64,000 nt of DNA, taken from Heterodontus francisci (Eukaryota). Location of the stretch: NCBI RefSeq assembly GCF_036365525.1, contig NC_090381.1, forward strand, positions 51,985,401-52,049,400, given 5' to 3'. Shown here piece by piece: positions 1 through 64,000 of the stretch. The notes under the pieces are model-generated. The model was not told the origin of the DNA, searched no databases, and worked only from the letters and a program-made list of their open reading frames with translations. Within the stretch, counting starts at the first letter, position 1. Every line of letters starts with the position of its first letter. The position numbers and the translations under genes were made by a program.

Positions 1-785
1 CTGCCCCAGAAGGCTTAGGCTTTCATGCCAAGTCGTTGTTGACATTTGCCACCTCCTGGAACAAGATCTCCTTCCCACTGGACCAGCAGGGCATGCACTG
101 CCAGTGGCTGTCAAGGTGACAATCACTGGAGGCCCACCCCACCCGACTCCCTAAAGTTCCGGAGTCCTCTTTGCCTGCAAGGAGAGAAAGCAGAGAGCTG
201 TGAGTGTGAGAAATGGATTTTATGGAAAGGAGGAAAGAACAACATTTGAGGAGGGTATCTGTGAGGCATGGGTGCGAGATGGCATAAAGATGAGTGTGAG
301 TGTCAGTGTTGGCTGTTCAGTTGGAGATGTGAGAAGGTGCCTGGAAAGAGAAGAATGAGTGGTGATGTATGGTGTGATGGTCTTAGGAGTGCTCTGCTGG
401 AGAACGCTGGGAAAGTCAGAGTGTGGGGTTTTGCACCTGAAAGTGTTATACCATTCATCTTTCCTGCTCTCCTGAGGCCCTTGAACTATTGGGGTACTGT
501 CTCCAGGTTCAAGGGACCACACAGCTGCTGCTCACTTCCTCAGCCACTTCCATCCACACCTGCTTGGTTGGAGAGGCGGGCCTCTTCCTCCCGTCCTTGG
601 CAAACATCATCTCATTTCAGTCCCTCAGATCCCGGAGGAGAACCTCCAGGTAAGAGTGAGCCATCAGGGGGGCAGCCATCCCAGGTCTCCTCCATTTCTG
701 TGGTTGCTGAAGCCTCAGGGTCATTATATAGTTCAGCCCTTCTGACCCCTGCCGGAATCCCTTTCGCTAAAAATCCCTCTTTAAC
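1..785 (-). mobile_element. Decayed Harbinger/PIF transposon segment (Myb/SANT-like gene remnant)
   Basis: Minus strand ~650-455 reads LEVLLRDLRD*NEMMFAKDGRKRPASPTKQVWMEVAEEVSS, resembling the Myb/SANT protein at 7310-7549. 642-718 resembles 63853-63930. May continue after the CR1 to a TIR-like end (cagattctgccc) at 5715. Confidence 0.6.
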
Positions 786-2496
786 AGGTCGTCATGGTCC
801 ATGTTGGTACCAACGACATAGGCAGGATAAGGAAAGAGGTTCTGCATAGTCAGTATGAGGAATTAGGCACTAAATTATGAAACAGAACAGCAAAGGTAAT
901 AATCTCTGGATTATTACCTGAGCCACTTGCAAACTGACATATGGCAAATAAGATTAGAGAAATTAATGCGTGGCTCAAAGGCTGGTGTGGTCGAAATGGG
1001 TTCCGGTTCATGGGGTACTGGCACCAGTACTGGGGAAAGTGGTGACTGTACCGTTGGGAGGGACTACACCTGAACCATGCTGGGGCCAGTGTTCTAGCGA
1101 GCCATATAACTAGGGAAGGGGAGAGGGTTTTAAACTGAATAGTGGGGACAAGGGATCAAATTGGGAAGATATGGTAAATCAAGGAGTAGAGACAAGGTAA
1201 GAGAGGAAGGTATTAATATGGGAAATGATAAACAGACTATGACAGGAAGGGACAGAGTGTACAAATCTCAGAGTAAATCAATAGCTAAGGCTAGTGGTTA
1301 CAAAAATAATAAAAGGACAAAACTAAAGGCTCTGCATCTGAATGCCACAGCATTCAAAACAAACAGATGAACTGAGAATGCAAATAGAAATAAATATGTA
1401 CAGTCTGATAGCCATTGCAGAGACATGGTGGCAGGATGACAATGGATTGGGACCTGAATATTGAAGGGTACATGGCTTTTAGGAAGGATAGGAAGCTAGG
1501 AAAAGGTGGAGGGGTGGCTCTGTTAATTATTGATGGTATTAGCGCAATAGAGAGGGATGACCTAAGTTCAGGAGACCAGGATGTAGAAGCAGTTTGGGTA
1601 GAGATGAGAAATCATAAAGACAAGAAATCACTTGTGGGAGTGATGTACAGGGCACTGAACATTTATCACACTGTAGGGCGGGTTATAAAGGAAGAAATAA
1701 TGGCAGCCTGTCAGAAAGGTACAGCGATAATCATGGGGGATTTTAACCTACATACAGACCGGAAAAATTAGATGGGCAGAGGTAGCCTAGATGAGGAGTA
1801 CATAGAATGTTTTTAGGATAATTTCTTAGAACAGGACGTTCTGGAGACAACAAGAGAATAGGCTATACTAGACCTGGTATTGTACAACGAGATAGGATTA
1901 ATTAATGACCTTATAGTTAAGGCGCCCCTAGGTAGCAGCGATCATAATATGATTGAAGTTTACATTCAGTTTGAGGGAGAGAAGAGTGGGTCCAAGACCA
2001 ATATTTTAAACTTAAATAAGGGCAATTATGAGAGCATGAAAGCAGAGCTAGTTAAAGTAAACTGGCAAATTAGGTTTAGGGATAGGTCAGTAGAGATGCA
2101 GTGCTTGACATTTAAGGGGATATTTCAGAATACACAGCATTCCAATGAGAAAGAAAAATTCCAAAGGGGGACCCACCATCCGTGGTTAACTGAAGCAGTT
2201 AAGGATAATATTAAACTTAAAGAAAAGAATATAATTGCACAAAGATGGGTGGCAGGTCAGAAGATTGAACAGAATATAAAAAAACAGCAAAGATTGACTA
2301 AAAAATTGATAAGAAAGGTAAAATTAGAGTATGAGAGTAAGCTAGCTAGAAATATAAAGACAGATAATAAGAGTTGGTCCTATAGAAAGTGAGTCTGGGG
2401 AACTGATAATGGATAATAAGCAGATGCAGATGAATTGAAGAGGTATTTTGCATCGGTTTTCACTATCGAGGATATAAGTAACATCCCAGAATTAGC

Positions 2497-2722
2497 CACC
2501 AAAATAAAAGCAAAATGCTGCAGATGCTGGAAATCTGAAATAAAAACAAGAAATGCTGGAAATACTCAGCAGGTCTGGCCGCATCTGTGGAGAGAGAAGC
2601 AGAGTTAACGTTTCAGACACTGACCCTTCATCAGAACCATCACTGATCTGAAACGTTAACTCTGCTTCTCCCTCCACAGATGCTGGCAGACCTGCTGAGT
2701 ATTTCCAGCATTTCTTGTTTTT
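2497..2722. mobile_element. Penelope-derived fold-back (inverted-repeat) element with hammerhead motif
   Basis: Arms ~2540-2620 and ~2641-2724 are reverse complements and match the PLE 3' end at 48210-48306. TSD ATCCCAGAATTAGC (2483-2496) / ATCCGAGAATTAGC (2723-2736), 13/14 match. Confidence 0.85.
2601..2638 (-). ncRNA. Minimal type-I hammerhead ribozyme-like motif
   Basis: Minus strand GGTT-CTGATGA-A-GGGTCAGTGTCT-GAAAC-GTT-AACTCT: canonical CUGAUGA and GAAA boxes, degenerate stem II. Confidence 0.55.
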
Positions 2723-3567
2723 ATCCGAGAATTAGCTGCAGGTCAGGAAATGGAAGGGAGGGAGGAATTCAAGAAAATTGCAATCACCGGGAATGTGGTA
2801 CTGAACAAATTGTTGGAGCTGCAGGCTGACAAGTCCCCAGATCCTGTTGGACTTCATCCTAGGGTCTTAAAAGAAGTGGCTAGTAAGATCGTTGAGGCAT
2901 TAGTTTTAATTTTCCAAAATTCCCTAAATTCAGGAAAGGTTCGCTAGACTGGAAAACAGTGAATGTAACTCCTTTATTCAAAAAGGGAGGAAGACAGAAA
3001 GCAGGAAACTAAAGGCCAGTTAGCTTAACATCTGTCTTAGGGAAAATGTGAGAAGCTATTATTAAAGACGTTATAGCAGGGCACTTAGAAAAATTCAAGG
3101 TAATCAGGCAGAGTCAACATGGATTTGTTAAAGGGAAATCATGTTTAACCAATTTATTAGAGTTCTTTGAGGGAGTTACATGTGCTGTGGATGAAGGGGA
3201 ACCAGTGGATGTACTGTACTTAGATTTCCAGAAGGCATTTGATAAGGTGCCACATCAAAGGTTATTGCAGAAAATAAAAGCTTATGGTATAGGGGGTAAC
3301 ATATTGGCATGGATAGAAGATTGGCTAGCTAACAGGAAACAGAAAGTAGGCATAAATGGATCATTTTCTGGTGGCAGGATGTAACGAGTGGTGTGCCACA
3401 GAGATTAGTGCTGGGGCATCAACTTTTTACAATTTATATAAATGACTTAGATGAAGGTACCAAAGGTATAGTTGCTAAGTTTGCTGATGACACAAAGATA
3501 GGCAGGAATGTAGGTTGTGAAGAGGACATAAGGAGGCTACAAAGTGGTATGGATAGGTTAAGTGAGT

Positions 3568-5047
3568 GTCCTGGCTGGTGTCAAGCCTCTTGAGTGTTGT
3601 TGGAGCTGCACCCATCCAGGCAAGTGGAGAGTATTCCATCACACTCCTGACTTGTGCCTTGTAGATAGTGGACAGGCTTTGGGGAGTCAGGAGGTGAGTT
3701 ACTCGCCGCAGGATTCCTAGCCTCTGACCTGCTCTTGTAGCCATGGTATTTATATAGCTACTCCAGTTCAGTTTCTGGTCAATGGTAGCCCCTAGGATGT
3801 TGATAGTGGGGGATTCAGCGATGGTAATGCCATTGAATGTCAAGGGGAGATGGTTAGATTCTCTCTTGTTTGAGATGGTCATTGTCTGGCACTTATGTGG
3901 CGTGAATGTTACTTGCCACTTATCAGCCCAAGCCTGGATATTGTCCAGATCTTGCTGCATTTCTACACAGACTGCTTCAGTATCTGAGGAGTCACGAATG
4001 GTGCTGAACATTGTGCAATCATCAGCGAACATCTCCACTTCTGACCTTATGATTGAAGGAAGGTCATTGATGAAGCAGCTGAAGATGGTTGAGCCTAGGA
4101 CACTACCCTGAGGAACTCCTGCAGTGATGTCCTGGAGCTCAGATGATTGACCTCCAACAACCACAACCATCTTCCTATGTGCTAGGTATGACTCCAGCCA
4201 GCGGAGGGTTTTCCCCCCGATTCCCATTAACCTCAGTTTTGCTTGGGCTCCTTGATGCCATACTCGGTCAAATGTTGCCTTGATATCAAGGGCAGTCACT
4301 CTCACCTCACCTCTTGAGTTCAGCTCTTTTGTCCATGTTTGAACCAAGGCTGTAATGAGGTCAGGAGCTGAGTGGCCCTGGCGGAACCAAACTGAGTGTC
4401 ACTGAGCAGGTTATTGCTAAGCAAGTGCCGCTTGATGGCACTGTTGATAACACCTTCCATCACTTTACTGATGATTGAGAGTAGGTTGCTGGGGCGGTAA
4501 TTGGCCGGGTTGGACTTGTCCTGCTTTTTCTGTACAGGACATACCTGAGCAATTTTCCCCATTTCCGGGTAGATGCCAGTGTTGTAGTAGTACTGGAACA
4601 GCTTGGCTAGGGGCGCAGCAAGTTCTGGAGCACAGGTCTTCAGTACTATTGCCTTAATATTGTTAGGGCCCATAGCCTTTGAAGTATCCAGTGCCTTCAG
4701 TCGTTTCTTGATATCAAGTGGAGTGAATCGAATTGTTTGAAGTCTGGCATCTGTGATGCTGGGGACTTCAGGAGGAGGCTGAGATGGATCATCAACTCAG
4801 CACTTCTGGCTGAAGATTGTTGCAAATGCTTCAGCCTTATCTTTCGCACTTATGTGCTGGGTTCCCCCATCATTGCGGATGGAGATATTTGTGAGCCACC
4901 TCCTCCAGTTAGTTGTTTAATTGTCCACCACCATTCACAGCTGGATGTGGCAGGACTGCAGAGCTTAAATCTGATCCATTGGTTATGGGATCGCTTAGCT
5001 CTGTCTATCGCATGCTGCTTACGCAGTTTGGCACGCAGATAGTCCTG
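3568..5047 (-). mobile_element. Internal RT fragment of a second CR1/L2-group LINE family (family B)
   Basis: ORFs 4320..4673 and 3475..4347: KSNPANYRP, ALDIKATFDRVWHQG, GVPQGSVLG, MFADD, YKAQVRSVMEY. Both ends truncated. Confidence 0.88.
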
Positions 5048-5944
5048 TGTTTACTGGACTGATACCTGGAATGGGCTGGCTAGCTTATGAGGAAAGATTG
5101 GACAGGCTAGGCTCGTATCTTCTGGAATTTAGAAGAGTAAGAGGTGACTTAATTGAAACATATAAGATCCTGAGGGTTCTTGACAGGTTGGATGTGGAAA
5201 AATGTTTCCCCTTGTGGGAGAATCTAGAACCAGGAGTCACTGTTTAAAAATAAGGGGTTGCCCATTTAAGACAGAGATGAGGAGAAATTTTCTCTGTCAG
5301 AGGGTTGTGAATCTTTGGAACTCTCTTCCTCAAAAGGCGGTGGAAGCAGAGTCTTTGAATATTTTTAAGGCAGAGGTAGATAGATTCTTGATAAGTAAGT
5401 GGGTGAAAGGTTATGGTGGGTAGGTGGTAATGTGGAGAAATCAATTCAGCCATGAGCTTATTGAATGGCGGCATAGGCTCGAGGGGCCGAGTGCCTACTC
5501 CTGCTCCTAATTCATATGTCCATATGTTCGTATGTAGGTTTGGAGTGTCATCATGCATGCCCTCTCTGATTGGCTGAAAAATCTGGAGGTGGGATGCTCA
5601 AGGCACAGCTCAGATAAACAGCCACAGCAAAGCCTGCTTCAATTATAAAGGGGTTCCTGACCCACTACTCACACCCTCTCGCTACGTGCTGGTCAATTTT
5701 GTTCAGATTCTGCCCTGATTAATGCTGCAGAAATCTAACTCGAAGTTACATCATTTCCTTTGGTAAATAAAACATTCAGAATACATACACAGCTTACTGA
5801 AACACCCAAAAATACTCAAAATTAGATAAAATCATAATACATTTAAACTTGGCAGTGTCTTGTGCTACTTCAATCTACGTGATTATAAAGATTTGATATA
5901 ATTCCAGATAACTTCACATTTCTCTACCGTTCCAAATAGCTGTA

Positions 5945-6278
5945 CACAGTGCAGCACAGTGGTTAGCACCGCAGCCTCACAGCTCCAGTGACCCAGGTTC
6001 AATTCTGGGTACTGCCTGTGTGGAGTTTGCAAGTTCTCCCTGTGTCTGTGTGGGTTTCCTCCGGGTGCTCTGGTTTCCTCCCACAGCCAAAAGACTTGCA
6101 GGTTGATAGGTAAATTGGCCATTATAAATTGCCATTAGTGTAAGTAGTAGGGGAATATAGGGACAGGTGAGGATGTGGTAGGAATATGGGATTGGTGTAG
6201 GATTAGTATAAATGGGTGGTTAATGGTCGGCACAGACTCGGTGGGCCGAAGGGCCTGTTTCAGTGCTGTATCTCTAAA
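5945..6278 (+). mobile_element. tRNA-derived V-SINE (HE1-like)
   Basis: tRNA-like head, V-domain (tgtgtggagtttgcaagttctccctgtgtctg..gggtttcctccgggtgctc), CR1-like tail gggccgaagggcctgtttcagtgctgtatctct. Near-identical to 29637-29989. Confidence 0.85.
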
Positions 6279-7309
6279 TTTAAAAGTACATTTATAAATG
6301 TTAAATCACTGTGGAGAAGCACGTCAGAAAACCACAAATTATACTTTGCCCAATTTCATGCAAGCATGACAGGAAACATCAAGCTTTATCCATTAGCGTG
6401 TACATTACTAATTTGGTATTTTCTGTGTCTCCATTTCACAGAAAGCTAAATGCAAGAATGTTACGTAACTTAAGTGTTCATGATTAGTAGTTAAAGATAC
6501 TAATAGGTGAAGTTACCAGTCAGGTCATTTTTATCCAAGTAACAAGCATTTTTTGCAAAATAAAATCCATAATTTAAATGAAGTCGTAGGATTTTTTTCC
6601 ATTTTGTCAGATGAAAGTGATTTACAATCATTCTGTGAAAGCACATGAACATATTTATAAACTAGCAGATATCCTGTGGCGATGCTCAGTGTATCATCAA
6701 TGAGTTGCTTTCTAACACTCAGGCTGGTCTGCCAAATAACAAACACTGGGTTACTGGGGCATTAATTTATGGCGACCAAATAAGTCAAATTCTATCAGTA
6801 CTTTGGAATTTTAAATCAATGTTTTTGAAATTGAATTCTGCAACTGTTAAATTTTCTATGAAAACTGGAAATCAGGTACTTTCATTGATCTTGTATTCAT
6901 ATATAAATAACCTTAATTTACAGCAATTTTATGTTTATTCAGTATAATCCCCCACCGATATGTTGAATTTTTACACCCTTACCATTTATTAAAGCTGAGG
7001 ATACACAGCAAGATGGTAAGCAAGATATACCAGTTTAGATAAAATCACTTCTTTGAAATGCTTCCTTGAACGCCTTGGGTAAGGCCTGTTTTCAATAAAT
7101 TTCGTGCTACCTCCTCATCTGAATGATTTCAGTTTGCAATGCAGTTTAGAACACGCTGCTGACTGGCTGCATGCTCAACATGGGGCCCAGCAGCCTGAGT
7201 GGCTAATCCAGCTCACAGCCAACCTGCCCCTCTTTTAGGGGAGCTGCACTCATGCAACAGAGCTGCTGTAACTGTCTTTAGAATGCTTAGCTGAAGGAAA
7301 AGCCAGTAA

Positions 7310-7935
7310 ATGGAAAAATAGGAAGGCAAGAGGGATCCCAGGTTCTCTGATGCAATGCTGGAGGCATTAGTGATAGAGGGGGTAAGTAGGAAAGATGCCA
7401 TGCTCCCACAGGAGACCAGGAGGCCCTCAAAGCAAACCCTGAGAAGAGAATGAGAGCAAGTGGTCAGGGAGGTCAATTTCCAGAGTCTGGCCCCAAGGAC
7501 CTGGCTCCAGTGCCGGAACAAGTTCAATGACCTCACATGGTGAGTCAAGGTCAGTGAACGCATCTTCAAATGGTGTCTCCTATCCACTGCATCACCAACC
7601 TCTCACGCTGCTCAATGCACCACATGGCCATCACTCACCTCTCTAGCAATTAGGACTCATGCCGAACATTCAGATGCTCCACCTCATCCTCACACATGTT
7701 CCAATAATGCAAGCCACACACCCACCTCTCGCTGCCTGCACATACCTCCAGCTGTTCAGCTATGGCAGGCACATCACCAAACACATTTAAACACACTTAG
7801 TGACATTCTTCCCCCTCTCTAGCAGGACAAGGTGGCCCATAACTGCAGGGAACAGCAGAGAATCATTGGGGAACAGGCATGCCTGCATCTTCTGAACCCT
7901 CTGAAAAAGAGGGTGCTCTGCATCATGAGGGCAGC
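7310..7935 (+). pseudogene. Harbinger Myb/SANT-like DNA-binding protein pseudogene (exon 1 7310-7549, exon 2 from 7826)
   Basis: MEK*EGKRDPRFSDAMLEALV..RRE*EQVVREVN..PRTWLQCRNKFNDLTW*VK, then donor gtcagt (7550), acceptor ctctctagcag (7825), then DKVAHNCREQQR. In-frame stops. Confidence 0.75.
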
Positions 7936-7982
7936 TGGAATAAAGTTGTTGCATCAGGCATCATCCAGAACATTCAGGGCGA

Positions 7983-8065
7983 TAGGAACATAGGAGCAGG
8001 AGTAGGCCATTCAGCCCAACAAGCATGCTCCGCCATTCAATACCATCATGTCCGATCATCCACTG
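7983..8065 (-). mobile_element. Short CR1 3'-tail insertion
   Basis: taggaacataggagcaggagtaggccattcagccc matches the CR1 tails at 33063 and 34016. Confidence 0.6.
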
Positions 8066-9109
8066 ATATGTTCCTCCCTGCTGCACCTTCTCAAATCCCA
8101 CCCCATCTTTATCCTGCTATCTGGCATGAAGTACAAGCTGCAGATGGTGTGACCATAGACCTCTTGCTTTCCACTCAATTCCCCTTCCCTCGCCCCCAAA
8201 CCTCCCCCTCTTCATTTATGTATTCATATACATAAGAACTGCCGCCTGGCTAGCCACGGCAGCCTCACGAGGATAAGAGCTACACTAGACAACTGATGAA
8301 GAACCAGCATCACGCGATCTTACAATCGCAGTCACCAGCTCAAGTCACTCAACTTCTAGAACTTTTGAGACTTCCATAGAGTTAGGATCAACATGTGGTG
8401 AGACAGCCAGCATGAGTGGGCTGCAGCCAGGGCAAGGGAAAAGGATAATTCATGTGCCAGCTCCCTGGAGGTTGATTTTGCAGATGAGTTCTGCTGCAGA
8501 GGAACTCAGATGAGGATGCTGATGGAGTGGCGTACATGAGAACACTGATGGGGATGCACACTGAGATGTTTGGTACATTGGCAGGTCTGCCACAGAGCCT
8601 CATCAATGCCAATGTGCATGAAGGAGTTGGCTTTAACTTGGCACAGGGCTTTGCATGGTGCATAGGGCCTATCCTTTCCAATATGGAAGTTGTGGTCAAC
8701 TCCATGACAACACCTGCAGACCCACCTGTGAAGCAGTGATTCCACTGCAGCACAGACAGAAGCTAACCAATGACTCAGTGCCACAATGCAAGCTCAGACT
8801 GAAGTCATGACAGCCATGCTGTCAACATGCAAGCCCAGCTTGGTGCCATGGCTGGCTCAGACTGCCGCCATCATAGCTGTGGATACCAGTGCTCAAAGGG
8901 GTTTGCAGGGTCGCACAGCAGTCCAGCAATCTATCCTCTGTATGGACAGAATCCAATCTGTATGGCTTAGTTTTGTGTTGGTAACTTTTATTTCAGTATT
9001 TTGTCCATGCTGACACTATGATGGCATGTAGCAGATGGATTGAAAGATTAGGAATTGTGGAACGACTGTGATTTGGGGATGACATCTAAGGCGAATCAGA
9101 GTCTGAGTA

Positions 9110-10170
9110 TCATGGACTGCTCATTTGAAGTGAAGGGGTCTGGCACATCTCCTCCCTTCCTCCTCCTCCTCTTCTTCCTCCACATGAGGTGGCCTGGTGG
9201 GGAGAGTACACCCTTATGAAAGTAAGGTTATGGAGCACACAGCAGACTACCACGAACTTGGAGACACGCGCCAAGGAGTACTGGAGGGCTCTCCCCATGC
9301 CACCCAGGCAGCAGAACCACTGCTCCAGCACACAAATTGTTTGCTCCAAGACTTTCCTGATGGCTGCATGGCTTTCATTGTAGGTACGTTGTCTATGTGT
9401 GTTCATGTGGAGGGCAGCCATGAGCCAGGAGTAAAACAGATATCCCTTGTCATCCATGAGCCAGCTTCTTGTTCTTTGTGGTGGGCCAAAGATGGCGGTT
9501 TCAGATGACTGGGACAGGATGAATGCATCATGGCTACTGCCAGCATAGCAGGCATTCATTGAGAGGATCATCTGGGCACGGTCGCAAACCAACCGGATAT
9601 TAATAGAGTAGTAGCTCTTGTTGTTACAGAACATCTCCCCATCAACTTGTGGGGTTCGCAGAGCCATGTGCGTGCAGTCGATTGCACCCTGCACCTTTGG
9701 GAATCCCGTCAGCCTGGCAAATCCCCCTGCTCTCTCCTCCTGCTCTCCCCCTGCTCCTCTCAGCTCAGTGAATGATGATGAATTCTCCTCTGCTTCTGCA
9801 CAGGGTCTATGTTATCTCACTGATGCAGCGATGGATAACGAAGTGCAAGATGTTGCTAATGTCACCTGCTCCTACCTGAAAGCAGCCACTAGCATGAAAA
9901 TTGAGGGCAACAGTGGCCTTGACAGCCACTGGCAGCACCATCCTCACCCTGCTGTGAGACTGTAGGTCAGGGGTTAGAGATGGCACAGTTCAGTCACCAC
10001 ATCCTTATGGAAATGCAGACGCCTCAGACACTGCTCCTGGCTGAGGTGGAGGTTGGAGCAATGCTGCCTAAAGACCCTTGGTGGGTAGGGCCTTCTATTG
10101 AGAGTCCTCTTGCTCCTACCTCTGCACATAGCTTTTCCTCTTTGCTGCCTGTGCTCCATTTCCAAAACAT
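9110..10170 (-). pseudogene. Harbinger (HARBI1-like DDE) transposase pseudogene
   Basis: RRPYPPRVFR..LSQEQCLRRLHF; GAIDCTHMAL; YSINIRLVCD; YAGSSHDAFIL; WLMDDKGY; YNESH..VLEQTICVLEQWF; VVVCCVLHN. Frameshifted. Confidence 0.88.
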
Positions 10171-11139
10171 GCTGCTGCCCAAGAGGGACTCCAACTATTA
10201 GTCCCCATTAATGAAACATACTTTCTCCTAACAGGCCAGCCTACTCCTCAGACCTCCTTGTCAGGAACCAGCACCACTCCCTTGAAAATCCACAAAGTTA
10301 GCAAAACTCCTCCAATGACACAACACAGTACTTCCATTAATCTGCATCAGCAAAGATAAGTCAAAAGTGCCTCAACTGGACGGTGGATGGTTATCCCTTT
10401 AAATAACACTAGTGGGAGGTGGGGGTAAGAGTGGATCCCCTCGTGCAACTGAACACATATTCAGCTGCGAGTGATTAAGAAAGGGTGTTAACTGGACCTG
10501 CGCAATTGAAAATGGCAGTTTCTGTGTCAAATCAGCATTAGAGGTTGTTTGGTGTCACAATCAGCCAACTCTGCATGCTTCTGGCACAAGAACGGCCCAC
10601 CTGCACTAACCCCCTGTTAGAGCACAGTACACAGCAAGTGGCTGGAAGCATTCCAGCATTCCATTTAAATGGTATAATCATTTGAGAGGAAGACAGGTAC
10701 TGGTTATGAAGCATTAGTAAAATTATAAATCTACATGCCACCCATCAGCTCTTCACAGTGGATCAGAGTTTTAGCGACACAGTCAGTGTGGCAGCAATTA
10801 CTGACAAAATTCAACACAAGCAAGACTCATCTCTTTCCTTCCCCTCTCCCAAAAAATGTTTGCTTCTATCCCAAGTCCAGCTGCTGATCTGCTGATCAAT
10901 GTCTACTCTCTACACTGCAGTTAGCACAAGGGCAGAGTTCTCCAGAGAACAATAGTCCATGTCTACACTATTCAGAGGCTACAATCAATGCCCCAGCACA
11001 AGGAATATAGAGAGAAGAATACGGACCAGGACTGAGTTAGGAAGAGAATGAATGGCAATTGAAGTATATAAATAGAAAAGAAAAGTGAATGATAATGGAA
11101 AGGGGAAAATAGAAAGGTAACAATGAAAGCAATTTAATC

Positions 11140-11400
11140 AATGACCTTTCCTCCAACAAAGATCAGAGTTAGAGCTGTTTGATGATAATTCCAGTGTTTA
11201 GCTGCAAGCAAAGTTCCATTGACAGTGAAGAAACCCATGCCAGACTACAGCAGGACCTAACGAACATGAAGGCGTGGGCTGGAAATAGCAGGTAACATGC
11301 ACGTTACATAAGCATCAAGCAATGATCACCTCCACAAGTAAAAGCCCAATCACCTCTCCATAACCTTCAACAGCAGGACAATTGCCAAATCGCCATCAAT
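11140..11400 (+). mobile_element. Old family-B LINE fragment
   Basis: Decayed LFDDN..RLQQDL..AWA..QVT segment, similar to the reverse complement of 3800-4050. Confidence 0.5.
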
Positions 11401-11975
11401 TGAACCTACTTCCACCACACTCTCAGGCGGCGCATTCCACACCGGAACCACTCACTGCGTGAAAAAGTTTTACCTCATGTCGCTTTTGCTTCTCTTACCC
11501 ATTACTTTAAATCTGTGCCCTCTCGTTCTCGATCCTTTCACAATTGGGAACAGTTTCTCCCTTTCTACTCTGTCCAGACCCTTCATGATTTTGAATACCT
11601 TTATCAAATTACCTCTCAGCCATCTCTTCTCCAAGGAAAACAGTTCCAACTTCTCCAATCTATCTTCATAACTGAACTTCTTCATCCCTGGAACCATTCT
11701 CGTGAATCTTTTTTGCACTCTCTCCAATGCCCTCACATCTTTCCTAAAGTGTGGTGTCCAGAACCGGACGCAATACTCCAGCTGAGGCTGAACTAGTGTC
11801 TTATATAAGTTCAACATAATTTCCTTGCTCTTGTACACTATGTCCCTATTAATAAAGCCCAGGATACTGTATGCTGATTAACTGCTCTCTCAACCTGTCC
11901 TGCCACCTTCAATGATTTATGCATATATACCCCAGGTCCCTCTGCTCTTGCACCCCCTTTAGAATTGTACCCTAA
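11401..11975 (-). mobile_element. CR1 LINE 3' fragment
   Basis: ORF 11470..11838 LYKTLVQPQLEYCVRFW..LERVQKRFTRMVPG; same family as 21670-22250. Confidence 0.88.
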
Positions 11976-12359
11976 TTGCACATACTACATGTTTAAAAAA
12001 AGAGCAGGAACTTTCCCCCCACTAAACCATAAGAAACAATTATAACTAAATGATGAAAATGCAAAATAAATTGCATTTAGCATGAAACATACAAGTTAAA
12101 CAGAAAAAAAACTAAAAGCTAGTCTCAAAACTAGAAGTGAGTCATGCGAGGAGTTGAAAATATTGGTCAGGAAAGTCCCATGGAGTGACTTTGCTTGTGC
12201 TTGAACCCTAGAGCATATTGAACAATATGTTTGCATAGATTTTGTCAATTCCCCTCACAACATTTAAAAATTAACTTAGATCATCTCAAATTATCATTTC
12301 TAAACAAAATAAACCCAACTTCTCTCACCTTTCATTAAGGGGTCAGAACTGCACACAGT

Positions 12360-14940
12360 GGGCTGCATTTCATAAGAAGGCCACAGGTCCTGGTGGCAGT
12401 GCCAGAAGCAGGAATCGCTTCCAATCAGGCATCCAGCTGCCAGCCGAACGCGATCACGCGGCAGCCAGTCAATTAAATTAGGGGAGGTGCGAAGCCCATC
12501 TAATTAAGGAGCAGAGGTAGGAAATGAGGTGTCGTGGCAGCATCAGCCGACTCAACGGCAGGTGCTGGCACTATAGTTAAAGGGCTGCCAGCCCTGCATT
12601 CATTGCTACCGGGTTTAAAGGAGTGGCTTCTGACTGTCCTGAGGACCCCTCCTGCTGCCTAACTACAGCTGAAACCCAAGGAGCTGAACAGGATCCCATA
12701 GTGACCAGGGCAGAAGGAAAACACCGGGCGACCCCACAGTTTAGTGTGCTTCCCTGCAGGTTCTCCCCCAGGCCCAAAAAGATGGGGAAAAGAGACTGGC
12801 CTGGCCGACCAAGCAAGCCTGGATGGAGATTGCAGAGGTGGAGTGCACCCTCCCCCCAAACCTGGGTGCACTGCTGCAAACGCATCACTGACCTCCTTTG
12901 CTCTGGAAAGGTAAGTCCTCCATAGCACTTTCTTCTTTGGGGCTTACAATTAGCAATGTGAGAAGGTACATTTGGTGGAGAGGGAGTGACCACCCAGTCA
13001 GTGGCAAGGGGTCAGGAAGCAGCATATCCCGTCAGAGGCATGGCTGCATCGCGATAAGAGGCATCTGTCTGTCATTGATAACACCCACAAGGTCCCTCAA
13101 CAGCGGCTGTATGGAGGAGAATTCATGTGCTCCATCATGGACCGTGGGCTGCCACTAGCATAAGTGTTGTGCTGGACATCATGGGGAAACTAACCGTGTT
13201 CCTCCTTGTGCTCACAGGAGAAATGGGCACACAACTGCAGGGAAAGGGCCAAGACCACTGGATGGGTTCCAGACCTGCATATTCTGACCCCAAAGGAAGA
13301 GGGGACCTTGGAACTAGCTGGTTCACAGAGCAGCCATACAATTACTGATAGTGAAACAGGAGTGGCATCACAGCAGAGTGAGTGAACGAGTGCAGGGGCA
13401 CAAGGGTGCATCTGGCCCACACATGAGGCATAGTGTTCATGTGTCCACCACTGGACACATGGAGCTCCACATCAGGCATAGTTGGGATGAGGAACTGGGA
13501 AGTCCTTAACCCATCAATGTTTGTGTTGTCTCATGCAGGTCAAGGTCATCCCAAAGGACGTGGAGCTCGAAAGACCAGAGGCCAGCTGGCCACCTCTTAG
13601 GAAGAGGTGAAGGAACATCTGGCAGAGATTCTAGTGGCTATGCGCAGCCATGTGTGGACGATGGCAGAGTTCTACCATGTCTCTGGTGTGTGCGCGCATG
13701 GCTTCCTCCATGGAGACACTGGCAACCCTCATGGAGAGCCACATCCAGCAGACCACTCACTATCACCTCGTCCATGAACTCTCTGCAGCAGTGGCAAGGT
13801 GAGAGGAGGACGAGGCGCCTAGAGTCTCCACCAGGTCCTCGTCCTTCTCAGATCAGCAGGGAAGTATGCCTTGCAAGGGAGGAAGACAACTGCTTTCTAC
13901 TTCTGAGGGCTCCTCACAGGACGCTCCAAGTGTGGACAGTGGCTCTTCAGCCCCTCTGCCGGTGACCCCAGAGCTTCCAGTAGCTGGGATGACAGAAGCA
14001 GGAGCCCTTCAGTATGCCAGGGCCCTTCGAGCCTCAGGCAGCCAGAGGACAGCCGCCAAGATCATTCCAAACCATGGGGTAGCCCAATCAGCAGACTGCC
14101 TCCATGTTAGCTGCAAGCACTTGCAAGAGAGTTAAGAAGAGCACCTAGCAGCACTTGGCATTCATGGGAGTTTAGATTTTGTACATGTGAAGGCTTGATA
14201 ATATTGTGTCGCTCAATAAATGTTTGACTCACTGCTGTTGGTCATACTTTCAAATCTTGCTGCCTTGTTAGATCTGATCTACAGCCTTGCTCCCTCAGTG
14301 AGCTGCTAGTGTTGGAGTAGGCCACATCTGGTCAGCTCCTCAGCTTTGCCAACGTGTGCTGTGAATCTGGGTGCTGGATGATGGATTGAGAGATGAAGGA
14401 GGCCACAGCCGATGCAGATAACATTCAGGCTTTAATGAACTGCTTGTGAAAGGGCATCAGGTTCACAACAGATAGCTATGAATGAGATCGTCCTGAGCCT
14501 CCCTTGCGTGTCTCTCATTTCCCCTTGCCTCTGGTCTAGTGGGCGGAATTTTATGCACCACCCCACTCCCCCCACAACCCCAGGAGTGGGAGTGGATCGA
14601 GTGGGAAGCAGGGGGCTGCCGTTCCCATTGCCCACCCGCTCCTGTTGGTGCTGCTGAGACTGAAGAGCTGCTGGCCCGCTGATTGGCCGGCAGCTCTTGG
14701 AGGTGGGGCTTCCTGCCTCAGAGTGGTGGATGTCCCGACCAATTAAGGGCCTGGTCCACATAAAATTACGGTGTGGCTTCCAGGCCCGGCGGAGGTGGGC
14801 TCTTCCCTGACGTTTTAGCCAGTGGGCGGGGCCACTGCCACGACATAAAATTCCAGCCAAAGGGTCCTCATCCTGTGCCCTCTACTTAGCAGCCTCTTCC
14901 ACATCCTCATCGTAGGCGATTGATGATGTTCTTATTCTTC
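12360..14940. mobile_element. Decayed Harbinger transposon (Myb remnant on +, probable transposase tail on -)
   Basis: TIR-like gggctgcattt at 12360. Frameshifted GKHRATPQFS..TKQAWMEIAEV..TWVHCCKRITDLL followed by donor gtaagt (12911). Confidence 0.6.
14541..14858. mobile_element. Harbinger-type MITE
   Basis: Terminal inverted repeats gggcggaattttatg ... cataaaattccagcc. Interior resembles the reverse complement of the 5' part of 19442 and 40073. Confidence 0.7.
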
Positions 14941-15254
14941 AAGGCATGGCTTTTACAGCTGGCAGACTTTCATCCGAACATTGTGGGCTGGATTTGAACA
15001 TAAATTCACAAGGACAAACTAGTATTTCCGGAAACCATCTATTAATGCATTCCATTACCTTATTTACCTTCATTACTGTAGTTATGTACAGTGCTGATGG
15101 TTTCATAAACATATTCATGATAAATCAGACTCTTTTCTTAAATCAGCAATTAACACGTGCTTATGGTCATTTGCTCCTTCAATAACAATTGCACACTTAT
15201 CGTTATTGACCTGAATCTGGCATTTCCTATCCCAGTCATCCAAAGATGTAATTT

Positions 15255-15940
15255 TTTTATTTGCTCTTAGAACCTGTCTGACAGCAATTGCCTATATTAG
15301 TTGCCCTGAAAAATAGTGATGATAAGCCTTCTCCTTGAAGCACAGCAGTTTTTGCGGAGATGCTGTTTCCATTATGATGTTAGTTAGGGAATTCCAGGAT
15401 TTTGACCCAGCAGTGTTGAAGGAATGATAATATATATCCCAGTCAGGATGGCATGGAACTTGGAGAGGAACGTGCAGATGATGGTGCTCTCATGAGCTTA
15501 GTGCTCTTGTCCTTCTCAGCAGTAGAGGTCATGGCTATAGGAAGTACTGTTTAAGTAAGCTTGGTGAGTTTTTGTGCTGCATCCTGTAGCTCATACAGAA
15601 CTTGGCTGAAGTTCGTGAGGGGCGAGGTTTTATAATGACTTCAATGGCAGGGGCATTAATCAAAAGGACTACTTTGTCCTGGATGGTATCAAGTATTTTC
15701 CAGCTGCATTGATCAAGGTGGGTGTGAATATTTCATCACATACCTGACTTGAACAGCACTGAATGTCAGGCGGTGAGCTACTTGTCACAGACTACCTCGC
15801 TTCTGCCCCGCTCTCATAGCCACAGTGTTGATATGACTGGTCCAGTTCAGCTTGTGATCAATAGTGATCCCCAAGATGTTGATGGGTAAGTTTAGCCATG
15901 ATGGTGCCATTGAAAATCAGAAAGAGGTGGTTGGGCCTTT
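15255..15940 (-). mobile_element. Old family-B LINE 3' fragment
   Basis: Collinear with 24352-25128. Confidence 0.65.
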
Positions 15941-16179
15941 TACTTTTTTTTAAATGCTTGTACCGCTGAGTTCCTCTTATACAGCTAACTACAAACAAAG
16001 TGTAAATCTAATGGGCTTCAACAAGACTGACTTCCAGGAAGACCCATTGTGCCCATGTGTGCATGACCTTCACTTTGGAAACCAAGCTGCAATAGCAAGG
16101 CATAAAAGAACACTTCAACTTATACTTATTTTAGACACATTGAGGACAAATTTGTGTGAATTGCAATTAGAGTGAATCA

Positions 16180-17560
16180 CAAACACAGTAGAAACTGAGA
16201 ATGTGGTGACAGTAGGAATTTGGTGGAGAGGAGGAAGGCAGATCTCATGCCTAACTCAAAAGGAGTGGAGTCACAGAACCCAAGAATTCTACGTTGAGTA
16301 TCAAGGTTAAGTTTATCGATATTTAATATGTAGCTTTTTTGTGTTTAGTATCTCACTGATTCTTGTTAACTTCGAGTAAATAATTAGTGTTTAATTAGTT
16401 CGATTTGAGGGGCAAATAGAAAAATAGCAGTGCAGTTATTTAACAGCAATTAGATAAATAATTACCTTGTATCGAAGTACTTTATTTAAGTTACTAATTA
16501 AAATGGATAGACTGCTGCAATCAGTAGCCTGCAATTTTTGCACCACGTGGAAACTTCAGAATGCTTCATGTGTCCTGAAGGCCCACATTTGCAGGGAGTG
16601 TCTCATGCTGCTCGAACACACAGAGGGTTTCTGAGCTTGAGGGGCAGCTGGATCCGCTGCAGAGCATATGGGTGGCTGAATGTTGCCTGTATCACAGGTT
16701 CCAGGAGGTGATCACCTCACAGCCAGGCAGAGTTCAGGCTTGCAAGTGGGCGGCCACCCAGAATGATCGGAAGAGGCAGGCAGTGCAGAAATCTTCTACG
16801 AGTGTGATATTCTCAAACTGCTATTGAGCATTGAATACTGGTGAATGGTGAGGGAATTTAGTCCTGAACCTGCTCAGGAAGGTTCAGCAAAGTGTAGGAA
16901 TTCAGTATTAATTGAACATTTGAGATTAAAGGCAACAGACAGGCAATTCTGCTACCATCAGTGTGTGACCCATACGCACTGTTGCCTCCTGATGCCAGGG
17001 TGAGGGATATCATGGAGAGGGTGCAGAACACTCTGCAGGGGGGGTAGGGGAAGTGTCAGAAGTTGTGGTACAGGTCAGAACTAATGACAAAGGAAGGAAA
17101 AGGGTTGTGGTCCTGCTGTCAGAGTTTAAGGAACTAAGGAGGAAGTTAAAAACCAAGACCTCAAAAAGGTAAGTAATCTTTTGAATACTCCCACTGCCAC
17201 ATGCTAGTGAGAGTATAAATAGGGGAATATGGAAGGTTAATGCATGGCTACAGACATGGTGCAGGAGGGAGGGCTTCAGAATCCTGGGACATTGGGACCA
17301 GTTCTGTGGTAGGAGGGACCTGTTCAAGATGGAAAAGTTGCACCTCAACAGAGCTGCACCAATATCTTGATGGGCAGGCTATCTAGTGTTGTGGAGAGTT
17401 TAAACTAATTTGGCAGGGTGTTGGACACCAAAATGTAATATTAAAAAGTCAAAGCAAGGCGTAGAGAGAGAGAGAGAGAGAAACAGCTAGATTTAGAAAT
17501 AGTACAGAAGTAGGTGGGATCATAGAAAGTACAAAGAGATCTAAATTAGGTTTGTAGTGC
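16180..17560 (+). mobile_element. CR1 LINE 5' part (5'UTR, ORF1 zinc finger/leucine zipper and SGNH esterase), decayed
   Basis: From 16503 MDRLLQSVACNFCTTW..HICRECL; later CCL..ARVRDI, VVVQVRTND, VNAWLQTWCRREGFRILGHWDQF..LHLN. Confidence 0.75.
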
Positions 17561-17562
17561 AC

Positions 17563-17760
17563 GGGCTGGATTTTACCAGCCCATTGGAGACGGGCTGGGA
17601 AGTGGAAGGAGTGGTAAAATGGCGGTGAAAGGTGTCGGGAGGGAAGCCTGAACCCTTACGTCACGACCGGATATTACCAAAGGCGGGCGGGCTAGCAGAA
17701 GGAGGTCACGCTGGAGCGAGGCAACAAGGTAATTAAGCCTATAAAACAGACGATTAACAT
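17563..17760. mobile_element. Harbinger-type MITE fragment
   Basis: Begins with TIR gggctggattttacc; GC/CpG-rich; other end absent. Confidence 0.5.
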
Positions 17761-17769
17761 ATAAGATAA

Positions 17770-18295
17770 ACATATAAGATTCTGAGGGGGCTAGATGCTG
17801 AGAGGATGTTTCCCCTTGTGGGGGAGTCTAGAACTAGGGGGCACAGTTTCAAAATAAGGGGTCTCTCACTTCCAATGGAAATGAGGAGGAATTTCTTCTC
17901 TCAGAAGGTCATTAATCTTTGGAATTCTCTTCCCCAGAGAGCAGTGGAGGCTGGGTCATTGAATATATTCGAGGCTGTGTTGGACAGATTTTTGATCTAC
18001 AAGGAAGTCAAGGGTTATGAGGGGCAGACAGGAAAGTGGTTAAAGCCACAATCAGATCAGCCATGATCTTATTGAATGGCCGAGCAGGCTCAAGGAGCCA
18101 AATGGCCTACTCCTGCTTCTATTTCTTATGAGCCTATGTATATTTAAGACCAAGATCGATAGATTTTTGGGCGCTCAGGAAATCAAAGAATATGGGGATC
18201 ACGTGGGAAAATGGAGTTGAGCTAGTTGCTCAGCCATGATCTTATTGAATGGCAGAGCAGGCTCAAACTCCTGCTAAGATTTCTTATTTCTTATT
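17770..18295 (+). mobile_element. Two tandem CR1 3'-end fragments
   Basis: ORF 17806..18066 MFPLVGESRTRGH..NLWNSLPQRAVEA with tail to ~18135; second tail ~18140-18295. Confidence 0.8.
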
Positions 18296-18756
18296 ACAGT
18301 GCTAGAAATTGGGAAAGTCCTTGAAAAGTAGAATTCAAAATCTATTCGGTCAGAATTAAGAAACAATAAAAGTAACTATTACATCACTTTGTGTATTTTA
18401 TAGGTCATCAATAGTGGGAAGGAGATAGAGCAGCAGATATGCTAAGAAACTACTGAGACATGCAAGAGCTCTATAGTGATAATGGGAGATTTTTAGTGCC
18501 ACATTCAGTATTGGGGTAGTTATAGTGTTAAAGGTAGAGAAGGGGAGGAATTTCTGAAGTGTGTTCAGGAGTATTTTCTTGATCGTTATGTTTCCTGTCA
18601 AACGAGGAAGGTGGCATTGCTGGATCTAGTCCTGGGGAATGAAGTACTACAAGTGGGGGAAGCTCAGAAAATGCTGGAAATCTGAAATAAAAACAGACAA
18701 AGCTGGAAATACTGAGCAGGTCTGGCAGCACCTGTGGAGAGAGAAACAGTGTTAAC

Positions 18757-19400
18757 AGGTTGGATTTTCTGAGGACCATGGGGTCGAAACCCGGTGCGGA
18801 TGCCATTTGAAAATCATGGCCCCGGAGGCCATCTCAGGATCCTGGTACCTCCAGGGCAGTTTCAAATTTTAAAAGTGTTGATGGCGGGGAGGGAACAGGG
18901 AACAAGCAGAGCACTACCTAACAGCCTATTAATCTCCTTTAGGAGCTTAAGGGGCCAGCACCTTTGGGAAAGCAATTTTTAAATCTGATTTTGGCAATCC
19001 TGTCCAGTCTGGTGCACATTAGTGCACAGCTGTGGGGGTCGCCACAGGGCAAAAGAAAGATTGTTTCTATCTATTTTGAAATGAAATTTGAGGGGCCAAC
19101 TAGCACGGCGTCAAAGGCAGTACCTCTGCTTGGCGTCTATGGCCACTTTCCACTGTCCTTATCGTCCTGGCCCTTTCATGAGCTGCCTGCTCTCCTCGGC
19201 AAGGCAGCAGCAGCCCAACATGCCTGTTGCCTGCCTTTGCTGCTGGCACCAGGCAGGCAGCTCCCACTTCCTGGAGGCACTCAGTGCCTCTAATTTAGCA
19301 CCGAGCTCGCCTCCTTCCCAATTAGGGCAATTGCATTCAATGAACACGTCGCAAGAACAACGCACCTGAAGCTCAGTGTCAGGACCCGGAATTCATCAGG
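18757..19400. mobile_element. Probable Harbinger-type MITE
   Basis: Starts with TIR-like aggttggatttt; GC-rich; interrupts the fold-back element. Confidence 0.45.
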
Positions 19401-19441
19401 AGAGTTCTGATGAAAGGTCACAGACCTGAAATTTTAACTCT
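19401..19441 (+). ncRNA. Minimal type-I hammerhead ribozyme-like motif (stem III decayed)
   Basis: AGAGTT-CTGATGA-A-AGGTC-ACA-GACCT-GAAA-TTTT-AACTCT: perfect 6-bp stem I and 5-bp stem II. The ACGT of stem III is mutated. Confidence 0.6.
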
Positions 19442-20180
19442 GGCTGGAATTTAACCCTAGGCGGACAGGAGCCGGCTACTGACTGAAAAGTCGGCAGCGC
19501 ACCTTGCCTGGGGATCTGACCAGTATTTTGCAGGTTGCCGGGCTTTAATTGTTGTGAGGCAGGACTTCCACCCGCTTGAGGTAGGAAATCCTGCCGAACA
19601 GAACTGCCGGCCAATCAGCGGGCCAGCAGCACCACCGGGAGAGGTGGCAACTGCTGGGACTACAGCCCGGCTTGAAGAAGATGAGGTTGGGAGCACGGAA
19701 CAAAGGCAAGTTTTGGTTGCCTCGCTGGGCGTAATCGGTCAGGCCCCAGCAAGGCAAAGGTGGTCGATTGGGGAGACGGGGGGGGGGGGGGCGCAGTTGG
19801 GAGTATTTGGGGCAGCAGGGGCAGCCCTCCATCGGGCACAGGGTGCCCGATCATGAGGGTCCCCCCCCCCAAGCCATCAGAGAGCCGCCTGCTTTTGTCA
19901 GGTGGCTTCTCTTGGGCCTCGGCCGCCTGACCAGCCATGGGTAAAATCCCCGTGGAGGCGGGCAAAGGCCCTTAAGTGGGCATTAAGTGTCCACTTAAGG
20001 GCCTTGATTGGCCTGGGGTGGACAGGCCATTTTCCGCCGCTGCCACCCTGCGTAAAGTGGCAGCAGAGGCGGCAGTGGGTCTGGAAGGGTTCCAGCAGCC
20101 TCCCACTTCATTTTACGCCACTCCCCACCTTGCCACCACCGCCACCATCCTGCTCCTTGCGGGTGTGTAAAATTCAGTCA
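19442..20180. mobile_element. Harbinger-type MITE (~740 bp)
   Basis: TIRs ggctggaattta / gtaaaattcagtca; 3-bp TSD TCT (19439-19441, 20181-20183); collinear with 40073-40803. Confidence 0.8.
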
Positions 20181-22410
20181 TCTGTTTTTCTTTTCATAGA
20201 CCTGCTAGGTATTTTCAGTATTGTCATTTTTTTATTTGAGGAATCTCACAGTTGGGGAGATCTCAGGAATAGTGCTCATAATAGTCTAAGGTTTAGATGA
20301 GGTATGAGAAAAGTCAAGGCACAAGCTAATTTCAGTGAATCAAGGAGGGATCTGGCACAGGAAAAACTGGAGGCAACGCCTGGTACGTAATAATGTAACG
20401 GAGCAATAGGTGACCTTTAAAGAGAGATGCAACACAGTCTAGCTGCATTCTCACAAGAAGGAAAGGGAGGGCAAACAAATCCAGAGCTACCTGGATGACA
20501 AAAGAGGTAGAGATTAAGATAAAGAAGAAAAAGTGTGCTTATGACAGATGCCAGGTAGAAAATACAATTGAGAACCAGGCTGAATACAAAAGGTCCAGAG
20601 GGGAAGTGAAAAAGCAAATAAGAGATGCAAAGAGAGAGCATGAAAAGAGACTGGCAGCTAGCATTAAAGGAAATCCCAAAGTTAAAGGGTGTAAAAGGAG
20701 GAGTGGGGCCGATTAGGCACCAGAAAGGAGATTTACACATGGAGGCAGAGGGCATAGCTGAGGTATTACATAAATACTTTGCATCTGTCTTTACCAAGGA
20801 AGAAGATGCAACTCAGGCAATGGTGAAAAAGGAGGTAAGTCAGACACTAGAGGGGTTTAAAATTGATAAAGAGGATGTATTAGATAGGCTGTCTGTACTT
20901 AAAGTGGATAAAGCACCAGCACCAGATGAGATGCATTCAAGGATACTGAGGGCAGTGACGGTGGAAATCGCAGAGGCACTGGCCATAATTTTGCAGCATT
21001 CCTTAGCCTTGGGGATGGTGCCAGAGGACTGGAAAATTGCAAATGTTACACCTTTGTTCAAAAAAGGGTGTAAAGTTAAGCCCAACAACTACAGGCCAGT
21101 CAGTTTAACTTCGGTGGTGGGGAAACATCTAGAAAAAATAATTCGGGACAAAATTAATAGTCACTTGGACAAATGCAGGTTAATTAAGGAAAGCCAGCAT
21201 GGATTTCTTAAGGGAAAATCATGTTTAACTAACTCGCTGGAGTTTTTTGAGGAGGTAACAGAGAGGGTTGATGCAGGCAATGCTGTTGATGTGGTGTACA
21301 TGGACTTTCAAAAGGCATTTGATAGCATGGATATGGGAGTTGGCTGAGTGACAGGAAACAAAGAGTAGTGGTTAATGGATGTTTTTCAGGCTGGAGGAAG
21401 GTTTGTAGTGGAGTTCCCCAGGGGTCAGTATTTGGACCCTTGCTTTTTCTGATATATATTAATGAGCTAGACCTTGGTGTACAGGGCACAATTTCAAAGT
21501 TTGCACATGATACAAAACTTGGAAGCATTGTGAACTGTGAGGAGGATCATGTAGAACTTCAAAAGGACATAAACAAGTTGGTGGAATGGGCAGACACGTG
21601 GCAGATGTAATTCAATGCAAAGAAATGTGAAGTGATTCATTTGGGTAGGAAGAACATGGAGTGACAATATAAAATAAAGGGTACAATTCTAAAGGGGGTG
21701 CAGGAGCAGAGGGACCTGGGTGTATATGTGCATAAGTCATTGAAGGTGGCAGGACAGGTTGAGAGAGCGGTTAATAAAGCGTACAATATTCTGGGCTTTA
21801 TTAATAGGGGCATAGAGTACAAGAGCAAAGAGGTTATGTTGAAGTTGTATAAGACACTATTTCGGCCTCAGCTGGAGTACTGCGTCAGGTTCTGGGCACC
21901 ACACTTCAGGAAAGACGTGGAGAGAGTACAGAAAAGATTCACGAGAATGGTTCCAGGGATGAGGAACTTCAGTTATGAAGATAGATTGGAGATGTTAGGA
22001 CTGTTTTCCTTTGAGCAGAGAAGGCTAACAGATGATTTGATAGAGGTATTCAAAATCTTGAGGGGTCTGGACAAGTAGACAGAGAGAAATTGCTCTCACT
22101 TGTGAAAGGAGTGAAAACGAGAGGGCACAGATTTAAAGTAAGAGAAGCAAAAGTGACATAAGGAAAAACTTTTTCACGCAGACAGTGGTTAAGGTCTGGA
22201 ATGCGCTGCCTGAGCGTGTGGTGGAGGCAGGTTCAACTGAAGCATTCAAAAGGAAATTAGACTGTTTTATGAAAAGGAAGAATGTGCAGGGTTACGGGGA
22301 GAGGCGGGGGAATGGAATTGAGTGTATACTCTTTCGGGGAGCCAGTGTGGACATGATGGGCTGAATGGCCTCCTTTTGCACTGTAACAATTCTGTGATTC
22401 TGTGAAATAG

Positions 22411-23570
22411 CAGGATGAAACAGAAAAAGGGGTGAATGACAGATGTCGGCTTAATAATAAAAGGGAGAATAAGGCTGCATATAACAAGCATAGGGGAGAA
22501 GTGAAAAAGGAAATAAAGGGGGCAAAGAGACAGTACAAGAATAGATTGGTGACAAACATAAAAAGAAATCCAAAGATCTTCTATACACCTATTAACAGTA
22601 AAAAGGTTGTCAGAGGAGCCATGGGACTAACTGGAGACCCATTGGTGGAGGCAGAAGGCATGGCTTAGGTAGTAAATAAGTATTTTGCATTGGCGTTTAC
22701 CAAGGAAGAGGACTTTGCCAAAGCTAAGGCAAATGGATAGGTTGTCGGGATACTGGATGAGATAAACCAGATAAAGAGGAAGTACTAGAAAGGTTGGCAG
22801 TACGTAAAGTAAATAATTCACCTGGGTCAGATGGGATGCATCCTAGGTTGCTTAGAAAAGCAAGGGTACAAATTGCAGAGATGCTGGCCACTCTCCTAAT
22901 TTACAGGGTAGTGCCGGAGTACTGGTGGAATGCAAATGTTAGACCCTTGTTCAAAAAAGGGGAGTAGAAGAAACAGAGCAATCATAGGCCAGTTGGTTTA
23001 AAGTTGATAGTGAAGAAGCTTTTAGAAATGAAGCCGGGAGAAACTTAATAACCACTTGGGCAAGCATGGACCAATAAAGGAAAGCCTGCATGCATTTGTT
23101 AAGGACAAATTGTGTTTGACTAGCTTGACTGAGTTTTTTGATGCGGTAACAAAGAGGGTGGATGAGAGCAGTGCAGCTGATGTTGTGTATGCAGACTTCC
23201 AAAAGGCATTTCATTAAGTACCACATATTAGGCTTGTTAGCAAAACTGAAGCCCACAGGATAAAGGGGGCAATAGCAGCACATATACAAAATTGGCTCAG
23301 AGACAGAAAACAAAGTTGCGGTGAATGCCTGGTTTTGGATTGGTGGGAAGTACACAGTGAAATAAAGTAAATTGAGATAGTTAAAATCGTGAAGAGCTTA
23401 GACAAGAGTAAATAAAGATTAACTGTTCCCAGTGGCTGAAGAGTCGATAATCAGAGCGCACAGAATTAACATGATTGTAAAAAGAACCAGAGGTGATATG
23501 AGGAAAACTTTTTTTTTTATTCAACAAATGGTTAGGATCTAGAATGTAATGTCTATAGGGTGGTGGGAAG
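22411..23570 (+). mobile_element. Older CR1 ORF2 fragments
   Basis: Decayed NKYFALAFTKEED, NVRPLFKKG, CLTSLTEFFD, VYADFQKAF. Confidence 0.75.
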
Positions 23571-24351
23571 CTTCAGCAGGCAAGTCAACCATTATTATGT
23601 CCAGCTTCCACCAGGGCAAAAAAAAGTGCTATCTAAAATTAATATTTCTAACATGCATCTGATACAAACTTTGCAGGTGGATACAGCGGCTGGAGCATGT
23701 CGCAGGTGAAATTAACTGTGACGAATGACTCACAGAGGACAGAATCAGTTTCTAGCTTTTAGTCTTTTTCAAATGGTTTAAAAAGTAATTCCAGTGGGAT
23801 TCCGCCAAATTGAAAATAGACGGTCAAAAGGAAAATTTAATTGGGAGCTGCTATCAAACAGAATCTGCTAATGAGTCTTCTTGTATGAGCCAATGGTAAG
23901 TCGCAGTGCCAAATACTTACCATTCCAATTGGAAAGGAAAGAAAGACTTTAACGTGGCAACAAAAAATTGAGAGTTGAGCAAAGATTGCCCAAAATAAAA
24001 ATGTTCTTTCTGCCAGCAAAATTAATGTTATTCAAAAATAATTCCTTGAACCAAGGTGTGGCAATTTATATTTGTCTAGATGGCAAGCCACATTGAAGTA
24101 AATCTTTAATTATAATTAACTTCTGCTTTTTTTTGCAAGCCATTTAAAAAAAAAACAATGGCCCTTTCAGCTTCGTGATTGAACTGTCTTGTATCATTTG
24201 CTAAGCTCACATGATTTTGACATCATACAAAGGTGGTAGATGGTTCTTTTGGGGGTTTGGCCCTGTACTGAATCCCTTATACAAAGCATGAGTGTATTGT
24301 TCTATCCACTTTGTCAGAATGTATTACTCGGTTCCTACACTAGTTCAATTT

Positions 24352-25128
24352 TTTTAATTCATTCTTGGGATGTCAGCATCGCTGCCAAGGCCAGCATTTA
24401 TTGTCCATCCCTAATTACCATGGAGAAGATGGTGGTGAACTGCCTTCTTGAACCACTGCAGTCCATTTCGTGTAGACACACCCACAGTGTTGTTAAGGAG
24501 GGAGTTCCAGGATTTTTACCCAGTGACAGTGAAGCTAAGATGATATATATCCAAATCAGTATAATGTGCGAAGAGGAACTTGCGGGTGGTGGCACTCTCA
24601 TGCATCTGCTGCCCTTGACCTTCTAGGTGGTAGAAGTTGCAGGTTTGGAGGGTGCTGTCGAAGGAGTCTTGGTGAGTTGCTGAAGTGCATCTTGTAGAAG
24701 GTACACACTGCAGCCACTGTGTGCTGGTAATCAAAGGAGTGAATGTTTAAGGTGATAAATGGAGTGCCAATCAAGCAGTCTGCTTTGGCTTGGATGGCGT
24801 TTAGCTTCTGGAGTGTTGTTGGAGCTGCACTCATTCAGGCAAGTAGAGACTATTCCATCACACTCCAGACTTGTGCCTTGTGGATGGTGGACAGGGTTTG
24901 GGCAGTCAGGAGGTGAGTTACTCACTGCAGAATTCCCAGTTTCTTGTAGCCACAGCATTTATATGACTGGTCCAGTTAAGTTTCTGTAAATAATAACCCC
25001 CAGGATTTTGATGGTAGGGAATTCAGCAATGGTAATGCAGTTGAATGTCAAGTGAAGATGGTTAGATTCTTCTTACTGGAGTTGGCCATTGCCTGGCACT
25101 TGTGTGGCACAAATGTTACTTGCCACTA
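24352..25128 (-). mobile_element. Family-B LINE 3' end
   Basis: 3' terminus (minus strand ggacaataaatgctggccttggcagcgatgctgacatccc); its coding part overlaps the sequence of 3568-3920. Confidence 0.8.
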
Positions 25129-25199
25129 TTATTCTAGTTTCCTAATCTACCTTTGCCATTTTGCTCCTCATATCTACATAGTTTGCTTTGTTCCAATGT

Positions 25200-25660
25200 A
25201 AGACCCTAGTTTCATAGTTATCTCAATCACTCTCAGACTCAATATAAAATTCTATCATATTATGATCACTAGAGGCTCCTTTACTACAAGGTTATTAATT
25301 AATCCTCTCTCTTTGCACAATGCAAGGCCTAAAACAGCCTGTTCCCAAATAAAAACAGAAAATCCTGGAAATACTCAGCAGGTCTGGCAGCAATTATGGA
25401 AAGAGAAAGAGAGTTAATCTTTCAGGTTGACGACCTTTTGTCAGAACCCGTTCCAGCATCCACAGTATTTTCCTTTTGTATTAGCCTGATCCCTCGTTGG
25501 TTACTTGACATACTGATCTAGAAAACTATCTTGTATACATTCCATGAACTCGTTCTTCACACTACTGCAAATTTGGTATTCCCAGTCCTCCATGATTACT
25601 GTATTACTCTTATTACATGCACTTCTAATTTCCTGATCTATACTCTACCCAACATTACAG
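25200..25660 (-). mobile_element. CR1 endonuclease fragment
   Basis: Minus strand SFLDQYV..LINNLVVKEPL.SDHNMIEFYI; similar to 36080-36160. Confidence 0.6.
25347..25482. mobile_element. Penelope-derived fold-back element (one arm largely deleted)
   Basis: Arm aaataaaaacagaaaatcctgg..ttgtcagaacc, then the oppositely oriented tail ttccagcatccacagtattttccttttgtatt. TSD AGCCTGTTCCC (25336-25346) / AGCCTGATCCC (25483-25493). Confidence 0.75.
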
Positions 25661-27394
25661 CTATTGTGAGGGAACCTATTAACTTCTCCCAAAAAGGGAC
25701 ACTTTTTGTGTGGGAAGGGGATAGTCAGAGTCAAGATGTGCAGAATAAATCAGAGTTCATAGTTTGAAGCAAAAAAAACACAGACTGAAAGTCCACAGAG
25801 GAGACCACAACTGAGTTAAAACAATCAAAACTAAAAAGCTTCTGATGGAGGTTGGCTTTCCAAAGAGAAATGTTGCTGTGGCAATTTCAAAGATAAGTAG
25901 CCATACAGATACATTTTTATCTTCTTTCTAATTGATTTTGTGCTCAGAGAGAAAGAAGTTACTGCAGAGTAATTGAATGCTTTCCATTTAAGGCACCGAA
26001 CATGAATATGAAGCATAGTTGCAGCTATAGGAATGCAAAGTAAAATTCCCTCTATTCTGCCAAGCAGTATTTCTCAGCCCATGAAAAATTCCGTTGTGTC
26101 ATTAGTGTATAAAGTTAAATAGAGCCAGAAGTAGCTGTACATAAATGTAAATACGAATATTATTGTGTACTGTATAAATGCACAGCTGTGACTGAGGAAA
26201 GCTTAAGATGGCTACCCTTTCTGGAATGCCTGCCTCTCAGAATGTGGCCTTACTCTTCTGCACGTAATTACTCTGGCAAGACTGTGGGGTAATTTTAAAC
26301 TTTCGTCTACATCGCATCAGCTGCCCAATATACATCTCTCTCAATTTTCATTTACATTGAAGTTGCATTTACAAGCACATTATTGATTGGTAGTTTCTGT
26401 ACCTGTTTGCTATGTGCTGATTGGTAGTATTTTTATCTTCTTACTATTTGTTCTTTAGTAAGTTCCCTACCTATTCAGTAGCGAGTTTTCTTAATGAATT
26501 TATTATTTGCGCCCATCGGAGAACTCAAGATGGATGTCCGGAAGGATGAAATTGCACTAAGTGTCAGCTTGTCTCAGTTGTTACACACCACCACCCCCCA
26601 CCTCAGAGTTGGAAGATTATGGGTTTAGGCCTTGAGCTAAGCCAATACTTCAAACACAAGTTGCGCTCTTGTATCCCAACATATAAGTTGTTGAAGCATT
26701 TTACAAAAAGAGGGCATTGATCGCAGCTTTTAAGGTTAAGGTGCAAGGTCATCACTTACTCTGAAAAAATCTCTTAACAAATATTCATGTCGGCATATAA
26801 TTAATAATTGCAGTTTTGCTATGTAGTTTCCAAAAGGTCAGTAAAAAAACTTGTGGTTGGTTACATATATTTGAATTACTTCACTAGCACAACTGAAAAG
26901 AATGCAAATGTACTCTGACACATCTATTACTTTATTGGCAAAAAAGCCCTTGGAGTTTAACTAAAACGGGTGAAATCTGGAGCATTTTCAGACAATGGAC
27001 TTGGCAGCACAATGTTTCAGCTCAGGGACCTCAATTGCAATTTACCTTGGATTGATAGGATAAAATTTCCTTTTCTGAATGTTGGCCGGATCTTGAGTAA
27101 ATGGAAACAACTTGATTGTTTTAACCCGGTTCCTTATGAAACATGTGCAAATAAAGATTGTAAAATTATCTGTCTGTTTTTGGTGTTTGGAAAATGAGAA
27201 GATCACACAACTGCAGCGATGAGGTTCTTTATTGAAGCTGGGGCGTGTTTGACGTGGAAAATATTCAACTTTTCTAATGCCGACATCCCTCATCTTGTTA
27301 AGCACATAAAAAAACAAAATTATTGTAAAATTAAAAACACATTTCTGTGACTGGGTTTATGTTCATGGTTTCATTGATATTATCAGTTACTTAG

Positions 27395-28010
27395 TAACAG
27401 ACCATTCGGCCCTACTGCTCTATGCTGATATTTATACTCTACACAAACCTCCTCCCACTCTAATTATCTCTTCTCACCCTGCCCCAGCATTCCTCTATTC
27501 CCTTCACCCTCATGTATGCATTAAGCCACCCTTAAATGCATCAATGCTATCTGCTTCGACTACTCCCTGTAACAGAATGTTCCCAGTTTCCACCACTCTC
27601 TGCATAAACAAATTCCTCTGAACATCTTTATCTGATCTGTCAGTGGCTATCTTATATTTATGTCCCTTGTTTTGGATTCACCCAGATGTTTTCCACATCT
27701 GCTTGATCAATAATGTTAAAGGTCTCCTCTTCATCTTCTCTTTTCCAGCAAAACAAAAGTCAGCCTGCTCAATCTTTTCTGATAATCGCAATCACTCAAT
27801 TCTGCTAACATCCTTGTAAATATTTCCCGTACTTTCTCCAGTACTTCAATTTTTTTTTTGTAGAATGGACAGCAGACTGCCCAGGGTACTCTAAGTGTGG
27901 CTGAATCGAGTTTCTATTATAAATTTAGCATTATCTCCCTGTTGCTGTGTTCTACTCTGCTAAAAATGAATCCCAGTACTTTGCTCCTTTTAGCTTTCTT
28001 ACAGTCACAT
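27395..28010 (-). mobile_element. Old CR1 3' fragment
   Basis: gaccattcggccc tail, ccaccactctc, ctctaagtgtggct motifs like other CR1 3' ends here; heavily decayed. Confidence 0.55.
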
Positions 28011-29636
28011 GTTAACCAAAAAATTAGTATAATAAGCACTTTGGAGCTAAAATCAGGTTTAAAGTGCACTAGCATATTATTAGTAACACTTAAGCACACT
28101 GATTTAATTGCTGTGGGGATGTAACAAGAGTGCCAGCAAATTTCAAAGCAAGTAGATTGAACTCATTAAAATTTAAAACCAAATAAGATTCTTTTGTAAA
28201 CTATAATATAGAATTATATATTTTGTATTCTTTGTAAATAATTAATTTCAATTAATATTCCATATACAGCTTCTAAATAATTACCATTTTCACCACACAC
28301 TTCTTCCTATTTGTAAAATGGTAATATTGATGTTTCTCGTTTGTGGGTGACATTTAACTTGGAGGAGAGCCATAATAGCTTAATAGCAGTTCCTGATTTC
28401 AAAAACGGAAGTCCATTCTCAAGGAATATAGTAACTGAAGTCAGGGGAGAGTCAATTTTACTCATTGTGCAGTGGCTATGAGGGGGGGGGGCCTGTGCAC
28501 AGGAAATTAATTTTTAGCCCACCATTAGTGATGGCATGAGAAAAACCAATCACTTGGGCTCTAGGAAGGCTGCTTGAACTTTATCTAATATTACAAAAAG
28601 CTTTCATACTTATTATGGTACATCAACATTTCAAGGTCAAAATATTACTTTTGTTAAGTTGCTTCCAAAAACTAAAAGGTAGCATCCTTGCTATCATCTC
28701 AAACTCTTCCATGGGGGTACTTTGAAATTATGTCAGTTTCAACAGATGATTTTGAAATGATATCATGATTTGATATCTGTAGCATAACTGCTGGTCCAAA
28801 CTACTTTAGGAAAATTCAACATTTTGCAGAAATTATATGCATTTGTAACAGCTTATCGAAACTAAGTGAGTTATTAATCTTGTTTATACATGGATATACG
28901 TATGTTCCAATGCAGCAGAAGTGCAAATGGAGAGATCCATGAGCTCCATCTCTCTAAATGTGACTCCCTAACTCCTTAGCACCGCTCTCACTCCATATGT
29001 ATTTCCCCATTCCTCTTTCTCCCCTACAATCGCCCTGTGCCACATTTCTTCATGAAGTATACTTTAATTAAGTGTTTTCCTCCCCCCTTGCCTTGCTTGC
29101 CCAACTTTGTGTCTTCCTGGTGGACTTAAACTAGTTAATCTCAGAGAAGAGACAAATCTTAAAGCACTTTGGACAGAGGCTAAGAATTAAGTATCATGAA
29201 AAGAAAATGAAATCTTGGGAAGTCATGGAGAGACAATTCATTAGAGCAGGTAAGAGAGGCTAAGGAGAAAGACAGTGAAAGAAAGAGTCAGTAAGAAGTA
29301 GTGTTATCAGTCACTCCCATAAATGGAATAAACATCTTACTTTCATGGGAGTTGACTCCCATTCCCTTATATCTACTTATAAGGAGCATTAATCAAGGTT
29401 GTATCTCAGTATCCTCTTGTGATCTACATTGGATATTCATGCTTTTCACACATGTACTTCTTCAATCTCTCTGAAGTGGGCCATGCAAACACCAGGTCAA
29501 ATGAAGCCAAATATGAACTGTTGTGCTCCTTTATTTCACAGTAAGGGAACATAAAGAGCAAGTTAGAGCAAAATTGATTTAGTTCAATTGGTACAACTTG
29601 TTTTCAATTAATAGTACATAATAATATATATGCTAT

Positions 29637-29989
29637 GCGGCACAGTGGCGCAGTGGTTAGCACCGCAGCCTCACAGCTCCAGCGACCCGGGTTCAATCCC
29701 TGGTACTGCCTGTGTGGAGTTTGCAAGTTCTCCCTGTGTCTGCGTGGGTTTCCTCCGGGTGCTCCGGTTTCCTCCCACATGCCAAAGACTTGCATGTTGA
29801 TAGGTAAATTGGCCATTAGAAATTGCCCCTAGTATAGGTAGGTGGTAGGGAAAATATAGGGACAGGTGGGGATGTGGTAGGAATATGGGATTAGTGTAGG
29901 ATTAGTATAAATGGGTGGTTGATGGTCGGCACAGACTCGGTGGGCCGAAGGGCCTGTTTCAGTGCTGTATCTCTAAACTAAACTAAACT
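29637..29989 (+). mobile_element. tRNA-derived V-SINE (HE1-like), full length
   Basis: A box TGGCGCAGTGG (29646-29656), B box GGTTCAATCCC (29690-29700), V-domain, CR1-like tail ending (ctaaa)n. Confidence 0.88.
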
Positions 29990-31169
29990 TCCCCCCTCAT
30001 CAACAGGTTGCCTGGGTTGACTTAAACAAAATAGTTTGACTGCATTCTCTTCCCTTCCCCATTCTAACCCTCATGCAGGTTTTGTTTCCTGACTGCTTCA
30101 CAGCTTTCTGTTACTCTGTGTTTTATCTCTCACTGCTCACAACCAGAAAGAGATCTGCCAGAACACCTGCTTAACACACAAGATCAACAACTACCCAAAA
30201 TAGTGACTGTGAAGTGTTTGTCAATTACCAAGACAAGTTCACAAACTGCTGAGTTACAGGCAATGATATTTACAGTAAGGTGCGGAGGAAGTTTGGCGGG
30301 TAGGGGGAACCTAGAAATTCTGGGAATACAGAAATGCTGCCAAATTTAACGGCAGGACCTCACGATAATTTTTTTTTTAACTCCATTTCCTGCCCTGCAG
30401 CGGCCAGTTTGACAGACTGGGGCTGGGGGGGGGGGGGGCGGAGAAGAGGGGGCTCAGATCAGAAATCGGGGGGGGTAGGGCAGAAGAGGAGGCTGGGAGA
30501 GATCGTGAGGTTGGTCGGTCTGGCTGCAAAACCCTCCCTTTAGCTGCCAGGTTTCCTGAACCCCAGGGAAATCCATTAAATTCAAATTGCTGCCAAAATA
30601 TCAAAGATGGAGCTTCATTTACAAATTATAATTATGTACCTGCCTCTCCAGAGCACACTACTGTGACACCCTGAAACTCACTGTATTTAAAATGGAAGCA
30701 GACATGTTCGTGCCAGGCTTCATGAATTTGACAATTTCACCTGCAGCTCCCACTCCCAGACCCTCTCCCAATTGTTGTGGGGGTTTAAAATTCACCACAC
30801 AGTCTCTGCGGAAGCAATACCAATGCTTGCAGTTAATAGGATCTTAACTTCCTATCATCTCAAACTTTTTGAGCTTGCTTAAACACACTGTGCTTTGCTC
30901 CAAAATATTTCTCTGGGAAAATAGTCAAAAGATCCTGAAATAGGGCAAAAATTGAAGATAGAAATTAGGAAGGCCAAAAGGAAATATGTGGTCCACATAA
31001 AAGGAAAAGCAAGGGCTTTTATAAGCTTATAAGTAAAAGGATAGTCAAGGCGAAGGAGTGAATGGAATCATTTAAAGATGGGTTTTGTTTTATTTAACAC
31101 GAGAGAGTGTTAAAGATGATAATTCTTTCTGATCAGATCTCAGAGAAAGATGAAAACAGGAACCTGAAC

Positions 31170-31562
31170 AGGATGTGGAAGATTAGGTTCCAATGCATCT
31201 CCAGGATTTAAGCACATAATCTAGTCTGCCACTTCAGTGCGGGGGTGAGGTTCTCTTTCAGATGTGATGTATACCAAGGCCTATATCTGCCTGCTTGGGT
31301 AGACATTAAGGATTACATTGCACTTTTTGAAGTTCCCTGGTGTCTTGACTGAAATTTGTCCCTCACACAATGCCAATGAAACCAGATTAACTGGCAGTTT
31401 TCCTGGTTTGCTGTTTGTGGGATTTTATTGTTACAGATTTCTGGCCATGTTTGCCTAAATAATAACAATGATTAAGAACATCAATTCACTGGTTGTGATG
31501 CATTTTGGGACATCCAGGGGGCAGGAAACATGCTATATAAATGCAAATTTTCTTTCTTTCTT
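31170..31562 (+). mobile_element. Deu-domain SINE (SacSINE1/AmnSINE1-like), decayed
   Basis: ctttcagatgtgatgtataccaaggcc Deu-like core; L2-like tail tgctatataaatgcaaattttctttc; related to 56656-56912 and 59020-59245. Confidence 0.65.
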
Positions 31563-33062
31563 ACTTCAAGAGGGCATTGTGTAAAAAATGGTAATGGGGT
31601 CAAAGGTAGAAAAAAGTTACCAGATGTGGACTGTGTGCATCCCAGATACTAAAGCAGTTTTAAATTAGGCCTCCCCCTGCCCAGAGTAGGAGCCTCGGCC
31701 AACTTCGAAGTTGATGAAGCCGGCAGGTCACTAGGCCTCAAGCCAGTAAGTGGACTTGGATGAGTTTAACTCCTGCCAAGCATCAATCCCGGATGGGCGG
31801 AGGGGGTTAGAAATCAGCCCCAAGGAGGCAATAGAAAAGCAAAGTAAGAAGTTAAGAGAAATTTTCACATGGAAGATTTTTAAGAACATAGAATGGTTAA
31901 TCACAATTAGCTATTCTCCAACTATTACACTGTTTAAACCAGAATTGGCTAAGCATTTGGAAAAAAGAATGTAAAAAGTATGGGGAAACGGCAAGGAAAT
32001 GAGATTACAGCAGACAAGTCCAGTCAAATAGCAAGCACTGGCACAGGCAAACGGGCCACATAACATCCTTCTGTGTTGTATGTACAGTGATTTGCATCTG
32101 CTGTTTTATTTTTCCCTCCCATAGCCAAAGTCTTCCCATCAGCCTCTTCTGCTGCACCTGCCTAATTCTTTATCCTGCCACCTTTTTGTACAAATGTAAA
32201 ACATAAGTGTCGCCAACTGTTACAATTTGTCACTCAGCCAATAGCACTCTTTGACCACCTACTATGCAAGCCCCATGTTGACTGGTGCCAGTCATATCAC
32301 AGGAGTAGATTTTGAGTTGGCATTACCCAAACAGTGGCTGCCAGTACATGGCTAGGATCAGCTGTACAGGGATGATAATCTGATAGCAAAGTATGTCTGC
32401 AGCTGGAGTCTTGCATGTTTTATGCACCTCAGGGGTGAAAGCAGAATGCAAGTAGCTACACATCAAAGGATACAATGATATATAAGAACTGGAAGTCATA
32501 CAAGCCCATTCCAGTCCACTTGAACCATTCAATTGCTGCCCTAGGTAGGTGTTATAATATCGGTATTGCCAGCAGAGTGGGGTCCACAGAAATATTGTAC
32601 ACATTGGGAGAATAGCATTTCACTGTAGTTCTATGTTATGTCCCTCAGGCTTACTTCCAGCTCCACTGTTAGCTATCTTCCACCATTCACAAAACCTCAA
32701 CTTGGTAAACTCATCCAACTCTATATCCCATCCCATCCCCCCAACTCAAGTCTCCTGTGCATCCCCTTTTCCATAATCAGAGGCATAGCCTTCAACTATC
32801 ACAGCCCTGCTCTTTATAGCTCCATCCTGTAACCCCGTGGCATTGCTATTTCTCGGTCCTCCTTTAAAAGCTTCTTGAAAACCCCTCTTTTGAACCATAC
32901 TCTTGCTGATTTTTACAACTGTTTCTCCACTGTTTGGTTTCCAATGCTAGTCTGTGAAGTGCTTTGCACTGCTGATGTGATTTTTGACATACATACCCCA
33001 AACAAGATGAATGGTAATTTAGTTTTCCTGGACAGTATTCTCATTGATCTTGATGTTGTGTC

Positions 33063-36000
33063 ATAGGAACATAGAAGCAGCAGTAGACCATTCAGCCCAT
33101 CGAGCCTGCCCCGCCATTCAATACGATCATGGCTGATCTTCCACTTCAATGCCTTTTTCCCACACTATCCTCATATCCGCTTATGTCATTTGTATTTAGA
33201 AATATGTTGATTTCTGCTTTAAACATACTCAATGACTGAGCTTCCACAGCCCTCTGGGGTAATGAATTCCAAAGATTCAAAACCCTTGGAGGAAAGAAAT
33301 TTCTCCTCACCTCTGTCCTAAGTGGCTTCCCCCTTATTTTGAAATTGTGTCCCCTAGTTCTAGACACCCCAACCAGGGGGAAACATCCTAGCTGCATCAA
33401 CCCTGTCTATCCCTTCAAGTATTTTGTAGGTTTCAATGAGATCACCTCGGAACTCTAGAGAGTACAGGCCCAGTTTCCCCAATCTCTCTTCATAGGCAGT
33501 CCCGCCAACCCTGGAACAAGTCTGCTGAACCGTCGTTGCACTCCCTATATGGCAATAATATCCTTCCTAAGGTAAGGGGGCCAAAACTGCACACAGTACT
33601 CCACGTGCAGTCTAACCAAGGTTCTATACAACTGAAGCAAGACTTCACTACTCCAGTACTCAAATCCTCTTCTGATAAAGGCTAACATACCTTTAGCCTT
33701 CTTAATTGATTGCTGCACCTGCTTGTTAGCTTTCAGTGACTTATTGACAAGGACACTCAGGTCCCTTTGTACATGTATATTTTCTAAACTCTTATCATTT
33801 AAGAAATACTCTGCACATCTGCTCCTCCTATCAAAGTGGATAGCCTCACATTTTTCCATATTATTTTCCATCTGCCACATTCTTGCCCACTAAGTCTGTC
33901 CAAATCCCCTTGAAGCCACTTTGCATCTTCCTCACAACACACATTCCCACCTAGTTTTGTGTCATCCGTGAACTTGGAAATAATACATTTGGTCCCCACA
34001 TCCAAATCATTGATATAGAAACATAGAAACATTGAAAATTGGAGCAGGAGTAGGCCATTTGGCCTTTTGAGTCTGCTCCGCCTTTCATTATGATCATGGC
34101 TGATCATCCAACTCAGTGGCCTGTTCCGGCTTTCGCCCCATACCCTTTGATCCCTTTAGACCCAAGAGCTATATCTAACTCCTTTTTGAAAACATTCAAT
34201 GTTTTGGCCTCAACTGCTTTCTGTGGTAGTGAATTCCACAGGCTCACCACTCTCTGGGTGAAGAAATTTCTCCTCATCTCAGTCCTGAAAGGTTTACCCC
34301 GTATCCTTAGACTACGACCCCTGGTTCTGGACTTCCCCACCATCGGGAACATCCTTCCTGCATCTACTCTGTCAAGTCCTGTTCGAATTTTATAGGTTTC
34401 TATGAGATCCCCCCTCACTCTTCTGAACTCTAGCGAATATAATCCTAACCGACTCAATCTCTCCTCATAAGTCAGTCCACCATCCCAGGAATCAGTGTGG
34501 TAAACCTTCGCTGCACTCCCTCTATAGCAAGAACATCATTCCTCAGATAAGGAGACCGAAACTGCACACAATATTCCAGGTGTGGCCTTACCAAGGCCCT
34601 GTATAATTGCAGCAAGACATCTCTGCTCCTGTACTCGAATCCTCTCGCTATGAAGGCCAACATACCATTTGCCTTTTTTACCGCCTGTTGCACCTGCATG
34701 CTTACCTTCAGCAACTGATGTACGAGAACACACAGGTCTCGCTGCATATTCCCCTCTCTCAGTTTATAGCCATTCAGATAATAATCTGAATGATCTGAAT
34801 AATATATCTTGTGAACAGCTGGGGACCAAGCAGTGATCCCTGCAGTATCCCACTAATCACAGCCTGCCAAAGTGAGAATGATACATTTATTCCTACTCTC
34901 TGCTTTCTGCCTGTTAACCAATCCTTAATCCATGCCAGTATATTACCTCCTACCCTATGTGCTTTAATTTTGCTAACCAACCTCCTTTGGGGAACTTTGT
35001 CAAAAGCCTTCTGAAAATCCACGTATACCACGTTTACCAACTCCCCTTTATTAATTCTGTTAGTAACATCGTCAAAAAACTCCAACAGTTTCGTCAAACA
35101 TGATTTCCCATTCATAAATCCATGTTGACTATACCCAATCAGATCATTATTATCCAAGTGTCCATCTATCACATCCTTTAGAATAGATTCTAGCATTTTC
35201 ACAACGACTGATGTAATGCTAACAGGTCTGTAATTCCCTGTTTTCTCTCTCCCTCCCTTCTTAAATAGTGGGGTGACATTTGCGATCTTCCAATCTGCAG
35301 GAACCACTCCAGAATCTACAGAATTTTGGAAGATGATCACCAATGCATCCACTATCTCCATAGCTACCTCTTTCAACGCTTTGGGATGTAGAATATCAGG
35401 TCCTGGGGATTTATCAACCTTCAGCCCCATTAATTTCTCCAATACCACCTTCTTACTAATACTAATTTCCTTCAATTCCTCATTCCCCCGAATCCCTTGG
35501 ATATCTAATTCTGGGATATTTCTTATACCTTCCTCAGTGAAGACAGACACAAAGTATTCATTTACTTTCTCTGCCATTTCTCTATTCCCCATTATAAATT
35601 CTCCTGACTCTGCCTGTAATGGACCCACATTTGTCTTAGCCAAACGTTTCCTTTTTACGTACCTCTAGAAGCTTTTACAGTCCGTTTTTATATTTTTTGG
35701 TAGCTTACGTTCATATTCTATTCTCCCTTTCTTTATCAGTTTCTTCGTCCTCCTTTGCTGTATTCTAAAATCCTCCTAATCCTCAGGTTTACTACCATTT
35801 CTGGTAACTTTATAGGCCTTTTCTTTTAACCTAATATAATACTTAACTTACTTTGTTATCTACGATTGACTGCCTTTACTTTTGGGTTTTTTGTGCTTTG
35901 AAGGACTGTATAGTTGCTGTAAACTATGTAATATTTCTTTAAAGACTATCCATTGCCTATGCACTGTCAAACTTTTTAATGTATTTTCCCAATCCACCTC

Positions 36001-36160
36001 AGCCAATTTGTCCCTCATACCTTCATAATTTCCTTTGTTCAAATTTAACACCCTAGCTTCAGATTGAACTACCTCACTTTCAAGCCTAATGTAAAATTCT
36101 ATCATATTATGGTCACTCATCCCAAAAGGTACTTTTACAAGATTATTAATTAGCCCAAAT
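33063..36160 (-). mobile_element. CR1 LINE (EN end through RT to 3' tail), with a younger CR1 3' end nested at ~34016-34790
   Basis: ORFs 35860..36165 (GMSDHNMIEF), 34774..35643 (RT N-half), 33545..33880, 33146..33400. Host sequence resumes across the insert (ccaaatcattgatata..tatcttgtgaacagctgg). Confidence 0.9.
34016..34790 (-). mobile_element. Nested 5'-truncated CR1 copy
   Basis: Own tail (tagaaacatagaaacat..ggagcaggagtaggcc); ORFs 34472..34747 and 34113..34457 repeat the C-terminal region. Confidence 0.85.
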
Positions 36161-39100
36161 CTCAAAAAGGTTCACTAACTTGTTTATGTGTCCAAACTGT
36201 TTATCATTTTTGTTTCCTCACCAATTTCTGCTATTTTTTTTTCTCTTTCCACTTTTCCTGAAGAACAATTTTCCTGAAGGACTCCTGCCTGAGATACAGT
36301 TCCACTGATTCCTTCCAGAATAGCCATTATTCATGTGTAATTCTTGCCAATGATTGTTCGCAGGTTAACCTACCATTGGGCATCACAGGCCAACCCCAAA
36401 CCTGTCTTTATATAGAATGATTAGGAGTGGAAGCCCTGACCAACTTCCCACCTACTCCAATCCAGAAGTGCAGAGTCTAATTGTAGCCCCTATACCATAA
36501 TCCCAGCTGAAGTCTATTAACTCACCAGAGACCAAGGATCAAATCTAAAATCTTCTTGGTCTAAATGACTTTGCTATTCACTGAATAAACTTCCTAAATC
36601 ATTGAGGAACCTCATTTTCAAAAAAAGTTAACAAAGATGAAGGGAATTATTTTATTGTCTATTCAAATAGAAAGGAATTACTTCAGAGTTCGACTTCAGA
36701 GATTTGATCTTGCATCTATTATGGATATAGCTGTGTCAATTAACTTGGCAATCAAATATACCAGCAACTTTTAACTCAGAAGTTATAAAATCAGAAAAAT
36801 GCTACAACACCCTTAAGAATGATGTGCAATAATGCATTACACAAATTAACTTCAGTTCATTAACATATCTTAGTTAACAACACATCAGTCAATTAGTTGA
36901 GAATCTAAAAACTAACATATCTCTTGCACAGTTGTTTGTTGCATTCGTATTATCTCAGTCTACTGTAGAAGAGAATCAGAATCACATAACCAGATTTGTG
37001 TACGACTCCTACATACATATCCATGCTGGTTTCCATGACAATTTGATTACCAGATTTTTTTAAAAATTGGCTCATTAACATTGGAAATCAATAATTTTTA
37101 AAATGAGTCATTTGGCAGAGTTCTACCTCGAGGCATCACTTAAAAATACTGCAGTGTTTTTCATTCCATTCTAAGCTTGTCTGTCTTGGTAAAAGAGAAC
37201 AATCCCATGGCAAGAATTTGACAGAATAGGAGTAAACAAATATCCTTGTTCTGACATGGTGAACAGTAAATATCCCACAGCATTTATCAGAAAAGTAAAA
37301 CTAGCAACGTTACGGTTCAGACCATCATGCCAATGAATTCCAATTATAGCCACACCTCATACAAGACTAAATTAATGTATTTTTTAGAAATACTGCTAAT
37401 TTAACTATTTCTCTATTTAAAATATTGTTAGAGAACAATCTCACATTATAAATTATTAAACATTCCTGAATGCACAAATTAACATAGAAAACCAACATTT
37501 ATAACCTAACATATGAATTTTGTAGCCCTGGCAACTCCTTAGCAGTTAATAGCAATCACACTTATTGGAACTCTGATTTTACAGATATATTGGCAGCAAG
37601 AAAATATTCAATGCTGTCACTATTAACTATAGCTCAGTATAATGAATAAACTTACAAATACAGGAAACAGCATAAATTAAACACTTGAAATAAAAATGGT
37701 TGACATCTCCCATCTGCATGCAAGCATGAACAATGTCTGCAAAGTACTAGAAAATGACCACCACCCATGGAGCTGTAGCTTAACATGACTCATCATGTTC
37801 AGGATAAGACAGAATGCAAAATCAAAGAGAAAAAGTGCAGAACAAATTACAAAAGAGGCAGTGGGGTTCTTCTGTTTATATTACATACTATTGGTGCTTT
37901 TACATCAGAGACAGAGAGAGAGAGAGACAGAGAGAGAATAAAGTTGGTATTTCTTACCATTTTTGCCTCCAAAAAGGTGAACATGGGAGTATCTTTTTTG
38001 ATTTGCTCCTCATGTTTACTTTTTCCTCAAAGTAATGATAGGCAGCTGTTACCCCTTTCAGTAAGGAAGTACCTGACCCATGTTTCAGTACCGGCCTACT
38101 CAAAATAGCGACCCTTGTGAACCAGAGTCAATGAAATATTTTGCCAGAGTGAGAAAGCAGAGACACTGATTAGTTGCAGATTGTTCCAGCAAAGAGTCAA
38201 TACAGGTATGATGGGTTGAATGGTCTCCTTCTGTCCTGTTATACTTGTATATTTCCAAGAAAACATAATCAAAGCCCAAATTGTATGTTATTGTGGGTGA
38301 GACATTTTTCAATAATCTTTACTTTGCCAGATTCTTTATTGATCTATGTACTGAAAATACCTAATTATGTTTCCACCTATGTGATAAGATCAACAAAGTA
38401 TTCTCCTGTTGAATTGGCTACTTATAATAAAATCTTATCTTTAAGATGGTTCATGTATTGGTAATGTACCTGCTACTTGCTCCAAATATTTTTTCTTGTC
38501 AATAGCAATTTCTGTTCCTTTGCAAGATAAATTGAAAAGACGTGTTTAAAATTCTGCAGTGATGCAGGCTTCCTTCACACAATTACTTTCTCTTGCAGAT
38601 GTTGTTACACGAGCTGTAACAGTTTACATCATGAATTGTCAAACCTCATGAACTTTAAAAATACATTTTCTGATGGGAAATATATATTAAAATTAGAAAA
38701 ATGTTTACAATTCACAGACAAGCTTAAAATCAGAGAACTAGGAGCAAAGATTTGAAAAAGAAAACAGCTTTCCATCTGTTTTGGAGCAGAATAGATGGTA
38801 CTTTTCTGGATACAAACTGAGTGTTTTATATTTCTGTCACTTTTGCATTGCTCCACACATTATTTATAGAACAAGTAAAATTATAGACATCTTGTTCAAT
38901 CTTATGTTGTAGAATGTGCTGTAATATAAAGGAGGTAGTGCCAGTGTTTCTTGAGTCATGACCAGTGCAGGAGAACTGCATGAGCCAACCTATGGCCTGT
39001 CCAAGTAGATTGCTAATTTAGTGACAATTAATATGAAGTTCTAAGTTAATACCAAACTATGTACACTTTTGTGGTGTGGTTCATGCACACTAGGAATTGG

Positions 39101-40072
39101 ATAGAGACTCATCTCAGTAGCACCCTTCAAGTTAGAAGACGGGAAATCTTTATCCCATTGATCTGGGATAGATTTGAACCAAGCCTCAGAGGTAAAATAC
39201 ACAGATTTACCTATAATTGAAATAAATACATCAATTGATTTGAAGATTTTTTTTTGCATGATGAACAGACAGCACAATAGATGACAAAAATGCCTTTTCA
39301 GCTCTAGGATAAATTCCACTCGGGATCATGCATGAGATGAGTCTGGCCAGTGCCAACCCAGTGGGTGGTCCTCCTGATGTCAGCAGCACTCCAGAGTAGG
39401 ATGGATCATAGCATACACACAGGAAAATGTAGGTCAATGAATCTACAGTCAGGCTATGATCTCCAGTAACAGCAAACTAAATACGGAAAGCCTTGCTAAT
39501 CTGTACTGGGTAGAATCTTTGAAATGAAATTAGATGCCACTCCAGTAGGGATGACACTTCAAAAAGTGAATGCTTGGCTATGAGCCACTTTTGAGACATC
39601 ATAAGGATGTGAAAAGAGCTATATAAATAAAAGTACTTTCTTTAACCATACTCTCTCATTAGAGATTAACATATTTCAATATTTTGCTTTGTTCCCTATG
39701 AAAATCCTCTTTTGGCAGGAAACTGATCTTGTGCCTAATGTTTTAATACAAATCAGCTGCAAGCAGTATATCTACGCACACATTATTAAATGTGATGGTA
39801 AGTTTGAGTTCCATAAAACAAGCTCAGTAAGCCCATTCCACCTAATTTGTCAAGTAGAAGGTTGGAGCAGTAACTTGCAAAGCCACTTGCTGTGCTCATT
39901 AGCCATTCAGGTTGCAGATATACTTTTTAGTCAGTGTAAAGAACTTAGCAGTATAAGAAATTGAGTCAGGTCCTAAGATACAGTGTATGCTAAAGCCAAG
40001 CGTTGTGGCCACATATACAGAGGATTCGCTCCTGGCAGAGTGAGAGCTGCAGCAAAGCACATCTGACAGTAT

Positions 40073-40803
40073 GGGCTGAATTTTACCTTAGGCGGACGGG
40101 AATTCGCCACTGATGTGAAAGTCATGGCGAACCCGCTTCCGCCTAGACCAGGGATCCGTCCCATATTTTACGATCCCCGGGCTTCAATTGTCCTGACGTG
40201 GGACCTCCACCCACTTGAGGGAGGAGGTCCCGCATGCGTGAGCTGCCAGCCAATCACTGGGCCAGCAGCTCTTAGTCCCAGCAGCGCCACCAGGAGCGGT
40301 GGCCACTGCTGGGACTGGAGCCCAGCCGACGCCAAGGAGCCTGGAGGGAAGGTAAGTTAAGGTTGCCTCACCGGGGGATCGGTCCTTCCCTGGTGAGGCT
40401 GGAGTGGTCGTTTGAGGGGAGTGGGGCGTCTTGGATTCCGGGGGTGGGTTGGGAGGTAGGGGCGGCCCTCAATCAGGCACCCTGTGCCTGATTGCCATGG
40501 CACCCCCTGGGGTGTGGAAATGCCGGCAGCTATCGCTGGGCGGCCTTTCACGTCCATAGCACGCCCGTTTGCCACGGGTAAAGTAGCCGTGGAGGCGGGC
40601 GAGGGCCCTTAAGAGGCCGTTAAGTGCCCACTTAGGGGCCTTGATTGGCCTCGGGTGGGCGGGCCATTTCCCACCCCTTGCCCGCACCGTAAACTTGGCC
40701 AGAGGCGGAAGCGGGGTGGGTAGGCCTCCCGGAGCCTCCCACTCAATTTTATGCCGCCCCCACACCAGCATCCGACCTACTGGTGCGGCATAAACCTCAG
40801 CCC
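40073..40803. mobile_element. Harbinger-type MITE (~730 bp)
   Basis: TIRs gggctgaattttac / ataaacctcagccc; 3-bp TSD TAT (40070-40072, 40804-40806); non-coding. Confidence 0.85.
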
Positions 40804-43800
40804 TATAACTTTAGTCTTATATTTTACAGTTAATAGTGTCATACTGGTAGTGCAGTAGAATGACAGCCTCAAATTTCTCCCCATAAGTAATTAACTCTAA
40901 TAGTGGTGCAGAATACCTATCTAACTTTACATCCTATTTCATTCAGACGTCACAATTTACCCTGCTTTGTACAATATGTGTACAATTCCAGCATGCAATT
41001 ATTTCTGTCCATAATTATCCCTGTGAAAATTGTATTATGTCTGCTACTATTTAACCAGCTTTTTTAAACATAAATGATAACCAACACAATGTTAACGACA
41101 TACATCCATAATAGAGAAAACATGCTTGTAATTTTAAATCATCCTTAAGCCACATTATTTTGTTGGTTTGTTGTTGCCTCACAGCCAAATTCCATTCCCT
41201 GTCTCATTCACAAAATCCTCTTTGTACATTCTGCTTCAAGGATGATGATGATGGAGATAATAGGGTAAAAATTTCACCAGTGCCAGTGAACCCTCAGGAA
41301 GTGTGGCAGGGTGGAATTTCCCTTTGTTTATTTGCTTCCAACTTGACCCTGTTCTAAATCCCAAGGACGTGGTTATGTTCATTTTGGCTGAAGGTACCCT
41401 TATTTATACTGGGGAAACAGGCGCTCACCCAGCATAAAAAGTCAGAAACTAAAAGTGGTGCTCTATTGCCCCAAGAGGGAAAGTCAGAGCTCAAATCAAG
41501 TCAAAGATGTTAGTGAGCTGTGATTTAAGCCCAATGGATCTTCATTCCACCCCAAATTCCGGTGCGTCCATTTATATTACATCTGTATTCTGTCTCTAGG
41601 ACTGGAATTTCTACCCTGACTTCCAGTTTATCTGCAGGACTTCCATAGGCGTAGGCTTAACCGATACTTTATATTTCTGTTGCATATCGTTCAGGTTCAT
41701 GAAGGGAACTGACAAAATACATGGCAGTTATTTAGTGTATATGATCTGCACTATTCAAGTGTTCATCAAACTACTCAGGACTAAGAAAGGAGCCATCCAG
41801 GTTAGATTCAAGCAGGTACACTGTCAGGCATAGCTGACCTAAACTAACACTTAGTTGCAAGCTCACTCAGTACCTGGCACATCTAAGCAAGCTTGACCTA
41901 AACTCACAAGGGTGTGAATCAGACATGTTCTCGATAGATGTTTGGAATGGGGAAAGTTGATACGCTCCACACAGGTTAACAGCTGTTATATAACATAACT
42001 GGTCAATGGATACAACCACAAGATGTTGCTACTGTTTTTCTACTGCTGCAATCTACTAAGTAGATTGTGTGGCTCTAAAGATTTTAAAATAGGCGACTGA
42101 CATTTTGTTCTACACAGTCAATATCACAAAGCTGAAATCTGTAGAGTCACATGAGAGTATGAAAAGATTTAGCTTACTCCCACCTTCAGTGAATATTGCA
42201 CTGCCTTAATTATTTTTTTAAATATTTTAAGTATATTGCCTGTAGAGATAGGAAATCTATAAAAGAAATTCTCCATTATTACAGAAGGATCCAGTGAACA
42301 TTTAAATGTCAGTTTTGTGTCAATGTAATAAAATGCATAAACTGGGCAGTCACAAAAATCACAGAACCTTAATACAATACACATTTTAAAAAAATCAAAA
42401 CATTACTTAGTGTTTACCATTACTTCATCTAAGTCTTCTAGAATTTATGACTACAAACAATACAATTCCAGCATTAGAAGTAAAAAAAGGTAAAATTTAG
42501 TGTTTTTTCACAGGCACTCACTCTGTTGGATAATGGAACAACATGCCTTTCCTTTGTGACATCTTATTTACAGAAAAAAATGAAGAAAGTGAATGATTTC
42601 AGCTTTCAATTTGCCTCGATTTAAGTAATGCCATATACCATTAGAACTCAGCTTATCTGCTGCCCTAAATAAAACAGCATTTAATCCCTGTTTCCCTGCT
42701 CCACGTTTACATAAAGATTATGAGATTTTTACTGTTATTATGAAAGCCAAAGTGGCAATAGCATTTCAAGGATTTGTAAATTATTAATAGAGAAAAAAAA
42801 TTACACTACCATAATTAGAAGAGTTCTGGGTCTGCTCATTCTGTCAGATTCATCCAGTGGCAAAAATTCAAGTGACAATTGCTCCTGGTGCCGGGTGCAG
42901 ATATGTGCACAGTTCCTCTGAACCACGGAACGAAAGGCTTCAAGCAGAACAATGCTGGCAGTGCAACCCATATCTGCATCCTGAAGCCTACAGAATAACT
43001 TCTTCTATGCCTATGCTATATCTGAGAGACAGTGGAACCTTGTCCCAGAAATCAGCCTACATTGCAGCTGCAAGCACACAGCTTTCCAATCCAGATCAGC
43101 TTTCAGGTCAGCTGACAACAAGCAACTACACTGCTTTGATGCACTATAAAGTAACGCCAGGGCACAGCTGGAATATGCTGTACTAAAGTGCACTCCATTC
43201 TGTAATAGCCAAGGTTTTAACAGTGTTTCTCACACAAGAATATCAGAATTTATAAAACATTTGGGGATTTATTTTGAGAAAGGGTGTCTCATGAAGTCAT
43301 GACTACTGCCTAAAATTGAAATAATTACAACTGATTTACAAACATATTTGTCACAAGCTAATAATGATACTGATAGAGTAGGCATCAGATGCTGTAACTA
43401 ACATTATCATTAGAATGTGCTTCAGGCAGTATGAGTGTTTTATTTCTCTCATTTTAAACCCCTCAGTTCTATGTCAGAAAATTATGCTCCCTAAACAAAC
43501 AGCTCTGGTGTTGCTTGTGCAGATTTCCTTTCAATGGCTCAGTTGTTTTGGGCCCACACATGCAGATGCTTTGCAGACTAATCAATTTTAAGTAAATGCA
43601 GAAGGCTTTCTTCCATGAAACATGGACCAATTAAATTTCAAAGCAAACAGCCACAGCTCTCTCCCTTTCACAAACAAGCAGAAATGGAATACTTGGATAG
43701 GCTGATGCCAAGAACTGCATGATAATAGGAAGATGTCACTAACAGTTAACAGCTTACGACTGCAAAGCAGTTAGGAACAAAAGCTATCACCAAGATGCTA

Positions 43801-43954
43801 AAAAGTTGTGTGTTGGTGAAGATGTAAAGTAGTGATTACTACCAAGATAATGTGCCTTTGTCTGAGGCATACTTTATTAGATCTACTGCAACATGATTGT
43901 TACCTGATGGGAAAACTCCATGCTAACAGAATTTTTGTTTGTGTATATTTAACA

Positions 43955-45380
43955 ATAATGACTTGTATTTATATAATACCTTTACCATAGTAAAATGACC
44001 CAAGGCACTTTACAGGAGCATAAACAGATAAAAACTGACACCAAGCAAAGAAGAATACATGAGGACAAGGAAGCAAAAGCTTGGTCAAAGAGGCAGATTT
44101 TAAAGAGCTTCTTAGAGGACAGAGTATCCACTAACTACGTCAGCTCATGAGTTTTTAAAAAAATTATTTGGTCATGGGATGTGGGTGTCGCTGGCTGTGC
44201 CAGCATTTATTGCCCATCCCTAATTGCCCTTGAGAAGGTGGTGGTGAGCTGCCTTCTTGAACTGCTGCAGTCCATGTGGTACATGGACAGTGCTGTTAGG
44301 AAGGTAGTTCCAGGAATTTGCGACAGTGAAGGAACGGCGGTGTAGTTCCAAGTCAGGATGGTATGTGGCTTGGAGGGGAACTTGCAGGTGATGGTGTTCC
44401 CACGCATCTGCTGCCATTGTCCTTCTAGGTGGTAGAGGTCACAGGTTTGGAAGGTGCTGTCGAAGGAGTCTTGCTGAGTTGCTGCAATGCATCTTGTAGA
44501 TGGTACACACTGCTGCCACTGTGCATTGGTGGTGAAGGGAGTTGCATGGTGAGCCAGTGGGTTGGAGGGTGGGTGGTACAAAGATAGTTACATGCAAATT
44601 ACATGTGTAAAATCAATCCCAGCCACTTACAGTAGTGCAATCTCCAGGCATGATTGATGGGAGAATTACCCAATCATCTCCAATCTGTCCGGGAATAATG
44701 GTGTCACCATATGCAACCCTTAAAAGGAGCTGGGAGAGGTAGAGAAGTGCAGCGGTTTACGGAGGGATTTCCAAAGCTTAGGGCCTAGTCAGCTGAAGGA
44801 ACAACTGCCAATGGTGGCAGAAGTAGTTGAGGGATGCACAAGAGACAAGAGTGAATGAACAGAGAGTTGGAGGAGGTTCATGGGGCTGAAAGAAGTTACA
44901 GTGATGAGGAGGATGAGGCCACGGAGGGAATTGAACACAAGAATGAGAATTTCTAATTCGAGGCATTTTCAGTGAGCGCTGGTTTATGGGTGAATGGGAT
45001 TTGGTATGAGTTAGAATATGGGCAGGAGAGTTTTAGATGACCTCAAGTTAACACAGGGTGGCAGATTGGAGGTAGCCAGGAAACCATGGGAATAGTCAAG
45101 TTTGAAGATAACAAAATCAAGGATGATGGTTTAAGCAGCAGATAGGCTGAGGCAAAGACAGAGAGAGGTGACATTTCAGAGAAATGGAGAGGATATGGGT
45201 TTGGGAGTTCTGCTCAGGGTCAAATGAGACGCTGAGTTGCAAACAGTCTGGTTCAGCACGAGAAAAAGAGCCAGGGTGAGAAATAGAATCAATAGCTAGA
45301 AAACAGTGTTTGTATTGGAGACCCAAGGCAATGACTTCAGTCTTCACAATATTTAATTTGAGCTAATTTCAGTTCATCCA
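43955..45380 (-). mobile_element. L2 LINE 3' remnant, interrupted
   Basis: L2-type tail (atttatataatacc..caaggcactttaca) and coding remnants MKTEVI..SVSFDPE (45117..45347), PRIRN (44778..44966). Confidence 0.55.
44165..44540 (-). mobile_element. Family-B LINE 3' end
   Basis: gggatgtgggtgtcgctggctgtgccagcatttattgcccatccctaattgcccttgagaagg, collinear with 24368-24740. Confidence 0.8.
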
Positions 45381-47286
45381 GGGTTGCAAAGGCAAATAGG
45401 ATGTTAGGGTGTATTACTGGAACAATTCAATCTAAAATAAGAATTTCTTTTCTTTCTCTGTATAAAGTCTTGGTTGGGCCTAATCTAGAAGACTACATCT
45501 AGTTTTGATCCTCATAAATAGTGGGCTACAGGAAAAGGTTCCAATAACAGCTGCCAAATTGATAAGTAGTTTAGATAGGTAGAGAAACTGGAGAGAAGAA
45601 AAAACGAGAGTGAAAACAATACAGACAGGAGGAAGAGAGGAAATGACTCAAATTCAAGTCCAAAGAGAGGGAGAGAAATCTTCCTGCATCAGCAGGAAGA
45701 CGAGAGTGCGACCTTGGAATTTGGGGGCCATCATTTTATTAAAATCAAATCTGATTGTAAATTTTGAAGAGGGGGATGACAGTTTTATCAGGGCATTTAA
45801 ACTGTTAGGTGATCATCATTAAACCGAATGGGCCAGCCAACCTGCGATTTTCATAAGCAGAAGATGCTTTTTTGTTACATTCATCGAACATAGAACATAG
45901 AACAGTACAGCACAGTACAGGCCCTTCGGCCCACAATGTTGTGCCGACCCTTTAACCTACTCTAAGATCACACTACCTGCATACCCTTCATTCTACTATC
46001 ATCCATGTACCTATCTAAGAGTCGCTTAAATGTCCCTAATGTATCTGCTTCTACTACCACCGCTGGCAGTGCATTCCACGCACCCGCCACTCTCTGTGGA
46101 AAGAACCTACCTCTGACATCTCCCCTAAACCTTCCTCCAATCACCTTAAAATTATACCCCTGGTGATAGCCCTTTCCGCCCTGGGAAAAAGTCTCTGGCT
46201 ATCCACTCTATCTATGCCTCTCATCACCTTGTACACCTCTATCAAGTCACCTCTCATCCTTCTTCGCTCCAATGAGAAAAGCCCTAGCTCCCTCAACCTT
46301 TCTTCATGAGACATGCCCTCCAGTCCAGGCAGCATCCTGGTAAATCTCCTCTGCACCCTCTCTAAAGCTTCCACATCCTTCCTATAATGAGGCGACCAGA
46401 ACTGAACACAATATTCCAAGTGTGGTCTAACCAGGGCTTTATAGAGCTGCAGAATAGCCTCGCAGCTCTTAAACTCAATCCCCCTGTTAATGAAAGCCAA
46501 CACACCATACGCCTTCTTAACAACCCTATCAACTTGGGTGGCAACTTTGAGGGGTCTATGGACGTGGACCCCAAGATCCCTCTGTTCCTCCACACTGCCA
46601 ATAATCCTGTCTTTAAGCCTGTATTCTGCATTCAAATTCGACCTTCCAAAATGAATCACTTCACACTTTTCCAGGTTGAACTCCATCTGCCACTTCTCAG
46701 CCCAGCTCTGCATCCTGTCAATGTCCTGTTGCAACCTACAACAGCCCTCCACACTATCCACAACTCCAGCAACCTTTGTGTCATCGGCAAACTTACTAAC
46801 CCAGCCTTCCACTTCCTCATCCAAGTCATTTATAAAAATCACAAAGAGCAGAGGTCCCAGAACAGATCCCTGCAGAACACCACTGTCACCGAGCTCCAGG
46901 CTGAATACTTTCCATCTACTACCACCCTCTGTCTTCTATGGGCCAGCCAATTCTGTATCCAGACAGCCAAATTTCCCTGTATCCCATGCCTCCTTACTTT
47001 CTGAATGAGCCTACCATGGAGAACCTTATCAAACGCCTTGCTAAAATCCATATACACCACATCCACTGCTCTTCCTTCATCAATGTATTTTGTCACATCC
47101 TCAAAGAATTCAATAAGGCTTGTGAGGCATGACCTGCCCCTCACAAAGCCATGCTGACTATCTCTAATCAAACTATGCTTTTCCAAATAATCATAAATCC
47201 TGTCTTTCAGAATCCTCTCCAGTAATTTGCCCACCACCGATGTAAGACTGACTGGTCTGTAATTCCCAGGGTTATCCCTATTCCAC

Positions 47287-47826
47287 TATGCCACTACCAG
47301 TCGCATCTTCCCCTCCCTTCCCCTGTCAGCATTCCGAAGGGATCATTCCCTCCGCGACACCCTGGTCCACTCCTCCATTACCCCCACCACCTCGTCCCCG
47401 TCCCAGGGCACCTTCCCTTGCAATCGCAGGAGGTGTAATACCTGCCCATTTACCTCCTCTCTCCTCACTATCCCAGGCCCCAAACACTCCTTTCAGGTGA
47501 AGCAGCGATTTACTTGTACTTCTTTCAATGTAGTATACTGTATTCGCTGCTCACAGTGTGGTCTCCTCTACATTGGGGAGACCAAGCGCAGACTGGGTGA
47601 CCGCTTTGCGGAACATCTCCGCTCAGTCCGCAAGCAGGACCCTGAGCTTCCGGTTGCTTGCCATTTCAACACTCCCCCCTGCTCTCATGCTCACATCTCT
47701 GTCCTGGGATTGCTGCAGTGTTCCAGTGAACATCAACGCAAGCTCGAGGAACAGCATCTCATCTACCGATTAGGCACACTACAGCCTGCCGGACTGAACA
47801 TTGAGTTCAATAATTTCAGAGCATGA
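47287..47826 (+). CDS. PLE polyprotein C-terminus (Cys-rich linker + GIY-YIG endonuclease), partial
   Basis: Open frame AFRRDHSLRDTLVHS..PCNRRRCNTC..FTCTSFNVVYCIRCSQCGLLYIGETKRRLGDRFAEH..VACHFN..LEEQHLIYRLGTLQPAGLN*. No start codon (truncated). Confidence 0.9.
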   Translation, partial: YATTSRIFPSLPLSAFRRDHSLRDTLVHSSITPTTSSPSQGTFPCNRRRCNTCPFTSSLLTIPGPKHSFQVKQRFTCTSFNVVYCIRCSQCGLLYIGETKRRLGDRFAEHLRSVRKQDPELPVACHFNTPPCSHAHISVLGLLQCSSEHQRKLEEQHLIYRLGTLQPAGLNIEFNNFRA

Positions 47827-48208
47827 CAGCCCCCCACTTTACTTTCATTTTTAGTCATTTTTAGTTATTTTTTCTTCCTTTTTTTTTTGCATTCCTTTTT
47901 ACATTTTTAACAATCTTTTTTTGCATTTATTTCATTTCATCTTAGTTTGTTCAGTTTGCTTACCCACTGTTTTTTTCAGGTTGTTTTTCTTCAGGTTTGC
48001 ACTTGCTGATGTTCAATATTCAGTATATTCACACCTAATCTGTACTAATGCTTTGTCTTTCAACACAGCATTAACATATTGTTTGCCTTTGCTCCGTGAC
48101 CTTTTGGTCAGCTATGTGGCCTGGTCCAATCTGCACCTTCTCCTTTGTTATCTCTTGCCCAACCCCCACCTCACTTGTTTATAATCTGTGACTTTTCTAA
48201 TATTTGTC

Positions 48209-48245
48209 AGTTCCGAAGAAGAGTCACTGACCCGAAACGTTAACT
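48209..48245 (+). ncRNA. Minimal hammerhead ribozyme-like motif in PLE terminal repeat
   Basis: AGTT-CCGAAGA-A-GAGTCACTGACCC-GAAAC-GTT-AACT; U4-to-C core variant; palindromic ACGT stem III. Confidence 0.55.
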
Positions 48246-49885
48246 CTGCTTCTCTTTCCACAGATGCTGCCAGACCTGCTGAGTGAATCCAGCATTTCTT
48301 GTTTTTGTTATCCCTATTCCCTTTCTTGAACAAGGGAATAACATTTGCCACCCTCCAATCATCTGGTACTATTCCAGTGGACAGTGAGGACGCAAAGATC
48401 ATCGCCAAAGGCGCGGCAATCTCTTCCCTCGCTTCCCGTAATAACCTTGGGTATATCCCGTCTGGACCCAGGGACTTATCTATCCTCATGTCTTTCAAAA
48501 TTTCCAGCACATCCTCCTTCTTAACATCAACCTGTTCGAGCATATCAGCCTGTTTCACGCTGTCCTCACAAACAACAAGGTCCCTCTCACTAGTGAATAC
48601 TGAAGCAAAGTATTCATTAAGGACCTCCCCTACCTCCTCCGACTCCAGGCACAAGTTCCCTCCACTATCCCTGATCGGCCCTACCCTCACTCTGGCCATC
48701 CTCTTGTTCCTCACATCAGTGTAGAACGCCTTGGGATTTTCCTTAATCCGACCCGCCAAGACTTTTTCATGTCCCCTTCTAGCTCTCCTAAGTCCATTCT
48801 TCAGTTCCTTCCTGGCTACCTTGTAACCCTCTAGAGCCCTGTCTGATCCTTGCTTCCTCAACCTTAAGTAAGCGTCCTTCTTCCTCTTGACTAGCTGTTC
48901 CACATCTCTTGACATCCAAGGTTCCTTCACCCTACCATCCCTTCCTTGCCTCATCGGGACAAACCTATCCAGCAGTCACAGCAAGTGCTCCCTAAACAAC
49001 CTCCACATTTCTGCCGTGCATTTCCCTGAGATCATCTGTTCCCAATTTAAGCTCCCCAGTTCCTGCCTAATAGCATTGTAATTCCCCCTCCCCCAATTAA
49101 ATATTTTCCCATCCCGTCTGCTCCTATCCCTCTCCATGACTATAGTAAAGGTCAGGGAGTTGTGATCACGATCACCGAAATGCTCTCCCACCGAGAGATC
49201 TGCCACCTGGCCTGGTTCGTTGCCAAGCATCAAATCCAACATAGCCTCCCCTCTAGTCGGCCTATCTACATATTGAATCAGGAAACCTTCCTGGACACAC
49301 CTGACAAAATCTGCTCCATCCAAACTATTTGCACTAAGGAGGTGCCAATCAATATTAGGGAAGTTGAAGTCACCCATGACAACAACCCTGTTACCTCTGC
49401 ACCTTTCCAAAATCTGCCTCCCAATCTGTTCCTCCATGTCTCTGTTGCTATTGGGGGGTCGATAGAAAACTCCCAATAAAGTGACTGCTCCTTTCCTGTT
49501 TCTGACTTCCACCCATACTGACTCAGTAGACAAACCCTCCTCGACGACCTCCCTTTCTGCAGCTGTGATACTATCCCTGATTAGCAATGCCACTCCCCCA
49601 CCTCTTTTACCTCCCTCCCTATTCCTTTTGAAACATCTAAACCCCGGAACATCCAACATCCATTCCTGCCCCTGTGATATCCAAGTCTCCGTAATGGCCA
49701 CAACATTCCTTCAGGTAGTCTGGACTATGATGTTGGAAAGCATGCTGTTTTCAGGGCTTTCAATTTAATAGCTGAAGCATACAGACATAAATTTAAGAAA
49801 CAAATGAAGAATGCATTCAGAAATGATTATTCAGCTTGAAGACGCATGGCAGATATGCTTGTAAGCAAAAGATATAAAAGGCTAT

Positions 49886-50816
49886 TGTCATGCAGGCCCC
49901 CACCTGCCAAGGATGAGGCACATTAATTTCGCCACATGAACATTGATTTTTAAACAGTTACTAGAGTAAAGAAAGAACTTGTTTTAAAAAAAACATCAGA
50001 CCCTTGACTGGAAAGACATTTGCATGGTTATAGACAGTACTTGGAAAGGTCAAAGGGGCCACTCCCTGTTCCAATTTAATCCACAATGGACTTTTGATTA
50101 CCAGACGTTGAAGGTGGAGAGGCGAGCATTCCAGGTTAACTGCTGAGATGGCCAAGTACACAAATAGATGTGGTTAGACCAGTTTAGTCACATGACTAAC
50201 TGGCTGGGAGTTTTTTTGAATTTGAACTTGCCACACAGAATCTGAACTGAGAAAGCTCTTTGTTCCTGAACTGAGAACATCTCTCTCCTGTCTGCTCCCA
50301 TCTCTTTCTCACAGAACTGAAGACCCATTGAAGACACATGAACCCCAAGAGAGAAAAGTCTCCTACAGTGAACAAGGTTTAACAAGAATACTGGGCCCCA
50401 ACGAAAAGCAAGAATTACCTACAAGCAAGAACTACCTACAAAAGGACTACAGTGAGCTCGAAGCAGTGACAAGAAACTCTTCTGATATTGCCTCAAACCC
50501 ATCCACTATTTTTCTTCTGCTCTTTTCTGTCTCTATTTGCATGTGCATATCACATATGCTATCTAGCGTGGGGCACAGCGTATATCTGTAGGCGTTAACC
50601 GAATTAATTTAAGTTTTAATAAGTTTCACTTTTCTTCTTTAAACCTAAGAAAGGCTGTCTATGCTCATTTCTTGCCTTATAATTGGAAAGTGGTGAACAA
50701 GAATTCACCAAGGGAGAGCTCAAAACACGGTGTGTTTAAAAATTAAACCCTGTTACAATAAGACCAGGTGAAAGCTGACGAAGACCCCCAGACACCTTTC
50801 TCACCTGGCCGTAACA
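49886..50816 (+). mobile_element. Solo LTR (Gypsy-type)
   Basis: TGTCATG...GTAACA termini; 4-bp TSD CTAT/TTAT; inverted homolog at 60922-61828. Confidence 0.82.
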
Positions 50817-51039
50817 TTATTTTAGGAAATGTTTCAATGATTTAAGAAGCTGTTTACTTGCTCAAGAGTATAATACTCTCTCAGCACATGCACTGATGCT
50901 TTTTTGGCTGCGTTGTCCCAGAGAAGAGCTGTTCAGTGAACCAAATGCTCAGTCTGCCCTGAATAAAGCCAAGGGGTAAGGGAGAGGAGTCAGCCAAGTT
51001 TAAGTCAGAGATCAGAAGACAGTAAGAGTGTTTTAAATG

Positions 51040-52551
51040 TTCTTTGGCCTCCTTATCTCGAGAGACAATGGGTAAGCGCCTGGAGGTGGTCAGTGGTGTG
51101 TGGAGCAGCGCCTGGAGTGGCTATACAGGCCAATTCTAGAGTGACAGGCTCTTCCACAGGTGCTGCAGAAAAATTTGTTTGTCAGGGCTGTTACACAGTT
51201 GGCTCTCCCCTTGCGCTTCTCTCTTTTTTCCTGCCAACTGCTATGTCTCTTCGACTCGCCACACTTTAGCCCCGCCTTTATGGCTGCCCGCCAGCTCTGG
51301 CGAACGCTGGCAACTGACTCCCATGACTTGTGATCAATGTCACAGGACTTCATGTCGCGTTTGCAGACGTCTTTAAATCGGAGACATGGATGGCCGGTGG
51401 GTCTGATACCAGTGGCGAGCTCGCTGTACAATGTGTCTTTGGGGATCCTGCCATCTTCCATGCGGCTCACATGGCCAAGCCATCTCAAGCGCCGCTGCCT
51501 CAGTAGTGTGTAAGCTGGGGATGTTGGCCGCCTCGAGGACTTCTGTGTTGGAGATACGGTCCTGCCACCTGATGCCAAGTATTCTCTGGAGGCAGCGAAG
51601 ATGGAATGAATTGAGACGTCGCTCTTGGCTGACATACGTTGTCCAGGCCTCGCTACCATAGAGCAAGGTACTGAGGACACAGGCTTGATACACTCGGACT
51701 TTTGTGTTCCGTGTCAGTGCGCCATTTTCCCACACTCTCTTGGCCAGTCTGGACATAGCAGTGGAAGCCTTTCCCACGCGCTTGTTGATTTCTGCATCGA
51801 GAGACAGGTTACTGGTGATAGTTGAGCCTAGGTAGGTGAACTCTTGAACCACTTCCAGAGCGTGGTCGCCAATATTGATGGATGGAGCATTTCTGACGTC
51901 CTGCCCCATGATGTTCGTTTTCTTGAGGCTGATGGTTAGGCCAAATTCTTTGCAGGCAGCCGCAAACCTGTCAATGAGACTCTGCAGGCACTCTTCAGTG
52001 TGAGATGTTAAAGCAGCATCGTCAGCAAAGAGGAGTTCCCTGATGAGGACTTTCCGTACTTTGGACTTCGCTCTTAGACGGGCAAGGTTGAACAACCTGC
52101 CACCTGATCTTGTGTGGAGGAAAATTCCTTCTTCAGAAGACTTGAACGCATATGAAAGCAGCAGGGAAAAGAAAATCCCAGAAAGTGTGGGTGTGAGAAC
52201 ACAGCCCTGTTTCACACCACTCAGGATAGGAAAGGGCTCTGATGAGGTGCCGCCATGTTGAATTGTGCCTTTCATATTGTCATGGAATGAGGTGATGATA
52301 CTTAGTAGCTTTGGTGGACATCCAATCTTTTCCAGTAGTCTGAAGAGACCACGTCTGCTGACGAGGTCAAAGGCTTTGGTGAGATCAATGAAAGCAATGT
52401 AGAGGGGCATCTGTTGTTCGTGGCATTTCTCCTATATATGACGAAGGGAGAACAGCATGTCAACGGTCGAGTCACTCTAAACAGGCTCCATAAGCTGGCC
52501 GAGCGCGTCTACCCTGAGGCACAGTGTGGCTTTCGTGCAGAGAGATCGACC
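51040..52551 (-). mobile_element. RTE-clade LINE, 5'-truncated with 5' inversion
   Basis: AFIDLTKAFDLVSR, GVKQGCVL, LLFADDAAL, FTYLGS, RRLRWLGHVSRM, C-terminal CSTCGRACHSRIGLYSHSRRC. One frameshift (~51505) and one stop (~52432). TSD GTTTTAAATG (51030-51039, 52552-52561). Confidence 0.93.
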
Positions 52552-54075
52552 GTTTTAAATGGTGTATCGTAGTAAGACACATGCTTATAAACTCAATTTT
52601 TTCCATCTGCTTGCATTTTTATATTGCCTTTTAGTCCTTCTAATCTCCCCTTTTACTTTCCAATTAAATTTTCTATATTCCCCAAGTTTTTCTTTCATGT
52701 AATTAGATCTGATTTTATCACATGCCTCCCCTTTAAGCTTCAGTTCAGTTTTAGTTTTCTATTTTTCCACAGAACCCTACCCTTCAATGCACAGTGGTTT
52801 CACTTCATCAGAAGAGATCCATTTTGGAGTCTATCCACTTCATTTTTGAACATGCTCCACTGCTATTTTGTTTTCCACCTTGCTAACTTTTTTATTAAGT
52901 TAATTTGGTCCATATCCCTTCTTATCACACTGAACCTGGTCTTTACCAGTTCATTACTGTTGTCTATCTCTTCAAAATTTGAGTACATAATTTAGGCTGA
53001 CACTTCAGTGAAAAATTTGAGGAAGTGCTGCACTTTTGGAAGTGGTGTCCTTTAGATTAGGCATTTGTTACGATCAGGTGAGGAGGGATCACAAGGCTCC
53101 CCTCTTGTCCTTCCTCATATTTGACCACAATAGGGTTTATTTCTTTTTAAATAGTGGATGTGCTAACCACATCAGCGAGTGTTTTACCTTTTACCTTTGT
53201 TGTGATCATAAAAGAACCAATCAGGCAGGTTTTCTTGAGTTTAAACAAGAAAGAGGTGAGTTTATTATACTTAACAATCTAAACCCGATCTAAATAAAAA
53301 TAATAAAATTATGCTGCACACGCACACACAAATAGATTACAGAGTGCTGAGGAATAAATTTGTGTTGGATTAGAATCCAGAACAAGTAAAAATAATATAA
53401 AATTCTGTGGAGAGAGGCCTGCCTCAACCCATGACGTCGAGAAGGGCCTGCCTCAAATTACTGGTGGTGGGGTGGCCTCAGTGCGGCCCCCCCGCTGCAC
53501 GGCGGCGGAACCACAGTTAGCATATGGTGAACGGTACTTACCTTTGCTGATTATGCAGCCCGCTGCCTCTCCATTGACACATCCTGATTTTTCGATGAAC
53601 GTCATGTGCCGTCCCGTTCACAATTAGAAAAGCCAGCGGGTCCACAGAAGCAAAATGTAAGTTTCTTTTCAGGGGTCTCACTCTCCATTCTTAAAGGCAG
53701 GGGGTCTGGGATTACTGAAGGGAAAGCGCTGCTGGCATGAAGGGAGGTACTGTGTACCATCCCTCCATTAACCGTGTACGCTCTGTGTTTGTTTATGTTT
53801 GTGAAGGAGCAATGGCACACTAGGCACCCTGTGTGTGTGGGGATGGTGCCAGAAAGGACAGGAGCATTAAGGTTTTATGGATGGTGGGGGCAATCGATTC
53901 AGCTGGTGGGATCTTGATGTGGTCATGCTGTGCCACTCAGAGTGTTGGCAAAAATGGGCAATGCCATGACATGCCACATAGTTGATCCAGGAAAGCAGCT
54001 GATGTACCTGTCAACACCAATCCCTGCCCTGTTAGTAACCTTTGAATACATGAAAGGTTCAACTTTATTTATCAC

Positions 54076-55130
54076 ATGGAAATAGGCACGGCTCATCCTA
54101 CATTGTGTGATCCTCTGCTCGTGAGGATCCGTTTGCGCCAGAGGCAATATCAACAGGCAGGTGCGATCCACACAGAGGCCCCTGGTTGTGAACAGCAGCC
54201 CCCAAGGGAAGCTTGCCATTGCAATTGCTGTGTATCTACGGGCCCCACGACATGCCATCGGATGTCAGAACACCAGTGTCAGAGGCGATTGCGCATGTAG
54301 AGAGGGTGGTAACATGTCTCTGTGCCCTGCTCAAGGATGACCTGCAGCCCATGGGCTCCGGTGGACATCCCATGCCTTTGTTCCTCATAGTGGCAGCGGT
54401 TCTCAAGCCTGATGCCTCTGCAGCTTTTTAGGGACCCACCAGAGACCTTTGTGGGGGTCATATAGTCAGCATTGCATCCCTGCATCAGGAAGGTCACCAA
54501 TGCCCTGCACCGAAGCGCCAGTGAGAATGTCCGCTTCAGGATGGACTCTCACAGCCAGGCCCAGAGGACCATTGGTTCTGGCACCATTGCCAGAGAACCA
54601 CAGGCTGTAATGTTCATAGACTGCACACATGTGGACATCAGGCCTCCCGCCAGGCTACCACCTGCAGACGTCACCATTAAAGGAGCCCTCTCAATCAAGG
54701 TGAAACCGGTATGTGATCACGCAGATGCTTGCAACGAATGTGTGACCGCTTCTCAGGCAGCTGCCATGACACCTGGGTCTTGCGCCAGTCCCAGCTGCCA
54801 CCGCTGTTCACTGAACTGGCTCAGATGGAGGGGTGGCTTCTTGGAGATAATGGCACTCCTTTGCAGACATGGCTCCCGACACCAGTGAGAGACTTCACCA
54901 CTTCTGTAGAGGAGAGATACAATGCCAGCCACTGAGCTACATGAGCCACCATTGAGTAGGAGATCAGCATGCTGGAAGAGTGCCTCCAATGCCTGTATAG
55001 ATAGGGCGATGACCTGTACTATGGGCCGAACAGACCAGCTCCTTTCTTTGCTGCTCTGCACAAATATGCACCCAATAGGGACCAGGCCTGGCATGATGAG
55101 GAGAGACGTCAATAGGATTCCTCCTCAGAC
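54076..55130 (+). pseudogene. Harbinger DDE transposase pseudogene
   Basis: CIRKVTNAL, FIDCTHVDI, SIKVKPVCDH, FSGSCHDTWVL, WLLGDNG, EERYNASH; frameshifts and stops. Confidence 0.82.
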
Positions 55131-55791
55131 TATGAGGACACTGAAGACCTACAACATGAAAGACGCATGGGAGGGCAGATGGTACCCAGGCTCTGCATGC
55201 AGGGCTGGCAGTGAGCTAGGGATGTATGGCAGTGGCTTATCAGACAAATGCTGCCTGCTCCATAGGAACCGACATGAGCTCTGAAAGCCGCACATCACCC
55301 TCACTCACCTGCTGTGCACCAGTCCACATCTGCAGCATCCCTGTGTAAACCATTAGAGGCAGCAGCTGACTGAGCCAATGTCCATGTCACTGCATCCGTG
55401 GAGATGCTCATGAGTAATGGTGGCATGGCATTGATGTTATTGCATACGTTGGCTACCCTGAAGGGCCAATGGAGCAAAGGAATGTGACATTGGCGCTACA
55501 TGCTGGCACACATCATTCACACAGAGAAAAAGGACACACATGTTGGTGAGGAATATTTCGTGAAAGATGTATTTACATTGCTGTGACACCCATGCATTCC
55601 CATTTGTTTTAGTGTGTTCTCTGTAAACCTCTAAAACCTTTTATGGTTTATTGAAGTCTCACATCCTGGATTGTGCAAATTTAAGATTATTCACCCAGGT
55701 GCGGCACGCCCACAAGAAGGAATGTTACACTTGAGTGGAAGAAGAGGATCGCAACTTCACAGGACACTGGGACACAGCAGGGTAAGTATGG

Positions 55792-55978
55792 GGCAGCAAA
55801 GCAGAAAGTGCTGGGGAAACTCAGCAGGTCAAGCAGCATCTGTGGAGAGAGAATGCCAGCCACTGAGCTACATGAGCCACCTTTCAGGTCTGTGAACTTG
55901 GATAAGTTAACTCTGCTTCTCTCTCCACTGATGCTGCCTGACCTGCTGGATTTCTGCAGAACTTTCTGCTTTGCTGCC
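55792..55978. mobile_element. Penelope-derived fold-back element with a 30-bp locally templated patch
   Basis: ggcagcaaagcagaaagt..tgtggagagaga is the reverse complement of tctctctccactg..actttctgctttgctgcc; 55852-55881 is identical to 54921-54950. Confidence 0.72.
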
Positions 55979-58052
55979 AGATTGACAGCAGCCCCGCTCT
56001 TCATCAGTCAGGTAAGTACTCTTTGACAGCTGTCAGGAAGCAGGTGCTGGGGCGCTTAAAATAGGGGCCCAGTACCTGCTGCACAACTGTCAAAAACTCT
56101 CCCACTGCGCCAAATGTCCCGCCTCTTCCCACATAATATGGGGAGGGCGGCTCGGCGCCATGTTTCTAACAAGTCCCTGTGCGCAATATTGCGGTGGCCG
56201 CTCAATGCAAACACCCCGCTGAGTTAAAAGGGCACTGCCGCACAGCGCGGCGCCCAAATAAAATTCAGCTCAGTGTATTGTCTGGTTACCTTCCAATGCG
56301 ATTCAAGTTTAGGAATTTCTATCTCTCAAGCCTCATGGTGCCAATGCTTTCCCCTGGAGGGGTTCACCCTTTCAATGTCTTTGAATGTCTTGCTAATGAA
56401 AGCAGTCTCAGGTAGCTCAATCAATAGGGCAAGCCATTATTTTGGGTACAGGCTAATCAGACACGTGTCTCCACTTTTGATGCCTTGGAATGTGCAAGGT
56501 TTTCAAATGTAGATGGTGGCCGCCATTTTTAGCTGCAACAAAGTCTTTGTAAACGTTTTCTGTAATATTCTAGCTTTCCTTCTTTTTTAAGTTTAATATA
56601 AGTTTCCAACCGATGAACTAAAATTCCTCATTTGGCATAGCATGTTTTCTTGACCCATTAAACAGAGCCCTGTCTTCCCTCTCAAGTTTATGGGAAAAGA
56701 TCTTCGGGCACTATTCAAAAAAAAAAGCATAAGAATTTTCCCGGAATTCTGGCCAAATTTATCCCTAAACCAACAATCGCTAAAAACAGATTACCTAGTC
56801 AATAATCTCATTGCTATCTGTGGACCAATGCTGTGTGAAAATTGCCTGCTGCATTTCTCTATATTACAGCAGTGGTCACACTTCAAAAATACTTCATTGG
56901 CAATGAAGTGTTATTGAACAAAATGCAGCTTAGGCTGAGATATTCTGATATACTTCAATTACAGTTATACCTATGATGACCTAGACTCTGAATAATAATA
57001 ATAATCAAACACAAACTACTTCTTGTAATTCTCACTCTTGTAACAGTACTTGTGTTATCGTATATATTCTTATTTAATGCATCATTGTGTCCAACATCAT
57101 TTGAAATGAATGGCAAATAGGAATATTGTACATTGCTCAGTTTTGTACAGTGTTCCAGTTGTAATAGACTGGCTTGAGTATGATTAATATAATTGTTATC
57201 TGTATTAGGTATCATCCAAAAGCAAGATAATGCAAAGGAGAACACATTAAGGCATCTTAATTGCTAAATGAAGCAAGAATCCAATATGGTTGGTATAACA
57301 AAAATAATAATCGAGTATATAAACTCTGCTGAACTTCATCAACAAGTTTAATCTTAAGTTCCATCATATTTACTCCACTCAGACAGCTTAACAGGAAATT
57401 CGAAAAGGCTTTGAAGGTTGGACTGGATTGCAATGCCTGACTCTATACTTACTTCACACCAGCATCCTTTTATTTAAAAACCAGAAACCATTCTAACTTC
57501 CTGTCCCTGACGTTAGAAGATTATTTTATTTATATCCAAGCTATCAGCTCATGTACTCACAAATTTGTAAAACAAGACACAAAAAGTAGGACAATGCAAG
57601 ATTATATGAAATGTTAATTGTATCATAGCTGTCAGTTAATAGCTTAAGTCACTAAACCCAAAGGAAAATAATAGTGTACAGCACAGAGAGATAACTTATG
57701 TAAAATGTTTGTTCAACTAGGACTGGAAGAAAATGACCAAAGATGGAAGACAACAACTTTTCACAGACATCCCTAAAGAACCAGTTGAACATCCAGAGGA
57801 TGGTTAAATTGCCCAACACTACAACAGCTAACCTATTAAATGGAAGAAGTCATGTGTTTTATGTTCATATTATAAATGAATAGCTGAAAACTGGAAACTT
57901 GGAACTCACCCATGATACATTGAATAAGAACTGCAAACGTAACCTTGCGAAGCCACAATGTAATCATGCATATTGATCATAGCTCGGATACCATTATTGC
58001 ACAAAACACCGGCGGATACATCTTGATATACTTCAGTTACAATTATACCTAT

Positions 58053-59001
58053 TGTTACGGTCAGGTGAGGAGGGGTTGAAGAGCTTCCCATTTTTCCCTC
58101 CCTTGTTTGTACTGGCCAATTCATTAGGTGTTTGATTACTTACTTGCTATGATCATCACAAGAAACAATCGGACAGGTTTTCTTGAATTAACAAAGAGGT
58201 TAACTTTATTGTAGCTAAACCGAACTAATAAGAATAATAAACAATGCGCCAACTTTCACTCACACACACATACTAGAAGTTTACACACACACAAATAGGT
58301 TACAAAGTGGGGAAAGGCAGATTGGTTGAGTTAGAGTCCATAGAAGAAAAGGTATACAGTCTATGGAGTTTGGTGATTCGGCTGGCTTCTCGCATAATTC
58401 AGTGGTCCTGTGGCTTTTAATTGGAAGAGGTAGATGACTGGTTCAGTGGATCTCTTGGAGACAGCGATGCAGATGATTTCCTCCAAAGGGGTTTCTGATT
58501 GTAGCCGGAGTATGCAGAGGTGGTCAGTCAACAGGCAGGATTTGAAAGCTTTCAAGGTGGAATGGAGAGCGAGAGAGAGAGAGAGAGAGCCCCCCCCCCC
58601 CACCTTAGGCCTGCACGTGTCACAGTCCACGTGCTTCTCTTCTCTCTGCTGCAGAAGAGCACAAGCTTAAAACCACAGATGGGGAGGGGCTTGTCACATG
58701 ATAGTCAGTGATTCAAAACATAGCAGTTAGCAGTATTTCTCTCTTGCTAAAGAGAACAGGTAGTTCCTTTAAACTTCCTGGATCTTGGTTCATGCTGGGG
58801 CATGAGCAGACATTTCTCCGCCCTCCTCACAAGCATTGCAGTGTCAGATACAATGCTGCAAATTAGGTAGCCATCTTAAGCTGCCAGCAAAGTCATCCTT
58901 TTAGCTCATCATTTTAAAACATCTTAAAAAAAATACAAATCCAGATCTCCAGGCAGTGGATTCAAGAATATTATCATTCAACAAAGCACACTGGCATAAC
59001 A
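58053..59001 (-). mobile_element. Solo LTR (Gypsy-type)
   Basis: TGTTACG...ATAACA termini; perfect 4-bp TSD CTAT (58049-58052, 59002-59005). Confidence 0.85.
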
Positions 59002-59019
59002 CTATGATGATCTAGACTA

Positions 59020-59245
59020 AAAAGAAAGACTTGCATTTATATAGTGCTTTTCACAACCACTGGACATCTCCAAGTGCTTTACAGCCAATGAAGTACTTTA
59101 GAGGTATGGCCACTGTTGAAATGTAGGGAACCCGACAGCCAATTTGCACACAGAAAACACCCATAAACAGCAATGTGATAATGACCAGGTAATCCGTTTT
59201 TTGTGATGTTGATTGAGGGATAAATATTGACCAGGACCTGATGAA
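59020..59245 (-). mobile_element. Deu-domain SINE 3' half
   Basis: Reverse complement of the 56745-56912 sequence plus tail gcactatataaatgcaagtctttcttt. Confidence 0.72.
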
Positions 59246-59297
59246 TAATATCAAATAAATTCCTTATAGTAGTTCTCAACCTTTTGATGGTACCTGC

Positions 59298-60040
59298 TGT
59301 TGTGATATTGCTTTAACTTCTTGAGTATTAGTTAACATACTGTTGAATAATATGTAAATGGTATAGTATACATCACAGGATGTGATGTAAGCCAACACAT
59401 GATATAGCAATTGGAGCAGTGTTAGTCAACAATAAGCATGTGTATCTGAGAGCGCTCCTGTAAGTCTGTTATTTTGTAATAAAGAGCCCTTCATTCAAAT
59501 TACCTTTCAGCCTCAGATTGTTTGGTACGCTTGTGTTGAGGAATCAATAACACAATAACACATGGCGGCAGCTGAACACAACAAAGTAAAGAGGTGCTCA
59601 ACGTGCCAGTACCCGTGTTCAATGGGGTTGGAGATCACCAGCCATGACTACATGACTACTGAAAAGTCAATGCAGTAACGAAGGCAGACTCCTACCCAAT
59701 TTCTCATTCAGAAGACTGTATGGACAGAGTGGACAACACCATGTGTCTTACAGAGATAAATGTGTTGAAGGGATATTGTCAAATTCCTTTGACACCCCAA
59801 GATAAGGATAAGTCAGTTTTTGTTACACTAGTTGGGTTTTTTCAGTATTAAGTGATACCACACAGGTTAATGGGTACTTGAGAAACTTTCCAGAGAATAG
59901 TGAACCCGGTAGTGGCCAGTGTTCCTAACTGTACAGTTCACTTGGCTGAGGTGATGGTCTATAGGGATACTTGGAAGGAAAACATGGAACAACTGGGAGA
60001 TTATGTTTGGAAGGTTGCAATAGGCTGAATGGGACAACCT
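59298..60040 (+). mobile_element. Internally deleted Gypsy element: short LTR (59298-59560), PBS-like tggcggcagc, RT remnant
   Basis: TG..CA termini with AATAAA; 59655-59870 reads DY*KVNAVTKADSYPI..EDCMDRV..LKGYCQIPLTP..FVT..GFFQY. Confidence 0.7.
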
Positions 60041-60921
60041 TTGAAAAAAAATTAAAGTCAATATGTTTTAATGGAGCTTATTGTTACAGCCTTATCATTT
60101 GAAGATTGTACATATTTCGGGGAAAAACAATGTTATCACCGATGCTTTGTCACAAATTTAACCTTGTTAACTTACATGAATGGCGATGGTGCAAAGAAAC
60201 ATTGTTAATTATCAGTAGAATGAATGGGGACATGAATGTGAAAATATGTTTGGAGTTTTTTTTAATGCCTGTATCCAATAGTCACAATTAATTTGCTTGA
60301 CCCTCTCAAATTCTACATAAGTCTGTCCAGCCAATCTCCATAAATTCCAAAACTTCTGATGGTAGGGACTAACTCATATGCAGCGAGAATAGCCTTTTTT
60401 GCCATCCCAATCTGCAGAAGCCTCTTCAGGAAGCATGCCATAAACTTTGTGAGCTCTGCCTATCAACCTGCTTTGCATAAGCAGTGTCCAGCTTTCCTTT
60501 GGTCATTTCATTTGTTTGGTTATTTTTTCAAAAGATATAAAAAATGTCTCTACGCCCTTTCCTCAAACTTAGGAACAGCTTGTATGAATTTAAACAGCTT
60601 GTTGCTGGGTCCTAGGCTGAATTCGGATTCTTCCTGACCAGAACTTTCCCTGGATTCAAGACTACCCCTTTTTCTTAGTTCCATCTCTTTTAACCTAAAT
60701 TCCTTCTCTTCTCTTTCACTTTCTCTCTGAAGTTCGGGTTTTCTTATTGCTGTTGCTGTTTATTTTTCTTGTTCAAGTTTTCTTAATTCTTTTGCATGCT
60801 CAAGTTTTTTAGTTTCCAACTGAATTCTAGCCAATTCCGCTGTATCACTCTCTGACATACTATCTTCTCGTTCTTTGTCTTCTTTTTCTTCCAATTCCAA
60901 AAGTTGGGTTATTATGTCAAT

Positions 60922-61828
60922 TGTTACGACCAGGTGAGAAAGGGATCTAGCGTTCCCTCTCAGCCTTCATCTGGTCTTACTGCAACAGGGTTTTATTTAT
61001 AACACACCATTTTTTTAGCTGCTCCTTAGTTAATCCTTGTTCACTGCTTTCCAATTATAAGGCAAAGAAACCAGCCAAACAGGTTTTCTTAGGTTTAAAG
61101 AGGAAAGGTTGAACTTTATTAAACATAAACTCTAATTCAGTTAACGCCTACAGATACACGACACTCCCACGCTAGCATGCATACGTGATAAACACACATG
61201 CAGATAGAGACAGAAAAGAGGAAATAAAGTGGAAAAGTTTGAGGCAATATCTGAAGGTGGTTTTGGTTACTGTTCTTCGAGCTTGCTATAGAAGTCCTTG
61301 ATTGTATGTAGATCTTGCTTTTCATTGGGGCCCAGTATTCTTCTTAAACCTTGTTTGATATATGAGACTTTTCTCTCTTGAGGTTCACGTCTTCAGTGGA
61401 TTTGGACTTCCATGAGAAAGAGACGGAAGCAGACAGGTGAGGCTGTGGCGCACCAGCCAGGTGAGGTCTTTACAGTCCAGGAGCAAACAGTCTCTCTCCT
61501 CTCAAACTGTCTGTACAATTCAAAAAACCTCAGGTTGATCAGCAAGTTAGTCATGTGACTAGCTGGTTTGACCACATCTGTTTGTGGATTCAGCCATCTT
61601 AGCTTCCTCACCTTCAATGTCTGGTGATCAAAGTCCATTGTGGGTTGAATGTGTCAGGGAATTGTCCTTTGTCTCCACAAGCACTGTCTGTTAGAATGTA
61701 AATGTTTTTTCCAGCCACAGCTGATCTGTTAAACAAGTAATTTCCTCGCTCCAGCAACAGTTTACAATCAATGTTCATATGACAAAATTAATATGCCTCA
61801 TTCTTGGCAGGTGGGGGTCTGCATGACA
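60922..61828 (-). mobile_element. Solo LTR (same family as 49886-50816)
   Basis: TGTTACG...ATGACA termini; perfect TSD CAAT (60918-60921, 61829-61832). Confidence 0.87.
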
Positions 61829-61935
61829 CAATTATCATTGCTTTTTGGCACCTGATTTCAACACTAACCTCAAATTTTCTGCCAAGTCTTTTAGTTTATT
61901 CTTAGTTAAAGTTGTCAAGTCACTGAGGGACACAT

Positions 61936-62168
61936 AATAAAAGCAAAATACTGCGGATGCTGGAAATCTGAAATAAAAACAAGAAATGCTGGAACCACTC
62001 AGCAGGTCTGGCAGCATCTGTGGAAAGAGAAGCAGAGTTAACGTTTCGGGTCAGTGACCCTTCTGCGGTTCCGAAGAAGGGTCACTGACCCGAAACATTA
62101 ACTCTGCTTCTCTTTCCACAGATGCTGCCAGACCTGCTGAGTGGTTCCAGCATTTCTTGTTTTTATTA
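61936..62168. mobile_element. Young Penelope-derived fold-back element
   Basis: 97-nt arms 61972-62068 / 62071-62167 with 2 mismatches and a 2-nt spacer; 36-nt extra tail 61936-61971; perfect 16-bp TSD TCACTGAGGGACACAT (61920-61935, 62169-62184). Confidence 0.92.
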
Positions 62169-62366
62169 TCACTGAGGGACACATTCTCTTTTCTCAGAAA
62201 CTCTGCTGCAACTACTAATGCCATTCACATGATACACCATTTACCCTTAAATACAAGAAGCCTGGTTCCTTTTATTTTTTAGCTTTCAAATTATTACTCT
62301 CACTTATAATTCACGTAATTGGTGTTGGATTTGGATTGGATCCTGGACAATTGAGCAATAAATATG

Positions 62367-62385
62367 ATCCCGGACGTGCTGCCCA
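62367..62385 (-). promoter_or_regulatory. Primer-binding site (tRNA-Pro-like) of the Gypsy element
   Basis: TGGGCAGCACGTCCGGGAT resembles the tRNA-Pro PBS TGGGGGCTCGTCCGGGAT; 7 nt after the LTR end TGTAACA. Confidence 0.6.
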
Positions 62386-62392
62386 ATTAATA

Positions 62393-63050
62393 TGTTACAA
62401 CTGAAGCGGGAGTAATGACTGTCAATTCAGTCCCACTACTCCACAGGTCATAGCATATTATTAAACTTTTCCCACTTATCAGAAAATAGCCAAATTAAAC
62501 ACTTTATTAACCCCCAGAATAAAACAGACCAAACTAGGTATCTTTAAACAACAACAAATTTACTTTATTTATTAATAAACTAACTCTTAAACACTATTGA
62601 AATAAACCAATGTCTAAAAGACTTTATAACTTTTTATTTCTCCGAACCCTAATGCACACACATACATTCAAAAAGCAACCATTAACCGGTTTAAAAATGA
62701 TGTTTCCTAGGAATAAGTAAGTAGCTGGGTTGTAAGTCCTGGTGATTTACATTCCCAGTTGGTGAGGTGTCCCAGAGTAGAATAATCAGATGCCACTTGA
62801 AGTCTCCAGGCGAATTTGACAGTCTATAACAGATAGGCGTTCAAAGCACTTTGGTTGTAGCAGGCGTCACACAGTTCTTTCAACAAGGAGTATAGCAACA
62901 GGTCTATTGGGATTTTAAAATTGGTAGTCTTGCAGTAGAAACTTTACTGAGAATTCCAGAAAGCACAAACAGACAACAGAGAGTCACTTCTGAGGCAAAG
63001 ACTTCTTAGAGTTTGGAAGTAAAAAAGGAATTTGCTACCTCCAACCATAC
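62393..63050 (-). mobile_element. 5' LTR of the Gypsy element (far boundary uncertain)
   Basis: Minus strand ends TGTAACA at 62393, followed by PBS and gag. Confidence 0.6.
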
Positions 63051-63234
63051 AACTGTTCATTTCCAGAGTTTGTTACCTGCCCTATACAAAGAAAATTTAG
63101 AGGGAACATTGCTGTCAATGGTGCATTTGTGACTGATTGCATCTCGGTTGGTAGTTACCCTCAGACCTGCAGAAAGGCTAAGCCACATCAATGAATACAT
63201 GAAGATATTTCACCACAAACGAGTGGGCAACCAT

Positions 63235-64000
63235 GGGCAGAATTTTCCCAGGCCGTTGGAAGCAGGGATGGGGGCGGGCAGAGTGGGAAAGTCCTGGAAA
63301 TTGACATCAGGTCGGGATCCCAATGTGATCCCGTCCTCTGCCAGCTTTCTCCAGGGCATGAATGAGGGAGAGCAGGGAACCCCCATGCATCTGTTGGGTA
63401 CATAATTGTAAAGTGGTTAAGGTTGTTAAGAAGCCAATTATGAACTGCTTTAACACTGAATACTGGTTCGCCCAGCCATGGAACCTGTTTCCCAACCTAT
63501 CAGTAATTCGCCAGAGTCACTGAGACAAATGCAGTGGGAAGAGCTTCTTCACTTAGTCTGACAAGCTAGGAAGGCTTTGATCAGTTACACTGAAGAGCTC
63601 CAGCCATGGCCATTGAGAGACTGCTATTCAAAGCACTTCTTCTCTCAGAGAGTACTATCACTGCTTGACAGGCAATTGCCGACTTCTTGGAAAGCACTTC
63701 ACCAGTCGAGCACTTCACTCACATTCAGTTGCACTTCCCTGTTGCCAGTCTACACCACAACATGGGATCAGCTCATGCAGCTTCACCCTTCACCTCTGCT
63801 GAGGGTTAAGGGCAGAGGCCACACTGCTGCCTATTGCTCCAGCAGCAGCAGGACCTCCAGGTAAGAGTGACAGACCCAAGGGGCAGCCTTCCCAGGTCTC
63901 CTCTCCATTTCCGTGGTTTAGGCAGCCTGAAAAATCCAAGTGCTGGTGAGTTTTTCTGACACATGCCACCGTCCCTTTAACTAGAAATGCTTCTTTTGAC
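63235..64000. mobile_element. Harbinger-related remnant
   Basis: TIR gggcagaattttcc at 63235; 63853-63930 resembles 642-718. Confidence 0.5.

Follow-up and report, generated by a model that had tools for sequence, protein, structure and literature searches.

The window analysed here, a 64,000-nucleotide stretch of Heterodontus francisci contig NC_090381.1, holds five short inserts related to the end of a Penelope-like element (PLE) that lies in the same window, and one of them, at 61936-62168, is a long inverted repeat between target site duplications (TSDs). Signed positions refer to the PLE, with +1 being the A at window 48209, the base that precedes the hammerhead-like motif of the window PLE. 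The features are as follows.

2483..2736: older-subfamily hairpin (2497-2722) with its TSDs; tailed arm to +2, untailed arm from about +16
18665..20238: old copy with two interruptions; arm at 18665-18756, junction at about 19390-19442, the rest near 20190-20238
25336..25493: untailed inverted arm (25347-25448, to +2) and tail-only stub (25451-25482), span with TSDs
47285..48306, + strand: young single-armed PLE copy, 5'-truncated; GIY-YIG part to 47826, 3' UTR, arm from +1 to +98/+101, no tail
48178..48212, + strand: predicted core promoter; TATA-like word at about -30, initiator-like TCAGTT around +1 (48209)
55792..55978: diverged inverted pair whose centre is not a hammerhead
61920..61935, + strand: left TSD of the 62-kb hairpin, 16 bp, exact repeat of 62169-62184
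61936..62067, - strand: inverted tailed arm, PLE positions about +137 down to +6, with its tail at 61936-61971
62068..62168, + strand: direct untailed arm, +2 to about +100
62068..62102, + strand: minimal hammerhead-like motif (CCGAAGA core, stem II GGGTC/GACCC, GAAA), assigned from the sequence, the fold and the features described in PMC4209133
62169..62184, + strand: right TSD of the 62-kb hairpin, 16 bp

A BLAST search of 61901-62200 against the window recovered all five inserts and the PLE end, in agreement with the original prediction, which had described 61936-62168 as the PLE end at 48210-48306 repeated in inverted orientation and had related the other inserts to that end. It had also given a 97-bp hairpin with two mismatches; the mismatch count was right and the length too great, with 94 pairs measured in the stem (61972-62167) around a 4-nt loop. 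As RNA this stem has a minimum free energy of -186.7 kcal/mol (z -26.9). The loop is the sense-strand GTTC, which is supplied by the right arm only, and the arms are unequal, with a tail of ~36 nt on the left arm that both the right arm and the window PLE lack.

Neither arm contains a consensus hammerhead core. The right arm reads CCGAAGA, stem II and GAAAC-ATT, the left arm reads CCGCAGA and lacks the 5' strand of helix I, and both have changes beyond a CCGA core. The motif at 62068..62102, with predicted cleavage after 62099, is non-consensus and buried in duplex, and by the fold model a transcript of this copy would lock both motifs inside the -186.7 kcal/mol structure. An Rfam scan of the window returned 13 matches with no hammerhead family among them; the matches to miRNA families scored below the gathering threshold and reflect the hairpin shape. 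Single arms folded alone gave no stable hammerhead monomer (z about 0), as is expected for dimer-type motifs, and PLE hammerhead variants are said in one study to cleave as dimers.

The long TSDs that had been claimed for three of the inserts and for the PLE were confirmed: 16 bp and exact at 62 kb, 14 bp with one mismatch at 2.5 kb (2483-2496 and 2723-2736), 11 bp with one mismatch at 25.3 kb, where one arm is joined to a tail-only stub of ~30 nt, and 14 bp and exact around the PLE (47271-47284 and 48307-48320). No credible TSD was found at 18.7 kb (best flanking repeat 9 bp with one mismatch) or at 55.8 kb (7 bp). The 18.7-kb copy is interrupted by a GC-rich repeat (19443-20180) that is related to 40074-40763 and 14613-14736 and has an internal inverted repeat near 19965-20005. 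Elsewhere in the window, a 233-aa open frame at 9113-9811 (- strand) holds a motif that we take to be that of Harbinger-type transposases, and fragments at 46144-49710 and 51093-52431 (both - strand) are presumably LINEs, apparently of different types; the PLE copy sits inside the former.

The parent element

The coding part of the window PLE matches the Pfam GIY-YIG domain at E 2.7e-4, slightly short of the curated cut-off, and the fragment has 40 scored relatives at 98-100% identity. The layout of the whole element was read from locus L061 (loci are cited by such labels), a partial tandem with a period of 3,305 bp, the length of one unit, in which the order is motif, untailed end, tail, ORF, 3' UTR and motif again. 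Since the tail lies between the untailed end and the ORF, the 36 extra nucleotides of the tailed arms are the PLE tail; in the anole Poseidon element, PMC11167929 places the tail between two internal start sites of reverse transcriptase (RT). A single ORF combines an RT (RVT_1 E 7e-6, below the curated cut-off, with DKG and YIDD motifs) with a C-terminal GIY-YIG domain, as in EN+ PLEs, whose endonuclease carries a CCHH motif, and partial tandems that form pseudo-LTRs (pLTRs) are present, with an upstream partial copy at 29/30 loci that contain the ORF start. Two cysteines stand between the GIY and YIG parts, and the copies read are frameshifted. Upstream of the endonuclease core is a C-x4-C-x2-C linker, which has the CX2-5CxxC form described for Neptune and Nematis and, together with the cysteine-bearing GIY-YIG domain, places the element with one of these two by the definitions of PMC8557442. 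Judged by its sequence, then, this is a young, 3.3-kb PLE of the Neptune/Nematis type.

PLE copies have the minimal-hammerhead layout of a helix II, a palindrome at the helix III position and a short helix I. The core reads CUGA in 19 of 33 aligned copies and CCGA in 14, the latter including all of the youngest; the window PLE (48213-48219) and other young copies carry CCGA versus CUGA in older ones, and the youngest subfamily has nonetheless amplified to tens of thousands of copies. Hammerhead cleavage in the CCGA subfamily may be weak or dispensable.

Pairing of the arms and their junctions

Hairpins were sampled with a junction-blind probe, a mid-arm 32-mer with 50,742 exact matches in the genome, of which the first 100 listed were used. 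These correspond to the first 12 Mb of one contig and form the young blind sample; the DNA around 99/100 arms was fetched, the match C1:8647990 not being fetched with its own region. Three rows were removed before counting, namely the overlapping L236 and L255 and L244, a duplicate of L243 (one solo stub and its flanks occur twice, identically but in reverse orientation, at a distance of about 280 kb, which marks a local inverted duplication). Centre lengths were judged from the spacing among the first 100 listed matches, which include 13 close inverted pairs, spaced by 77 to 186 nt; the 116-nt spacing of the window hairpin is absent among these 13.

The blind sample contains 29 adjacent head-to-head pairs, and 24 of them lie between TSDs, which measure 11-16 bp and in 16 cases 14 bp. 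TSDs, whose lack in most copies the original prediction had named as evidence against it, are therefore the rule. In 24/24 TSD-bounded pairs one arm is tailed and the other untailed (p 1e-7 against 0.5), and each of these loci shows the inverted 5'-truncated copy, one-end tail and TSD that characterize EN+ PLE insertions. The 3' ends of the arms fall into two classes, from about +94 to +105 for untailed and from +133 to +145 for tailed arms. Within these 24 the pairing holds from inserts of about 150 bp up to 3 kb. A further seven kilobase-scale two-armed loci (L062-L066, L077 and L079) follow it too, and at L067 and L078 a kilobase-long tailed arm is joined to a stub that starts at +2 or -2. 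Among the five pairs without a TSD, L265 has one arm of each class, L234 and L247 have a cut arm, and the rule is broken in two, L235 (short/short) and L264a (tail/tail), which both look disrupted.

That the hairpin is a non-autonomous family, similar to retrozymes or SINEs, which moves as a unit by means of PLE enzymes was part of the original prediction, and several observations lean that way. The window hairpin has 40 near-identical full-length matches in the genome, and among the 30 best matches 24 have one junction geometry and 28 have TSDs of at least 10 bp. The 40 matches were, however, selected by the query, and the impression of a fixed junction came from that bias, as seen from the junction-blind sample, where the window junction occurs in 0/29 pairs, and from its exact count of 161 copies genome-wide, or roughly 2% of the ~6,600 young hairpins estimated. 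These copies carry three different alleles at +78/+79, with no fixed difference between left and right arms, and the combination of three alleles with so few exact copies indicates that this junction formed repeatedly. Other recurring junctions (L266 and L299, L274 and L302, L261 and L272a) lie on microhomologies within the palindromes of the motif itself. Only L290 and L306, at about 11.89 and 9.97 Mb, share a junction with a 3-nt filler together with a rare variant while differing in TSD and target; this filler junction has 2 copies genome-wide, and a completed hairpin may occasionally have been copied or converted. Given that junctions vary, that both ends vary like primed ends and coincide with PLE priming ends, and that the architecture continues into kilobase-long insertions, it is very unlikely that the hairpins move as a unit. 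Nor do they consist of direct tandem units with a complete hammerhead in each, as non-LTR retrozymes do in the available part of bioRxiv 10.64898/2026.07.22.740005; they are inverted pairs in which one motif is truncated. The derivation of the hairpins from a PLE terminus by the PLE RT and GIY-YIG endonuclease, anew at each insertion, was the other part of that prediction, and it is supported by the variable junctions and the PLE priming ends.

The variants that were thought to be private to the two arms of a copy are subfamily alleles: GT at +78/+79, for example, occurs in both arms of 16/54 pairs. Arms nevertheless agree more often than by chance at these positions, in 18/24 blind pairs (permutation mean 7.4; L264a was left out of this test), in 29/30 query-selected pairs and in 47/54 overall. 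Rare variants are found in both arms in 5 cases versus 0.5 expected, and in one arm only in 60. The TSD-bounded L223:1373-2990 has one private joint, linking mid-ORF (near unit position 1,340) to +1, that is present in each of its two arms; its long arm has its own end at +1/-1. Tail-only partners occur in the 25.3-kb copy of the window, at L272 and at L298. Taken together, the agreement of the arms, the L223 joint and the tail-only partners fit two primers on one RNA or on RNAs from one source locus. An origin from a single template is not universal, as 6/24 blind pairs are discordant at +78/+79; these pairs and the 60 one-arm variants mean that some pairs had two templates or mutated later. 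In five long pairs (L254, L293, L310, L062 and L079) the two arms have their ends far upstream of +1 and no more than about 55 nt apart, as though a single broken RNA had been copied to its end by each.

Shared alleles, near-equal arm lengths in these same five long pairs, and junctions that lie in or beside the motif and are often centred on its palindromes (L266, L299, L247, L292) could also speak for the remaining proposal, in which the folded hammerhead halts RT and the cDNA then turns back on itself as its own template, a scheme related to the self-priming model of PMC3846280. The reach of the arms argues against it. In 14 of the 24 TSD pairs it is the untailed arm that reaches further 5', in 6 the tailed arm, and in 4 the two are equal; a copy cannot hold sequence that is absent from its template, so that snap-back copying is excluded for the 14, in which neither arm is a copy of the other. 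The GTTC loop of the window hairpin, in coming from the right arm only, speaks in the same direction. With the location of the stops, set out below, these data make stalling and fold-back at the ribozyme highly improbable.

The 5' limit of the arms

Among 98 arms, 51 start between -3 and +19, with a pile-up from -3 to +3 and a shoulder to +19. Of 64 arms that reach +3, 23 end within -3..+3 (6% per nt), and of the 41 that pass this zone only 7 end in the next 197 nt (0.09% per nt). Arms starting within 3 nt of the predicted cleavage product at +34 numbered 0/98. Exact counts genome-wide also step down across +1, from 30,662 (+2..+30) to 15,843 (-17..+13). The prediction that the fold-back point lies in or next to the hammerhead thus holds for the 5' edge of the motif; it does not hold for the cleavage site, and the point varies between copies. 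Stops at this far edge, rather than on the 3' side or at the cleavage site, are contrary to stalling at the ribozyme.

Copies that contain the ORF start behave differently. In 29/30 of them the sequence continues upstream through +1 into the partial copy, the sole copy starting at +1 being the rearranged L223. A first passage stops at +1 in 19/60 cases and continues in 41, versus 1/30 and 29/30 for a second passage (Fisher p 0.002; L241 was assigned by hand to the continuing class, and one L272 arm to -3). The motif as such does not stop RT, given this read-through, which also weighs against fold-back at a stalled RT. Two further arms were recorded. In the one at L272:4956-5057, precisely the three bases that precede the predicted cleavage site of the hammerhead are missing. 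In the other, at L296:68-421, a tailed arm that ends at +2 runs on, without a change of orientation, into a segment from inside the ORF, which resembles a template jump at the end of an RNA.

A TATA-like word at ~-30 and a pyrimidine-AGTT at +1 persist in the alignment of 33 copies (71-99% identity), and the available passages of PMC3846280 report a TATA box plus initiator in rotifer pLTRs. The motifs around +1 are as expected for a core promoter, a function that we infer from sequence. Where the base before +1 is non-native (14 arms), it is an additional G in 7 (p 0.05), which hints weakly at cap copying; the sample used for this count and for upstream exons was not blind, and about 6/53 of its rows scored as starting here were misfiled continuing copies, set aside by eye.

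The hairpins could also form de novo from two primers with a different meaning of +1, as a 3' splice site or as a protein or structure boundary that stops a newly started RT, or with the arms coming from two RNAs on an asymmetric dimer. A CTAA-pyrimidine-AG at window 48194-48210, just upstream of +2, is conserved across the 33 copies, including subfamilies with as little as 71% identity. The motif looks like a branch point with its 3' splice site, and would be unexplained if +1 is a transcription start; in D. virilis the 5' end of helix I is where the intron stops (PMC4209133). Discordant alleles in 6/24 pairs and the joining of a long arm to a +2/-2 stub at L067 and L078 also speak for such variants. 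They are countered by the lack of a common upstream exon among about 47 arms starting at +3..-4, of any stop at the putative branch A near -10, and of a GT-AG joint to +3 among the subset of joints examined in public contigs, and by read-through in 29/30 second passages. The public contigs yielded neither start sites nor strand information nor a usable editing signal; most are RNA by guess only, their RNA or DNA origin being uncertain. One contig joint, from +3 to the ORF end, was considered as a splice and rejected, as there is no GT, the letters between are unknown and the length fits a diverged 3' UTR. Overall, we regard these variants as rather unlikely.

Formation, abundance and known systems

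Together these data suggest that the hairpins are probably the shortest head-to-head PLE insertions, formed anew at insertion when both target strands prime at two internal sites, with both copies probably running off the 5' end of the RNA. The insertions carry ~14-bp TSDs, and the two classes of arm 3' ends would match the pair of RT start sites that PMC11167929 places on either side of the tail. At each of these sites a dimeric enzyme would prime from one of the two target strands, in most cases with a single RNA as template for both (twin priming), and the trailing copy would either stop at the leading site, leaving a tail-only arm, or displace the leading copy. The 5' pile-up would be the RNA 5' end, that is the transcription start, and the arms run-off cDNAs primed in the 5' repeat copy. 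The two cDNA ends would then be trimmed and joined, often through microhomology in the short palindromes of the hammerhead, which would be why the hairpin centre looks as if built from a hammerhead. The ribozyme would thus be a passenger in hairpin formation.

A more tentative extension, which we hold as possible, has a dimeric RT twin-priming one RNA at the tail-bounding sites on templates from two pools, the hairpins being a genomic record of PLE replication. Linear transcripts that stay uncut, with priming close to the capped 5' end, would yield strong-stop-like stubs and hairpins ending at +1, and long and more-than-unit copies would come from templates without a 5' end at +1, most simply hammerhead-cut circles, which PMC4209133 proposes. 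Two pools would explain why about one-third of first passages end at +1 versus 1/30 of second passages.

Abundance was estimated from 12 blind-picked 100-kb blocks (1.2 Mb), which contain 92 arm clusters and about 16 close inverted pairs. Extrapolated to the 6.0-Gb genome, this gives about 460,000 arm loci and about 80,000 hairpins in total; the figure of ~6,600 young hairpins is likewise an extrapolation. The density of five per 64 kb that the window suggested was overstated, the blocks giving about one sixth. Judged from their sequence, the hairpins could supply dsRNA of ~95 bp when transcribed by read-through. The family is ordinary in kind, its many copies being a footprint already known from PLEs, and its value lies in the data that it provides on how PLE tandem and inverted structures form, an open question in the available portions of PMC8557442 and PMC11167929. 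The pairing rule, the tail-only partners and a +1 stop in first but not second passages yield sharp predictions for the existing in vitro system, and together they lend indirect support to a non-linear template.

In L1 twin priming, two primers on one RNA give an inversion joined by microhomology, which the hairpins resemble, and retroviral strong-stop DNA, a short cDNA that runs off the RNA 5' end, resembles the arms. The two cDNAs of L1 do not overlap; the PLE cDNAs here do, and would need strand displacement or a second RNA. A literature search found no account of PLE twin priming or strong-stop products, nor of this hairpin family, and the family may already be in the repeat libraries Dfam and Repbase, which lay outside that search.

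The hairpin architecture itself, with inverted copy, single tail, TSD and junction palindromes, is already published for PLEs. The available passages on complex insertions of EN+ PLEs (Arkhipova 2013, PMC3846280; Craig 2021, PMC8557442) describe an inverted 5'-truncated copy adjoining the 5' end with a TSD, a tail of 30-40 bp at one end only, a palindrome at the inverted junction, and TATA plus an Inr-like motif in the pLTR. What differs here is that the arms are often only ~100-137 nt with a sharp common 5' limit; the strict pairing of one tailed with one untailed arm and the contrast between first and second passages were likewise not met in those passages. Self-priming, as proposed in the available part of Arkhipova 2013, is contradicted by most pairs here.

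The minimal PLE hammerheads of PMC4209133 are similar in lacking helix III, in the palindromic 15.2-16.2 region, in the extra nucleotide before helix II and in being mostly solitary, and differ from the young subfamily here, which has CCGA for CUGA. Dual minimal hammerheads 100-700 bp apart on opposite strands were noted in Schistosoma in 2014 (PMC4209133). Non-LTR retrozymes, in the available part of bioRxiv 10.64898/2026.07.22.740005, are also short, non-coding, hammerhead-bearing and derived from PLE pLTRs, but are direct tandem repeats with a complete hammerhead per unit, whereas the arms here are paired in inverted orientation, their motifs are broken or buried, and their junctions vary. 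The Anolis Poseidon element (Frangieh 2024) has, in the available text of PMC11167929, two adjacent internal RT start sites bounding the tail, cutting and extension of both strands, a predicted dimer and uncut RNA as the main substrate, and Fig. S2 of that paper may show the same 5' step. It belongs to the Poseidon clade and was studied in vitro, and run-off stubs or hairpins are not described in that text, whereas the element here has the CX4CxxC linker of Neptune/Nematis.
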